Shown here: in pieces, positions 1-63,137 of the stretch
How the letters are laid out: each line of letters opens with the position of its first letter
How positions within the stretch are numbered: the first letter of the stretch is position 1
Origin: Promethearchaeota archaeon
Lineage (GTDB): Archaea; Asgardarchaeota; Lokiarchaeia; Sigyniarchaeales; SOKP01
DNA: 63,137 nt
NCBI GenBank assembly: GCA_019894975.1
Contig: JAGXNO010000019.1
Span: 1 to 63,137 of the forward strand
Direction: 5' to 3'
Position numbers and translations under genes: made by a program
The notes under the pieces: model-generated
Seen by the model: only the letters and a program-made list of their open reading frames with translations
What the model was told of the DNA's origin: nothing
Databases searched by the model: none

Positions 1-1
1 A

Positions 2-133
2 CCTATGGCAGAACATTTGTCTCAGAAATTAAATGCACCACTTTTTGAAACCTCAGCAAAAACGGGTGAGAATGCTTCCATGATATTCCATAAAATAGCA
101 GAACTTACACTACTTTCAAAATTACAGGAATAA
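2..133 (+). CDS. C-terminal end of a Rab/Ras-like small GTPase (5' truncated by window edge)
   Basis: Frame 2 reads PMAEHLSQKLNAPLFETSAKTGENASMIFHKIAELTLLSKLQE*, with G5 motif ETSAK followed by TGEN; TAA at 131-133. Not in ORF track. Confidence 0.85.
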   Translation, partial: PMAEHLSQKLNAPLFETSAKTGENASMIFHKIAELTLLSKLQE

Positions 134-171
134 ATACTCTTTATTACATATAAAAAGATAAGAAATTTTGA

Positions 172-1476
172 TTATTTAAAGGGGTTTTTCTCATTTAATA
201 TTTTTTCTTGATATTTTTTCAAAGCAGGAGGGCATAATCCCGCTTTTGTTGCTTCCTTCTTTATAGATTTCATGATTTCCGCAAGATTTACCGACACAGG
301 ACACCAGTGGTAACAATTCTCACATCCTGTACAAAGAAACAATCCATCATTAACAGCAGCTTCAATTCCATTATGTATATAATCTCGTATAATCCCATCT
401 GCACCTAAACCATATTTTGATGCATATGTATTCCCAAACGCTCGTGAAGCAGTACAAACATAGTTGCATGTTCTACAACCAATACATTTTAAAAGCTCTT
501 TATAAATTAGGTCTTGTTTCAATGACTTAGTACGCCAATCATCCACAAGAATCACAACAACCTCTTTAGCTCCATACATTCCAAGTACTTTTTCCCCTTG
601 AACATCAGCAGTAGCAGAAGGACCTGAAATTAGACTGATATAGTTAAAAGATACGTTGTTAATTCTTGTTTGCACTTTTGCCACAAGTATAGCATCTATA
701 ATTGTTGGAACAATTTTTGTAATTCCACATACAACTATATGTTTTTCAGTAGCCCTAGTTAGTAAACTTATATTTCCTTCATTTTCTCCTAATACAATTG
801 TTCCATCCTCTGCAGAGATAACATTAGCAGATGTAAGTGATATTTTTACATCATTAAGTAATTCTTTACGATAAGATTCTCTATAATATTCCACAATTGC
901 ACTTGCGGTAGGTTCAAGTTCTACACCATGAACTTCTTTTATTTTTGCTACAATTTCTTCTCTTGAAAAATGAGCTCCAGGGCCAACACCAAATTTTGGA
1001 AGTTTATAATCAAATAATTGAACAAGTACATCTCCTAAATCAGTTTCTTTAATTGTAATGTTGTTTTCCTTTAATACTTCTAAGAGTCCAATATCTTTTG
1101 CTTCGTTTGATTTTGACTTATAGATTACTTTGGTATCTCCTACTTCTTTCATAAAAATATCCTGAGCTTCTTCATTAGTTTTTGCGTAATAGACTACCAT
1201 GTTGTTTACATCTCGCATTATTTTCATGCAGTTTTCCACATAGTAATCCATATTTTCTACGAATTTCTCTCTCATTGCGATAAGTTGTTCTTTATACCTG
1301 TTCACGAATTCACGACTAGAGTCTTCATAGAGATATTGCAGATCATGCTGTTTAGATTTTATAGAAGAGGCAATTTTCCAAAAAAAACCAAATTTATTTT
1401 CCCAGGTTCCTTCGGTATTCAACTTATTTATTTTATCTTTTACATTCTCATAACTCTCTTGACCTTTATCACTCAA
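172..1476 (-). CDS. LUD-domain / 4Fe-4S protein (LutB/LldF-like lactate utilization subunit)
   Basis: YKSKSN, ETDLGD, ENEGN, ISGPSATAD motifs; two ferredoxin clusters CIGCRTCNYVC and CTGCENCYHWCP. Confidence 0.85.
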   Translation of the reverse strand: MSDKGQESYENVKDKINKLNTEGTWENKFGFFWKIASSIKSKQHDLQYLYEDSSREFVNRYKEQLIAMREKFVENMDYYVENCMKIMRDVNNMVVYYAKTNEEAQDIFMKEVGDTKVIYKSKSNEAKDIGLLEVLKENNITIKETDLGDVLVQLFDYKLPKFGVGPGAHFSREEIVAKIKEVHGVELEPTASAIVEYYRESYRKELLNDVKISLTSANVISAEDGTIVLGENEGNISLLTRATEKHIVVCGITKIVPTIIDAILVAKVQTRINNVSFNYISLISGPSATADVQGEKVLGMYGAKEVVVILVDDWRTKSLKQDLIYKELLKCIGCRTCNYVCTASRAFGNTYASKYGLGADGIIRDYIHNGIEAAVNDGLFLCTGCENCYHWCPVSVNLAEIMKSIKKEATKAGLCPPALKKYQEKILNEKNPFK

Positions 1477-2210
1477 CTTATTGGATCAACTCCCTCCATT
1501 AATTTAACAATAAAATCTTCAAATTTAATTACAGGCTTCCTAATATTATTATCCTCCTTTACTCGACTCAGGGCAGTATAACAAAATGGACATGCAGTTA
1601 GTAGCACTTCGCCTTTTTTCATGTTATCAAAAATTAGTTTTCCATTATAATCACTATTTTCCCTAAAAATTGAATAAACTCCTCCGCCTGCTCCACAACA
1701 AATACTCTTAGTTTTATTAAAATCCATTTCAACTAATTCAATGTTATCAATTGAGTTTAAAATTATTCTTGGTTCTTCTATTATAGGTACTGAAGAATTT
1801 CTGAGGTGGCAAGCATCATGATAATTGACTTTTAAGCTTTTTCCTGCAATTTTTGAATTTAACGTTTCCAAATTGTGGGGTTCAGCTAAGAATTGAAGAA
1901 AATGCCGAATTTTGACTGAAAATTCGGATCCTAAAAATTCCTTATAATATCGAGTAAAATAAGAATAACATCCTGCACAAATCGTAACAAGTTCTGTAAT
2001 ATTATTTGTTTTAAACCATTCATTTACAGATTCAACATGGTTTTTCATTAGATCATCAGAAGTTATGTTGAAGGCTAAAGAACCACAACATGGTGGATTT
2101 TCTATTACTTTATATTCACTGTCTAAGAACTGGATTATTTTTATAGCATTTTTACAGGTAGGTTCATAGAGTTTGTCGCTTAAGCAACCAAGATAGATAA
2201 GTTTGCTCAT
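1473..2210 (-). CDS. Cysteine-rich CCG-domain Fe-S protein (LutA/HdrB/GlpC-like)
   Basis: PCCGS, CAGC, YHDACHL, CCGAGGG, TACPFC; overlaps the LUD gene by 4 nt. Confidence 0.85.
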   Translation of the reverse strand: MSKLIYLGCLSDKLYEPTCKNAIKIIQFLDSEYKVIENPPCCGSLAFNITSDDLMKNHVESVNEWFKTNNITELVTICAGCYSYFTRYYKEFLGSEFSVKIRHFLQFLAEPHNLETLNSKIAGKSLKVNYHDACHLRNSSVPIIEEPRIILNSIDNIELVEMDFNKTKSICCGAGGGVYSIFRENSDYNGKLIFDNMKKGEVLLTACPFCYTALSRVKEDNNIRKPVIKFEDFIVKLMEGVDPIS

Positions 2211-2336
2211 AATTAATTATAGTTTTCTATATTTATTAAGCTTAAATTTATGATAGAAAATTAAAATGTAATCCTTTTATGAATCAATAAAGATTTTTAT
2301 AAAACATTTATTATTTTACTCTCTATCAATGGAAAA

Positions 2337-3464
2337 ATGATACAAATGTCTGAAGATACTGCTTATCAAGATCTTATTAACCATTATAGAAATTGGATAT
2401 TACGCTTACCTGAATCTGAGCATCTTTTACCAATGCTTAAATTAAGATTCAAACCTGAAGAGGCTCAATTATTCGCTAAAATACCTTTTTTAGGACATAC
2501 CGTAGAACAACTTTCGGTAAAATTGAATATACCTGTTAAAAAGCTTATAAAAAAACTAGATAAATATGCAAAATCAGGGATTATATTCCGGAGTGTAAGA
2601 GGCTCAAGTGTTAGATATTCACTCAGTGACAGTCTATTCAATTTTTATCGATCTATTGGATGGAAAGGTAAAAATGACAAATTTAATCGTGAAATTTCAC
2701 CTTATTTAAATAAATACTATATCGATACTTATGCAGAGGAGTTTGTTGGCCATGATACCCAAGGTCTTCGTGCACTTCCTATAAATGAAACTATATAAGA
2801 TACACGGCAAGTCATGCCCTATGAAGATATTCTGAAAGTTATTGACAATTTTGAATATTATTCCGTATCTAATTGCCCTTGTAGCCATAGACATAATCTT
2901 GATCATGATTTTAAAGAATGTAAACATACACTCGAAAGATGCTTACATTTTGATGATCTTGGGAGATATTGTGTAGATAATGGGCTAGGTAAAGAGATTA
3001 CAAAGGAAGAAACCTTGAAAATTCTAAGAATGGCAGCAGATGCAGGACTCGTTCATGGAGTTCCTAATACTCAAGAAAAGATGGATACAATATGTAATTG
3101 TTGCTCATGCTGTTGCTTATTTTTAGAGGCTGTGGTGAATATGCCTGGTATTTTACCAAGAGGTCATCAACCATCTAATTATATCCGAGAAATAGATGAG
3201 GAAAAATGTATTGTATGTGGTTTATGTGCTAGGTTATGTCCTATGGGCGCACTTAAAGTAAATAATAAAAAATTATTATTTGATCCTACAAGATGCATAG
3301 GATGTGGTGTTTGCGCTCATAAATGCAAGCATGATGCGACCTATCTAATATGTCGTGATGATGAGCAGGATATTCCAAAAGATCCTCGAGAACAAGGAAT
3401 GAGATTTCTAAAAGAAAGAGGGATCAATCCCTTAGATGCTTTTAATAAGAATATATTAAAATAA
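2337..3464 (+). pseudogene. 4Fe-4S binding protein with N-terminal HTH-like region, interrupted by an in-frame TAA (2796-2798)
   Basis: ORFs 2337-2798 and 2814-3464 are in the same frame and colinear with paralog 3505-4635 (LPINETI*DTRQVMPYE vs IPINITIDDPRKVMPYE). Confidence 0.85.
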
Positions 3465-3504
3465 TTTAATGATGAATGATTTTCATTAAATATTATATTA
3501 TTTT

Positions 3505-4635
3505 GTGATGCTATTTATGTCTAATACGAACCAGTATGAAGAATTAATCGAGCATTATAGAAATTGGATTTTTGGATTACCTGATTCTGAATTCCTTATA
3601 CCTATGCTAAAGGCAAGATTCACTCCAGAAGAAGCTCAAATAATTGCACAAATACCATTTATTGGGAATACAGTTGAGAAACTCTCGCAAAAGATTGGAA
3701 TCCCCTCAAAGGAACTTACTGAAAAACTTGAATATTTCGCGGAAAAGGGGATAGTATTCAAGAACGAAAGGAATGGTGTAAAATTCTATTCCCTTTGTGA
3801 TTCAGATTTCGTTTTTTATCGATCTACAGGATGGAGAAAAGAACTAGATGACTGGAGTTATAAGATGGCAAATCCTCAAAATAAATATTGGATACATGCG
3901 TATGCTAATACATTTAATGGTCATGAAACTCAAGGTTTACGTGCTATTCCCATTAATATAACTATTGATGACCCTCGAAAAGTTATGCCTTATGAAGATA
4001 TTCTGAAAATTATAGAAAATTTTGAATATTATGCCGTATCTATGTGTCCTTGTGCGGCTAAATATAATGTAGATTCTGAATTTCACGAATGTAATCACAA
4101 TTTCGAAAGATGTTTACACTTTGATGATCTTGGGAGATACACTGTAGAATATGGGTTAGGTAGAGAAATAACAAAAGAAGAAACCTTGGAAATATTAAAA
4201 AGAGCTGATGATGAGGGATTAGTTCATGGAGTTTCCAATTCTGAAGAAGGAATAGATACAATATGCAATTGTTGTTCATGTTGTTGTGTATTTTTGGATT
4301 CTCTTGTAAAGATGCCAGGAATTATACCAAGGGGTCATCAGCCCTCGAATTATATTAGAGCAATTAATGAAGAAAACTGTATTAGCTGTGGAGTATGTGT
4401 TAAAACTTGTCCTATGAAGGCTCTTGAACTTGTGGATAAGAAGCTAGTGTTTGATCGGGAACGATGTTTGGGATGCGGTGTTTGTGTCAATAAATGTAAA
4501 CAAAAAGCAATATATCTAGAACATCGAGAAGGAAAACAAAATTTCCCTAAAGATGGAGGAGAACTGGTTATGAGACTCCTTATTGAAAGAGGACTCGATC
4601 CCAATGAAGCTTTTAGAAAGAATTTTATTATGTAA
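3505..4635 (+). CDS. 4Fe-4S dicluster protein with CNCCSCCC motif (tandem paralog of preceding gene)
   Basis: CPC, ICNCCSCCC, CISCGVCVKTCP, CLGCGVCVNKC; start probably ATG 3517. Confidence 0.85.
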   Translation: MMLFMSNTNQYEELIEHYRNWIFGLPDSEFLIPMLKARFTPEEAQIIAQIPFIGNTVEKLSQKIGIPSKELTEKLEYFAEKGIVFKNERNGVKFYSLCDSDFVFYRSTGWRKELDDWSYKMANPQNKYWIHAYANTFNGHETQGLRAIPINITIDDPRKVMPYEDILKIIENFEYYAVSMCPCAAKYNVDSEFHECNHNFERCLHFDDLGRYTVEYGLGREITKEETLEILKRADDEGLVHGVSNSEEGIDTICNCCSCCCVFLDSLVKMPGIIPRGHQPSNYIRAINEENCISCGVCVKTCPMKALELVDKKLVFDRERCLGCGVCVNKCKQKAIYLEHREGKQNFPKDGGELVMRLLIERGLDPNEAFRKNFIM

Positions 4636-4775
4636 TTTCATTTTTTTATTTTCCTATTAAACCTACGTCTAAATTACTAATTTAATTCTTTAATGATAAA
4701 AAATTAATATAAGTACAAACGCTTATCTATTGTGAGATAAAACATTTTATTGAAATTTTATAATAATTCTTAAGA

Positions 4776-6440
4776 ATGATTTTTATGACTGAATTTGATA
4801 AAATTAAAGAAGATATGGAAGAATGGCAAAATTCTATATCCAATAAAGAAGAAAGAAAAAAAAACTTCAAAAATCTTTCTGACATCGAGATTAAAAGACT
4901 TTACACACCTAACGATATAAAGAACCTAAATTATGATTTAGATTTAGGTTTTCCTGGTCAATACCCTTTTACTAGAGGTGCATATCCTAATATGTATAGG
5001 GGTCGATTATGGACAATGAGACAGTTTGCAGGCTTTGGAAATGCTGAACAAACTAATACCCGTTATAAGTTTTTAATTGAACACGGTCAAACAGGTTTAA
5101 GTGTTGCCTTTAGTTTACATACCATTTACGGTATTGAAGCAACCGACCAAAGGGCTTTAGGAGAAATTGGTAAGGAAGGGGTTGCAATTGATACTCTACA
5201 GGATATGGAAACTTTATTTGATGGCATCGATCTCTCCAAGATTAGTACATCAATGACTATTAACGCCCCTGCATCTATATTATTAGCAATGTATATAGTT
5301 ACTGCTGAAAAACAAGGACACACTCCAGAAGAGCTGCGAGGTACCATCCAAAATGACATTCTAAAAGAATATATTGCTCAAAAATCATGGATATTTCCCC
5401 CCGAAGAATCAATGAGATTAATTGTAGATACGATAGAATACTGTACTAAACATGTTCCACAATGGTACTCAATTAGTATAAGCGGATATCATATACGAGA
5501 AGCAGGCTCTACAGCAGTTCAAGAATTAGCATTCACTTTAGCTGATGGATTCGCTTATGTGGAGGCTGCAGTTGAAAGAGGTTTAGATGTTGATGATTTT
5601 GCTCCTCGTCTTTCATTCTTCTTTAATTCTCATAACAATTTCTTTGAAGAAGTGTGTAAGTATCGAGCAGCAAGACGAATTTGGGCAAAACATATGAAAG
5701 ATAAATATAGCGCTAAAAAACCAGAATCACTAAGACTACGTTTTCATACACAAACAGCAGGAGTTTCCTTAACTGCGCAAGAACCAGAAAATAATATTGT
5801 ACGAACTGCACTCCAAGGTCTAGCTGCTGTGCTAGGTGGTACTCAATCATTACATACAAATTCTTTTGATGAAGCTTTATGTCTACCCACTGAAAACGCT
5901 GTTAAAATTGCACTTAGAACTCAACAAATAATTGCACATGAATCTGGAGTAACAGATACCGTGGATCCCTTAGCAGGGTCTTATTATGTGGAATGGCTCA
6001 CAAATAAGATGGAGGAAGAAGCTGAGGATTATTTTAATCAAATAAATGAATTAGGAGGAGTCATTCCAGCAATAAAAGCAAATTTCTTTCAAAAGGAAAT
6101 AGCTAATGCTTCCTATAAATATCAGCAAGAAGTTGAAAATCGAGAAAAGACTATTGTTGCTGTAAACCAATTTCAGCAGAAAGAACCTTGTACAGTACCT
6201 TTATTAAAAATTGACGAAGGTATCGCTAAACAACAAGAAGAAGAATTAAATCAATTAAAACAAGACCGTGAAAATGAAAAAGTTACTGAAAAATTAAAAA
6301 ATTTAAAGGAAGCTGCCCAAGGAACAGAAAACCTCATGCCGTATATTATGGATGCAATCAGAGCTTATGCATCTATAGGGGAAATAATAAATACCTTAAA
6401 AGAAATTTTTGGAGAATACCACGAAGACTCAATTTTCTGA
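4776..6440 (+). CDS. B12-dependent acyl-CoA mutase large (substrate-binding) subunit, isobutyryl-CoA mutase-like
   Basis: GFPGQYPFTRG, WTMRQFAGFG, QNDILKEYIAQ, ISISGYHIREAG, GGTQSLHTNSFDEA. Confidence 0.95.
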   Translation: MIFMTEFDKIKEDMEEWQNSISNKEERKKNFKNLSDIEIKRLYTPNDIKNLNYDLDLGFPGQYPFTRGAYPNMYRGRLWTMRQFAGFGNAEQTNTRYKFLIEHGQTGLSVAFSLHTIYGIEATDQRALGEIGKEGVAIDTLQDMETLFDGIDLSKISTSMTINAPASILLAMYIVTAEKQGHTPEELRGTIQNDILKEYIAQKSWIFPPEESMRLIVDTIEYCTKHVPQWYSISISGYHIREAGSTAVQELAFTLADGFAYVEAAVERGLDVDDFAPRLSFFFNSHNNFFEEVCKYRAARRIWAKHMKDKYSAKKPESLRLRFHTQTAGVSLTAQEPENNIVRTALQGLAAVLGGTQSLHTNSFDEALCLPTENAVKIALRTQQIIAHESGVTDTVDPLAGSYYVEWLTNKMEEEAEDYFNQINELGGVIPAIKANFFQKEIANASYKYQQEVENREKTIVAVNQFQQKEPCTVPLLKIDEGIAKQQEEELNQLKQDRENEKVTEKLKNLKEAAQGTENLMPYIMDAIRAYASIGEIINTLKEIFGEYHEDSIF

Positions 6441-6470
6441 TTATATAATTAAATGTAAGATTGATAATAG

Positions 6471-7706
6471 ATGCCAAAACAGCAGAATGAAAGAATAAAA
6501 TTAATTTCTAAATTTCTAGATAAATCTCAAGTACCCAATTTTGAGAAATTAAATTCAATTGATGATATTATTAGTCTACCGATCTCTTCGTTTAATTTTT
6601 TAAACGAGGCTGATGCTACTCTTATTTCTGAATTATTTCAAATTAATAGTATAGGGCAGCTTAATTCTTTGGATCCTATCCAACCTTTCGAAATTTTATA
6701 TGAGGACAAAAAAAATAAGAAAAAAATTGAACACTTACTCCAAACAGATTTGGAAATCAAAGATAAGTTAATAAAAGCAGTTACTATTAGCAATATCATA
6801 TCTAAAATTAAAGAGGAATCAATCTCCTATCTAAAAAAGGAACAGAAAGTTATTGTTGTTGGGTTAGGTAATGCGGGGAAAACAACAATATTAAAGAAGT
6901 TTGGTGGACAAATTGGAATAAAAGACTTAGCTAGATTAAAACCAACAAAGGGTGCAGAACGTCAAGAGATTGTAACCAGCGATTTAATTTTAATAATTTG
7001 GGATTTTGGGGGTCAAGAAGAATATAGAGATATGTATCTCCAAGAACCACATAGGTATTTTTTAAATATCGATTTAGTAATTTATGTTATAGACCTTCAA
7101 ACTCCAGGAAATTATACAGAGAGCATTGAATATTTCAAAAATATTCTTGAGATTCTTGAAAAATTAGAGGAAAATCCTCATATCTTAATATTTCTCCACA
7201 AATATGATCCTGATCTAAAAGACGATCCAGACGTATTACTTAACGTTGAATTTGTAAAAAGTTTAATCAAAAAAGCTTTTATCGACAGGAAAAAATTCGA
7301 GTATGAGATCTATTTAAGTTCAATTTATTCAATATTAGCAAGAGAACCAAAATTTTCAAGATACCTTAAAGAAACTATGGAAAAAACCGCCACCTTGTCA
7401 GATCATAAACTAGAAGGAATGTCTTCAGTTTTAGAATCAACTCTAGATGGGATCATTCGGTTATCAGAGACTGTAATGCACCAATTTAGTGAAATAGAAA
7501 GACGATTAATAAATATAGAGAACACAAAATTAAATTCCAATATAATTCAATCCCAATTGCCATTGCCGGAATATTCATCACCCTCTAATTTAACCCCACC
7601 GTCAAGAAGTAAGACTTCAAGATCAGTTTCACGACGAGGTAGTGAAAAAGCGAGAGGAGCTGTCCTTAAAGAATTAAAAGAATTAATTGAAAAAAGGTCA
7701 AGATGA
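6471..7706 (+). CDS. Multidomain Arf/Rag-like small GTPase
   Basis: G1 GLGNAGKT, G2 PTKG, G3 WDFGGQ, G4 HKYD; ~120 aa N-terminal extension; C-terminal coiled coil, Pro/Ser linker and terminal helix. Confidence 0.85.
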   Translation: MPKQQNERIKLISKFLDKSQVPNFEKLNSIDDIISLPISSFNFLNEADATLISELFQINSIGQLNSLDPIQPFEILYEDKKNKKKIEHLLQTDLEIKDKLIKAVTISNIISKIKEESISYLKKEQKVIVVGLGNAGKTTILKKFGGQIGIKDLARLKPTKGAERQEIVTSDLILIIWDFGGQEEYRDMYLQEPHRYFLNIDLVIYVIDLQTPGNYTESIEYFKNILEILEKLEENPHILIFLHKYDPDLKDDPDVLLNVEFVKSLIKKAFIDRKKFEYEIYLSSIYSILAREPKFSRYLKETMEKTATLSDHKLEGMSSVLESTLDGIIRLSETVMHQFSEIERRLINIENTKLNSNIIQSQLPLPEYSSPSNLTPPSRSKTSRSVSRRGSEKARGAVLKELKELIEKRSR

Positions 7707-7772
7707 AAGAGTAATAATACCCTAAGTTAAATCACAATAAATAAAATATTTAATAATTTAATCTAAATAACA

Positions 7773-8174
7773 ATGTCAGACAATAGAAAAATTAAAGTTC
7801 TTGTATGCAAACCTGGATTAGATGGTCATGATAGAGGCGCTAAAGTTCTCGCAAGAGCCTTACGAGATGCGGGAATGGAAGTTATTTATACAGGCATCCA
7901 TCAAACACCTGATGATATTGTAAACACTGTCATCCAGGAAGACCCTGATGCTGTAATGTTGAGTATATTATCAGGAGCTCACAATGCTCTTTGTCCAGTC
8001 ATCATGCAAAAATTGGAGAAAAATGGCATAAATGATGTGCTTGTTGCAGTTGGCGGGATTATTCCAGATGAGGACAAACCTTTTCTAGAAAAACAAGGTT
8101 TGAAGGGTTTTCACGGTCCAGGAACTGATTTAAACACGATTGTTGAATTCGTGAGAAACAATTTAAAAAGATAA
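7773..8174 (+). CDS. Acyl-CoA mutase cobalamin-binding small subunit
   Basis: KPGLDGHDRGAK (DxHxxG), SILSGAH, GGIIP. Confidence 0.95.
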   Translation: MSDNRKIKVLVCKPGLDGHDRGAKVLARALRDAGMEVIYTGIHQTPDDIVNTVIQEDPDAVMLSILSGAHNALCPVIMQKLEKNGINDVLVAVGGIIPDEDKPFLEKQGLKGFHGPGTDLNTIVEFVRNNLKR

Positions 8175-8180
8175 TAAATA

Positions 8181-9182
8181 ATGGATTACTCTGACCTTAC
8201 AAACAATTTAATAAAAGGTAATACTCGTGCTGCAGCAAGACTGATTACTATCGTAGAAAATGATATTAATGCTGCAGAGGAGATTGTAAGTTCAATTTAC
8301 AAACACACGGGTAAAGCCTACATCCTAGGTATTACAGGTGCTCCTGGAACGGGAAAATCTACGTTTATATCAACATTAACTAAAAATTTCGTTGACAAAG
8401 GAAAGAAAGTTGGAATTATTTGTGTTGATCCGACATCTCCTTTAACGGGGGGAGCATTATTAGGAGACAGGATTCGTATGAAGCAACATTTTTCGTTAGA
8501 TAATGTTTTCATAAGAAGCATGGCTAATCGTGGACAATTAGGAGGATTAGCAAGAGCTACTGAAGATGCTATTAAAATATTAGATGCATATGGTAGTGAT
8601 ATTGTAATTGTAGAAACTGTGGGTGTCGGACAATCAGAAGTGGACATATTCAAATCAGCAATGACAGTTGTAGTGTTACTTGTTCCAGGATTAGGGGATG
8701 ATATTCAAGCTATTAAAGCAGGTATTATGGAAATTACAGATGTATTCGTTGTTAATAAAATGGATTTGCATGGAGCTGACAAAAAAGTATCTGATATTAT
8801 ACAGATGTTAGAATTCAGAAATAGCTATAAATACAATTCGTCAAATTTGAAGGATAAGTATGCTAAAATTCACCAATGGACTCCGGAAATTACTAAAGTG
8901 AATTCTAAAACAGGGGAAAATTTTGAAGTCCTTCTTGAGTTAATCAACAAACATAAGCTTTTTCTGGAAGAATCTGGTGTTATTTCAAGTTATCTGAAAA
9001 ATAGGATTACCAGTGAAACAATTCAGATTTTAAAACACAAATTAACTAAAAAACTGGAAGATCTCCTAAATTATGATGAGGAAATGGGAAAATATATCAA
9101 TCAGGCTGTTCAAAAATCGTTAGATCCCTATTCTATGGCGAATTTGATAATTAAAATGCTAGGTCTTGAGAAACAAAACTGA
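8181..9182 (+). CDS. meaB: MeaB/ArgK G-protein chaperone of acyl-CoA mutase
   Basis: GITGAPGTGKST, VDPTSP..GGALLGDRIRM, ETVGVGQSE, NKMD. Confidence 0.93.
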   Translation: MDYSDLTNNLIKGNTRAAARLITIVENDINAAEEIVSSIYKHTGKAYILGITGAPGTGKSTFISTLTKNFVDKGKKVGIICVDPTSPLTGGALLGDRIRMKQHFSLDNVFIRSMANRGQLGGLARATEDAIKILDAYGSDIVIVETVGVGQSEVDIFKSAMTVVVLLVPGLGDDIQAIKAGIMEITDVFVVNKMDLHGADKKVSDIIQMLEFRNSYKYNSSNLKDKYAKIHQWTPEITKVNSKTGENFEVLLELINKHKLFLEESGVISSYLKNRITSETIQILKHKLTKKLEDLLNYDEEMGKYINQAVQKSLDPYSMANLIIKMLGLEKQN

Positions 9183-9209
9183 AAAGAATAACTTTATTGA
9201 GAAAGAAAT

Positions 9210-9464
9210 TTAACTCTTTTTCTTTGGATCAACCCATTCAGAATAAATTTCTATAATTGTTAAAGAATTAGTTTGCTGACATTTCTCGCATTCTTCATCT
9301 GTTAATTTCTTAAATACAAAATCTCCTGGTTTAAACTCTCTAGAAAAATCTGCTTTGCAGTCACCACATTTTATAACACTGTGCTTTTTTTCCACAAGAT
9401 TTTTCTTTCTGTCTAAAACATCACCAATAGCCGGGATTGGTGGAAGCATTGGCTCATCACTCAT
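9210..9464 (-). CDS. Small Zn-ribbon protein
   Basis: CGDC...CEKC pairs, REFKPGDFVFK. Confidence 0.7.
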   Translation of the reverse strand: MSDEPMLPPIPAIGDVLDRKKNLVEKKHSVIKCGDCKADFSREFKPGDFVFKKLTDEECEKCQQTNSLTIIEIYSEWVDPKKKS

Positions 9465-9662
9465 AATAGGTTAACCTTACTTAGTTTTTCAAGAATCTAT
9501 TTATTTATTTAAAAGAATATTCCTTTTTGGTTTACTGAATTAAATTTTTATTTTATTTGCGTATTCTTATTAAAATTATGTTATAAAAAAAACCAATCCT
9601 AATAATCTTTTAGCTTTAATTCTAAAAATATAAAATAAAAGTAAGAGAAAAAAAATGTGATT

Positions 9663-11378
9663 TTAGATTACAAACCAGTAGTAAAAGCAAACTGCTCCAA
9701 GAATAAATGCTAATGCTGCCCAGAAATATCTGAAATGTTTGGCATAATTTCTGTGTCTGCGACCTTGTTCAGTTTCGATGGTATCAACTTGAATATATGG
9801 GATAGGTCCTCTTCTAAACCATCCTTTGATTCTAACTTTCTGCCCTACTATTCTTCTTACAGTCCTAAGAGAGAATATCATATCTACGATGCGAATACCA
9901 AACCTATAATCAACATATAGCAAGCCTGTATCGTCTTTGAAATACATATCGTCACTAAGAATATACCCCGCAATTCCTTTTCCTATAATTTCTCCCTCTA
10001 TGATAGCTGGTACTGACCTCATTGGACTTGCTTTTACATTCGTGACAAGATCAACAACTCGTTTTGCTTCAAAACCACTCCTATACATGTATTTCGTTTT
10101 GATTAGTGAACCAAAACCAATTAAATAGAATCCTGCTGCCCACATTAGTAGCATAAATTGGGGTGTCAAAAAGGATACAGTAATGATTTCAAAAAGAGTT
10201 AAGATCCAGACAGTTGTGAATCCAAGGAGTATAAGAAAGATAAGAGTAGGAAGTGTTTTCATAAATATATCCCAGAGGAACTCGTCCCATAGTGTTTTTC
10301 CAGCTTGTTGCTCTTTTAGTTCTTTCGCTCTTGAGAAATCAATTTCCGGCTTTTTACCATAAAATTCACACTGTTCATTTAAGCGTTGTATTCTTCTTGC
10401 GGGTAATGGATGAGTTGAAAACATTTGAAAGTATTTTGCCCAAGGGTTATATAAATCCCATGCAGCAGCTAATTCAATTGCATCCATAGATTGCACAGTT
10501 GTAGTGCTTAAGGTTGTACTACTTAAACCGATTATACCTAAACCCTTTGCGGTTTTTGGATCAAATATTCCTAATCCCCTAAGTGCTCGAGCTTTTGATT
10601 TGTTCCTTTCTTTAACATCACCTTGAGCTAATAAACCGTATGCAATTTTGACTAAACCAGTTGATAACGCATTAGGATCTTCCAATACTTCTGCACTATG
10701 CTGATCTGCATAATACTCACGAACTCTACTTACAATAAGCGATATCAAATAACCCACGTAGTAACTAATGTATGACAATACTAAGACTACAACTAACAAA
10801 AGTGCTAAAGCGTTGCCTTTATCATCACTTGAACGTCTTCTTCCTGAGAACCACATAGTATAACGAGCCCAATTTGCAATTGCTAAAAATACCATAGGGA
10901 TAGCAAAAACTATCGTCATAATTATGAAGTCTGAATGCACCACATGACCTAATTCATGTGCAAATACCGCATTTTGTTCTTTTTTATTTAGGAATTCTAA
11001 TATTCCATCGCTCATTACGACTCTAGCTGAATTTTTAGACCATCCAAAAGTAAACGCATTAGGGGCTCGATCATGGATAATCCCAAGTCGAGGTATCTTT
11101 ATCCCATTATAAGCGACTACTTTATCAAGGGAATCAGCTAAATGTGGGTATCGGGCTGCAAATTCCTCATAAGGAATCCAATCAATTCTGTACATCCACC
11201 CTACAAACAAAGGAGATATCCCGTATTGAACCAGTATCATAACTAATGTGAGTGCAATCATAAATATTAAGCCGAATAAGTTAGAGGGTAAAAACCATAC
11301 ACCAATTGCGAAGACAATTGCGTAAAGAAGTGCAAATAAGGCAGTTATAGCCAATCCTGAAGCTAATTTTAATCCTAT
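9663..11378 (-). CDS. htpX: HtpX/M48 membrane zinc metalloprotease with C-terminal OB-fold-like extension
   Basis: PNAFTFG, HELGH, SRVREYYAD, FSTHP; frame is open upstream of TTG 11354 to ATA 11378, preceded by AGGTGA. Confidence 0.9.
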   Translation of the reverse strand: MGLKLASGLAITALFALLYAIVFAIGVWFLPSNLFGLIFMIALTLVMILVQYGISPLFVGWMYRIDWIPYEEFAARYPHLADSLDKVVAYNGIKIPRLGIIHDRAPNAFTFGWSKNSARVVMSDGILEFLNKKEQNAVFAHELGHVVHSDFIIMTIVFAIPMVFLAIANWARYTMWFSGRRRSSDDKGNALALLLVVVLVLSYISYYVGYLISLIVSRVREYYADQHSAEVLEDPNALSTGLVKIAYGLLAQGDVKERNKSKARALRGLGIFDPKTAKGLGIIGLSSTTLSTTTVQSMDAIELAAAWDLYNPWAKYFQMFSTHPLPARRIQRLNEQCEFYGKKPEIDFSRAKELKEQQAGKTLWDEFLWDIFMKTLPTLIFLILLGFTTVWILTLFEIITVSFLTPQFMLLMWAAGFYLIGFGSLIKTKYMYRSGFEAKRVVDLVTNVKASPMRSVPAIIEGEIIGKGIAGYILSDDMYFKDDTGLLYVDYRFGIRIVDMIFSLRTVRRIVGQKVRIKGWFRRGPIPYIQVDTIETEQGRRHRNYAKHFRYFWAALAFILGAVCFYYWFVI

Positions 11379-11534
11379 TATATTTCACCTATAATTAGTA
11401 AAATCTCTTAATTTTTTTAGTATAAATTTCCCTAATTTATTATTAAATAGGGATCTATGTATTATAGAAAAACCAAATTAATATTCTTTTAGGTTTAATA
11501 CAAAAAAAGTCTAATTATTAAGGAGAATTAAGAC

Positions 11535-12392
11535 TTAAGAAGATTTTTCGTGTTCCTTGTCTTTTTTATGCTTTTTTGATTTCTTTTCTTTAATTTCTTT
11601 TTCATGAGTTTCTTCTTCAGGTCCAACATCTTTTAAATCAGATTCTTCAGATTCTACTTCTTCAGCCACTTCTTCAACTACTTCTTCCTTGGGTTCTGGT
11701 TCAGGGGGTTTAGGTTTTCGTGAAACTATTACTTTAGTATAGCGAATAACCTCCTTACCATATTTAAAACCGTCTTGAACAATTTCTATTATGCTATTCT
11801 CTGGTATTTCTTCTTTTTCGACTGATGTTAACGCCTCATGGAGACCATAATCGAAAGGATCATTGATTTTTACTTCAATTGGTTCAGCACCATAAGACTT
11901 GAAGATACTCATAAATTGGGTGTAAAACCCACTGAGAATACTTTTTTCTGTTTCATTTGCAGTCTCCATTGCTTTCTTAAACGAGTCATATAATGGTAAG
12001 AAATTCTTTAGAACTGAGGCAGTATATTGAGTTCTTAGGTCTTGTCGAGATTTATTCCAGCGCTTCTGAGCATTTTCAAATTCAGCTTGTAAGTGCATGT
12101 ATTTTCTCTTGGCCTCATCGTTTTCCTTTTGTAAATTTTGAGCTTTATCTTTAATTTCTATAAGTTCTTTTTCTAAGTTCTTAATATCTTCAAGACACTT
12201 TTCTTTAGAAAAATATTCTAACTCATGATGCTCTTTTTCTTCCAATCGCTTAATTTCTTCTGGTTTTTGTTCAATTTTTAAATTACTCTTATCTTCATGT
12301 TTTTCAGATTGATTTACTACTTTACTTTCAGAAGCGCGATTATTTCCATTCTCGGCCGTTTCACTTGAACTATTTTTATTCTCTTCTGTCAT
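11535..12392 (-). CDS. grpE: Nucleotide exchange factor GrpE with long charged termini
   Basis: LQAEFENAQKR, FLPLYDSF, FDYGLHEAL, QDGFKYGKEVIRYTKVIV; divergent from dnaK. Confidence 0.92.
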   Translation of the reverse strand: MTEENKNSSSETAENGNNRASESKVVNQSEKHEDKSNLKIEQKPEEIKRLEEKEHHELEYFSKEKCLEDIKNLEKELIEIKDKAQNLQKENDEAKRKYMHLQAEFENAQKRWNKSRQDLRTQYTASVLKNFLPLYDSFKKAMETANETEKSILSGFYTQFMSIFKSYGAEPIEVKINDPFDYGLHEALTSVEKEEIPENSIIEIVQDGFKYGKEVIRYTKVIVSRKPKPPEPEPKEEVVEEVAEEVESEESDLKDVGPEEETHEKEIKEKKSKKHKKDKEHEKSS

Positions 12393-12618
12393 TCTAGTTC
12401 CTTCAGAATTATACCTGTATTATATGATTAAAAATTGATTTTATTTTTTATTTTTTATGATATTGGGACTTTATAAATAAAATTTTTAATTCTTATTTAA
12501 TTAATATTTAATTAACAATAGTAGATTTACAAATTTATAAACATTAAATTATTAAATATTCGAAAACCATTGAAATTTAGTAATACTCATAATTCGAAGT
12601 ATAAAAGATGAGTGCAAT

Positions 12619-14637
12619 ATGAGTGAAGAAGAAAAAAAAGAAGAACCTAAAAAAACTACTCACAAAGAAAAAATCGTTGGAATAGACTTAGGGACATCTA
12701 ATAGCGCTTGTGCCGTTTTAAGTGCTACAGGACAACCAGAAATAATTCCTGCCGCTGAAGGTCGTACATTAGGAGGTAAAGCTTTTCCTTCATATGTTGC
12801 GTTTGATGATAGTGGCCGCAAGATTGTAGGTGAACCCGCACGAAGACAGGCTGTAAGTAATCCCGATGGGACTATAACCGCTATAAAACGAAAAATGGGA
12901 ACGTCTTATAAAGCAAAATTAAAAGTAGGGGATAAAACTCAAGAATTTTCACCTGAAGAAATTTCTGCAATGATTCTCAAGAAAATTAAGACTGATGCTT
13001 CCGCCTATTTGGGTGAGGAAGTAAAGAAAGCAGTCATCACTGTACCTGCTTATTTTAATGATGCCCAACGAACTGCGACTAAAAATGCCGGGGAAATCGC
13101 TGGATTAGAAGTTGTGCGTATGATTAATGAACCAACCGCAGCGTGCTTGGCTTATGGTCTTGATAAAGATACCAAGGATAAACTCTTCAAGATTTGTGTT
13201 CTGGACCTTGGAGGCGGTACATTCGATATCACAATCATGGAATACGGTTCTGGGGTCGTGGAAGTTATGTCAACAGCAGGGGACACTCAATTGGGAGGTA
13301 CTGACATGGATAATGCTATTATCGATTGGGTCACTGAAGAATTTAAAAATAAAGAGGGAATTGATTTAAAAGGTGATAGTAAAGCGTGGATACGAATTAA
13401 AGACGCAGGTGAAAAGGCAAAAATTGAGTTATCAACAACTTTAACAACTACACTAAATCTACCTTACTTATCACAAAAAGAAGGTAACCCAGTACATTTA
13501 ACCATGGAACTTAGCAGAGCGAAATTAGAATCCTTAATTGAGCCTACGCTTAAAAGACTTGATCCAATAATGCGAAGAGCTGTATCTGATGCAAAAATTT
13601 CTGTAAATGAAGTAGATAAAATAATTCTAGTCGGTGGTCCTACTCGAATGCCTTCTGTCCAGGAAAGATTTAAGAAATTCTTTGGAAGAGAACCAGAACA
13701 CTCAGTTGATCCGATGGAATGTGTGGCAATAGGAGCAGCCATTCAAGGAGGTATTATTGCGGGAGATGTAGAAGACCTGCTATTATTAGATGTTACTCCA
13801 TTATCATTAGGGGTTGAGACCCTAGGGGGAGTTTTTACTAAGTTAATAGAAAGAAATGCTACAATTCCAACGGAAAAAAGCCAAGTTTTTAGCACAGCAG
13901 CAGATAATCAACCTGCAGTGACAATAAACGTTTTGCAAGGAGAACGAGCAATGGCTAAAGATAATATCCCGTTAGGGATGTTTCATTTGACAGGAATTCC
14001 ACCTGCTCCTCGAGGTATTCCACAAATCGAGGTAAAATTTTCTATTGATGCGGATGGAATAGTTCATGTCAATGCGAAAGATCTTGGTACAGGGAAAGAG
14101 ACAGGAATTACAGTAACCGGAGCTCAAGGATTAACCCCTGAAGAAATACAAGAAAAAGTTCAAACAGCTTCACAATTTGAAGAAGAAGACCAGAAAGTAA
14201 AAGAACTAGTTGAAGCAAAGAATACAGCCGACTCCATGATTTATCAAACTCGCAAATTAATAGAAGATAATAAAGATAAAATTCAGGATAACGAAAAGCA
14301 GGAAATTGAAACCGCAATTGGAGCATTAGAAGAAGATGTCAAATCTGAGGATACCGGTCGAATTAAAATGGGAATTGAAAATCTACAGAAATCAATGTAT
14401 AGCTTTTCTGAAAGAATTTATCAGACACAATCTCAAGACCAAGTGTACCAACAAGCCGCTGATCAGGCTCAGAGAGCCGCTGGGGGTATGGCTGGTGCTC
14501 CATCAGGTGGTATGGGGACGCCTCCTCCAGGAGGTATGGGTGGAGCGACAGGAGATGGTGGTGCTACCTACAAGAAAGAAAAAGAAGACGAAGAAAAGAA
14601 GAAGAAAGTCGTAGACGTTGATTGGGATGAGGATTGA
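12619..14637 (+). CDS. dnaK: Hsp70 chaperone DnaK
   Basis: [40 protein letters not shown]. Confidence 0.98.
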
Positions 14638-14755
14638 ATCTATTCCATCTATTTGGGCGATCTCCGCGAATCTGTCTTTAAAGCAATTATTTTTTTACAT
14701 TTTTTATACTTTCTAAGATAAGTTATCCATTGAATTTTCAAATAATGGTGTTTAG

Positions 14756-15364
14756 TTATTTTTCCCTTTTTTTATTATATGCGGGAAAATCAAGTTGATC
14801 TATATCATAAACATCAAAATATTTTAAAGATTTAAGTTTGAAAATTAATTTTGGTGTTGAATCAAAACAATTCCCGCGTAGATATAATTTTTGTAGTTTT
14901 TGTAAATTTTCAAAGGATTTAGGAAGAGTTGTTAAATTACACCCACTCAAGTCTAATACCTTTAGATTTTTTAAGTTTCCGAAAGATGTAGGTAGAAAGT
15001 CTATACCACCTCCACTTAAATCTAACGTCCTTAAATGTTTTAAATTTCCAATAGATTCAGGAAGGTAGGGTAATTTCACTCCGGAAATCCATATTTTTTC
15101 TAAATGATTGTGTTGAACTCTATAAGCATTAAAAATTTCTTCATGATATCCAAAGTCAATTATCAATTGTTCTGATATAATATTTTGCATATCAAGTAAA
15201 GCTTTAGCCTCCAATGGAGGAAGCGTTTCTTGAAAAAATTCAAAAATTCTTTTATCCAGTTTCTCCCCAAATCCATGATATTCATATGATTTTTTTTGAA
15301 GACTTTTGCAGATATTCTTAAAAATGTTAAGTTTTTGATTCCTTAATAAGCTATAAAAATCTGC
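14756..15364 (-). pseudogene. Leucine-rich-repeat protein, probably 5'-truncated
   Basis: LRRs LPESIGNLKHLRTLDLSG etc.; frame stays open ~60 codons upstream of TTG 15214 without ATG and runs into the glycyl-radical enzyme fragment. Confidence 0.65.
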
Positions 15365-15497
15365 GGGTAACTGTTGGCTCTCCTTCGGTTTCTTTCATTA
15401 TTCTAGTTTCAATACGTGCCCTTTCAATCGAAGCAGTTGGTTTAAGGTGGAGAAATTCTTCTCTAAGTCGTTCAACCCTAGATGATGATTCATTCAT
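15351..15497 (-). pseudogene. N-terminal fragment of a glycyl-radical enzyme (PFL2/PflD family)
   Basis: MNESSSRVERLREEFLHLKPTASIERARIETRIMKETEGEPTVTRR matches the family N-terminal pattern RxxxLK...ERAR..T...KETEGEP...RR, then stops. Confidence 0.75.
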
Positions 15498-15657
15498 GAA
15501 AACCTTATTTATTGCTTGAACCATTAAAAACCCATCATAGAATATAGCAGAAGTTAAATTATTGTTAATATATAATAAGGACTATTTAAAACTTATTATT
15601 TGCTTCTATTAGTTCCTGTCGGGGTTTAAATTAACAAAATATGAGAAAAAAAGAATT

Positions 15658-16425
15658 TTAGTTGTTTTGAATCTTGTTTCTTAGTTTGACTAAGCGATCG
15701 GGAAAATTTGACATCACAGCATCTACGTATTGACCTTTATAATTCATATTTAAAAATTTTTCTATCGATCTATTAAAGAGTAATCCCCACACACAGAATT
15801 TAAAGCCGTTGTCTTTTACTAATTTAAATAATTCAAAAGTAGCAAAATTATACTTCACATTAATCCCTTGGATATTTAGATCTCTCATACTCTCCAATTC
15901 GAGATGTTCCTCCTCATTATTTGCATACTTTAGAAATATAGTATTAATCAAGGTTACGTTTTTATCGAATTCTCTAATTTTACCGAAGATATCAGGTAGG
16001 AGGGAACCATCCATTGCCGTTTTCGCTAGCTCAATTTTATCAATTACTTTAAATTTTCTCGCAATTTCAATTATTTTTATGCCAATTTCAGGGTCTCGTA
16101 AATCAAAATTATAGCGAATATTCTGATTTTTAAATTCACTGAATAATTCAGGAAGAGTTAGAATTGATTCATTATTATCTAATCTTAGAGTTCTGATCTC
16201 GCTACTATCTAACTCATTAATGGGTACATATCCTCCATTTTTTCTTAGTTTTTGCTGAAAGCATAAAAATATTTCACCATCTTTAGACAATTGTGCTTCG
16301 GTTTTAATACCATCAACCCCCATATCAATTGCTTTTCTAAATGAGGACATGGAATTTTCGATATCTCTAAAACCCGCTCCTCTATGGCCCCACACAAAAG
16401 TTTTATTCATTGTACACCACCTCAA
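15658..16425 (-). CDS. Glycerophosphodiester phosphodiesterase family protein
   Basis: WGHRGA, ENSMSSF, LSKDG, C-terminal VDAVMSNFPD. Confidence 0.85.
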   Translation of the reverse strand: MRWCTMNKTFVWGHRGAGFRDIENSMSSFRKAIDMGVDGIKTEAQLSKDGEIFLCFQQKLRKNGGYVPINELDSSEIRTLRLDNNESILTLPELFSEFKNQNIRYNFDLRDPEIGIKIIEIARKFKVIDKIELAKTAMDGSLLPDIFGKIREFDKNVTLINTIFLKYANNEEEHLELESMRDLNIQGINVKYNFATFELFKLVKDNGFKFCVWGLLFNRSIEKFLNMNYKGQYVDAVMSNFPDRLVKLRNKIQNN

Positions 16426-16942
16426 CTTCTTGATTAATTTCTAAAATTAGTTCAAGTAAATCAATATATACAACAAAATATTGAAGATCTCCTTCGACTT
16501 TTAGATTTCCCTTGAAGAATTCACTATAACTATCTCTTCTTCCAGCAAGGATATCACTCCATACTTCCTGAGAGCATTTAATGTCAATAGTTGCATTATT
16601 ATTCTCACCTTTTCCAACTATAAATTTACCGTTCCCAAATTCTACCCAATAAGTAAAATCTGGATTTTCTAATCTAGTCTGAACAACGTTCGTTTTCAAC
16701 TCATCTAATTCTTGACGAAGTTCTAGATTTTCTTCCGATAAGCGCTCAAATCCATGAAAAACTTCTAGGATGCTACTATTGATACAACAATTTTCACAGA
16801 GAAAATTATCAAACGATACAACTCCGCATCTACCCATATCACATTCCCATTTATTAGTTTCACTGTTTACTGAAATATTTTGTCCACATTGTAGTGGTAC
16901 AGTCTCTATTTTTTTGCCACAATTTGTACATACTAAGCTCAT
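16403..16942 (-). CDS. SCP2 sterol/lipid-binding domain protein with Cys-rich N-terminus
   Basis: C-terminal FFKGNLKVEGDL typical of SCP2; N-terminal CTNC...CENCC. Confidence 0.75.
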   Translation of the reverse strand: MSLVCTNCGKKIETVPLQCGQNISVNSETNKWECDMGRCGVVSFDNFLCENCCINSSILEVFHGFERLSEENLELRQELDELKTNVVQTRLENPDFTYWVEFGNGKFIVGKGENNNATIDIKCSQEVWSDILAGRRDSYSEFFKGNLKVEGDLQYFVVYIDLLELILEINQEVEVVYNE

Positions 16943-17184
16943 TTAATATTCACCTTTAATTATCTTTTATTCACTAACTATAAGGTAAAATTGAACTACA
17001 GTTCTTAAACGTCTTTACTATATTCTATTTAAATAAATTCAGAATAGTAGATTTGAGAAAGGTTAAATTAGAAAAATTTTAATAAGTTATTAATATATTT
17101 TGAGATCTCTTGCCTAAACGAATTGATTTGAGTAAATCTTAAGAAGTATTTATTTGTAGATTGAATTATATAAAAAAAAAGAAT

Positions 17185-20100
17185 TTAGGAATTTTGAAAT
17201 TTGGTTTTATTTCTTACCATCTTTTTTGCTATAATCACAGAGCAAAGACATATTATTCCATAAAAAATACCTACACCATATCCGGGAATTGCACCTGAGC
17301 CCCTAGGTGATTCTTTTGATATTGTTATATCAGTATAACCGATATTACCAGCTTTATCTTTTGCATAGAATCGGATGGATACACATCCATCGGGGATCTG
17401 CCCCCATAATAGACTATCTATTGTTCCGACTAATTCAGTTAGAGTGTTATTGTTTAGCCCACCATCAAAAGTAAACCAAATCGATTCGATACCGCTAAAT
17501 TCCTCAATTGAAATATTATAATTAGGAGGAATCTTGAAGGTTTCATCTGGAGATGGATCAAAGACTGTAAGAATTGGAGCGATAATATCTTTTCTGATTA
17601 TAATTTCAGCATAGTTTTCGTAACCCCCTGAATCAATTGCATAAATCCTTACTTCAGCTGTTCCGTTACCAATTTTATTCCATTCTGCTTGATCAATAAG
17701 CAAAAATTGATTTGTGAACGTAACGTTTGTTATACCATCGTCTAGTGTATACCACATATTATATAAATTTGACTCTATTATCGATATATTAAGTGTTGGC
17801 GCAGATTTTCCAAATAAACTGTAATTGACAGGAGTGCTAATTTGAATATCTGGAAGCATAGTGTCTACAGAAAAGTATGTATTTTCAGATTGAATAACTT
17901 CTCCCGAAAAATCTTGATATTTGACCTGAATGAAATGATGCCCGTCAGGCAACATTGGAATTGTTGTATTTCCTAGAATATTTTTGCTATCTATACCATT
18001 AATGGTATAATTAATCCATTTGTGGGGAATATTTTTATAAAAGCTTAATAATAGTCCCTCGTTCAAGTTATCTCCAATACTATAATCAGAATCCCAAGAG
18101 AGACCAATTCCATCAATATAGTATTTATAGCCTGACATTAAATGCAAATGATCATTGTACCAGACAAGTCTGCTCGCCGTGTTTCGATTATTTATAAAAG
18201 AGTAGTCTCCATACTGAACACCATCAACAAAAGTTCTCCAAGAATACTGTGAAAGCCCTTGATAAGCTCCCGTTGTACACTCAAAATCCACTCTAATATG
18301 ATACCAGGTATTATCCAAAACAATTTTGATATTTTTCCAGTCAGTTCCGTTATAATATTGCAAAAAGTTAAAAAAGGTACGTAAATTAACCATCTCGTTC
18401 AATTGTGACCCTTGATCAATTCTAAAGCCACATAGTTTTCCAGCATTATCAGTCCTCATCCAATATTCAATAGAACCATATGAGGGTGTTGTGGTAAGGT
18501 TTTTTCGGACGTGGGAGTTTAAAATTCCTGAGGAAGCATCTGAGATCTCCATAACTTTATTATGATCCCCAAGCTCTTCAATTACTTTAACTGTTCCTCC
18601 TTCTGTACCAATATCTTCAAACCAAATTGGTTTAATTCCTATTATATCATTTTCAAATCCACAAGTTGCGGGATAATACCCCTTCATAGGTCCATAAAAT
18701 GTTTGGTTTTGAGGATTGATCAGCTTAATTTCTGCTTTTGGATAAAATTTAAGATCAGTGAGTATGTCTGTTAAAAGATATGGTATACCTCCCAATAATT
18801 TATGCGTTGAGGGAAAATAGAATCGATTTTTTGCTCCAGTTAAAGGTGTGGAATGTGTGGTTGAGAAACCGTCATAGTATATTCCAATTATACCGCGAAT
18901 TTTATCTATAAGTTGTTTTATTTCATCAATGTATTCACTATAGTTAAGCATAATAATTTCATAAATATCATCTATACTCATTGTGAAATTATCAAGAACA
19001 GTTATTCCAGAGTAAGTAGAATATATAATTTCATAAGGAGTTTCATCCCCAGAGTTTAGATCCATCATAAAATCACTTAAGGGGTACATCTGGAAATTCG
19101 TTTGTTGCCATTCTTCTTTTGTGATTGTGAAATCATTATTTATAACTGCTTTAACCATAAACCACAAACCATGATTAGGGGTTCCTGATATCGCCACGTG
19201 GTTAATGATAATTCCCGTATTCAATAAATCACCATAAAATTCCTTAATCATTGAACGGGCTACTAAACCTCCAAAAGAATAAGCCCATATGTCTAATCTA
19301 TCTTTTATCATACCCTCAGAGTACAAATTTAGTATATAATTTTTCACAGCATTTGCTAACTCTTTTGTAGAAGAATTTTCATCTAATCCATCAAATTCCG
19401 TTCGATTAGTATGAGCATCATAAAAATTTACCATTTTAATGTTAGTAATTCCATAGTAATCTCTAAAATCACTTACACCATTTTGATTATTATCTATCAA
19501 ATTTGCTTGTACTAATGCATACATTCCATGTGCACGACCATCCCATGGTGCAAATAGAAGTAATGTTGGATTATTTACTTGAAAATTGATTACATTTGAC
19601 TCATAAACATTCGTTCCGGAATCTTCTCCAGAAATTTGGATATTGTGGAACCCATTTCCAGGTTTTGGTATAGTGGTATTTCCCATAATAGTAATATTTG
19701 CATTTCCGTCTAGTGAATATCCAATCCAAGTTAAATTCGAAGGAGCTTGAAAATTCAACAATAACCCTTGGTTCCGATTATCAGCAACATTATACAGATC
19801 TGTCCAAGAAAATCCTATGGCATCAAGAAAATAGCTATAATTGGATACATTAAATAGCCAATCGGTATACCAATTAATTCGATGAGCAAAAGCTTTAGTA
19901 TTAACAAATGGAAAGGGACCTAAACTAATACCACCATCTAAATACAATTTCCAAGTATGTTGGTCTAAGCCTGAATAATTACCAGTAGAACACTCAAAAT
20001 CAATCCGTATGTGATACCACTTATTGTTTTTTATACTAGGGATATGCCAATCTGTTCCATTCGAATGCCCAAAATTGAGCCAGTCTGTACCATTATATCT

Positions 20101-20613
20101 TTGTAATTCGTTATTATATGCTCTTATACCAATAAGCACTTCTGTAACAATACCCCCATTTAAAACAAATCCACAAACATTAGATGAATTATCAGTTCTC
20201 ATCCAATACTCAATCGAACCGTTCACGGGTAATGCAAAAAGATCTTTACCAACAAGAGCATTATCTGAATTATTTGTGTCATAGAGTTCCACAATATTGT
20301 AATGACCATCTAACTCTTCAAGAACTTGTACATCTCCACCAATAGTTTTCACTTCTTGAAACCAGGAAGGTTCACTCCCGATATCATCATTATCAAAACT
20401 ATTTGTTCCTGGATAATAACCATACATTGGTTTTTTATATATTTTATTCTCAGGTGTGAGTATGGTAATCTCTGATGCTGTTGTTTTCAATGATTTGTTA
20501 TCGATATCTTTATCAAAATTTAACTCATTCGAAAAATTAATCTTCACAAATGAGAAGATAAACAAAAATATCAAAAAAGAAATAAAACAACTTTTATTTT
20601 TATTAGATTTCAT
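17185..20613 (-). CDS. Large surface protein: signal/TM, lectin-like (LamG-like) domains, alpha/beta hydrolase, Ig-like repeats, IPGY-TM sorting tail
   Basis: N-terminal hydrophobic segment; two WYHIRxDF domains; nucleophile elbow AYSFGG with GTPNHG; WYTLD/WFTFD Ig repeats; AIPGY+TM+basic tail. Confidence 0.8.
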   Translation of the reverse strand: MKSNKNKSCFISFLIFLFIFSFVKINFSNELNFDKDIDNKSLKTTASEITILTPENKIYKKPMYGYYPGTNSFDNDDIGSEPSWFQEVKTIGGDVQVLEELDGHYNIVELYDTNNSDNALVGKDLFALPVNGSIEYWMRTDNSSNVCGFVLNGGIVTEVLIGIRAYNNELQRYNGTDWLNFGHSNGTDWHIPSIKNNKWYHIRIDFECSTGNYSGLDQHTWKLYLDGGISLGPFPFVNTKAFAHRINWYTDWLFNVSNYSYFLDAIGFSWTDLYNVADNRNQGLLLNFQAPSNLTWIGYSLDGNANITIMGNTTIPKPGNGFHNIQISGEDSGTNVYESNVINFQVNNPTLLLFAPWDGRAHGMYALVQANLIDNNQNGVSDFRDYYGITNIKMVNFYDAHTNRTEFDGLDENSSTKELANAVKNYILNLYSEGMIKDRLDIWAYSFGGLVARSMIKEFYGDLLNTGIIINHVAISGTPNHGLWFMVKAVINNDFTITKEEWQQTNFQMYPLSDFMMDLNSGDETPYEIIYSTYSGITVLDNFTMSIDDIYEIIMLNYSEYIDEIKQLIDKIRGIIGIYYDGFSTTHSTPLTGAKNRFYFPSTHKLLGGIPYLLTDILTDLKFYPKAEIKLINPQNQTFYGPMKGYYPATCGFENDIIGIKPIWFEDIGTEGGTVKVIEELGDHNKVMEISDASSGILNSHVRKNLTTTPSYGSIEYWMRTDNAGKLCGFRIDQGSQLNEMVNLRTFFNFLQYYNGTDWKNIKIVLDNTWYHIRVDFECTTGAYQGLSQYSWRTFVDGVQYGDYSFINNRNTASRLVWYNDHLHLMSGYKYYIDGIGLSWDSDYSIGDNLNEGLLLSFYKNIPHKWINYTINGIDSKNILGNTTIPMLPDGHHFIQVKYQDFSGEVIQSENTYFSVDTMLPDIQISTPVNYSLFGKSAPTLNISIIESNLYNMWYTLDDGITNVTFTNQFLLIDQAEWNKIGNGTAEVRIYAIDSGGYENYAEIIIRKDIIAPILTVFDPSPDETFKIPPNYNISIEEFSGIESIWFTFDGGLNNNTLTELVGTIDSLLWGQIPDGCVSIRFYAKDKAGNIGYTDITISKESPRGSGAIPGYGVGIFYGIICLCSVIIAKKMVRNKTKFQNS

Positions 20614-20845
20614 AGTTTCGCATTTCCTCTATATCTAAAAAATTGATATTTAGGATAGAAAAATGTTTTGTTTACTTAAAAAGTCCACATACAAAATTTT
20701 CAAAAAAATTACAATTGATGTAAGTATTGCCTTAAATGGCATTGAATCTGTCAAAATCGTATAATCTCTCTCCATCTACCAAGAAAAAATAAATTCAACA
20801 TATAAGAACCAAATGTAGTCAAAAATAAATATAAGAAAAAAAAGA

Positions 20846-23800
20846 TTATTTTAATCTGATTTTGTTTATAGAAATTTTCTTCCATATCAACAAAGTACCA
20901 AGAGATATTGCTATAATTAAGAATATAGTATTATAACTCGGAATTGCATCTGAGCTCTTAGGTGGTTCTTTTGAAATTGTAATGTCAGTATATCCTATAT
21001 TACCTGCTTTATCTTTAGCATAGATCCTGAGAGTTACTTGACCTTCTGGAATCTGTTCCCATATAGTGTTATTAATAGTCCCTGTTAATTCTAGTATAGT
21101 GAAATTATTTAAACCGCCATCAAAAGTAAACCAAACTAAGTCAAGACCACTAGGTTCATCAATACTAATATTATATAATGGGGGTGTCGAACCAAAAACT
21201 TCATCTTGTAAGGGTTTATGAATATTGATTACGGGGTTAATAACATCTTTTCTGATGATAATCTCTACATGTTCTAACTCTCCTAAGGTGTTATTTGCAT
21301 AAAATACTATATTAACAGTTCCGTTATTAAAATCATTCCATTCTGTTTGATCTATTTGACCTGTAAATTCGATGGGAGAGATATTAGTTAAACCGTTATC
21401 GAGTGAATACCATACTGAATCTAAATTCGTTTCATTGACAGATAAACTAAATTGAGGAGATATTACACCAAATAAATTCCCTTGACCAGGCATATATATT
21501 TCTAATGCAGGTGGTGCTGTATCTTTCGAGAAAAAGACTATATCTGATTCGATTTGTTCACCAGACCAATCTTGCGAGAAAAGTTGTAAAGAATGTAAAC
21601 CTTCACTAGGTAAAGGAATGAGGAAATCTCCGAGAATATTAACATTCGGATTTTCATCATAGGAATATTGGATCCAATCATGAACGAAATTCTTTTCAAT
21701 ATCCACCAGAAATCCATACTTGAGATTATCCCCAACATTATAATTAGGATCCCATGAGAGTCCAATAGCGTCAATATAATATTTATAACCAAACATAAGA
21801 TGTAAATAATCGTTGAACCAGACAAGTCTACTTGCTGTGTTTCGATTGTTAATAAAAGAATAATCTCCATATTGGAATCCATTGACATAAATTCTCCATG
21901 AATATGAACCTAGACTTTCATATCCACTAGTACTGCACGCAAAATCAATTCTAATATGATACCATGAATTATTTTGAATAAAACAGATATTATTCCAATC
22001 TGTACCATTGTAATACTGTAAAACGTTGAAAAACGTTCTAAGATTAATCATTTCATTTAGTTGTAAACCATCATCAATTCGAAAACCACAAAGTTTTGAA
22101 GCATCGTCAGAATTCATCCAATATTCAACAGTTCCGTAAGTGGGATTTGAAGAGAGAAGCTTTCTTACGTGAGCATTAAATAATCCAATAGAAGTATCAT
22201 GTATCTCTAAAACCTTTTTATGACCATCTAATTCCTCCCTTACTTTTACAGTCCCACCTACAGTATTTATAACATCAAACCACGCGGGTTTATAAGTAGC
22301 TTTATCACATTCAAATCCATTCGTCGCAAGATAATAACCAGCTGTCGGATTATAATATGTCTTATTTTGAGGTGTTTCTATTGAGAGCTCTGCTTCAGGG
22401 TAATGTTTGTAATCAGTTAAAATATCTTTAAAAACTTCTTTATTCCCAACCATTGTGACGTGACTTAAATCATTATATAGTCTATTGTTAACAGCTCCCG
22501 ATAGGGGTACTGATCCCTCTACTACAGCAGCATCCCAATAAATCCCTACATCTTCCGCAATATGATCAATCTTGGTTTTATTATAGATAGAAGTTTTATT
22601 CTGAGCTTCACTATTGATTATATCAAATAACATCCACTCATAGTAATCATCCTTGTAAGGTTCAAAAGGTGCGGGTTCTTCCCAACTGGGTGCTGCAATT
22701 CCCCTATACGTATTGTAATGTATATCAAAAGGTGTTTCATCTTCTGCATTGAGATATTTCATAAAGTCACTAACCGTTGCCATCTGCATTGTTGGATGAT
22801 TTACATCTAGTGTTCCCTCCGCTTGTTGTTTCCAGTATCCTGCAGTATAAGCCCATGTTCCGTGACAAGGACTTCCTATTATCGCTACATGATCTATGGT
22901 AATACCTTCTTTTTTAAGATCATAAAAATGTTCTTTTACTATGGTACGTGCAAGTACTCCTCCTTGGGAATAACCCGTTAAATCAATTCTGTCTGTAATA
23001 TTTCCCGCTTGATATTCCGTGATAATAAAGTTTTTAACTGCATCTGCCATCTTTAGAAGAGAACTGCTGCTATTTACACCCGTGAATTCAGGTCTACTAG
23101 TTGTATTCTCATAATATGAAATTCCAATCATTCTGTTAGAACCATAATAATCCTCAAAATCGCTATTTCCATTTTGATCCATGTCAAAAGTTGAAGAAGT
23201 AAAAGCAGCCCCTGAATCTGTAGCGCCCCCTTTTATCCCTGGTAAAAAGAGCCAAGTAGGATTTTCTACCTCAAAACTTAGGATTGAAGACTCGTAGACA
23301 ATATTTAGAGAATCTTTACCAAACACTTGAAGTGTATTAGGACTATCTACAGGTTTTGGTATTGTTATATTTCCTAAAATAGTTCTGTTAGATCCTCCGT
23401 TCAAAGAATACCCAATCCATGTTAAGTTTGTGGGCGCTTGAAAATCTAGAAAAAGACCTTCATTTCGATTATCATTTAAATTATAAAATGCATCCCACGA
23501 AAAGCCAATTGCGTCTATATAATAGTGATAACCATTATCAGCTTCAACAGTGTTCCATGCTGCACTATCTGCGAATGAACGATTATTAATAAAGGAAAAT
23601 GGCTCAACTGTTTTATATAAGTTAAAAATGTTTCTTATAGTACGGATACCATATGGAAGACCTCCATTAAGATAAAGTTTCCAACTATATTCTGATAATC
23701 CACTATAATTTCCCGTTGAACATTCAAAATCAATTCTAATGTGATACCATTTATTATTTTCAATAGTGGTAATATTAATCCAATTTGTTCCATTATAACG

Positions 23801-24313
23801 TTGAAGTTGATTGTCTCTAGTCCTTATTGCAATAAGAGCAGCAAGAACAAATCCCCCATCTAATCTAAATCCACAACTCTTATCAGCATTATCTGTTCTC
23901 ATCCAATATTCGATTGTTCCGTGATTAGGGAATGAAAAGAACGTTCTTCTAGCAAAGACATTGTCAGAATTATTTGTATCTTCAAGATCCAAAACACTTT
24001 TGTGTTCTTCAAGGTTTTCAATAACTTGTACATCCCCACCATCTGAATTAACTTCGGAAAACCATGCTGGTTCATCCCCAATTTTATCATTATCAAAACT
24101 ATTAGCGCCAGGATAATATCCGTGCATTGGTCTAGTATAAATTTTACTTTCAGGTGTTGTTATAATAATTTCAGATGCTGATGCTTCTAGTATATAATCT
24201 TCGTTTTCCTTAAATGATTGTGAAGGCTTTGATAAATTTATCGAGACTAATGGTAGTAGAAAAAATGATGTTAAAAATAAAATGATCAAATATTTTCTTG
24301 TTATAGACGGCAT
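20846..24313 (-). CDS. Tandem paralog of preceding surface hydrolase
   Basis: Same architecture; GYSQGG, GSPCHG; AIPSY+TM+KK tail. Confidence 0.8.
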   Translation of the reverse strand: MPSITRKYLIILFLTSFFLLPLVSINLSKPSQSFKENEDYILEASASEIIITTPESKIYTRPMHGYYPGANSFDNDKIGDEPAWFSEVNSDGGDVQVIENLEEHKSVLDLEDTNNSDNVFARRTFFSFPNHGTIEYWMRTDNADKSCGFRLDGGFVLAALIAIRTRDNQLQRYNGTNWINITTIENNKWYHIRIDFECSTGNYSGLSEYSWKLYLNGGLPYGIRTIRNIFNLYKTVEPFSFINNRSFADSAAWNTVEADNGYHYYIDAIGFSWDAFYNLNDNRNEGLFLDFQAPTNLTWIGYSLNGGSNRTILGNITIPKPVDSPNTLQVFGKDSLNIVYESSILSFEVENPTWLFLPGIKGGATDSGAAFTSSTFDMDQNGNSDFEDYYGSNRMIGISYYENTTSRPEFTGVNSSSSLLKMADAVKNFIITEYQAGNITDRIDLTGYSQGGVLARTIVKEHFYDLKKEGITIDHVAIIGSPCHGTWAYTAGYWKQQAEGTLDVNHPTMQMATVSDFMKYLNAEDETPFDIHYNTYRGIAAPSWEEPAPFEPYKDDYYEWMLFDIINSEAQNKTSIYNKTKIDHIAEDVGIYWDAAVVEGSVPLSGAVNNRLYNDLSHVTMVGNKEVFKDILTDYKHYPEAELSIETPQNKTYYNPTAGYYLATNGFECDKATYKPAWFDVINTVGGTVKVREELDGHKKVLEIHDTSIGLFNAHVRKLLSSNPTYGTVEYWMNSDDASKLCGFRIDDGLQLNEMINLRTFFNVLQYYNGTDWNNICFIQNNSWYHIRIDFACSTSGYESLGSYSWRIYVNGFQYGDYSFINNRNTASRLVWFNDYLHLMFGYKYYIDAIGLSWDPNYNVGDNLKYGFLVDIEKNFVHDWIQYSYDENPNVNILGDFLIPLPSEGLHSLQLFSQDWSGEQIESDIVFFSKDTAPPALEIYMPGQGNLFGVISPQFSLSVNETNLDSVWYSLDNGLTNISPIEFTGQIDQTEWNDFNNGTVNIVFYANNTLGELEHVEIIIRKDVINPVINIHKPLQDEVFGSTPPLYNISIDEPSGLDLVWFTFDGGLNNFTILELTGTINNTIWEQIPEGQVTLRIYAKDKAGNIGYTDITISKEPPKSSDAIPSYNTIFLIIAISLGTLLIWKKISINKIRLK

Positions 24314-24654
24314 AATTTCGCTTTTCCTCTATTTTCCTGAATAGAAAATTAGATAATTATGATTAAGATAGAATGATTTAAAAATTCAATTGACAGAACT
24401 GTCTATTTAGACCAAAACAAGATTAACAAACGACAAAATAAAGAGGTTTCAATCCTATGAAATAAACCATCTCAGAAAATTTGCAGCAATTTTCTGTTAT
24501 CTTCGGTATCCTCATAAATTTGCCACCTAGAAACGAGATTATTCTCAATTAACGTAGTCCATATAGCATGATCTTTATTTTTTTTCGAATTTGAATTAAA
24601 TATTAGAACTTAATAAAACAATTTATTATTCATTTTAGTTTGTGTTCTTCAAGA

Positions 24655-25263
24655 TTATGTTTTTCTTTCCTTTACGACCCGTATATAATCATCAAAAGTG
24701 ACACCTGATCTTTTTGGATCATAATTAACAGACTTAGGTCGATATAAACCAGTACACCACCCAATATTATCCTTGATCTCTCCATTAACTACGTGAATAC
24801 CTCTAATATTATAAAGACTTTCATAGCCATCTACTATTCTTTTATCATTTGCATATCCTAACCTAGTCAAAGTATAAAGTGCTATAGCAGTAGTTATTGT
24901 AGGATTTTTGATAATGTAACTAACAGTACCAGACAGTAAGGAACCGATGCAAGGGTTTCTACCATGTTCTGGAGCAACCTGTTGAAAACCATTTTGTTCA
25001 GCAGCATAATTATCTGTTAGAAAAATATTCTCAAAATCAAATGACCAAGTCTTTGCTCTTCCTTCGAATTTCTCATGAAATTGTTCAAAAAGCCATTTGA
25101 TCGCGAAGGAAACTAATTCATGATTAGCATCAATACCTAACTCATTCAGTATTTGTAGTTGAAAACATGTTGCGGAGATATTATTAAACCAAGAACCGTT
25201 TTTTCGCTGATTAGAGAAAAGTTCAGCTATGATTGAATCCATGTCAACATTGTTTTCATTCAT
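24655..25263 (-). CDS. Hypothetical protein, prenyltransferase/squalene-cyclase repeat-like
   Basis: NQRKNGSW, AIKWLFEQ motifs; AAGGAG upstream. Confidence 0.5.
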   Translation of the reverse strand: MNENNVDMDSIIAELFSNQRKNGSWFNNISATCFQLQILNELGIDANHELVSFAIKWLFEQFHEKFEGRAKTWSFDFENIFLTDNYAAEQNGFQQVAPEHGRNPCIGSLLSGTVSYIIKNPTITTAIALYTLTRLGYANDKRIVDGYESLYNIRGIHVVNGEIKDNIGWCTGLYRPKSVNYDPKRSGVTFDDYIRVVKERKT

Positions 25264-25274
25264 GATATTTCTCC

Positions 25275-25601
25275 TTACAAGGATACTGATAGCTCTGTAT
25301 GCTTCAATGCTCGTAAAAGGCCATATGTATAAACTTCAGCATATTTCCTCTTCCACAATCCAGACGATTGTTGTTTCTTAATTATCTCAGATAAGCATTT
25401 CGTAAGTACTTCTTTTGCTTCTCTTTTAGGTAAATGAAATGCATAAGCCCATTTTCCTCTGTTACCTAACACTAGTTTTTGTGCTTCCTGAATAAGGTCT
25501 TTATTTGATTGATAATTTGGATGAGCAAGAAAAGAAGCTATAATGCCATCTGTACACCGTAAATGAGTAGTACTATCCATTGATAGACTGCTAAATCTCA
25601 T
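25275..25601 (-). CDS. Hypothetical protein or gene fragment (QW-repeat-like)
   Basis: KQQSSGLW motif resembles neighbour; may be a remnant. Confidence 0.4.
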   Translation of the reverse strand: MRFSSLSMDSTTHLRCTDGIIASFLAHPNYQSNKDLIQEAQKLVLGNRGKWAYAFHLPKREAKEVLTKCLSEIIKKQQSSGLWKRKYAEVYTYGLLRALKHTELSVSL

Positions 25602-25738
25602 GTAACCTTTCTCTCGTACTTGTAAACTGCTTTTTTTAAGTTATTATTTACATTACATTAATATATTATTGTGTTTTGATTAGAGTCTCATATACAGGAC
25701 CTTTACTTAGAAGGTAAAGTTTTAATAATGAATAACCT

Positions 25739-26158
25739 TCAGAGAATATCCAGTCTTACTCTATTTTCTTTAGTATCTTCGTAAATCTGCCATTTGGATA
25801 GATGATCATCATCAATGGTCGCGGTCCATATACAATGATCTTCCTCTTTGGAATCCTTAGACCATAAGGCATAACCGACTAAAATTACCAAATTCTCTCG
25901 AGATTCAACTCTGGTAAATATATTTTTATAAGTTGGCCACTCCTTGAAAAATCTAATCCAACCATTAATCATATCCCTACTCCAAACTGGTTCTTCCTTA
26001 ACTTTAACCCAAAAACCCTCTCCCATTAGGCTAGAAAGTCCTTTAATATCTTGATTATTGATATATTCATTAAATTGAAGAGCGGTTAATTTAGGATCTC
26101 TTTTATTCATAATAACACCTTCAAGATATACTTCAAGCTCATTATTATTTGATAACAT
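25739..26158 (-). CDS. SnoaL/NTF2-like protein
   Basis: FNEYINNQDIKGL...WQIYEDT; likely start MNKRDP (26110). Confidence 0.7.
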   Translation of the reverse strand: MLSNNNELEVYLEGVIMNKRDPKLTALQFNEYINNQDIKGLSSLMGEGFWVKVKEEPVWSRDMINGWIRFFKEWPTYKNIFTRVESRENLVILVGYALWSKDSKEEDHCIWTATIDDDHLSKWQIYEDTKENRVRLDIL

Positions 26159-26187
26159 TTAGTTTTTTTCTAATTTCAGTTTCCTGA

Positions 26188-26913
26188 TTAATCAAATCCC
26201 ATATAAACACATTCACAATTTAAAGAATCCATTTGAGATTTAATGAATTTAATTGTATCATCACTAAGGGGCTCTACATCATTCTCTTTCTCGAACGTTC
26301 GAATTATATATTTTTCCGGTTTGAAATCTGCTATAAATTTTCGTAATCCTTTAATATTTACCTCAGAGATATTGAATTTATTTCCAAATATCGAATGAAT
26401 CCAGATAGGTTTCGTATATTCTCCTTTAAATTTTCTCAATCCATCGAGCACATCCCCAATTTTTACTTGACTATGATGTTGATTTATTCGGCTAAATTCT
26501 TCAGCTATAATTGAATTTAAATTAAATTGCATGATATCACATTCATAAAAATCTCTTCTAACTTCTGGATCATACAATAAAGAAGCGTTGGAATAGGCAG
26601 TTAGTTTAATTGAAGGATAGCGTTCTTTTATCTTTCGTGCTAATTCCCCAAATTTTGAATATAAAGCAGGCTCACCGCTTCCAGTAAGAAAAAGATAGTC
26701 AGGATAATCATTTTGTGTTAGATAGGAATCAATTTCTTGGATTATGTCTTGAACAGGATAAAAATCTTCTCGTTGCATGGTCATATTAGTAGTTTTTCCT
26801 AAGCTACAATAATAGCAATTAAAAGAACATGTCTTTAATGGGCTAAAATCAACAGGGAGGATTTTTCCTAAAAGTGGGTGATTAATAATTTCACCTAGGT
26901 ATTGCTTTTTCAT
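26188..26913 (-). CDS. Radical SAM protein
   Basis: CSFNCYYC, LTGSGEP. Confidence 0.9.
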   Translation of the reverse strand: MKKQYLGEIINHPLLGKILPVDFSPLKTCSFNCYYCSLGKTTNMTMQREDFYPVQDIIQEIDSYLTQNDYPDYLFLTGSGEPALYSKFGELARKIKERYPSIKLTAYSNASLLYDPEVRRDFYECDIMQFNLNSIIAEEFSRINQHHSQVKIGDVLDGLRKFKGEYTKPIWIHSIFGNKFNISEVNIKGLRKFIADFKPEKYIIRTFEKENDVEPLSDDTIKFIKSQMDSLNCECVYMGFD

Positions 26914-27010
26914 GAGTTTGATATAATAATCTATAATTTAAAAAAGGATTGTATCAATATCAACCAAGTTTAGATTTCATAAAAAAAGAAAAAGAAATGA
27001 ATTAATTAGC

Positions 27011-27514
27011 ATTATTGAAATTTTACACTATCAAATCGATAAGATAATTGAAGAAATAAAAACACACCCCTCTGTCTATGAATTTAATATAGTAAATCTA
27101 GAAGAAAATAGAGTAAGAATTAACGTTAAGACAAAAAATCCCTATTTATTATTTGCCGTAATTAAATGTGGGGTTATTATTGATTTTCCGGTTAAAGTAA
27201 GAGATAAATTTGCTATATGGAATCTGATCTCAACCAGAAAAAGAATCGATGATTTATTAAAGCTTTTTGAGAAGGAAGATATTAATTTCTCATTACTTAA
27301 AATTGGTAGCTCACAGTATAGTTTTGAGAGAGATAAAAATAAGTTAAGTGTAAAAGAATCTAAGATTCTCGATACTGCCATTGATTTAGGGTTTTTTGAG
27401 GTACCCCGAAAAATTTCATTAGAAATGCTAGCTAATAACTTAGGAAAATCAAAATCTTGGACATCGGAACAATTAAGGAAAATTATTAAGAAAAAGATAA
27501 AATTTGGGATTTGA
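27011..27514 (+). pseudogene. Bat/HTH_10-type transcriptional regulator lacking a canonical start (probably 5'-truncated)
   Basis: Frame open 26942-27514 with no upstream ATG; C-terminus LSVKESKILDTAIDLGFFEVPRKISLEMLANNLGKSKSWTSEQLRK is typical HTH_10; missed by ORF track. Confidence 0.75.
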
Positions 27515-27567
27515 TTTAGTGGTTTTCCTATTTCTGTGAGTTATAATCATTAGGTTGAATAATAATA

Positions 27568-27581
27568 CCGAACATGTTCGG
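27568..27581. promoter_or_regulatory. Perfect 14-bp palindrome CCGAACATGTTCGG, candidate operator
   Basis: Between the HTH regulator and the next gene, ~10 nt upstream of a TTTTAA TATA-like element. Confidence 0.55.
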
Positions 27582-27654
27582 ACACCTCCTTTTAAGGTAA
27601 AAAATTAAGTAATCAACTAATCAAAAAAATTTCATTTATATTTTAATTAGGAAA

Positions 27655-28494
27655 TTGATAACAAAAATGACTGAAGAAACAAAAATTAGATCAGAAAATG
27701 GTAGATTATGGGGATTAGTCTCTATCATTTTGGGTGCAGGAGGAATATTTCTTTCGTATCTTTTTATCTTTCTACATTTAGAAAACATTTTGTCTGCCGA
27801 AACCGCCGCCGCGCAAGAATGTAGACTTACAGCTCCCTTTTTCATTCCGGCTTTTGCGGTTATCGGTATATTGGGAGGGACATTATGGTTAGTAACGAGT
27901 GTGGGCTTTTTTCAGAAAAAGGAGTGGGCTTATTCCGTCGGTGTAATCGCCGTAGTTATAACCCTTTTTGCCAGCTTTTGGCCAAATATTCCTGCTATGG
28001 AAAGTGAAGCAGCGGTACCAGGTCCTTGGTTTCTGATTTTTTTCCCTAATTTATTGGTATACTTCTTTCTTTTAGGAAGAATAGGGCACGAATCTGGGAA
28101 AAAAGCATGGTTTGGTTTGGCGGTAGGTATGGCATTCATTCTGAATTTCATAAACGGAATTGCGGCAACTACCAGAATGGTAAATAGAATACCTGATTAT
28201 GGTGAAGCCAGTATGTATATGCTCACTATGCCTACGAATATGTTTGCATCCTTTCTTTTTGGATATACAACAATAGGGCTTTTCTTAGCCAAAAAGAAAG
28301 ATTTAATGCGATATACTGGATTGGCGGGGGTATTCTTGGCAATTGCGGTAGGTTTTCCTTTAGCCTTCGATTCTATGTTCCTTGAAGGTTCGGACCCCAG
28401 TTTCTCCATGTTCATCATGGGTCCAGTTGTTAGCCTTTTGGTAGGGTTTGTATTACTGTCTTCCAAAATGTGGAATAAAATCAATACAGTGTGA
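27655..28494 (+). CDS. Multi-pass membrane protein, unknown function
   Basis: About 8 hydrophobic segments; followed by long T-tract. Confidence 0.75.
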   Translation: MITKMTEETKIRSENGRLWGLVSIILGAGGIFLSYLFIFLHLENILSAETAAAQECRLTAPFFIPAFAVIGILGGTLWLVTSVGFFQKKEWAYSVGVIAVVITLFASFWPNIPAMESEAAVPGPWFLIFFPNLLVYFFLLGRIGHESGKKAWFGLAVGMAFILNFINGIAATTRMVNRIPDYGEASMYMLTMPTNMFASFLFGYTTIGLFLAKKKDLMRYTGLAGVFLAIAVGFPLAFDSMFLEGSDPSFSMFIMGPVVSLLVGFVLLSSKMWNKINTV

Positions 28495-28500
28495 GTAAAA

Positions 28501-28532
28501 TTTTTTTTTTTTTTGTTCTTTTTTTTTATTTT
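28501..28532 (+). terminator. Poly-T archaeal terminator
   Basis: T14 plus further T-runs right after stop at 28494. Confidence 0.55.
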
Positions 28533-28618
28533 AAGCAAATAGTATTATTCTTATAATTCCAGTTGAATAGGTGGTTTAACTTTTAAATTCTATAAAATAT
28601 TATATCATATTATTCTAA

Positions 28619-29686
28619 TTGTATTATTTTTCTAAGATATTGAATTCGCACGATTTGACTCTTTCTGCAATGAAAGGTATTCCTGAAAAAATTCCTTTTA
28701 ATCCATTCATTATGCATTTAGCAGCGAGTTTAGCAAATAAAGATTATAATCATCATTACTGTCAAAATCCAGAGATATTGGTAGAATCGCAAATTAAATG
28801 TGCTAATTTTTTTGGAATCGATCATGTGAATGTTTCAACTGATGCCTACAGAGAAGCAAGTGCTTGGGGTGTTGAAATTGATTGGGAAAGCCATACTCCT
28901 GTTTCGAAAAGAGATATTGAAATTTCTGAATTTAATTCAATAGAAGTACCCAATTTACTTGAAAATCAGAGGATTATGAATCGTGTCAATGCTGTTAAGC
29001 ACTTTTCGAGAGAAGTAGGGGGAAATCAATGTATAATTGGATGGATTGAAGCGCCTTTTGCCGAAATTTGCTGTTTATTTGGTCTAGTAAATGTACTTCT
29101 ACAATGTAAAAATCAAAACTGGGTTGAGAACATAAAAGATTTAATTGAGAGAATACTTCCTGTCCAAAAAGAGTTTGCTAATCTACAGATCGAAGCAGGA
29201 GCAGACATTATCGGAGTAGGTGATTCTGCTATTTCGCAAATTGGTCCGATGAGATATGAAAAGTGTTGCTTAGATGCAACCAGAGATTTATTTACTAATA
29301 TTCAGAAGAATGTGCCCGTACTTTATCATGTATGTGGTGATAATGATATTGTCGATAAAGAAGGTAGAGATATGATAAAATTAATATCAAGTACAGGAGC
29401 AAATATCATTGATTTCGATTATCAGGTCGATTTAAAAATTGCTAAGCAAAAATGTGGAAGTACTAATTGTATTCGTGGTAATTCTAACACAACAGTTTTT
29501 GGTGACCTCTCCTATTCCCCCTTAGATGTTGTAAATGAGGTATCTAAAACAATCGAATCAGGAAAACCTGGAGGTCAATATATGTATGCGTTGGGATGTG
29601 AAGTTCCGTGGGAACCGCTGGATTTAGCAATTCGAAATTTAAGCATAGCAAAAGCAATAACTGAAAAGAGGGGATATTATAATTGA
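28619..29686 (+). CDS. Uroporphyrinogen decarboxylase family (MtaA/CmuA-like corrinoid methyltransferase)
   Basis: EASAWG, GWIEAPF, QIEAGADII, YHVCG, LGCEVP. Confidence 0.85.
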   Translation: MYYFSKILNSHDLTLSAMKGIPEKIPFNPFIMHLAASLANKDYNHHYCQNPEILVESQIKCANFFGIDHVNVSTDAYREASAWGVEIDWESHTPVSKRDIEISEFNSIEVPNLLENQRIMNRVNAVKHFSREVGGNQCIIGWIEAPFAEICCLFGLVNVLLQCKNQNWVENIKDLIERILPVQKEFANLQIEAGADIIGVGDSAISQIGPMRYEKCCLDATRDLFTNIQKNVPVLYHVCGDNDIVDKEGRDMIKLISSTGANIIDFDYQVDLKIAKQKCGSTNCIRGNSNTTVFGDLSYSPLDVVNEVSKTIESGKPGGQYMYALGCEVPWEPLDLAIRNLSIAKAITEKRGYYN

Positions 29687-29782
29687 ATTTAAGATAGTTA
29701 TTTTATAATTACCAGATGAGTCGGAGTTTATTCCATTGAGTCAGGATATATATAATAATATACAAAAACAACACTATACTTT

Positions 29783-30326
29783 TTAAATTCCTAACCGTTC
29801 TTTCATCTTTTTCGCTACTGGCCAGTTTTGCATGGTAATATGGCGTCGTTCACGAATGATTAATCCATCTTTATCTAGTAGAAGAAATGACATAAAGGGT
29901 GTCTCCTTTAAGGCACCTTCCTCGATCCATGACATGATAGCTTCCACTACCACCTGGTTCCCCTTTGCATAGCTCATAGCGATTCGCATATTTCTGTCTG
30001 GTGCTTCTTTCATAATAATTTCTTCAATTTCTTTTGCTACCTTCAAGTTATAAGAACATCTTTGAGGAGGTAGTTGCATCCTGAACCGATCGGGATGGTA
30101 TATATTCATAATCAAGTCCAGCTAGAATCTTTTCTATCGTATTCTCAATATTATTCGCATGAAGAAACTCCATGTAACCACTTGTCGTAACAACAAACCC
30201 TGATGGAACTGGGAATCCTGCTTTAACTAGCTTGCCTAGACTGGCACCTTTACCTCCCACCACGGCAATATCCGTTGATCTATCTTCTCCAAGACTAACG
30301 AGAAAATTATCTTTCTTACTATTCAT
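29783..30326 (-). pseudogene. PEP-synthase/PPDK-family N-terminus joined out of frame to a SnoaL-like C-terminal region (internal deletion remnant)
   Basis: VGGKGASLGKL..AGFPVPSGFVVTT ends after ~75 aa; a second frame from ~30115 encodes an NTF2-like region. Confidence 0.7.
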
Positions 30327-30422
30327 TGAAATTACTTCTGATATGGTAATCTAAATTAAAATAAAATATATCTTGATTAAAAATTTGCTTAATAACTATT
30401 TAAAATTAAACACAAATGAATT

Positions 30423-32501
30423 TTAGGAGATGCTAAATGTGGTTGTTAAGAGATCTTCCTTGCGTGAAGAAGGTCCAACATAAATGATATAAATAATGTT
30501 TTCTACAACCCATTCTTTTCTATCTATATCATAATACGCCAGATCCTCTGCCCTTAAACCCAAATTAACAGTTTTAGTTTCACCCGGAGTTAGAAAAACT
30601 TTATCAAAGCCTTTAAGATCCTTAAAAGGTCTATCCACTGACGAATTTTTATATCCTACATACATTTGCACGACTTCTTCCCCAGTTATATTTCCAGTAT
30701 TAGTCACATCAACACTTACTTGAATTTCACCATCAGAACTAATCATACTTTTATCAATTCTAAGATTATTGTATGAATAGCTTGTATAGCTTAAGCCATA
30801 ACCAAACGGATATGTAGGTTCATATCCTTCTTTATCCATTAATCTATACCCATGATAATATCCATATTCAATTTCAGTTACATTTGTATCGAAGTATGGA
30901 AGTTGATCCTCTGATTTTGCAAATACAGCAGGTAATTTTGCGCTAGGATTAATATCACCGAACAATATTTCTCCAAGTGCAGTCCCACCTTCCATTCCAG
31001 GATACCATAACATCAAGATTGCAGAAACTTCATTTTCCCATGGTTCTACAATTATCGGACCACCTCCTTCTAATGCTACAATACAATTCTCGTTTACTGA
31101 AGCTATTGCAGATATTAGTTTCTCATCTTTTTCATGTAATCTTAATGATTTTCGATCTCCCGTACGTTCTTTAGATCCAGATCCCTCTCCTTCATCTATA
31201 TGAGTGTATCCTGCTACAATAATGGAGATTTCTGAACTTTTAGCTAATTCCTTAGCATCTTCAAGATCCTCTCCTTCATTGAATATTATATTAGTTGCAT
31301 TTCCTGCAGAACTTTTTATACCTTCAAGTGGAGTTATTACATATGGGGGATAAACTCTACTACTACCATGATCCCCAATATTGGGAGTATTTGTTAATTT
31401 ACCAAAAACGGCAATCTGTTTTATTTCATTTCTTTTCAGTGGTAATATTGATTTTTTGTTCTTCAATAGTACAATACTTTTTCTCGCAGCCTCTAAAGCT
31501 AAGTCAGTGTGTTCTTTACAAGCAATTTTTTCCTTATTATATAACTTAGGATCCCCTTTGTGTGCAAATTTAAGTTTTTGTCTTAAAATTCGTAAAACTC
31601 CTTCATCAACAAGATCTTCGGTGAATCGTCCTTCATTCATATATCCGATCATCTTATCCGGAGCCATCCGAAACTCGAATGGCATCTCAATATCCACCCC
31701 CGCATTTATAGCGAGTGCCCCATTCCGAATACCCCAAAAAAAATCAGTAAGAACAAAACCCTTAAAATTCCAATCTTCTTTTAAAATTTCTCTTAGGAGG
31801 TGTGGGTTATGACCACAATACTTACCATTCACTTTATTATATGCACTCATGATAGAAGCTACACCTGCATCAACACATTTTTTAAAATGTGGAAGATAAA
31901 CTTCCCTTAATGTTCTTTCATCAATTGATACGTTTAAATTAAATCTTGTAGTTTCTATGCTATTACAGGCATAATGTTTAGCACATGCCATAATATGCTT
32001 TTGAACACCCTTTAAGAGTGCCACACCAAAAACTCCAAGGTGATATGTATCTTCCCCATATGTTTCTTGAGCTCTTCCCCAAGCTGGGTGTCTCAATAAG
32101 TTAATACATACACCACCAAAGTAGTTAGCACCATGTGATTTTGCTTCAATTCCAATCACACTCCCAATTTTTTCCTCTAATTCCAAATCCCAAGAAGCAC
32201 CTCTTGCCATGGATACAGGAAAACAAGTTGAACTTCCTATAACAACTCCTCTTGGTCCATCAGAAAAAAGGACTCCAGGGACTCCGAGTTTTTTATCTTC
32301 TCCGGCAGAGATGGATTCAGCATTATACCTTTTATGCATTTTTGGTCCACCTTCGGTTACTGTCTGATCTGCTACCATCTGGTTTAATTTTTCCTTCAGA
32401 GTCATTATAGAAAGAATTTGTTTTGCTTTTTCTTCAATTTGATCAACTGATAGATCTTGTAAATCATCCCAATTTATCCATCTTTTTGAATCTTCTGACA
32501 T
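30423..32501 (-). CDS. GH3 beta-glucosidase with Fn3-like C-terminus
   Basis: SDGPRG, WGRAQETYGED, AKHY, MSAYNKVNG, FVLTDF, PFGYGLSYT. Confidence 0.93.
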   Translation of the reverse strand: MSEDSKRWINWDDLQDLSVDQIEEKAKQILSIMTLKEKLNQMVADQTVTEGGPKMHKRYNAESISAGEDKKLGVPGVLFSDGPRGVVIGSSTCFPVSMARGASWDLELEEKIGSVIGIEAKSHGANYFGGVCINLLRHPAWGRAQETYGEDTYHLGVFGVALLKGVQKHIMACAKHYACNSIETTRFNLNVSIDERTLREVYLPHFKKCVDAGVASIMSAYNKVNGKYCGHNPHLLREILKEDWNFKGFVLTDFFWGIRNGALAINAGVDIEMPFEFRMAPDKMIGYMNEGRFTEDLVDEGVLRILRQKLKFAHKGDPKLYNKEKIACKEHTDLALEAARKSIVLLKNKKSILPLKRNEIKQIAVFGKLTNTPNIGDHGSSRVYPPYVITPLEGIKSSAGNATNIIFNEGEDLEDAKELAKSSEISIIVAGYTHIDEGEGSGSKERTGDRKSLRLHEKDEKLISAIASVNENCIVALEGGGPIIVEPWENEVSAILMLWYPGMEGGTALGEILFGDINPSAKLPAVFAKSEDQLPYFDTNVTEIEYGYYHGYRLMDKEGYEPTYPFGYGLSYTSYSYNNLRIDKSMISSDGEIQVSVDVTNTGNITGEEVVQMYVGYKNSSVDRPFKDLKGFDKVFLTPGETKTVNLGLRAEDLAYYDIDRKEWVVENIIYIIYVGPSSRKEDLLTTTFSIS

Positions 32502-32609
32502 TTTAATGACCTTTTACTATCAATTCAACAACAAATTTGTTTTAATAAAAATAAAAGGTTATACTCACATTAAAAGTTTAAAAAAAGAAGATTAAAATTA
32601 TATCGAGTT

Positions 32610-33545
32610 TTATTGATTCATGAAATCTTCTACTTCTTGCCGGCTAGGGACATTCATCGCTCCTTTTCTTGTGATTTTTAAGGCTGAAACTGCATTTGCG
32701 AAATAGGGTATTTCTTTTAAGGGCATTTTGGTTAATAATCCAGTAATTAATCCAGCAGCAAATGCATCACCCGCTCCAGTCGTGTCTACAACATCAACCT
32801 TATATGAAGGTGCGGAAAATATACCATTTTTGGTGAGAATGGTTGCTCCTTCTGCTCCCCGTGTTATACCTACGATAGAAGGTCCTAATTCTAGGATAGA
32901 CTCGAATGCTTTTTCACCTTTTTCTTGGGTGATAAATTCTGCTTCTGAGATTGATGGTAAAAAAATATCTGTATCTTTGAGAACTTTAAAAATATGTTCT
33001 CGTGGATCTTTGTTATGCCATAAATCATCCCGAAGATTGGGATCACATGCTACTTGTAAACCATGTTTTTTAGCATAGTCAATTGCTTTAAAGATCGCAC
33101 TTCGAGCTGGTTCATCAGCCATAGATACTGTTCCGCACATTAGTAGTTTTGCTGATTTAATGTATTCCTCGCTAATTTCTTCAGGTGTTAGCATAATATC
33201 AGCACAAGGAGATCTATAAAATGAAAAACTAGGGTTTCTATTTTCATCCAAACCGACGAATGCAAGAGCAGTTTTATATTCACTTGTTATCTTTACTTGA
33301 CTTATCTCTACAGTCTCAGTTTCAAGTGTTTTTATCAAGAAATTCCCGAAAAAATCATCACCTACTTTGGTTATCATACCCGATGACAATCCTAAATGCC
33401 TAACACCAACAGCAAAATTTGCGGGTGCTCCTCCGGCGAATCTTTTAAAAGTAGTTTGGACTTCTAAGGGTTTAGCTGGCATATCAGCTATCATATCAAT
33501 TAAAATTTCTCCGATTGCAATAACTTCAACCATATAAATCTCCAA
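32610..33545 (-). CDS. PfkB-family carbohydrate kinase
   Basis: GGAPANFA, DPNLR, DTTGAGDAF. Confidence 0.93.
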   Translation of the reverse strand: MEIYMVEVIAIGEILIDMIADMPAKPLEVQTTFKRFAGGAPANFAVGVRHLGLSSGMITKVGDDFFGNFLIKTLETETVEISQVKITSEYKTALAFVGLDENRNPSFSFYRSPCADIMLTPEEISEEYIKSAKLLMCGTVSMADEPARSAIFKAIDYAKKHGLQVACDPNLRDDLWHNKDPREHIFKVLKDTDIFLPSISEAEFITQEKGEKAFESILELGPSIVGITRGAEGATILTKNGIFSAPSYKVDVVDTTGAGDAFAAGLITGLLTKMPLKEIPYFANAVSALKITRKGAMNVPSRQEVEDFMNQ

Positions 33546-33559
33546 TTATTTCAGATAAT

Positions 33560-34708
33560 TCATGAGGGACAAATACTTGTAGCATCATTATCAATTATTG
33601 CTTGGAATTGACGTTTAGTATTTACTTCGAACAACTTCATAGCCCTAGGATCACTTCTATCCAACTGAGCAAAACTAAGTACAGGGATATAGGCATAACA
33701 CATTAAAGCTTTAAGGTAATTTTCCCAGGCAAAGTCAAAATCAAAACCTGTAATCTCTTTTTCTTCTAACCGTTTAATATAATGTTTAACCATATCTTTC
33801 TCAATTTTTCTCCTTAAATCGATTTCAACACTTTCAGCTAAAAGGTATCCTATATCCAAAATACCCCCATTTACAACTGCTGAGCCCCAATCAATAATAA
33901 TAATTGGATTTTCTTTATTTTCCCAATCGAAGAATAGATTATCAACCCGAAAATCAAAATGAGAAATAGTCATGTTGTCATCTGGTATATCTGTTACCAA
34001 CCAAGGAAATTGTTCATGGATTATCTGTCCTGCTTGTAAACTACCTTCAGGAAGAAATTTCTGAAATTCCTCTGATTTTACAGAAAGATCCCAACTATTA
34101 CGAAAAGTGTCGACCATTGATTTAGACACATCATCCTTAGGTTTTGGCATCCAATCAAACGAATATAGATCTGGAGAATCCCACCATCTTGAGTGGAATT
34201 CGGCAATAGTATCTATTACTTGTCTAGTCTGATCCTCATTCATACCCTTTATTTGGTCAATTTGTTCATAACATGAGCAATCATCTAAAATCAGGATATA
34301 TCTTTTAGCTTCTTTATCAAAACCGTGGTAAATAACACCAGGAGTACGAATGGGACTTTGAGGTGCTACTTCTGTATAAAATCTAATTTCTCTTTCATAG
34401 AGATTGTATTGTTCAGCAATAGCCAAAGCTGTTCTAAAGGTAGTTGGCATTTTTACTATCATAGTTTCTGGGAGATTGGGGGATTCTTTGTCGTATTTTA
34501 AAGTTAATCTTGCCATGTCACTTACGAATCCTTCACCAGCACCCCATGGTTCTCTTGAAATTGATTCGATATTGATATCTTTAAGATATCCAGAGCTATG
34601 CAGAGCATCGTTAAGCCATTCTGATGTCATCCTTTTTGTTCGTTTAGGTATCATTTCTTCTATATCTCTTGATTTCGTGATTATTGATAATATTAGTTTC
34701 ATCTTCAA
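33560..34708 (-). CDS. APH/ecdysteroid-kinase-like phosphotransferase
   Basis: YEREIRFY, HFDFRVDNLFF, IIDWG; real start likely MIPK. Confidence 0.8.
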   Translation of the reverse strand: MKMKLILSIITKSRDIEEMIPKRTKRMTSEWLNDALHSSGYLKDINIESISREPWGAGEGFVSDMARLTLKYDKESPNLPETMIVKMPTTFRTALAIAEQYNLYEREIRFYTEVAPQSPIRTPGVIYHGFDKEAKRYILILDDCSCYEQIDQIKGMNEDQTRQVIDTIAEFHSRWWDSPDLYSFDWMPKPKDDVSKSMVDTFRNSWDLSVKSEEFQKFLPEGSLQAGQIIHEQFPWLVTDIPDDNMTISHFDFRVDNLFFDWENKENPIIIIDWGSAVVNGGILDIGYLLAESVEIDLRRKIEKDMVKHYIKRLEEKEITGFDFDFAWENYLKALMCYAYIPVLSFAQLDRSDPRAMKLFEVNTKRQFQAIIDNDATSICPS

Positions 34709-34749
34709 TACTTAAAATATTTACTCTAAAAACAAAGAAATTATTATGT

Positions 34750-35601
34750 TTATTCTATTAAACCATACTTTTCCTGCATAATTCGGATGAAAGTGGCACC
34801 CTCTTTTATGAGGACATCCCCACTGAGTGCAAGTTGACGCCATACCCACGTATTCATATTGTTAGTCATATCTACAAAGCTTTCTAATGCAGCATATCCA
34901 CGATAATTTATTTCAGCCAGAGCTTTAAAAATTCCATCCCAATCGACCAAACCCGTGCCGGGAATGCCTCGATCATTTTCACATAAATGATAATGAATAA
35001 GCTTATCACCTGCGAGTTTTGTGGACTCATAAAAGCTCTTTTCTTCGATGTTCATATGATAGGTATCAAGATGGATTTTCATATTATCCTCATCAATCAT
35101 ATCGATTAGCTTTAGGGCTTGTTCGCATGTATTAATAAGATATGTCTCATACCGATTCACAGGTTCAAGACCGATAGTGACTCCTAGGGTTTTTGCGTAT
35201 TGTGCGACCTCTTTTAAGCATTCGGCAGAAAATTTCCATGTTTGTTCTGTAGGTCTATCTCGTGTAGCTTTAGTATGTTGAGAGTATATGACGCCTGAAA
35301 GACTTGTTCCCCCTACATCATGTGTTGCTTTAGTGCAACTCTTTAAATATTCAACTCCATTAGCTCGAATTTCAGGTTTATCACTAGTTATATCAGTTTT
35401 TTCATCTAAAATTGTTGAGGTAACTACATCCAACCCAACTTTCGATAATCTCTTTGAAACGGCGTTGACATCAAAATCTTCTAATACCATCAATGGAATT
35501 TCTATAAAATCTAAACCTAAGTCCTTTATTCTATTAATCAAATCAAGGGATTCATTACTCCATTGTGAACAATATGCATATGCATGTATTCCAATCTTCA
35601 T
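34750..35601 (-). CDS. Sugar phosphate isomerase/epimerase (D-psicose/tagatose 3-epimerase-like)
   Basis: LEPVNRYETY, LDTYHMNIEE, HLCENDRG, LESF. Confidence 0.9.
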   Translation of the reverse strand: MKIGIHAYAYCSQWSNESLDLINRIKDLGLDFIEIPLMVLEDFDVNAVSKRLSKVGLDVVTSTILDEKTDITSDKPEIRANGVEYLKSCTKATHDVGGTSLSGVIYSQHTKATRDRPTEQTWKFSAECLKEVAQYAKTLGVTIGLEPVNRYETYLINTCEQALKLIDMIDEDNMKIHLDTYHMNIEEKSFYESTKLAGDKLIHYHLCENDRGIPGTGLVDWDGIFKALAEINYRGYAALESFVDMTNNMNTWVWRQLALSGDVLIKEGATFIRIMQEKYGLIE

Positions 35602-35757
35602 TTTGCTCTTCTATATTTAGTAATGGAAATTATTTGAAGTCTATTATTATTTAAATTATATTAGTTTGCAACCTATTATCTAAAAAAATAAATTCCATGA
35701 ATAATTTCTATTAATTGATTTTCAGACTTATTTGAAATTTGCAAGGACAAAGATATT

Positions 35758-36879
35758 ATGAGTTCTAAAAAAAGAGATTATTACGAAGTTTTAGGAGTAG
35801 CAAAAGATGTTTCCACCAATGATATTAAACTAGCTTATCGTAAATTAGCAAGAAAATATCATCCAGATGTTAATAAGACCGATCCAAGAGCGAGTAGCAA
35901 ATTTATTGAAATCCAAGAAGCTTATGAAGTATTGAGTGATGAAAATAAAAGGAGCAATTATGATCGGTTCGGTCATGGTGGAGTACAGGTAGATATGAGT
36001 GATTTCTTTTCAGGAGGAATCCCAGGAATTGATGAACTCTTTAAAAGTATCTTTGGTGAATTCAGCCCATTTGGAGGATTTAATGGTTTTGGTGGGGGTT
36101 CTCGTAGTAGAAGGAGAACAGCACCGCGCCGAGAAGTAGGACAAGACATTGAAAATCATGTAGAAATTAGTTTTGAAGAAGCTATGTTTGGAGTTAAAAA
36201 AGATATCCCAATAGAACGATATACTCCATGTGATGAATGTGAAGGAACGGGAGCTGAGGATCCATCAAGTGTAATTACCTGTCCAGAATGTCAAGGAACT
36301 GGTCGGATAAGAAAAATGACTCAGTCTGGGTTTGGTACAATTATTCGAGAATCGGCCTGCTATGATTGTAATGGCTCAGGACAAGTAATTGAAAAGAAAT
36401 GCAAGGTGTGTAATGGTTCTAAAATAGTACCTGAGGAAAAGACAATTCATGTAACCATTCCTCCTGGTGTAGAAAATGGAGTTCATTTAAAGGTTCAAGG
36501 TGCAGGACATGTTCCTTCTGTTAATGCAATACCAGGTGATCTTTATTTAGGAATTAGAATTACCGATAACGGAAGATTTATACGGAGAGGGAACGATTTG
36601 TACACTCCTACTAATGTTGATATAGTTACTGCAATCATTGGTGGAAAAATTAAAGTACCCACTTTAGACTACAAGGAAAATAAGATCGCTGAGAGAGAAT
36701 TACCACTTCCTGCTGGAACTCAGCCAGGTACAGAATTTCGAGTTAAAAATCGAGGTGTATCTTATGTGCGTGGAAGAGGAAGGGGAGACCAATATGTTAT
36801 TGTAAATATAGAAATACCAACAAAAATAACAGAAAAACAAAAGGAATTATTATTAAAATTCCAAGAATTAAATAAATAA
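35758..36879 (+). CDS. dnaJ: DnaJ chaperone
   Basis: J domain with HPD, G/F region, four CxxCxGxG-type repeats. Confidence 0.97.
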
Positions 36880-36884
36880 AAATC

Positions 36885-37832
36885 TTACAATTGAAGGTTA
36901 AGCCATTCAATTACATCTCTAAATACATCATCACGATTAGTTTCATTAAATAGTTCGTGCCTTGAGTCTTCATAGAATTTATATGTTACTTTTGTATTAC
37001 CATATTTTTTAAGACGATTAATCATTGCTCTAACACCCTTAGTTTTATTACCTATTGGATCTAATGATCCTGCGATGAAATGGATAGGTAATTCTTTTGG
37101 TATTTTTTGCTCATTATGACTATTATAGATTTTTTCAAATCCAAGGAGAAATTCTAACCAAAGAGAGGCTGGAGGCACAAATCCACACCAAGGGTCGTCA
37201 ATATATTTTTGTACTTCATTTTTATCTCGACTAAGCCATTCAAATCCAGTAGCACCCTCATCCTTCTTCCAATCTCGATTATTAGTTTTAAAATTCATAT
37301 CATACATTTTCTGACTTGGCGTTGTGGGTGCTAATTTCTTAATTTCTCCTTTGAGAATTATTTTTCCCGCTCTAATTACTAACCCTCTTACCTTCCCATT
37401 AGTACCACTCAATATGCATCCTTTTAATTCATTTCCCCATTGTTGAATATAATCTTGTGCGAGGAAAGCCCCCCACGAATGTCCCAACAAAAATAATGGA
37501 AGATTTGGATTCTCTTTCTTAATGATATCTGATAATTGATGAATATCATCTACAATTCCTTCCCATCCATTGTCTCCTAGAACCCCAGCATGTCCTTCTA
37601 ATGTTGCTTCAGTCAAATCCCCCGCAGTTAATCCATGGCCGCGTTGATCATTAGCATAGCAAATATATCCCTGATTACATAAAACTTCTGCCACTCGAGT
37701 ATATCTTTTTGCATGTTCAGCTAATCCATGAACAATTTGAATAGCAGCTTTCGGGCTTGTATCTGGTTCCCACTTATATACAAAAATTTCAATACCTCCG
37801 GGATCTTTAAACGTAAAAGTTGAACTTTTCAT
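36885..37832 (-). CDS. Lysophospholipase-like alpha/beta hydrolase
   Basis: VHGLAEH, DQRGHG, GHSWG, RHELFNE. Confidence 0.9.
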   Translation of the reverse strand: MKSSTFTFKDPGGIEIFVYKWEPDTSPKAAIQIVHGLAEHAKRYTRVAEVLCNQGYICYANDQRGHGLTAGDLTEATLEGHAGVLGDNGWEGIVDDIHQLSDIIKKENPNLPLFLLGHSWGAFLAQDYIQQWGNELKGCILSGTNGKVRGLVIRAGKIILKGEIKKLAPTTPSQKMYDMNFKTNNRDWKKDEGATGFEWLSRDKNEVQKYIDDPWCGFVPPASLWLEFLLGFEKIYNSHNEQKIPKELPIHFIAGSLDPIGNKTKGVRAMINRLKKYGNTKVTYKFYEDSRHELFNETNRDDVFRDVIEWLNLQL

Positions 37833-37971
37833 AATACCATCATCTTTTTAATTTGTTTCAAAGAGTTTAATTTATAATAATTTAGTTAATTTCTTCTTAT
37901 GATACAACTCTATTTATAATTTGATCAAAGAAAAATATTTTTATTTTATAAAGTAGAATATGTCTTATAGT

Positions 37972-38106
37972 ATGAAAGGGGATTTGTTTTTAAAATGGAA
38001 ATGTGATAAATGTGGTCATGAATTTGGCTCAGATGACTTTCCAGAGGAAGGATTTAAGTGTCCGGGATGTGGGGGTGAAGATTGCTCCTTCAGCCTTATA
38101 GAATAA
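37972..38106 (+). CDS. Small rubredoxin-like Zn/Fe ribbon protein (44 aa)
   Basis: MKGDLFLKWKCDKCGHEFGSDDFPEEGFKCPGCGGEDCSFSLIE*; below ORF-track cutoff. Confidence 0.75.
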   Translation: MKGDLFLKWKCDKCGHEFGSDDFPEEGFKCPGCGGEDCSFSLIE

Positions 38107-38156
38107 AATCTATTTTCAAAATTTATCCTTTTTAATTAAATTAAACTAAGAAAAAG

Positions 38157-38372
38157 ATGAAAAAAATGATTGAATGTAATCAAGAAACGAGAAAGAAAGC
38201 ATGTGCCTGTACCTATGATTGTTCAAGAAGGAGTAAATATTGTGAGTGTTTAGAAAATCATCTCTCTAAGAATCAACTCCCCGGATGTGCTTTTGCCAAA
38301 ATTTCGAAAGAAGCTGAGAAATCATATAACAGGGATTTTGAATATTTTGCGAAATTAGTATTAAACAACTAA
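38157..38372 (+). CDS. Small Cys-rich protein (DUF6485-like)
   Basis: CACTYDC...CECLENH...QLPGC...YNRDFEYF. Confidence 0.7.
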   Translation: MKKMIECNQETRKKACACTYDCSRRSKYCECLENHLSKNQLPGCAFAKISKEAEKSYNRDFEYFAKLVLNN

Positions 38373-38514
38373 TTTCAGTATAAAAGAATTCATATTCTTA
38401 TCGAGAAATGCTTAAATAAGTATTTTGAGTGATAAATTACTTAATATGTTCTTTAGTAAATCCTTTACTACTGTTTTATTAAAATTTATAAGGATAGAAC
38501 TCGATTAGAATGGT

Positions 38515-41301
38515 ATGGATTTTAAGAAAATCTATAAACGGGGTTTAGGTGTTTCATTTTTACTCCTTATCGTTATTATAGGTGTTCTGTTCATTCCTAA
38601 TCTAAATAAAAAACAGCTATCTAATGAAAATTCACTTTTTACAAGTGGACCTGATGACGCATATGAACCTAATAATATTCCAACCTTTGCTTATAATCTC
38701 ACAATGTGGGAAGACTTTTGGCTATTTGATATCAGTGGATTTGGCATACTAGAAGATGATGATTACTATGTTATTGATATCAAAATGGGATTCGAACATC
38801 TGCAAATTAATTTAACCTTCATCCATTCCTTGGGAAATATTGATATGAACCTTATTGATAGCACACTTACGACTGTAAACATGCAAAATTCAACAACAGA
38901 TAACGAATACATTGACATTATTGTTCCATCAGCAGGAATTTATTTTATCCTACTTGTTGGTCCAAATGCCTCAAATACTTACAATTTATTGTGGAAAACC
39001 TTACCTATGGATGATTTGTATGAACCAAATAATGACCGGTTTTCTGCTTATGACCTTATTACCTATAAAAATGTATGGCTTTCTTCAATTTTTGGACCGG
39101 GGCGTCAATATGATGACGATTGGTACAAAATATATATTACCCCCGGATATGAATATCTACATGTAATTCTTTTATTCAATCATAGTGAGGGAGATCTTGA
39201 TATACAACTTTATGATAGTAGTGGTAATCCAATTACAGGGAGTACTGGTACAATGGACAATGAATTTATTGATTATATAGTTCCTTCAATGGGAGAATAT
39301 TACTTACAGGTTTATTATGATAATAATGGGAATCCATATGATTTATGGTGGAATACTACAATACCAAGCATAATGGAGGATTTATATGAAGAAAATGATT
39401 TTGAGGGTCAAGCTCATGATCTTACTGGTTATGAAGCAATGTGGTTAACCTCAGTAAATGGATCAGGTTACCAGTGGGATGATGATTGGTATTTAGTTTA
39501 TTTAGATCCTGGAGAAGAAAGAATTCATATTGAACTATCCTTCTGGCATATGAATGGAGATTTGAGTCTTGAGGTGTACTTTTACGATGGAGGGAATTTT
39601 ACATATCTCGCAGGAAGTTATAGCATGAGCGATACTGAATACATAAATGTTATGGCTCCTTGGTTTGGATTTTATTATATCAGAGTGTATGGTCCTAATA
39701 TGGGAAATGATTATGATTTGTATTGGGAGGATCTTAATCCTACTGCAACTGGTGATGATTGGATGGAAGAAAACGACGATTTTGGGGCTGCTTGGTATGT
39801 CGATCCAAATTATTATTCTGGTCTTAAAATGGTGTTTAATGATGATGATTGGTTTAGAACCTATTTAAGAAACGGTGATAATTTTGAGGTTTCTATTTTC
39901 TTCAAACATTTTGAAGGTGATTTAGAATTAGAACTCTATGATCCTTCAGGAGCTTATAGATTTGGTTCTTATTCAAGCAATGATGATGAAAAAATAACAT
40001 ATATGGCAGATATGGTCGGAGATTGGCGAATTCGAGTATTTCACGCAGTTGGCACTTCCGAGTTACATTATGATTTAGATATATGGGTAAACGCTGGAGG
40101 ATCTAGTGATGACGATTGGATGGAAGAAAATGATGGTTTTTGGAGTGCCTGGTATGTTGACCCTGATATGTATCATGGTTTAATACTTGATCACGACGAT
40201 GAAGATTGGTTTCAGATAAATTTAACCTCTGGAGATGTAATTGATGTACGGATTTATTTCGATGATTATCAGGGAAATTTAGAATTAGAGCTTTATAGTC
40301 CTTCAAATACATATCGATCAGGTTCTTATTCAGGGGATTATGATGAATTTATTTCATTTATAGTCGATGTATCAGGAGAATGGCGAATTCGAGTATATCA
40401 TGCTGATGAAGACTCTAAAGTCTTTTATGATTTAGACATCTGGATAAAAGATGATTTTTATGAATATAACAATCATCCACAGGATATCTATAAAGACCAT
40501 CCCTCAATTCTCGTGCAAAATGAGCAGACTTGGTTAAGCGATCTTCACGGCCTAGCAGTGCAAGAAGATAATGATTGGTATATCATCGAGGTTACCCCTG
40601 GATTTGAACATTTAGTTATTGATCTTTCATTTAATCACACTTTAGGGAATATTGGTATCGGAATCTATGATGAATGGAGTATGTTAATTGTAGGGAATGA
40701 TACCATGACAAATGACGAACATATTGATTATATCCTCCCACATTCCGGAATATTTGCTATCCATGTATATGGAGATAACATGAGAAATAAGTATGATATG
40801 CGGTGGGATGACCTAAGAACGGATTGGCGATCTGATGATAATTATGAAATGAACAATGATGCTATGTCTGCTTTTGATATCTCATTTCTTGAGAATGTAT
40901 CTATATGGGCATGGGACGGATTAGCCTTACAATATGATCAGGATTGGTATGAAATCTATATAATGGAGTCAGGTTTGCAATTAATTGTGGCATTGATGTA
41001 TGATTCTGCTGAGGGTTTAATGGGATTTGAAGTATACGATGGAGATCTTCACAAAATCGCTAGTAACTTTACATTAACTGATAATGATTATATTATCCAA
41101 GATGTAACTAACGGGACTTATTACATAAAAGTTTTTGGAGATAATTCTGGAAATGTATATAATTTATGGTGGGGGACCCAAAAGCCTGATGAAGTTGGGA
41201 TGATACCAGGTTATGATGTTCTTATTTTAATAGCTTCAATTGTAGGAATTTCGACAGTTGTTATTAGAAAGAAGAGGAGTAAATTTAAACGGAAATTATA
41301 A
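38515..41301 (+). CDS. Surface protein with seven PPC-like acidic repeats and IPGY-TM sorting tail
   Basis: Repeats starting DDxYE/DDWMEEN with DxDW(Y/F); C-terminal IPGY+TM+basic tail. Confidence 0.85.
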   Translation: MDFKKIYKRGLGVSFLLLIVIIGVLFIPNLNKKQLSNENSLFTSGPDDAYEPNNIPTFAYNLTMWEDFWLFDISGFGILEDDDYYVIDIKMGFEHLQINLTFIHSLGNIDMNLIDSTLTTVNMQNSTTDNEYIDIIVPSAGIYFILLVGPNASNTYNLLWKTLPMDDLYEPNNDRFSAYDLITYKNVWLSSIFGPGRQYDDDWYKIYITPGYEYLHVILLFNHSEGDLDIQLYDSSGNPITGSTGTMDNEFIDYIVPSMGEYYLQVYYDNNGNPYDLWWNTTIPSIMEDLYEENDFEGQAHDLTGYEAMWLTSVNGSGYQWDDDWYLVYLDPGEERIHIELSFWHMNGDLSLEVYFYDGGNFTYLAGSYSMSDTEYINVMAPWFGFYYIRVYGPNMGNDYDLYWEDLNPTATGDDWMEENDDFGAAWYVDPNYYSGLKMVFNDDDWFRTYLRNGDNFEVSIFFKHFEGDLELELYDPSGAYRFGSYSSNDDEKITYMADMVGDWRIRVFHAVGTSELHYDLDIWVNAGGSSDDDWMEENDGFWSAWYVDPDMYHGLILDHDDEDWFQINLTSGDVIDVRIYFDDYQGNLELELYSPSNTYRSGSYSGDYDEFISFIVDVSGEWRIRVYHADEDSKVFYDLDIWIKDDFYEYNNHPQDIYKDHPSILVQNEQTWLSDLHGLAVQEDNDWYIIEVTPGFEHLVIDLSFNHTLGNIGIGIYDEWSMLIVGNDTMTNDEHIDYILPHSGIFAIHVYGDNMRNKYDMRWDDLRTDWRSDDNYEMNNDAMSAFDISFLENVSIWAWDGLALQYDQDWYEIYIMESGLQLIVALMYDSAEGLMGFEVYDGDLHKIASNFTLTDNDYIIQDVTNGTYYIKVFGDNSGNVYNLWWGTQKPDEVGMIPGYDVLILIASIVGISTVVIRKKRSKFKRKL

Positions 41302-41378
41302 TTTTTTCTACTTTTTCTTTTATTTTATAGGTAATTTATGAAAGAAGTACTTAAATAGTTATAATACTTATATTTAAA

Positions 41379-41710
41379 TGACAAATTGAGCTGTTGAGCT
41401 GACGGTGGGCATGACCCGCTGAGGAACCTCACCTCACCCTCCAAGCAAGGTGTAGATAACTACTACGATGAAAATCGTAATCTGATGGCAGAAACGACAC
41501 TGCCTTCTCACGTAGATTAATGACTTGGATATAAGCCAGAGAAATTGTGAGAAGGAATGGTTGAAACGAGTCAGACCCTTGGTGCAAGGCCAAATGAAAG
41601 CGTTAAAGCACTTGGAGCTAGCTTTAGGTAGGCCGCTTAGTTTGATGCTCAATCCTATTTTTGGCGACGAAAATAGCAGACAGAAAGGTGGGTACAAGCT
41701 CAAGTTGTCA
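41379..41710 (+). ncRNA. rnpB: RNase P RNA (archaeal)
   Basis: GC-enriched island; P1 TGACAA.TTGAGCT / AGCTCAA.TTGTCA; CR-I GAGGAACCTCACCT pairs with CR-V ACAGAAAGGTGGG (P4); GCAGAAACG, TGAAACG, GCAAGGCCAAAT, GTAGGCCGCT conserved segments. Confidence 0.9.
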
Positions 41711-41922
41711 CTTTCTTTCATATCATTTTTTTACACGAAATTAGGATGGTGAGAAGATTTCGTATAAAAATCATCAGGATTACTCTCAATATAGAAATTA
41801 ATTGAATTTTCAGATATTTCTTTTAGAATATCTTGCATAGTGTTATCCATTTTATTAGATAAAGTAATAAAAATATAAAAAAAAGAATATTATTTTGGCT
41901 ATTTTAGTTTTGATATATTAGG

Positions 41923-44049
41923 TTAGAACACTAAGAGACCTGCTCCATTACCAAAAAGCATTAAGAATCCAAGAAAGATAGATGCGGTCAAAGACATTAC
42001 TACTAATAATGTATTAATACTTGGGCCGGCAGTGTCTTTAAATGGATCTCCAACAGTATCTCCTGTAATTGCGGCTTTATGGACTTCAGTACCTTTTCCT
42101 CCGAGATTGCCATCTTCAATCCACTTCTTCGCATTATCAAATGAGCCACCACTGTTCGACATAAAGATAGCAAAGACGAAACCTGATAGTATCGCACCAG
42201 TTAAGAATGCACCTAATGCTGCAACACCAAATAAAATTCCTACAGCAAGTGGTGTAAGGATTGACATTAAACTTGGTATTATCAATTCTCTTAAAGATCC
42301 CTTAGTCGCTATGTCAATAGTTTTACCAAAATCAGCAGCTTCCTCACCAGTTAATATTTTTGGATTAGTTTCAAATTGTCTTCGTATTTCATCAACCATT
42401 TTAGCAGCATTTCTCTGCACAGCAAGGATTAATAATGCTGAGAATATTGCAGGTATAACAACACCTATAAAAGCACCTATTAATACATTTATTGTAAGTA
42501 AATCTATAGCAACTATAGTAAACGGTTTAATATCATTAGCTTCTACAGTAAAAGAAAAGAGTAATGCAAAAACAGTTAAATTTGCTGCGCCTATTGCAAA
42601 ACCTTTTGTAATTGCTTTAGCAGTATTTCCAGCAGAATCTAATCGATCTGCTGTACGTATTACGTCGTCGCCAAGATCTCCCTGCTCAGCAATGCCTCTT
42701 GCATTATCTACAATAGGCCCGTAGGCATCATTTGAAACAATAGTACCTACAATCGCAAGCATGCCAACCGCAGCCATTGCAATCCCAAAGACACCTCCTA
42801 ATAGATATGCAAACACCATAGCAACTACTATTCCAATGGTGGGAGGGGCAACACTTAGTAATCCATAAGAAATCCCACTAAGAATTACAACAGCATGTCC
42901 TTCTTGTGCTGCTTCTGCTATTTTTCTAGTAGGTTTTTTGTCATCTCTAGTAAAGTAATCACTTGTAAGACCAAGGATAATACCAGCAAAAAGCCCAATA
43001 ACAGCGCATCCACATAATTTCCAAAGCATGGTTGCTTCCTCTCCCGTTAATCCAATAACCATTATTAAAGTAAATAGTGCAGCTAATCCCGCAAACAATA
43101 TTGTAGCAACATAAGTTCCTGTATTTAAGGCCTTACCAGGTTCTTCTGATCCTTTCCATTTTATATAATAAATACCCAGAAGGGATGCCAACAAACCAAC
43201 ACCACATAGAACAACAGGAAAAACTGTATATATAAATCTCCCTGCTTCGGTTAAAGTAACATCTACTATCATGGGTAAGGTGGCGGCTAACATCATCGCA
43301 GCTATAATAGACGCGACATAAGAATCGAAAAGATCTGATCCCATTCCGGCAATATCACCAACATTGTCTCCAACATTGTCAGCAATTGTTGCAGGATTAC
43401 GAGGATCATCTTCGGGAAGGTCATATTCTGCTTTTCCTACTAAATCAGCACCAACATCAGCCGTCTTTGTGAAGATACCACCCCCGCATTTCATGAACAA
43501 CGCAACGCTACTTGCACCAAAACTAAATCCTAAAATAATCATAGGATCTGGAATTATCCAATATAAAGTTGATACACCGATTAATGCTACACCTACCACC
43601 GCAAGTCCCATAACAGCACCCCCAAAAAAGGCTATGTCAAACCCCTTCTTAGTACTGATAGTACATCCTTGAGCTGCTCGAGTATTTGCTTTTATACCAA
43701 CGTACATCCCTAGCCAGCCCGCAAACATTGATCCAAGAGCACCAATTATATAAGCAAGCATCTGTTCCCAATTTAAAGCATCAATAAATACTCTTTCATA
43801 AGTATCGCTATCCTTCAGAGGAGATGGTAGAAATAACATGGCAACCGCGAGTACTGTCACAAAGATGCCTAAAACCTTGTATTGCACTTTAATATAAGTT
43901 TTTGCACCTTCTTCTATGTAACCCGCAACCTCCTGCATTCTTTCATTACCAGGGTCTTCTTTTAAGACCAAGTATCTAAAGTACATTGCCATAGCAATAG
44001 AAAGTATTCCAGCTATTAAGGCAACAATTAAAATTATTGGTACAGCCAT
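41923..44049 (-). CDS. hppA: Membrane H+-translocating pyrophosphatase, probably K+-independent
   Basis: GGIFTKTADVGADLVGK, DNVGDNVGD, GDTVGDPFKD; GNTAKA has Lys at the K+-determinant site. Confidence 0.95.
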   Translation of the reverse strand: MAVPIILIVALIAGILSIAMAMYFRYLVLKEDPGNERMQEVAGYIEEGAKTYIKVQYKVLGIFVTVLAVAMLFLPSPLKDSDTYERVFIDALNWEQMLAYIIGALGSMFAGWLGMYVGIKANTRAAQGCTISTKKGFDIAFFGGAVMGLAVVGVALIGVSTLYWIIPDPMIILGFSFGASSVALFMKCGGGIFTKTADVGADLVGKAEYDLPEDDPRNPATIADNVGDNVGDIAGMGSDLFDSYVASIIAAMMLAATLPMIVDVTLTEAGRFIYTVFPVVLCGVGLLASLLGIYYIKWKGSEEPGKALNTGTYVATILFAGLAALFTLIMVIGLTGEEATMLWKLCGCAVIGLFAGIILGLTSDYFTRDDKKPTRKIAEAAQEGHAVVILSGISYGLLSVAPPTIGIVVAMVFAYLLGGVFGIAMAAVGMLAIVGTIVSNDAYGPIVDNARGIAEQGDLGDDVIRTADRLDSAGNTAKAITKGFAIGAANLTVFALLFSFTVEANDIKPFTIVAIDLLTINVLIGAFIGVVIPAIFSALLILAVQRNAAKMVDEIRRQFETNPKILTGEEAADFGKTIDIATKGSLRELIIPSLMSILTPLAVGILFGVAALGAFLTGAILSGFVFAIFMSNSGGSFDNAKKWIEDGNLGGKGTEVHKAAITGDTVGDPFKDTAGPSINTLLVVMSLTASIFLGFLMLFGNGAGLLVF

Positions 44050-44214
44050 AATTTTTCACTCATTTTTTTTTTTGTTAAAGTTTTTGTTAATCAAATATAT
44101 AATAATATCACTCAAAATTTCTTAAATCATTAAAATATTGTGAATTTTAAAGTAAGTTTTAATTTAATCGCGTATTGTAAGTAAAAAATAGCACAAAAAA
44201 CGAGTTAGGTAATT

Positions 44215-45147
44215 TTGGCTTTAGAAATCCATTTAATCATTTTACTAATAATCATAGGTACTCTCGTTGGCATCAGTATGAGTTTTGTAGGACAGACTGG
44301 TCAAGGAGTTGTGGTTCCCTTTATTCTCTTAATTAGCGGAGATGTATTCTTAGCAATAACCGTTAATCTTCTAAATGATTTTATTGCAGCAATATCTGTT
44401 GCAATAAACTATGTAAGGAAAAAAGAATTTTATTTTACCAAGAATATCGTTATACTTCTAGTAGTTTCATTGATTACTTCTTTTCTTGGGGTGCTAATTT
44501 TAATATTAACACCATTAAGCACTATTTTTGGGTGGTTTCTACCAGTTTTTATTATTTTCTTAGGGACTACAGTTATATCTAAAGGTTTTCCTACTTCAGA
44601 AAGTTTGAAAGAAACAGTTCATAAAATATCTGAAAAATTTTTAAAACGCAAAAAGGGAGATATAAGTTTAGAAAAAGTTGAAGACCATTCTGAAATTTCC
44701 AATTTGACAGAAAATGTTGGAGATAATGAGATGAAAAGTATAATCCAGCCATTTTCAAAATTATTTTTTATATTAGCAATTGTTTTGGGAATAATTGTAG
44801 GTTTTAATTCTGGTTTATTCGGAGCGAATTCAGGTTTCATCATAACATTAGTTTTAATCATATTATTTGGATATCCCTTGAAAAAAAGTGTAGGAACTGC
44901 TTTACTATTAAGTTTAATTATGTGTATTTTTACATTTACTTTCTATCAAATATTGGGCTTAACGATTCAAGGGAAATTGTATTTCAATTGGGAATATGTT
45001 CTCTATTTAGGCATAGGCTCGTTTATTTCTGGTTTTATCACTTCTAACTACGTTCAAAGACTTTCTGCAAAAGCGATGGGTCGAGGAATGGGCATAACAA
45101 TGATTGTTTTAGGAATTTCTTCTCTAGTATTTTATTTCATTAGTTAA
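44215..45147 (+). CDS. TauE/SafE sulfite exporter family membrane protein
   Basis: Two GxxSGLFG-type repeats, KSVGTAL, multiple TM helices. Confidence 0.8.
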   Translation: MALEIHLIILLIIIGTLVGISMSFVGQTGQGVVVPFILLISGDVFLAITVNLLNDFIAAISVAINYVRKKEFYFTKNIVILLVVSLITSFLGVLILILTPLSTIFGWFLPVFIIFLGTTVISKGFPTSESLKETVHKISEKFLKRKKGDISLEKVEDHSEISNLTENVGDNEMKSIIQPFSKLFFILAIVLGIIVGFNSGLFGANSGFIITLVLIILFGYPLKKSVGTALLLSLIMCIFTFTFYQILGLTIQGKLYFNWEYVLYLGIGSFISGFITSNYVQRLSAKAMGRGMGITMIVLGISSLVFYFIS

Positions 45148-45271
45148 TGTAAAGCACAGGATATGACTAAATTTCAATAACTATTTACTATATTATGCTA
45201 TGAAAAAATGCTAATTCACCATACTAATTATTATAAATCAAATTGAACTATTTTATATGTTAATATTTTAG

Positions 45272-46374
45272 GTGAAATTAATGACAGTGCAAGAACAAAT
45301 TAAAAAGGAAGTTACATTAAGAGAACAATTAAAGAAATTCCTAATAAAAGGATATTATGGATTTAACACCATTCTCACTCTTGGTTTGGGAATGCGACTC
45401 GGTATTTTTGATTACCTTTATGCTAAATCCAAAAAAACCCTAGCACTTCAGCAATTTCTTCAGTGGATTTTACACCAGATGAACTTATCGAAAAATTTAG
45501 TTATGATTCTAAATTTCTTGATGCTTGGCTTCACTTAGCTCTGGAATGTGGTATTTTCGAAATTGCAAATGTTAGTAAGCGAACATTAAAAACAGCACCA
45601 CATGTATATACTTTATTAATTGATCGTAAAAATATGTTTTATGTTGGAGATACTATAGGATTTTTTTATTATTTAGCTCCACTACAAAACTACGTATTTG
45701 ATTTTTTTAAAACAGGGTATGTGGATGTTAGCTCTGAAATTCCTGAAGAAGTTATAATTGATGGGCATAGATCAAGCGCAAGAATGGGTGAATTAGTTGA
45801 AAGATTGTTTTCAAGCAACTATAAGGATTTTAGTAAGTTTTTAAAAAAGCAAGGTTCAATTCTCGCTGTGGGATGTGGTTATGGATTTAATATCGAAAAA
45901 TGGGCGATAAAATATAAAAGAGCTCAATTTGTTGGAATAGATATTGACTCAAAAGCAGTCACTTTTGCAAAATATTTAATGAAACAACATAATTGGGATG
46001 AAAGGATTGAAGTTTATGATATCCCTATAAATGAATATGCGAAAAAAACTGATGATAAATTTGATTTGATATTGCTAAATCAGGTTCTCCATGAAATGAA
46101 TCATGATGAAGATTATAGAAGAGGCGTTTTTAAAGATTTATATTCTTTACTAAAGGAGGATGGGATTCTGCTTGTAGGAGAAACTATGATTCCAGATATA
46201 TTTGATCCCAAAAAAGAACGTCAGCTTTTCGATATCATGCACAAATTTTTTGAAGCTGGCTTTGCACGTTTCTATGATAAAAAATCTTTTGAAGATTTTG
46301 TTGGTTCGACACCTTTTACTAAAGCGGAATTCATAAAAAAAGGCGGGGAATATTTCTGGGCAGTTAAAAAATAA
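45272..46374 (+). pseudogene. Class I SAM methyltransferase with N-terminal HTH, frameshifted at A7 run (45431-45437)
   Basis: One extra A joins the two ORFs (YAKSKKNPSTSAISSVDFTPDE); VGCGYG, GIDID, LNQVLHE. Confidence 0.75.
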
Positions 46375-46439
46375 GGTATATTAATTACAATAAGTTTTTT
46401 TACTTTTCTTTATATAAAATAAAAAAAAATTAGTTAGAA

Positions 46440-46880
46440 TTAGGGGGTTACTGTTATTTGCTTCTTATCAAAATCGTCTGGGTTTCCACCTTTTTCAATA
46501 AATTCAGAGTAATTTTTCAAACTTTGTAAAAGCAATTCTCCAGTTTTTACCAGAATTTTTTCATTTTTTTCATCGTCAAATTCTCCCCAGAGTTTAACTT
46601 CAACCTTATGACCTTTAGGACTTAAAAAATATCCCATTGAATTAAAAATACCACCTTCAATTCTCATGGAAAGTTTATTAGGATCTACTGTTTCTGTTCG
46701 GGTACTCGTAAAATCTCCAACATTTGATTTCACAGCCCATTTACCTTCAGAAATTTCACTTATTTCATTTACTGGCAAGTTCCATTTAGGTGCAAGCTTA
46801 GTGTCATCTAAAATATCAAAAATTCTTTTTTGGGATGCCCCAATTTCAATTTCTCTCTCAACTCGAGCCATTTTTTTCAT
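46440..46880 (-). CDS. SRPBCC/START-like protein
   Basis: VEREIEIGAS..IFDILDD....PKWN pattern. Confidence 0.7.
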   Translation of the reverse strand: MKKMARVEREIEIGASQKRIFDILDDTKLAPKWNLPVNEISEISEGKWAVKSNVGDFTSTRTETVDPNKLSMRIEGGIFNSMGYFLSPKGHKVEVKLWGEFDDEKNEKILVKTGELLLQSLKNYSEFIEKGGNPDDFDKKQITVTP

Positions 46881-47095
46881 CTTAAATTATTAATTGGGTA
46901 TTAATTTACATCATACAATTATGTCAAAATCATATAAATATATTTGTATAGAAAAGCATTTTTCGGGTGAATAGTAATCATCGATCAGAAAGAGATATTA
47001 TAACTGTAATCTTAAATTACTTAGGGATCATAATCTTAGAAGCATCTTTAAAAACAACAAATTAATGCTTTTGATTATACTCAGAGGTTAAGTTA

Positions 47096-48040
47096 ATGGA
47101 TGAATTAAAATGTGAGGTTTTGATTATTGGTGCGGGACCTGCTGGTTTATGTGCGGGAGTCTATTGTGCTCGAGCAAATAGAGATGTAATTATTCTTGAT
47201 GGAAAAGAATTGTCAGCACTAGCGCAAGCAAAGGAAATACAAAATTGGCCAGGAGAAATTGAAATTAAAGGGAAACATCTAATAGAGAAATTTAGAACTC
47301 ATGCTGAGAGTTATTCAGAAAGCATTAGAATTATTAAAGATGATGTAATTTCACTAATGCTGGGGATGGGTGTAAACAGAATTTCAACAAGAACAACAAA
47401 TATCATCTCTGATGTTGTCATTATTGCCACTGGCAGAGGTACACGAAAAGAAATAATTAAAGGAGAAGATAAATTGCTCGGGTTTGGTATTTCCTATACT
47501 ATATTAAGCGATGGCCCTTTATATAAAGATAAGGTTGTATATCTACTAGGTAAAGATGAAGAAATGTTAGAAGATGCTTTAGCACTTCAACAAATGGGAT
47601 GCTTAGTACGAATAATTACAGATGTTGGAATTGAAGAATTATCTGAAATGGTGTATCAAGTAAAAGAAGCGGGAATTGAAATTATTGAAAATATGGAAAT
47701 AATTGAGGCAGTTCCTGGTTCGAAGGGAAACATTCAGAAAATAATATGTAAGTCCAATATGCATGAAGTTGAAAATACTGATGAGACAACAGAATTTGAA
47801 TTAGACTGCTTATTTATTTTATCACATATATCATCAAATTCAATTTTCAAAAAATCAGGAGTAGAGTTAGATGAGAGGGGAAACATTATAGTAAATGAGG
47901 AACAAAAAGCAAACCTTAAAGGTGTATATGCTGCAGGGGATTGCACAGGGGGAGTTTTTCAAGTTGTATTTGCTGCAGCAGAAGGTGCTCGAGCGGGGAT
48001 AAATGCTTGTAAATATCTTCGACAACTACAGAAGGATTAA
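47096..48040 (+). CDS. Thioredoxin reductase-like flavoprotein lacking CxxC
   Basis: GAGPAG, IATG, GVYAAGD, but SYTILSDG replaces SYCATCDG. Confidence 0.85.
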   Translation: MDELKCEVLIIGAGPAGLCAGVYCARANRDVIILDGKELSALAQAKEIQNWPGEIEIKGKHLIEKFRTHAESYSESIRIIKDDVISLMLGMGVNRISTRTTNIISDVVIIATGRGTRKEIIKGEDKLLGFGISYTILSDGPLYKDKVVYLLGKDEEMLEDALALQQMGCLVRIITDVGIEELSEMVYQVKEAGIEIIENMEIIEAVPGSKGNIQKIICKSNMHEVENTDETTEFELDCLFILSHISSNSIFKKSGVELDERGNIIVNEEQKANLKGVYAAGDCTGGVFQVVFAAAEGARAGINACKYLRQLQKD

Positions 48041-48135
48041 CCTAACTTTTAAATAATAGGAAAAAAAAATTTATACATCTTATATAATTACTACATATAT
48101 ATTTGAAATAAGCTACAAACTAAAGGAGATATGAT

Positions 48136-49080
48136 TTGTCTGACAGTGATGGATTTGATTTACTAATAATTGGTGGTGGACCGGCTGGATTGACAGCTGC
48201 AATTTATGGCGGAAGAATGGGCTTAAAAACAGCGGTCTATGAGAATAAGGGATTTGGAGGTTTAGCAGGGACAGCTCCCAAGATTGAAAACTATCCGGGG
48301 TTTAGTAGTATCAATGGTCTCGAATTAACAGAAAAGATGAGAGAGCAGGCTGAAAGTTGGGGTGCTACACTTTTTTATGATGAAGTCACAGCAATTAATC
48401 CTAAAGAAATGACGATTTCTACTTACGGAGGAAAAACAAAGGCAAAAGCAATTATCATTGCAACGGGTTCAAAGCATTTATCACTTGGATTGTCTAATGA
48501 ATATGAGCTAGTAGGTAATGGAATATCTTACTGTGCTACTTGTGATGGTCCTTTATTCCGGGACAAAGAGGTTGCTGCGGTTGGTGGGGGTAATGCTGCG
48601 GGTTTAGAAGTAATTTATTTATCAAATATAGCAAAAAAAGTTTATCTAATTCATAGACGTCACTGTATGAGAGCAGAAGCATGTATAGCAGACGAGGTAG
48701 ATTCATTAGAAAATGTTGTCCCATTGTATAATTGTGTTATTGAAGAAGCGATAACAAAAAATGACAAACTGGGAGCATTAAAGGTCAAAAACATCGAGAC
48801 TGGTGAAATTTCCAATATAGATGTCAATGCTCTCTTCATAGCAATAGGTGTTGAGCCTCAGAGTGATTTGGCGAAAAACGTAGGAATAGAACTTGATGAT
48901 GATAACTGCATCAAAGTTAATAAAAATCAAGAAACTAATTTTTCAGGTATATATGCTGCTGGAGATGTAACAGGCGGTATACGACAAGTCACAACTGCGG
49001 TGGGGGAAGGTACAACAGCAGCAATGAATGCATATCTTTATATTAAGCAAGGATGGTATGGAGACGGAGTAAAAAAATAA
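48136..49080 (+). CDS. trxB: Thioredoxin-disulfide reductase
   Basis: GGGPAG, SYCATCDG, VGGGNAA, IHRR, YAAGDV. Confidence 0.93.
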   Translation: MSDSDGFDLLIIGGGPAGLTAAIYGGRMGLKTAVYENKGFGGLAGTAPKIENYPGFSSINGLELTEKMREQAESWGATLFYDEVTAINPKEMTISTYGGKTKAKAIIIATGSKHLSLGLSNEYELVGNGISYCATCDGPLFRDKEVAAVGGGNAAGLEVIYLSNIAKKVYLIHRRHCMRAEACIADEVDSLENVVPLYNCVIEEAITKNDKLGALKVKNIETGEISNIDVNALFIAIGVEPQSDLAKNVGIELDDDNCIKVNKNQETNFSGIYAAGDVTGGIRQVTTAVGEGTTAAMNAYLYIKQGWYGDGVKK

Positions 49081-49092
49081 AGTAGGCCTTTA

Positions 49093-49494
49093 CTACCAAG
49101 ATCTTAGTTGCAAATTGAAGAATTCTTTAAATTTTTTGTCTTTAGAATATATAATGTCTGTATTGTGCTTTTTACAAGTCATAGCAATGATCTCATCATG
49201 TAATTCGTGACTTTTGGCATTTTTTAACATTAATTTAATGATTTCAATATTAAAATCATCGATGATGATATTTTCTGATTTTTTCCATCGATTGAAAGCT
49301 TCCTCAAATGCTTTAATTTTTCCAGCTCTTCTCATTTTCCAAAGCAATTCTGCGATTGCAATTGTAGGGAGAATAACTGTTATTTCTCCATTTATCACTT
49401 TTTTTTTTAGTTGTTGGAGAATTAATGGAATTTTTTGATAATCATAATGGAAATAAAAAAGAACCTGAGCATCAATTACTGCTTTCTCTGTCAT
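49093..49494 (-). CDS. vapC: PIN-domain toxin VapC
   Basis: VIDA, IAEL, HDEIIA, YSKD acidic PIN residues. Confidence 0.85.
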   Translation of the reverse strand: MTEKAVIDAQVLFYFHYDYQKIPLILQQLKKKVINGEITVILPTIAIAELLWKMRRAGKIKAFEEAFNRWKKSENIIIDDFNIEIIKLMLKNAKSHELHDEIIAMTCKKHNTDIIYSKDKKFKEFFNLQLRSW

Positions 49495-49520
49495 TTTATA
49501 TCAAGAATTACTAATTAATA

Positions 49521-49796
49521 CTATTTCTCATCAGGGAATAAAGATTTTTTTGCTTCTTCTAACTCTTCTTCTGTAAACGGGGATACTCCTTTAAATAGAT
49601 CATCTTCTATCTCAAGAGGGTGTGTTTTTTTTTTAACTAAAATAGTTTTATTATCCTTTAGTTCCATTTCTACCTCATTTGTGTCATCAATGGCTAATTT
49701 ATCTCTCCATTCTTTTGGTATAACAATCCTACCATTTGATGAAACCTTTTGAGTTATTTTTTCAGTCATCTGCTTTTTCATTTTTTTAATTGTCAT
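49521..49796 (-). CDS. vapB: AbrB/MazE-type antitoxin VapB
   Basis: KVSSNGRIVIPKEWRDKL; directly upstream of PIN gene. Confidence 0.85.
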   Translation of the reverse strand: MTIKKMKKQMTEKITQKVSSNGRIVIPKEWRDKLAIDDTNEVEMELKDNKTILVKKKTHPLEIEDDLFKGVSPFTEEELEEAKKSLFPDEK

Positions 49797-49815
49797 TATA
49801 ATATAGTAAATGACA
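49791..49815. promoter_or_regulatory. Inverted repeat TGTCATT-N11-AATGACA at vapB start, candidate autoregulatory operator
   Basis: Seen directly; TA operons are usually autorepressed at such sites. Confidence 0.5.
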
Positions 49816-49950
49816 GTTATTATATCTTTTTGAGAGATGAGAGAAAACTCAAAATTAGAGATGACAATTTTCTGGTTTTTAAATCTTTAAAAACATAATA
49901 TGCAGATATTACTCTCTATTATGTAATATCACGATCATATTGTAATCATT

Positions 49951-50874
49951 ATGGTAGAGTGTAATTTCTCAGATTTCATGGAAGATTTTTTAATTTCAAA
50001 AGAGGTCGAGGAAGGCTGCCAGCCTTCAACTATTAAAGCATACAAATATGATCTGGATAAATTCATTGAATTAGTAGGAGATATCGACATGAACTCTCCT
50101 GTGGCCAGACAAAGAATTCGCTTATTCTTAAAAAAAATTAAAGATTTGGGATATACTAAAAAAGGAATAGGAAGAAAAATAGCTTCATTACGTTCTTACT
50201 TCAAATTTTTAACTCTGAATGAATTTATTGAAAAAAATCCTATGAGTACCATTAAGTCTCCGAAGATAAAATTAGAAGAGAGTCTACCTAAATTTCTAGA
50301 TATCTCCGATATTGATATTTTGTTTGAAAAATTAAAAGATAGAACTTTATTTAATTCAAGAAAAAGTCAACGTTACTACTTAATTATTAGAGTTCTATAT
50401 TCTACTATGGCACGAGTGAGTGAATTATGCAATATTAGAATTAGAGATGTAGATTTTGATCAGGGTTATATAAGGCTACGAGGCAAAGGAAATAAAGAAA
50501 GAATTGTTCCTGTAGACAAAAAGACCTTAGAGATTTTTACAGAATATCTTAGTAACAGAATAACATATGATCCTGAAGAATATTTGATAGTCAATACGAG
50601 AAATCAAGGATTAAGTCCTCGACTCGTTCAGGCAGATATTAAACATATAAAAGAATTATGTGGCTTTCCAGATTCAAAAATAATTACACCTCATGTGTTT
50701 AGACATACTGGAGCAACTCATCTTAGACGCTCAGGGATGGATATTAGTGAGTTACAAGACATTTTGGGTCATTCAAGCCCAAATACTACGAGAATTTATG
50801 CAAAAAACGACATTACTAAAATAAAGCAATCCTATAGTATGATGCACCCCTTAAATAATTCAGATAGATTTTAA
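49951..50874 (+). CDS. xerA: XerA/XerD-like tyrosine recombinase
   Basis: Catalytic R (ARVSEL), K (GKGNKER), HxxR (HVFRH), LGH, Y (TRIY). Confidence 0.9.
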   Translation: MVECNFSDFMEDFLISKEVEEGCQPSTIKAYKYDLDKFIELVGDIDMNSPVARQRIRLFLKKIKDLGYTKKGIGRKIASLRSYFKFLTLNEFIEKNPMSTIKSPKIKLEESLPKFLDISDIDILFEKLKDRTLFNSRKSQRYYLIIRVLYSTMARVSELCNIRIRDVDFDQGYIRLRGKGNKERIVPVDKKTLEIFTEYLSNRITYDPEEYLIVNTRNQGLSPRLVQADIKHIKELCGFPDSKIITPHVFRHTGATHLRRSGMDISELQDILGHSSPNTTRIYAKNDITKIKQSYSMMHPLNNSDRF

Positions 50875-50916
50875 GAAAAGTATTTAATTATTCTAAAATT
50901 CAATTTAAGATAAGTT

Positions 50917-50944
50917 CATTAGGATAACAAACTTTATACCTAAT
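50917..50944. other. dif-like 28-bp site CATTAGGATAA-CAAACT-TTATACCTAAT
   Basis: 11-6-11 layout with inverted arms and ATAA/TTAT core, directly downstream of xerA. Confidence 0.5.
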
Positions 50945-50999
50945 TTATTCCATTAATACTTATAGATTAATAAAATAATTACCGTTAATTCGATTTATT

Positions 51000-52193
51000 A
51001 TGGATGAGGATGATTTTAGAAAACAATTCAACAAAAAATCAGTCTTTAAACAACTGGGTTCGCTTGATAAAAGCTGGGTTCCAGAGAAATTATATTGCCG
51101 AGATGATGCTCTTCATACTTTAATAGTAAATTATAGAAGAATTTTGGAGGAAGAAGAGCAACCTTCTATAAATTGCCTAATTTTAGGTAAGGGTGGTGTT
51201 GGTAAGACTTGTACTGCTCGTTATTTTGGTAAAAACTTTAGAACAGTTGCTATAGAAAAAGACGTAAAATTATTCGTTGAATACTTTGATTGCATTAACT
51301 TTCGCTCTAAAAGCAAGATTATTAGAGAGCTCCTCGCCAAATATACACATGGAAGTGGTAGAGGTTATTCGGACGATGAAGCATTAAAGTTAATTCTTAC
51401 TAAGCTAATTAGAGATAACGGTTATATGTTATTAATTATCGATGAAGTACATTTATTAAAACCAGATGAAGTATTGGCGTTTTTAAATATTGCCGAGACG
51501 TTCGGTCATCAAAATGCAAAACTTTCTATTCTAATGGTGTGTAGGGGAACAGATTGGATGAAAATCGAAAACGAGAGAATCTTAAGTCGTTTAAATGAAA
51601 AAATCCAATTTAAACCATATAATTTCGAAGAATCTATGAAAATACTAGAATATAGAAGCGAAATTGCGTTAAAAGAATATGTGATAGATGATGAACTTCT
51701 AAACATGGTAGCTCAGATTGTAGTTGAAAATAAAAATATGAGACATGGAATAGAAATCACAAGAAAAGGCGGACTATATTGCGATAGAGAAGGTTTAGAA
51801 CAGATTTCTGCTGATATTATCAGAGAAGCTTCAGATGATGTATACCCCACTTTTAGGGCAGAGATCATTGATGATTTAAAAGATCAGGAACTATTAGCAT
51901 TACACGGAATTGTAAGAACCCTAATAAATAATGGTACTCCCTTTGCATTGGTGGATGATGCATATGAAGAATATCAATCTATCTGTGAAGGTTATTCAAT
52001 AGAACCTCATGTAAAGATGAGTTTTAGAAAATATGTTCGACAATTAAGCAACCTTAAAATTATTGCTTCCAAAACGGTAAGGATAGAAGATGCTACACGG
52101 GGTAGGCACTTAGAAATAACATTGTTAGACATCCCCGCAACAAAATTAGCTGAATTATTAGAAAGCATTTTTGAAAGAATGTTTTCTCGATAA
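51000..52193 (+). CDS. cdc6: Orc1/Cdc6 replication initiator
   Basis: WVPEKLYCRD, Walker A GKGGVGKT, Walker B IIDEVH, FKPY, C-terminal winged helix. Confidence 0.93.
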   Translation: MDEDDFRKQFNKKSVFKQLGSLDKSWVPEKLYCRDDALHTLIVNYRRILEEEEQPSINCLILGKGGVGKTCTARYFGKNFRTVAIEKDVKLFVEYFDCINFRSKSKIIRELLAKYTHGSGRGYSDDEALKLILTKLIRDNGYMLLIIDEVHLLKPDEVLAFLNIAETFGHQNAKLSILMVCRGTDWMKIENERILSRLNEKIQFKPYNFEESMKILEYRSEIALKEYVIDDELLNMVAQIVVENKNMRHGIEITRKGGLYCDREGLEQISADIIREASDDVYPTFRAEIIDDLKDQELLALHGIVRTLINNGTPFALVDDAYEEYQSICEGYSIEPHVKMSFRKYVRQLSNLKIIASKTVRIEDATRGRHLEITLLDIPATKLAELLESIFERMFSR

Positions 52194-52287
52194 TTTTTGC
52201 CAAAATGTAGCAATAATAAGTAAATTACAGATAACTTGCCTAAATATCTCTCTCTAACAAATTAGAAAATTTTGATATTGAATTTCC

Positions 52288-52550
52288 CTAATAATCTTTT
52301 TCTTTAGATTCTTTCGAGGATGAATACCAATCTAGCCATTCCTTGCGCCGACTCTTTTTTTGTTGCGACTCATCTGCAGCAGTGGCATTTTCATTTCTTA
52401 CTTTTTTCCAATCTCTGTCAAGTTCATGCCGTGTTAAGGATAAACCACATGATTGGCAAACCATTTGTTTAATAGCTGATTGGTATTTCATGAACCCACC
52501 GCATTTCAGGTATACTTTCAGGTAAGCGTACTTTCTGGGCAACGGGCCAT
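52288..52550 (-). CDS. Zn-ribbon protein, two exons (52550-52533, 52503-52288)
   Basis: Spliced product MARCPECGGFMKYQSAIKQMVCQSCG... restores an ATG start and a complete CxxC...CxxC; the ORF-track TTG version has only one N-terminal Cys. Confidence 0.85.
52504..52532 (-). other. 29-nt BHB-type intron in mRNA
   Basis: Exon helix AUGGCCCGUUGC/GCGGUGGGUUCAU; central CCAG/CUGA (3 bp + C.A); bulges AA|A and AA|U; intron stem GUA/UAC + GCUU/AAGU. Confidence 0.82.
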
Positions 52551-52904
52551 TTATCTACCAACTACTTTTTTATTTTTCATGATCTCTTAACGTAATAGAA
52601 TTATCCAAAATTAAAATAATTATTGGATTCAAAAAATAACTCAAAACCAAAATTGTTGATCCAATAAATTCTAATATAGTTGATTTTCTATCCATATTCG
52701 TTTTATTCTCACCTTCCAATAAAAATAAAAAAATTAGGCAATTTTGTTAAAAACAAGTTTCTAACGAGTTTGTAAAATTTCTAGAAGGTCAACACCATCT
52801 TATAAACACCTATAAGCAATAAGTTTAGAATCTCTAAACATGATGAAAAATGTATTTAGTAAAATTGTTTATTAACACCTGTATATTTTTTTCTTTTCAT
52901 AATC

Positions 52905-53345
52905 TTATTCCCGTGCGTAAAAATCAGAATCTGGAATAGTCGGCTTCGACTTGTCTTTGAATTTAAACTGCTTCTCTTCTAAATATTCTACTAAATCAGA
53001 CTCCCTAACTATAAATTTAGACCTCTCCCATATTTCATCTCGTCTCCTGTATGGATCATCATTATCGTCACAGACAATATCATCATAAGAGATTAATGAA
53101 GCAGGATTTAAACCAAAATCTATCAATAACTTCCGTGGATCTACATACAATGTGGTAAATCTAACAGCAATTATAATATTATTATTACCCTGAAAAACCC
53201 GACCATCAGTACACTTTACATCATCATCAAATATTAAGTAGGAAATACCGCTTACTTTATTGCTATTAAGGAAAGATATTTCATAAAAATTTAAAAACTT
53301 ATGAAATTCCTCATTAGATTCAACAAAAAATAACCACAGAAACAT
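52905..53345 (-). CDS. Hypothetical protein
   Basis: 146-aa ORF with protein-like composition, no motif recognised. Confidence 0.5.
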   Translation of the reverse strand: MFLWLFFVESNEEFHKFLNFYEISFLNSNKVSGISYLIFDDDVKCTDGRVFQGNNNIIIAVRFTTLYVDPRKLLIDFGLNPASLISYDDIVCDDNDDPYRRRDEIWERSKFIVRESDLVEYLEEKQFKFKDKSKPTIPDSDFYARE

Positions 53346-54323
53346 AATATTAACTTCTTTTTTTTTTATCTTTTAATATTATAAAAAAAATAAAAAAACA
53401 ATATATAAAATTATACCCAGTCCAATATTTTTGTTTTTTTATTGAATTGATTTTCAAAATCCTTCCATATGTAGGCTTCCCTATGCTGAGGTTTTATGTC
53501 ATAATTCACTGCTATTAAAATATCAGGATATAACATAGTACTTCTCGTTCCTATATTTCTTATCTTATCTTTTATAATATTACGTAAGCATAAAATTTTA
53601 ACTACCGAGAAGAGCTTCTCCAAAAAATTGAGCAATTTTTAGATAAGCAGTTTAAATAACAATTAAACCTAAAATTTCATAATTATAAATCAAAAAACTA
53701 ATATTAAATCAATTACCTAACATAAGTAGGTAGGGTGTTGAACAATATGGTTGAGAATAACAATCTCAAAGTCAAGTTAAATAGTTTTAATATATGCAGA
53801 ATTGGAGCAATTATAAAAATCTTAGAAAATTTAGTCGATCTAAACAGAGTTAAAAACCATATCGAGGCTAAACATAATTACAATGATTTTTCGAAGTACA
53901 TCAAGAGTTTTGAATTTTGTATATGTTTCTGCTTACATCAATTCTATTTTTGTCAACAAACATATCTGCTGAAATGTTAAAAATATCTTTTGCTAATATT
54001 ATGTATAATTTGCAATAGTAATTCCTTTACAGCTACATATATTATAAAATCTTTTATAACAAATAATTTCTTACTCATTTTAAAACTTTAAGAAATTTTC
54101 TAAAATTTTAATATAAATCAATAATCGATTGAGTTAAGTAAGAAAAAAAAATTTAACAAAATTCCGAAAAAAAGCAGGAATATTAATATCCAGAGTCTTC
54201 TGATTTACCAAAATATTCTTCGTAAGCTTTGTTTGAGGGTTAGTTACCGCAAATGATGGTAGATATAAAGACTGCCCGGAATAAGCGTTTGAAAGAACAT
54301 AATAGTCAAATAAAAGTGTAAAT

Positions 54324-55328
54324 ATGCATGTAGCAATACTCTCTCCGATTGCCTGGCGGACACCACCTCGGCATTATGGTCCTTGGGAATATTTAGTTTC
54401 ATTATTGACTGAAGGACTTGTTGAAGAAGGGGTTGAAGTAACTTTATTTGCTACGAAAGATTCTCAAACTAAAGGAAATCTTATTGGAGTATGTCCTCGG
54501 GGCTATGAAGAAGATAAAGAATTATTACCAAAAGTATGGGAGTGTATACATATTGCTGAATTGTTTGAAACAGGAGATAATTTTGACATTATCCATAATC
54601 ATTTTGATTTTCTTCCATTAACTTATATGAAAATGACAAAAACCCCAATAATCACTACAATTCATGGATTTTCTTCTCCAAAAATATTACCTGTATATAA
54701 AAAGTATAACAAGAAATGTTATTATGTATCAATAAGTGATTCAGATCGTAGCCCTGAACTTGATTATATTGCTACGGTTCATCATGGAATTGATTTAAAT
54801 CAATTTACATATAGGGCTGGAATAGGTAATTATTTATTATTTTTTGGACGGATTCATCATGATAAAGGAGCTAAAGAAGCCATTGAAATATCACTTAGAT
54901 TTGGTATGAAATTAATAATGGCAGGGATTATTCAAGATAAAAATTATTTTAATCAAAAAATAAAACCCTATTTAAATAATGACAAAGTTCAATATATTGG
55001 AAGTGTAAGCCCTGAACGAAGAAATAAGTTATTAGGGGAAGCTTATGCTTTAATTCATCCTATTAATTTTAATGAACCATTTGGATTATCTGTTGTTGAG
55101 GCAATGGCTTGCGGTACTCCAGTTGTAGCTTTTAATAGAGGAAGTATGCCTGAAGTAATAGCAGATGGTAAAACTGGATTTTTAATTAATTCAATTGAAG
55201 AAGCTGTTAAAGCATTAAAAAATATAAAAATCATAAATAGGTTTGATTGTCGCAAATGGGTTGAAGAAAAATTCAATGTCAAAAGAATGGTAAAAGATTA
55301 TATTCATATATATGAAAAAATCTGCTAA
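54324..55328 (+). CDS. GT4 family glycosyltransferase
   Basis: PPRHYGPWE, TTIHG, FGRIHHDKG, EPFGLSVVEAMACGTPV. Confidence 0.92.
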   Translation: MHVAILSPIAWRTPPRHYGPWEYLVSLLTEGLVEEGVEVTLFATKDSQTKGNLIGVCPRGYEEDKELLPKVWECIHIAELFETGDNFDIIHNHFDFLPLTYMKMTKTPIITTIHGFSSPKILPVYKKYNKKCYYVSISDSDRSPELDYIATVHHGIDLNQFTYRAGIGNYLLFFGRIHHDKGAKEAIEISLRFGMKLIMAGIIQDKNYFNQKIKPYLNNDKVQYIGSVSPERRNKLLGEAYALIHPINFNEPFGLSVVEAMACGTPVVAFNRGSMPEVIADGKTGFLINSIEEAVKALKNIKIINRFDCRKWVEEKFNVKRMVKDYIHIYEKIC

Positions 55329-55627
55329 GAAATAAAAAATTGGATATCTCAATTAGTTTTATAAAAACCTTGATATTGATCCGCTTATAAGATATCATAA
55401 TAACAATTAAAATTGCGACAATACCAATGAAGTTCTTACTATATTGGTTGGTTGCCAATTCTTTTCTTTGTCTTCATTTGAGAAAAAATATTTATTTGAA
55501 ACCAGCGGTGAACTAGTTTTTTTACTATGCATTTTCTTGGGATTGACACTCTATTGCTATCGTAGATTAATTCTGGGAATGAAAGGTATTCTTAAGTCAG
55601 GAATAGAAGAGAAATAAGGAAGATATA

Positions 55628-55946
55628 ATGACAAATTTATATTCTAATAAATTCACAGGACTGGGATGGTGAAATCGGCACTCCCTTTGATGAAGAAACC
55701 ACAAAAGAAACATTATTGGAAGATTTGCGAGATCAGTTAGCCAATATTTCAAGTGCTGAAGATTACGAATTACTTTCTCATTGTTCATTCCAGTCGGTTA
55801 GAGAAGCACAATTAAAAGAATTAAAAGACTTAGCAATTACCACTTATGAGAGCTTTCACGGAATTGATAACTTCTTAGAAGCCCTCGATATAGAAGATAA
55901 AGAGGAGTATAGACAATTACGGGAGGAACCATATACTTATTATTAG
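55628..55946 (+). pseudogene. Acidic hypothetical protein with a 1-nt frameshift just after the start
   Basis: ATG 55628 preceded by AAGGAAG; removing one A from ACAAATT gives MTIYILINSQDWDGEIGTPFDEETTKETLLEDLR..., continuous with ORF 55716-55946. Confidence 0.5.
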
Positions 55947-56084
55947 TTTTTATTATTTTTCGTACGTATTATTATATTAGAATTATCGAAAATTAAAATA
56001 ATTATGGTATAATTAATAAGATCCATATTTAATTTCAATGAATAATTTTGACTATAAAACCTTAGAGTTAAATAAGGTGTAAAC

Positions 56085-57290
56085 ATGAGTTCAGAAAAAT
56101 CAAAAGTTTATTTTGGTTCAGTCCAACACGGAAAAGTAGCTCAGATTGCTTGTTTTTCTGCAAAAGTAGATAAAATTACTGAAATGTTGATTGAACAGAC
56201 ACCTATTGCAAAGAAAGATAAAGTAGCAATTAAGATGCACCTAGGATTTAATGAGGGATATCAAACTATTCCTGTATTCTTTGTTCGGCGTCTTGTAGAA
56301 GCAGTAAAGAAGGCTGGAGGATACCCCTTCATCACAGATAATCCCACGGCGGTATATAATGCATATAAAAGAGGTTATACTCAGGAAACTTGTGGGTGTC
56401 CAATCATTCCGATAGCAGGTGTAAAGGATGGTTATACAACATCTGTAAAGATAAATTTTAAAGGAATCAAAACACTCGATCTTGGGGGTGCCTTAAAAGA
56501 TGCAGATGTTTTAATTGATTTAACCCATGCTAAGGGACATGGAGCATGTGGTTATGGTGGTGCTATCAAAAATCTCGCATTAGGGGGCTATTCAGGAATG
56601 TCTCGTTGGATGAAGATCCATGGTGTTGCTCAAGTGGATAAATATTGGGATAAAGAAAAAGGTACTCCCGAACATGCTAAGAAACTTGTTGATGCTTGTC
56701 CTTATGGTTCACTCAGATACGATGAAGCACAAGGCAATCTAATAAGAAATTACCATGATTGTCATCAATGTTTCACCTGTTTAGAAGTGGATCAAGGTGT
56801 TGGAGCATTAAAAGTTCCCCGAGAAAGTTATAGCGCGTTTCAGGAAATGATGGCAATCGCATCAAGTAAAGTACTTGAAACTTTTAAACCAGAAAAAGTG
56901 TTCTATTTGACTTTCTTATTACAAATAACAACTTTCTGTGATTGCTTGGGTATGGGACAGCCTCCCGTTGTTAATGATATAGGAGTTTTAGGATCTAAAG
57001 ATATTGTAGCAATAGAAACTGCTACTCTTGATCTTATTAAAAAAGAGGGGTTAATTGAAAAAGCTATTCCTCCATTTTTAAAGCATGTAAATTTAAATGC
57101 TGATGAAGATTTACATCCTTTTACAAGACTCCACGGCCCATACAAAGATCCATATGAAGCAGTAAATTTTATTGAAAAATTGGGTTTAGGGACTTCACAT
57201 TATGAACTAATTGAAATATTATCTCCAGAAGAAACAGCTAAAATGGAAACCGCTGAAAAGCAGTTTGAAGGAGAACCATCTTTCTTTTAG
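56085..57290 (+). CDS. DUF362 Fe-S protein
   Basis: VAIKMHLG, THAKGH, GGAIKNLALG, CHQCFTC, FCDC. Confidence 0.88.
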   Translation: MSSEKSKVYFGSVQHGKVAQIACFSAKVDKITEMLIEQTPIAKKDKVAIKMHLGFNEGYQTIPVFFVRRLVEAVKKAGGYPFITDNPTAVYNAYKRGYTQETCGCPIIPIAGVKDGYTTSVKINFKGIKTLDLGGALKDADVLIDLTHAKGHGACGYGGAIKNLALGGYSGMSRWMKIHGVAQVDKYWDKEKGTPEHAKKLVDACPYGSLRYDEAQGNLIRNYHDCHQCFTCLEVDQGVGALKVPRESYSAFQEMMAIASSKVLETFKPEKVFYLTFLLQITTFCDCLGMGQPPVVNDIGVLGSKDIVAIETATLDLIKKEGLIEKAIPPFLKHVNLNADEDLHPFTRLHGPYKDPYEAVNFIEKLGLGTSHYELIEILSPEETAKMETAEKQFEGEPSFF

Positions 57291-57344
57291 CTGAATTTTT
57301 ATTTTTTAATACATGAAAAGAAAAAAAATGAAATTTTTTATTTC

Positions 57345-58685
57345 TTAAAAGGATACAGTTAGATTCGAAAATGCAATATAGGGTAGGAGAGAATTTTCAA
57401 TAAATTCTGTTTCTTTTGAAATATGTTGGCAGTTTTTTATCATTTCAAGGACATTTCCGCTTACATTCCCAAGCTTTATCGGATTTTTAAATTCACCATT
57501 TTTGATATAATATCCATTCCTTATTTCAGCTCCAAAAAAACCGGATAATTCTTCAGGATTCAACCAAGAGAATTTCTCTATGATGTAACCTTCCTTTATG
57601 TTGGAAATCATTTCTTCTAGGGTTATATCTCCAGGATAAATTTGAAAATTGCTAACACCGTTATCTACAGCCCCACTTATACCTCTAATCCCATTACCTG
57701 TAGATTCAGTGTTTTCTAATATTGCATATTTTTCATCAAATATACGACTCTGGAAAATACCATTTCTAATAATTTCAGTGTTCTGGTGCGGAGTTCCTTC
57801 CCCATCCCAAGGATTAGTACTCAATCCTCCTTCGAGTAAACCATTATCAGCCACAGAAATATCTTCAGAAGCCACTTCCTCATCAAGTTTATATGATGAT
57901 AAATTCTGACTGAGAGCTTGTCCTGATGCATGAAAACCGACTACAGGAATAATGGCTTTATGTAATTCATATGGGGCAAAAACTACGGTTGCTTTTTTAC
58001 TTGGTTTTGGTGGTTTTGCGTTTAAATTATCTCTTGCGAGTTTAGCCCATTTTTCAACTCGAGATTGAAAATCAAGATGGCTTTTCTCCTTGAAATATTG
58101 GTTTATCCAAAATTCTGATAACTTACCATTCTTTTCGGCTTTTAAAGAAAATTCAATAAAGAAGAAGGTTTTAAGGGCGCTCACGTCTAATCCATTACTA
58201 TTTCTTAAAAATTTCTTTTGTGTGTGAATTCTAAAACGACCAAAAGTAGGAACGACTCCTTTCTGTTCTTCTACAACTGTTACTAACTCTTCACTTAGAA
58301 CTTTCTTACTTCCTTCTGGATCCTTAAGAATTTTATCTTCTGCTATTAGAATATCTTGAGGTGTTTTTTTCTCTGGAAAATGATATTTTGAACTAATATT
58401 GTTTTTGGAGATTAATTCACACACTTCTATATTTTTAGAAATTTCTTTCGAATCGAAAGAATTTCCTTTTACAACTCCAATTCCTGTTTGATCTCCTTTT
58501 TGAGTAAGGATGCGCATAATATACTCAAAATCATTGACTTCTCTTTCAGTTTCGGAATTAGTTTTAAGAAAGATTGTCTCATAATTCATTCTATCAATAA
58601 AGAGAATTTCATATTCCTGAATATTTTTTAACTTCAAATTTTTTTCAATTAAATCAAGTCTATTATCATTCATTCTTGGTCTCAC
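57345..58685 (-). CDS. pmbA: PmbA/TldE protease subunit
   Basis: WDGEGTP, STGNG, IKNGE, no HExxxH; paired with tldD. Confidence 0.85.
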   Translation of the reverse strand: MRPRMNDNRLDLIEKNLKLKNIQEYEILFIDRMNYETIFLKTNSETEREVNDFEYIMRILTQKGDQTGIGVVKGNSFDSKEISKNIEVCELISKNNISSKYHFPEKKTPQDILIAEDKILKDPEGSKKVLSEELVTVVEEQKGVVPTFGRFRIHTQKKFLRNSNGLDVSALKTFFFIEFSLKAEKNGKLSEFWINQYFKEKSHLDFQSRVEKWAKLARDNLNAKPPKPSKKATVVFAPYELHKAIIPVVGFHASGQALSQNLSSYKLDEEVASEDISVADNGLLEGGLSTNPWDGEGTPHQNTEIIRNGIFQSRIFDEKYAILENTESTGNGIRGISGAVDNGVSNFQIYPGDITLEEMISNIKEGYIIEKFSWLNPEELSGFFGAEIRNGYYIKNGEFKNPIKLGNVSGNVLEMIKNCQHISKETEFIENSLLPYIAFSNLTVSF

Positions 58686-60073
58686 CCAGGACTAATTAAA
58701 GCTTCTGTTATTCTTGTATAACTACCCCCACTTCCGACGGGTATATGATCTTCATCTCCTTTACCACATGTTCCTCCATCTATAGCAAGCTTATCGCGAC
58801 TTATTGCATCAATGTTGTTTAATACTTCTAAAACACTACCAGTTAAGGCAACAGCTTTCAGAATTTTTGTTTTTTCTCCGTTCTCAATTAAGTAGCCTTT
58901 CTTTGAAGTATTCTGCATTCCTCCTCCAAGAGGGTCTTCCATACCATAATATCCATGAACCAATATAACCCCATATTTAATTTCTGAGATCATTTCATCG
59001 AGTGAATAATCTCCTGATTCAAAATATGTATTAGTCATTCTAGGATGAACAGGGTGAGCAAAGCTTTCTCTTCTTCCATTTCCTTTAGGAATAGCATTCA
59101 AAGCGGAAGCAGTACGTCTATCATAGATAAAATCTTTTAAAATTCCATTTTCAACCAATACATTTTTATCAGCTTTAATCCCTTCATCATCAAAAAAGTA
59201 AGTCCCGATTGTATTTTCAATAGTAGGTGTATCGCATATTGTACAAATTTCAGATGCAACTTTTTTGTTTAACAGGGGTTTCAAATAGCTTCTACCTCTT
59301 AAAATCTGGTCTGCTTCAAGTCCATGTCCAAAACTTTCATGAGCAACCAAACCAGTCATCTGGGGATCTAAAATAACAGAGTGTTTACCAGAAGGTGCTA
59401 ATTCAGCATTTAACATTTCCAAGGATTGTTCTGCTATTTGATCTAATTTTGAATTATCTAATTCATCAAAGAATTCAAAACCTATCTCTCCTGATTTGAT
59501 GTAGTAATCAAAATCAGCATTAGAGCCTTCTTTTGCAAGAGGCATAGCAGCAAAGTTGATTCTGGGTATAACTTGTCTTAATTGACAACCTTCATTATTA
59601 AAGAATATTCGCTCCATTACTCGCTCAATATATTTAATCCTGACATTTACAATTCTATCATCATAGTTCATGAGATAGTCATGTATATATCGAATTTTCT
59701 GAAGTTTATCATCAATAGGTACATCTGAAGGATTTTGTTTTACTTTTATTTCCTTATTTAACTTCCACCCTTCAAATTCCGTTAAAGTTTCACCATAATT
59801 TGTAATAGTTGGAATTTTTTTGACAATTGATTTTGAAGATGCAATCTCATCAAAAGTAAATTCGTTCCATGTTCCAGTAAAAGTTCGAGCTACAATCCCA
59901 GATTTTTTGGTATTTACAGATATATCTTCAGCGGTCGGGGTTTTAGTTATAATAGTTGAAGAAACGGAATCATAAAGAATATCAAAATACTGGTTACTCC
60001 GTTTATAATTATTACAAATTTCCTCAAAAGTAGAGAAAATCTGAGAATATGATTTTTGGCTCATATTTTTCAA
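58682..60073 (-). CDS. tldD: TldD metalloprotease
   Basis: HESFGHGLEAD, FDDEG, GNGRRES, PRMTNTY, CGKG. Confidence 0.92.
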   Translation of the reverse strand: MKNMSQKSYSQIFSTFEEICNNYKRSNQYFDILYDSVSSTIITKTPTAEDISVNTKKSGIVARTFTGTWNEFTFDEIASSKSIVKKIPTITNYGETLTEFEGWKLNKEIKVKQNPSDVPIDDKLQKIRYIHDYLMNYDDRIVNVRIKYIERVMERIFFNNEGCQLRQVIPRINFAAMPLAKEGSNADFDYYIKSGEIGFEFFDELDNSKLDQIAEQSLEMLNAELAPSGKHSVILDPQMTGLVAHESFGHGLEADQILRGRSYLKPLLNKKVASEICTICDTPTIENTIGTYFFDDEGIKADKNVLVENGILKDFIYDRRTASALNAIPKGNGRRESFAHPVHPRMTNTYFESGDYSLDEMISEIKYGVILVHGYYGMEDPLGGGMQNTSKKGYLIENGEKTKILKAVALTGSVLEVLNNIDAISRDKLAIDGGTCGKGDEDHIPVGSGGSYTRITEALISPG

Positions 60074-60145
60074 ATCAATTTTATAGTAATAGTATATTTA
60101 GTTTTTAAATGGAAAAAATTAAAACTTTATTGGAGAATCTTTTTT

Positions 60146-61591
60146 TTACTCGATGTCTAATATGTCTTTAACCAATTTCTTTTTTTCTTCCAAATCTGTT
60201 AATCGGGAGATCATAACCCTCTGTGTAGCTGGTGAACCAGCCCCATGCATGCTTTCTGTCTTGTAACTTACTGAAGAGACTCCCATAGTTAAATTCTCAA
60301 TGAATCGCAAAACCCTGTAACGATCTTCAGCACATAAACCTTCACAAGTAACCAGATATTTTTCTAACAATGGTCCAATCTCCTTAGATTTAAAGTCAGC
60401 TTCAGAAGGTAGAGTACATATAATTCCCCCTGCTATATCTTCTGCTAATCGTCCTATTTCATATGGAAACCTAGTAACGTTCTGTTTACATACATTAGCT
60501 AAAAGCATATCCATTTCATAATTTCCTGCTTCTCTCTGAAAACCAAGAGAACTGCAGGCTATTCCGCAACTATAGAGCGTTTCATTTAAGTGTACCATCT
60601 CAACAAGTTTATCTCTAATATGGGAAGCCTTATCTGTTCCGTTATATTCTGAGATTAATGCAGCGGCCCCAATAAGAACATCTCCAACACCAACTTTACA
60701 ACCACCATAGGATTGACGATGAAATCCGCCGAAACGGTTGACTAATTCTCCTGAAAACTCAATCTCTCCTTTCATAAAAACATTTTCCATTGGTACGAAT
60801 ACATCATCAAAAATAACAAAGATCTCTTGTCCACCATATTTAAAATTGCCGATATCTAGCTTTCCCTCTTCCATTTTACGAGTATCACAAGATTGTCTTC
60901 CATACACTAATGTTATTCCTTTAGTATTAGTATCAATTCCAAAACTTACAGCATATTCTTCTTCACCAGCCCTTAGTGCTAACGTGGGCATGACTATCAC
61001 TCGATTGGAGTTTAAATATCCGGTTTGATGAACTTTTGCACCTCGAACGATAATCCCATCATCATTTTCATCTACAATATGAAGATATGAATCAGGATCA
61101 GGTTGCTGATTCGGTCTTTTACTCCTGTCCCCTTTAGTATCTGTCATTGCCCCGTCAACCATTAAATCCTGATTTTGGACCTCAATCCAATATTTCTTAA
61201 ACCGGTTATGATATCCTGTTCCGTTTTTTTTATCCATTTCATAGGTTACGCTGTATAATGAGTTTCCTGCATCAAATCCAACACATCGTTGGAAACAACA
61301 GGCAGTGTGTTGCCCTAATAATCTTTGCATTTTTACTTTATTAATTAGATCATCAATAGATTGATGGATATGAGTGAATCTATTTATTATTTCACCAGTT
61401 AAATGGGAAGTTGCGGTCATGATGCTACGATATTCATCCATTTGCGCCAATTCATAAATTTTCATTACAGTGTTAATTGATGGCTTAATGATTGGATGAT
61501 TCCAGAACTCTTCCACCTTTTCACCAAACATATACAAATTAACTGGTCTTTTAATACTTTCTAAATATTCTTCTGGTGTTTTTAATGGCAT
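60146..61591 (-). CDS. abfD: 4-hydroxybutyryl-CoA dehydratase
   Basis: CFQRCVG, GAMTDTKGDRS, HRQSYGGCK, ESMHGAGSP. Confidence 0.93.
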   Translation of the reverse strand: MPLKTPEEYLESIKRPVNLYMFGEKVEEFWNHPIIKPSINTVMKIYELAQMDEYRSIMTATSHLTGEIINRFTHIHQSIDDLINKVKMQRLLGQHTACCFQRCVGFDAGNSLYSVTYEMDKKNGTGYHNRFKKYWIEVQNQDLMVDGAMTDTKGDRSKRPNQQPDPDSYLHIVDENDDGIIVRGAKVHQTGYLNSNRVIVMPTLALRAGEEEYAVSFGIDTNTKGITLVYGRQSCDTRKMEEGKLDIGNFKYGGQEIFVIFDDVFVPMENVFMKGEIEFSGELVNRFGGFHRQSYGGCKVGVGDVLIGAAALISEYNGTDKASHIRDKLVEMVHLNETLYSCGIACSSLGFQREAGNYEMDMLLANVCKQNVTRFPYEIGRLAEDIAGGIICTLPSEADFKSKEIGPLLEKYLVTCEGLCAEDRYRVLRFIENLTMGVSSVSYKTESMHGAGSPATQRVMISRLTDLEEKKKLVKDILDIE

Positions 61592-61721
61592 AATTATTAT
61601 CTCTTCTAAATATATTGAGTTAGGTTGAATATTGATAATTTAGTAGTATAAAAATGCAAGTTTTTAAAATTTAATTGTAATGAAGAATAACTAAATGGAG
61701 AACCCTTTGGTTATAAATATG

Positions 61722-62657
61722 CTATTCTTCTTGTAATGATTCTTCTTCACTTTTTTTCTCGATTTTAGAAGTTTGAGAGAAAGCTTGAGACTGTTCTTCT
61801 AGATAACTTATTCTTTTTTCTAAAATAGTCATCGTTTCTATTATATTATTGATAATTTTATTTGTCTCCCTAATTTCAAAATGGAGATCCCCGAGTTGAT
61901 TAAGGATAAATGTCATAACTTTAGATTCTTGAACTGGTTCAATTAACCAATTTATTATATTTTGCAGAAATCTTTGATTATCTAAAGAATTTAACCCAAT
62001 GTTTGAATCAGAGGTAAAGATATCAATATCTCCGATTGCGACTACTTTTCCTTGTCCAAATTCTGTAAATGCCGCAATTATTTGCTCTTCCTCTTCACCT
62101 TCTTTAATCCATTGTTCATTGGTGCTATCAAATATTTCTGGCCAAGAATCTTGTTCAGATTTTAATAAAGGTTTCGCATCTTTACTTAGGAAAATTGAGC
62201 ATGCTCCACCAATTCTAATTTCCCTAATGTGCTTTGTTAATTGATTCTTTGAGAATTTTTGAATATGTAATGTACTTGTACAGTTTTGATTTGCCTTATT
62301 TACTTCTTTAATTAGGTTTTTTTCAAATTTTATACCAAATTTTCCAGAAAGATCATTAATATTAGTCTTCTGAAGATAATCAGACCCGTACTCACTCAAT
62401 AAAAGCAAACCCCCTCCCGATCTTACGAAATCAACTACAATTTTAATTTCATTAGAAGAAAATAAATCATCGATGGCATTCCCAATAACTAAAAGATCCA
62501 CATCCCTTACAACATCTTTTACGAGATGTTTGCTATCGTTTAATTTTATGGTTATATCCAATCTTCTTAATAAATTTGCAAAATCAGAGAATTCTTTATC
62601 TTCTATGTTCAACATTTCATTATGAGCGGTGTCAAATAAAATAGTTTTTTGCAGCAT
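61722..62657 (-). CDS. IFT52/GldG-like (GIFT, DUF4350-like) domain protein with C-terminal coiled coil
   Basis: ILFDTAHNE, FVRSGGGLLLL, GKVVAIGDIDIF, NIINWL, then heptad region. Confidence 0.7.
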   Translation of the reverse strand: MLQKTILFDTAHNEMLNIEDKEFSDFANLLRRLDITIKLNDSKHLVKDVVRDVDLLVIGNAIDDLFSSNEIKIVVDFVRSGGGLLLLSEYGSDYLQKTNINDLSGKFGIKFEKNLIKEVNKANQNCTSTLHIQKFSKNQLTKHIREIRIGGACSIFLSKDAKPLLKSEQDSWPEIFDSTNEQWIKEGEEEEQIIAAFTEFGQGKVVAIGDIDIFTSDSNIGLNSLDNQRFLQNIINWLIEPVQESKVMTFILNQLGDLHFEIRETNKIINNIIETMTILEKRISYLEEQSQAFSQTSKIEKKSEEESLQEE

Positions 62658-62860
62658 ATTTTCCGGCGTCTCTAAAGAATTAATCTCTCTAAAGGAAGGT
62701 CAATAGTTATTACTTAATTATTAAAATAAGGTTATGTCTCTAATGAAAATTCAAATATAAAAATCATTTTATATTGTTTCTCTATACCAAAAATTTTTAA
62801 CTCTTTTTTGGATTAGATCAAGTGATATAAATATGAAAAATATCAAACGGAAAATGATTT

Positions 62861-63137: not shown

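What the first reader, a model, noticed from the sequence alone, without database searches (positions are those of the whole stretch)
52490..52550. Second BHB intron (29 nt) splits the first CxxC of a Zn-ribbon gene next to cdc6
Seen on the minus strand: ATG GCC CGT TGC CCA GAA [AGTACGCTTACCTGAAAGTATACCTGAAA] TGC GGT GGG TTC ATG. The unspliced frame hits TGA after 10 codons. Removal gives MARCPECGGF, which completes the Zn ribbon with the downstream CQSC. Structure: a long exon-exon helix including the start codon (AUGGCCCGUUGC with GCGGUGGGUUCAU), central helix CCAG/CUGA with one C.A mismatch, 3-nt bulges AA|A and AA|U, and an intron stem (GUA/UAC, GCUU/AAGU). Gene callers hide it by picking a false TTG start.
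Basis: partly seen in the sequence, partly recalled or inferred. Interest (0 to 1): 0.9.

Follow-up and report, generated by a model that had tools for sequence, protein, structure and literature searches.

The report
Mini-intron splitting an Asgard zinc-ribbon gene

Summary

- **The gene.** On the minus strand, a 6-codon exon (52550-52533) is followed by 29 nt (52532-52504) that shift the frame into a TGA. Exon 2 runs 52503-52288.
- **Homologs.** Intronless relatives start MARCPECGGFMKYQ, exactly the predicted spliced product.
- **Other alleles.** Eleven further alleles from other metagenomes carry 20-31 nt inserts at the same codon 6/7 junction. None is a multiple of 3 in length, and their inner sequences differ.
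- **Structure.** All twelve keep the exon helix, central helix, two 3-nt bulges and intron stem. Two alleles are canonical, with a 4-bp central helix. The intron stem shows compensatory changes.
- **Selection.** Exon 1 varies only at synonymous sites. Exon 2 has dN/dS about 0.06.
- **Machinery.** The genome encodes two EndA paralogs and RtcB.

This is a new member of the pre-mRNA bulge-helix-bulge intron kind, known from crenarchaeal cbf5. The scan had already flagged similar introns on other DNA of this same genome: dnaG (followed up), and purA, uL11 and JAMM, which I partly re-checked.

The parts
52533..52550 (-). Exon 1: the start codon plus five codons (M-A-R-C-P-E). It ends inside the first, invariant CPEC zinc knuckle.
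   Evidence: In the 12 intron-bearing alleles only 4 sites vary, and all are synonymous third positions. C4, P5, E6 and C7 are invariant in the family alignment A2.
52504..52532 (-). 29-nt intron of the BHB (tRNA-splicing endonuclease) type. It shifts the frame, and the unspliced frame stops at TGA 52520-52518.
   Evidence: It is absent at exactly this junction in 19 distinct intronless alleles. The boundary can slide by 0-2 nt in this allele because of the repeated A's. It is unambiguous in alleles L036 and L037.
52288..52503 (-). Exon 2: 71 codons plus the stop. It starts with the second Cys of the first knuckle and holds the second knuckle, CQSC, and a long C-terminal helix.
   Evidence: dN/dS is about 0.06 among intron-bearing alleles. 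AF2 model of an intronless homolog (P0003): zinc ribbon followed by a helix at residues 31-75.
52539..52550 (-). Outer (exon-exon) helix h, 5' strand. It includes the AUG and pairs with 52490-52502.
   Evidence: MFE; helix 1 has 89.6% of cells paired across the 12 alleles; exon-exon duplex -9.9 kcal/mol on average in intron-bearing alleles, against -4.5 in intronless alleles.
52490..52502 (-). Outer (exon-exon) helix h, 3' strand, with one bulged U.
52535..52538 (-). Central helix H, exon strand (CCAG). The 5' bulge is 52534-52532 (AA|A), with the cut after 52533.
   Evidence: The third base of the Pro codon is A or G in all 12 intron-bearing alleles, so it always pairs with the U opposite. 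It is A, G, C or T in intronless alleles.
52506..52509 (-). Central helix H, intron strand (CUGA; 3 pairs plus a C.A mismatch). The 3' bulge is 52505-52503 (AA|U), with the cut after 52504.
   Evidence: In L036 and L037 this strand reads CUGG, which gives a perfect 4-bp helix.
52510..52531 (-). Intron helix h' (GUA/UAC plus GCUU/AAGU) with a 6-nt loop.
   Evidence: 6 of its 8 pairs show changes on both sides across the alleles.
51000..52193 (+). Neighbouring orc1/cdc6 gene, convergent with the zinc-ribbon gene. The pairing is conserved in relatives.
   Evidence: Cdc6_lid, Cdc6_C, AAA_22. The same neighbour is seen.

Best explanation
The 29 nt at 52532-52504(-) are an archaeal bulge-helix-bulge intron inside the coding sequence of a single-copy, roughly 77-aa zinc-ribbon protein gene of a Lokiarchaeon (Promethearchaeota).

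Proposed mechanism:
1. In the primary transcript, the first 12 nt of the ORF pair with nt 2-14 of exon 2 (helix h).
2. The last exon-1 bases, CCAG, pair with the intron's CUGA (central helix H).
3. The intron closes on itself (helix h').
4. Two 3-nt bulges are left on opposite strands.
5. The heteromeric splicing endonuclease (two EndA paralogs in this genome) cuts two nucleotides after each strand of the central helix.
6. RtcB joins the exons to give ...CCAGAA|UGCGG..., restoring the CPEC knuckle and the reading frame.

Without splicing, the ORF from the true start ends after 10 codons, and any product from the internal Met lacks half of the zinc site.

Shown here: the insert, its geometry, conservation and covariation of that geometry, exact agreement with intronless homologs, selection on both exons, and presence of the enzymes.

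Inferred: that cutting and ligation actually take place, and that EndA and RtcB are the enzymes responsible.
For: 1. Intronless homologs give exactly the predicted product (MARCPECGGFMKYQSAIKQMVCQSCG...).
2. Twelve distinct alleles from independent assemblies carry an insert at the same codon 6/7 junction. Lengths are 20, 25, 28, 29 and 31 nt, none divisible by 3.
3. The unconstrained MFE fold gives the BHB shape in the window and in 9 of the 12 alleles. L036 and L037 have a perfect 4-bp central helix with 3-nt bulges. In those two, the rule 'cut after the 2nd bulge base' yields the conserved CPEC without ambiguity.
4. On alignment A1, 83.5% of cells are paired, against 29-46% when the partners are slid. 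Six pairs changed on both sides, all in the intron stem, and 0 of 500 shuffles reached the observed covariation score.
5. Every variable site in exon 1 is synonymous and keeps its pair. The exon-exon duplex averages -9.9 kcal/mol in intron-bearing alleles and -4.5 in intronless ones (Mann-Whitney p = 7e-6). Five of 5 independent tree pairs go the same way.
6. Exon 2 has a median dN/dS of 0.064 among intron-bearing alleles. The gene and the intron are both single copy in the genome.
7. Two PF01974 EndA genes (C22, C55) and RtcB (C90) are present. Asgard (alpha-beta)2 EndA carries the L1 loop associated with broad substrate specificity (PMC5829648).
8. The insert is present in DNA contigs of a second, independent study (X4).
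9. Within one 5' haplotype (ATGGCT...), intron-bearing and intronless alleles differ by precisely the insert.
Against: There is no RNA evidence at all, so the spliced junction has not been seen.

In the window's own allele the central helix has only 3 of 4 pairs. The C.A mismatch next to the 3' bulge makes it a relaxed motif, not a canonical one.

The fold energy is not better than that of shuffled sequence (z = -1.0).

The exon helices are also constrained by coding, so compensatory changes are confined to the intron stem.

The link between intron presence and a strong exon helix may partly reflect a few linked 5' haplotypes exchanged by recombination. The sign test reaches only p = 0.06.

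After splicing, the exon helix could still sequester the AUG in a hairpin. The consequence of that is unknown.
Confidence: 0.88

Rival explanations
1. The insert is never removed. The functional protein starts at the internal Met (MKYQ..., 66 aa), and the upstream ATG, exon 1 and insert are only 5' leader, perhaps a regulatory hairpin.
For: Gene callers choose this start for several alleles (66-aa clusters). The ATG at codon 11 is conserved. The exon helix could be a leader structure.
Against: C4, P5, E6 and C7 are invariant across the family, and the zinc ribbon needs them. Exon 1 of intron-bearing alleles changes only at synonymous sites. The boundaries of the insert coincide exactly with intronless coding sequence. 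The two bulges are symmetric around a 4-bp helix.
Confidence: 0.06
2. The gene is a decaying pseudogene disrupted by a small insertion.
For: The frame is broken 6 codons into the gene. Other calls in databases look truncated.
Against: dN/dS is about 0.06 over exon 2 in 12 intron-bearing alleles, with dS saturated between many of them. The gene is single copy with no intact paralog. The insert persists at one site across deep divergence while its structure is kept.
Confidence: 0.02
3. The ribosome deals with the insert by recoding: translational bypassing, as in T4 gene 60, or programmed frameshifting.
For: There is a stop soon after the break, a hairpin inside the insert, and GAA both before the insert and near its end in the window's allele.
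Against: Landing on the 3' GAA would give the wrong frame. L036 and L037 have no matching landing codon. Insert lengths are 3n+1 in some alleles and 3n+2 in others, so different alleles would need opposite shifts. Translating the insert would put a variable 7-10 residues inside the invariant CxxC.
Confidence: 0.02
4. It is removed from RNA, but by something other than EndA and RtcB: an unknown nuclease or a self-cleaving element. Or it is a DNA-level mobile insertion.
For: Presence is patchy on the tree (8 changes on the ML tree, at least 5 forced by well-supported branches), which could suggest mobility.
Against: It is far too short for a group I or II intron, and there is no Rfam family hit in the window apart from RNase P. 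There are no other copies in the genome and no terminal repeats. The geometry is the one that defines EndA substrates.
Confidence: 0.02

Closest known systems
cbf5 pre-mRNA intron of Crenarchaeota (Watanabe 2002; Yoshinari 2006; Yokobori 2009, PMC2738675)
   Same: A BHB-type intron inside a protein-coding sequence, in archaea that have a hetero-oligomeric splicing endonuclease. Presence is lineage-specific, with precise loss in some lineages. It causes gene-prediction errors.
   Different: The gene is different (a small zinc-ribbon protein, not a pseudouridine synthase) and so is the phylum (Asgard/Promethearchaeota). The intron sits at codon 6/7, and the exon helix includes the start codon. 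It is very short and variable in length (20-31 nt). Presence and absence differ even between close relatives. Splicing is shown experimentally for cbf5 but not here.
Non-canonical tRNA introns of Asgard archaea (bioRxiv 10.64898/2026.10.13.758758; Marck & Grosjean 2003, as cited in that preprint)
   Same: The same hBHBh' architecture: four exon bases upstream of the 5' bulge pair with intron bases upstream of the 3' bulge. The size range is the same, the presumed enzymes are the same, and the preprint also reports repeated gains.
   Different: The host is an mRNA. The exon half of the motif is therefore built from codons and is maintained through synonymous-site choice rather than tRNA structure.
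BHB intron in the 5' UTR of Haloferax volcanii HVO_1309 (PMC7714728)
   Same: EndA substrate within an mRNA, lying close to the start of the gene.
   Different: That intron lies in the untranslated leader and does not interrupt the reading frame. Here splicing is needed to make the protein at all.
HAC1/XBP1 unconventional mRNA splicing in eukaryotes (from general knowledge; RtcB link cited in the references of PMC5829648)
   Same: A short intron is removed from an mRNA by a non-spliceosomal endonuclease and an RtcB-type ligase, changing the reading frame.
   Different: The endonuclease there is Ire1, which recognises twin stem-loops rather than a BHB. Regulation by stress is established there and is only speculation here.

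Membership tests
Archaeal BHB (splicing-endonuclease) intron | [quoted passage not shown] | tested here: met
   The window's allele has 3 of 4 pairs plus a C.A mismatch (relaxed form). Alleles L036 and L037 have 4 of 4 (canonical). All 12 alleles have at least 3 of 4, with bulges AAA and AAU or AUU.
Archaeal BHB (splicing-endonuclease) intron | Flanking helices h (exon) and h' (intron) of at least 2 contiguous pairs | tested here: met
   In the window, h runs 10 contiguous pairs from the junction in the scan's register; the MFE fold draws it as a 12-bp helix with one bulged U. h' is 3 pairs then 4. Across alleles, helix 1 has 89.6% of cells paired and helix 3 has 76%.
Archaeal BHB (splicing-endonuclease) intron | Cuts inside the two bulges give a functional mature sequence | tested here: met
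   Cutting after the second base of each bulge gives CCAGAA|UGC. That is identical to 19 distinct intronless alleles and restores the invariant CPEC.
Archaeal BHB (splicing-endonuclease) intron | Structure, not sequence, is conserved (compensatory changes) | tested here: met
   6 pairs and 17 cells changed on both sides, and 0 of 500 shuffles reached the observed score. Slid controls give 29-46% of cells paired, against 83.5% observed.
Archaeal BHB (splicing-endonuclease) intron | The host encodes the splicing endonuclease and an RNA ligase | tested here: met
   PF01974 occurs twice (C22 at 101 bits, C55 at 66 bits). RtcB (PF01139) scores 563 bits on C90.
Archaeal BHB (splicing-endonuclease) intron | Excision observed in RNA (spliced junction, circular intron, or in vitro cleavage) | not testable with these tools
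   No run on record as RNA holds the stretch. Only DNA contigs could be laid.
Group I / group II self-splicing intron | A ribozyme core of hundreds of nucleotides | tested here: not met
   The insert is 20-31 nt. Rfam finds only RNase P RNA in the window.
TFIIB-type zinc ribbon, PF08271 (the host protein) | A score above Pfam's gathering threshold (29 bits) | tested here: not met
   Intronless homologs score 13.9-27.6 bits. The family is a small uncharacterised C4 zinc ribbon with a long helix, and PDB matches are only generic.

The most novel reading that the evidence does not exclude
This intron may be one of many endonuclease-dependent introns in the protein-coding genes of this Lokiarchaeon. 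I saw frame-breaking, BHB-like inserts inside invariant motifs of purA, uL11 and a JAMM protein, and other notes list dnaG, eS30, rnhB, elf1 and a Rab-like GTPase. If so, some Asgard archaea would routinely splice mRNAs with the tRNA-splicing machinery. Introns would be gained, lost or exchanged between close relatives. Where the exon helix covers the start codon, as here, splicing could gate translation.
Probability: 0.3. Interest if true: 0.92.

Novelty: new member of a known kind. Interest (0 to 1): 0.74.

Why it matters
For more than twenty years cbf5 of Crenarchaeota has been the only archaeal coding sequence reported with a BHB intron. PMC7714728 said so in 2020, and my searches of the held library found nothing on Asgard mRNAs.

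A second, well-supported case would matter for three reasons:
- **Scope.** It lies in the closest prokaryotic relatives of eukaryotes, in a genome that seems to hold several more. mRNA interruption by endonuclease-type introns would then be neither a one-gene curiosity nor confined to Crenarchaeota.
- **Annotation.** Public gene calls for this family are truncated or chimeric wherever the intron is present. Asgard proteomes used in eukaryogenesis studies therefore contain systematic errors at such sites.
- **A natural experiment.** The set of 12 intron-bearing and 19 intronless alleles can be used to study how codon choice is recruited to build a splicing motif, and how such introns are gained and lost.

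Tried and rejected
- **RNA evidence.** No listed holder is on record as RNA. Laying four runs gave only DNA contigs and no joints.
- **Genome-wide count.** I scanned the 3.9-Mb genome for BHB geometries that restore an open, coding-like frame on both sides. The ORF filter was not specific enough: adjacent genes and chance open frames dominate. Observed counts barely exceeded local controls (for example 153 against about 120 for 4-bp central helices), so I draw no number from it.
- **Calibrating the cut rule on this genome's own tRNA introns.** ARAGORN's intron boundaries were too unreliable. I relied instead on the published definition and on the unambiguous alleles L036 and L037.
- **Marck & Grosjean 2003.** The paper could not be fetched.
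- **Function of the protein.** Pfam, NCBIfam, a PDB profile search, Atlas and Foldseek gave only generic, sub-threshold zinc-ribbon matches.
- **Alternative 3' splice site.** Another note (e1-5590278) proposed an internal CCUGAAAG repeat as an alternative site. The BHB cut rule there removes 16 nt, which is out of frame. An in-frame variant would put 4 residues inside the invariant CxxC. No outer helix can form at that site, and the repeat is absent from the other 11 alleles. Rejected.
- **Bypassing, frameshifting, pseudogene, mobile element.** See the rival explanations.
- **A strong BHB-like hit at 3775/3806(+).** It is a 30-nt, in-frame stretch with no stop, so it gives no evidence of an intron.

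Full report
**What is there.**
The minus strand reads an ATG at 52550 and five further codons (M-A-R-C-P-E, to 52533). Then come 29 nt (52532-52504), and then TGC GGT GGG TTC ATG... from 52503 to a stop at 52288-52290. Read straight through, the frame from the ATG ends at a TGA after 10 codons. The ORF listing instead offers a TTG ORF of 84 aa in the exon-2 frame. Removing the 29 nt gives M-A-R-C-P-E-C-G-G-F-M-K-Y-Q..., that is a CPEC knuckle 14 residues upstream of CQSC.

**Organism and setting.**
The gene lies convergent to an orc1/cdc6 gene (51000-52193), and the window holds an archaeal RNase P RNA. Related proteins and loci are all from Asgard archaea: Promethearchaeota/Lokiarchaeia, with more distant relatives labelled Heimdall-, Hod- and Hermodarchaeota. 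The cdc6 neighbour is conserved in relatives.

**Homologs decide the reading.**
Exon 2 alone retrieves 62 protein clusters.
- Full-length members of 75-77 aa start MARCPECGGFMKYQSAIKQMVCQSCG..., identical to the predicted spliced product.
- Other clusters are 66 aa and start at MKYQ.
- Others are 88-90 aa with an odd N-terminus (MVDKWPVAQKV...). That is the neighbouring frame reading through a 28-nt insert into the exon-2 frame.

I fetched DNA for 50 loci, of which 42 plus the window matched the junction pattern.
- 19 distinct alleles have no insert and read ...CCNGAA TGY GGN... without interruption.
- 12 distinct alleles, counting the window, have an insert at exactly this junction. Lengths are 20, 25, 28 (five alleles), 29 (four) and 31 nt.
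- No length is a multiple of three, so none can be a translated insertion.
- The insert is also present in DNA contigs of a second, independent study. It is not an assembly artefact.

**Structure.**
RNAfold gives the described bulge-helix-bulge shape as the unconstrained minimum for the window and for 9 of the 12 alleles.

The layout matches the published definition quoted in bioRxiv 10.64898/2026.10.13.758758. Four exon bases upstream of the 5' bulge (CCAG) pair with four intron bases upstream of the 3' bulge. Exon helix h and intron helix h' flank them, and there is a cut in each 3-nt bulge.
- In the window the intron strand is CUGA, giving three pairs and a C.A mismatch. This is a relaxed form.
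- In L036 (20 nt) and L037 (25 nt) it is CUGG, giving a perfect 4-bp helix with bulges AAA and AUU.
- In those two alleles, cutting after the second base of each bulge gives the conserved CPEC with no positional ambiguity. In the window the boundary can slide by up to 2 nt because of the repeated A's.

On the 12-allele alignment A1, 83.5% of cells are paired, against 29-46% when partners are slid by 1-3 columns. Six pairs, all in the intron stem, changed on both sides. None of 500 shuffles reached the observed covariation score.

As a background rate, 5.4e-4 of all position pairs in the window satisfy loose BHB criteria, and 1.8e-5 do so with an outer helix of 8 bp or more.

**Selection on the exons.**
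- In the 12 intron-bearing alleles, exon 1 varies at four sites. All are synonymous third positions, and every variant keeps its base pair (C/U opposite G, A/G opposite U).
- The Pro codon's third base, which lies in the central helix, is A or G in intron-bearing alleles. It is A, G, C or T in intronless ones.
- The exon-exon duplex averages -9.9 kcal/mol (range -7.9 to -13.8) with the intron and -4.5 (range -2.5 to -9.2) without it, Mann-Whitney p = 7e-6.
- On the tree, five of five independent pairs go the same way. With five pairs, p = 0.06 is the best a sign test can reach.
- Exon 2 has a median dN/dS of 0.064 among intron-bearing alleles.
- The four Cys, P5 and E6 are invariant in the family.
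- An AlphaFold model of an intronless homolog, P0003 (pLDDT 74), shows a zinc ribbon followed by one long helix.
- The gene and the intron are each single copy in the 3.9-Mb genome.

**Machinery.**
The genome has two PF01974 splicing-endonuclease genes, with open frames of 209 and 206 aa on C22 and C55. This fits the (alpha-beta)2 type that PMC5829648 reports for Asgard archaea, which carries the L1 loop linked to broad substrate range. RtcB is also present.

**Distribution.**
On a tree of about 590 nt starting at exon 2, the intron needs 8 changes of state on the best tree, and at least 5 across well-supported branches. For example, the intronless L029 is sister (97) to L036.

Part of this may be allelic recombination of the 5' module. 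Intron-bearing ATGGCC alleles and intronless ATGGCA alleles also differ in their upstream sequence. Within the ATGGCT haplotype, however, intron-bearing alleles (L012, L038, L048, L049) and intronless ones (L008-L011, L014, L015...) share the upstream sequence and differ by precisely the insert. That is what a precise loss or gain at the splice boundaries would leave.

**What is not shown.**
No run on record as RNA holds this organism, so the spliced junction has not been observed. The mechanism (EndA cut, RtcB ligation) is inferred from geometry, comparative data and gene content.

**Comparison with known cases.**
The closest precedent is the cbf5 pre-mRNA intron of Crenarchaeota (PMC2738675). 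PMC7714728 (2020) states that this is the only coding-sequence case, and adds a BHB intron in the 5' UTR of HVO_1309. Eight full-text searches found no report of BHB introns in Asgard protein-coding genes. The library lacks most subscription journals, so this is not proof of absence.

I file this as a new member of a known kind. Its particular features are the phylum, the position at codon 6/7 with the start codon inside the exon helix, the very small and variable size, and the presence/absence polymorphism among close relatives.

**Context in this genome.**
The scan had already noted similar candidates on other pieces of the same genome, one of them (dnaG) followed up by another agent. I partly re-checked three.
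- **purA** (62901-62932): the spliced frame gives ...[16 protein letters not shown].
- **uL11** (C44): the two halves of the conserved motif lie 38 nt apart in different frames, and the MFE fold is BHB-like.
- **JAMM protein** (C120): the two halves lie 37 nt apart in different frames, again with a BHB-like fold.

My own attempt at a genome-wide count was not specific enough to give a number.

Noticed in passing
window 62901-62932 (+): purA carries a 32-nt insert near its start. Removing it gives [24 protein letters not shown], which restores the P-loop-like GDEGKGK motif. Unspliced, the frame stops inside the insert, and the MFE fold is BHB-like. This looks like a second mRNA intron in the window (first-reader note e1-5590275).
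   Followed up: partly
own genome, C44:47143-47232 (+) and C120:71334-71407 (+): In uL11, GGSASGGPP and GPAVGPTG lie 38 nt apart. In a JAMM protein, HSHPGF and MMSHID lie 37 nt apart. In both cases the two halves are in different frames and the junction folds BHB-like. These are further candidate mRNA introns.
   Followed up: partly
public protein clusters P0002, P0004, P0008 (88-90 aa) and P0006, P0009, P0015, P0016 (66-67 aa): Database gene calls for intron-bearing alleles are wrong. They are either truncated at the internal Met or chimeric, with another frame reading through a 28-nt intron. Not every 66-aa call hides an intron: P0035 (L042, L043) is an intronless gene with a missed GTG start (see the next item).
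   Followed up: yes
L040 and L041, around 370-400; L042 and L043, around 360-400: Two intronless relatives lack an ATG at the family's start. One reads ATC-GCT-AGA-TGC (I-A-R-C-P-E-C). The other starts at GTG (M-K-K-I-P-R-C-P-E-C). Callers therefore picked the internal Met. These may be non-AUG starts.
   Followed up: no
window 52526-52533, run X4: In the independent permafrost metagenome, two contigs end and begin inside the intron, overlapping by only 8 nt. This may reflect strain heterogeneity at the intron in that sample.
   Followed up: no
whole genome (G000): ARAGORN finds only 29 tRNA genes in a 3.9-Mb genome that is 95% complete, about half of them with called introns. This fits the heavily interrupted tRNA genes reported for Asgard archaea, and many tRNA genes are probably missed.
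   Followed up: no
window 41383-41706 (+): Archaeal RNase P RNA (RF00373, 132 bits).
   Followed up: no
window 3776-3805 (+): Strong BHB-like geometry (outer helix 10 bp, inner 6 bp) around a 30-nt segment that is in frame and has no stop. There is no evidence that it is an intron. It may simply be a hairpin within a coding region.
   Followed up: partly
window 52555-52559 (-), and the same place in relatives: A GGTAG / GGTAA / GGTAT motif lies 4-6 nt upstream of the exon-1 ATG in intron-bearing alleles and in the related intronless ATGGCT alleles. It may be a Shine-Dalgarno-like element, which would support this ATG as the true start.
   Followed up: no
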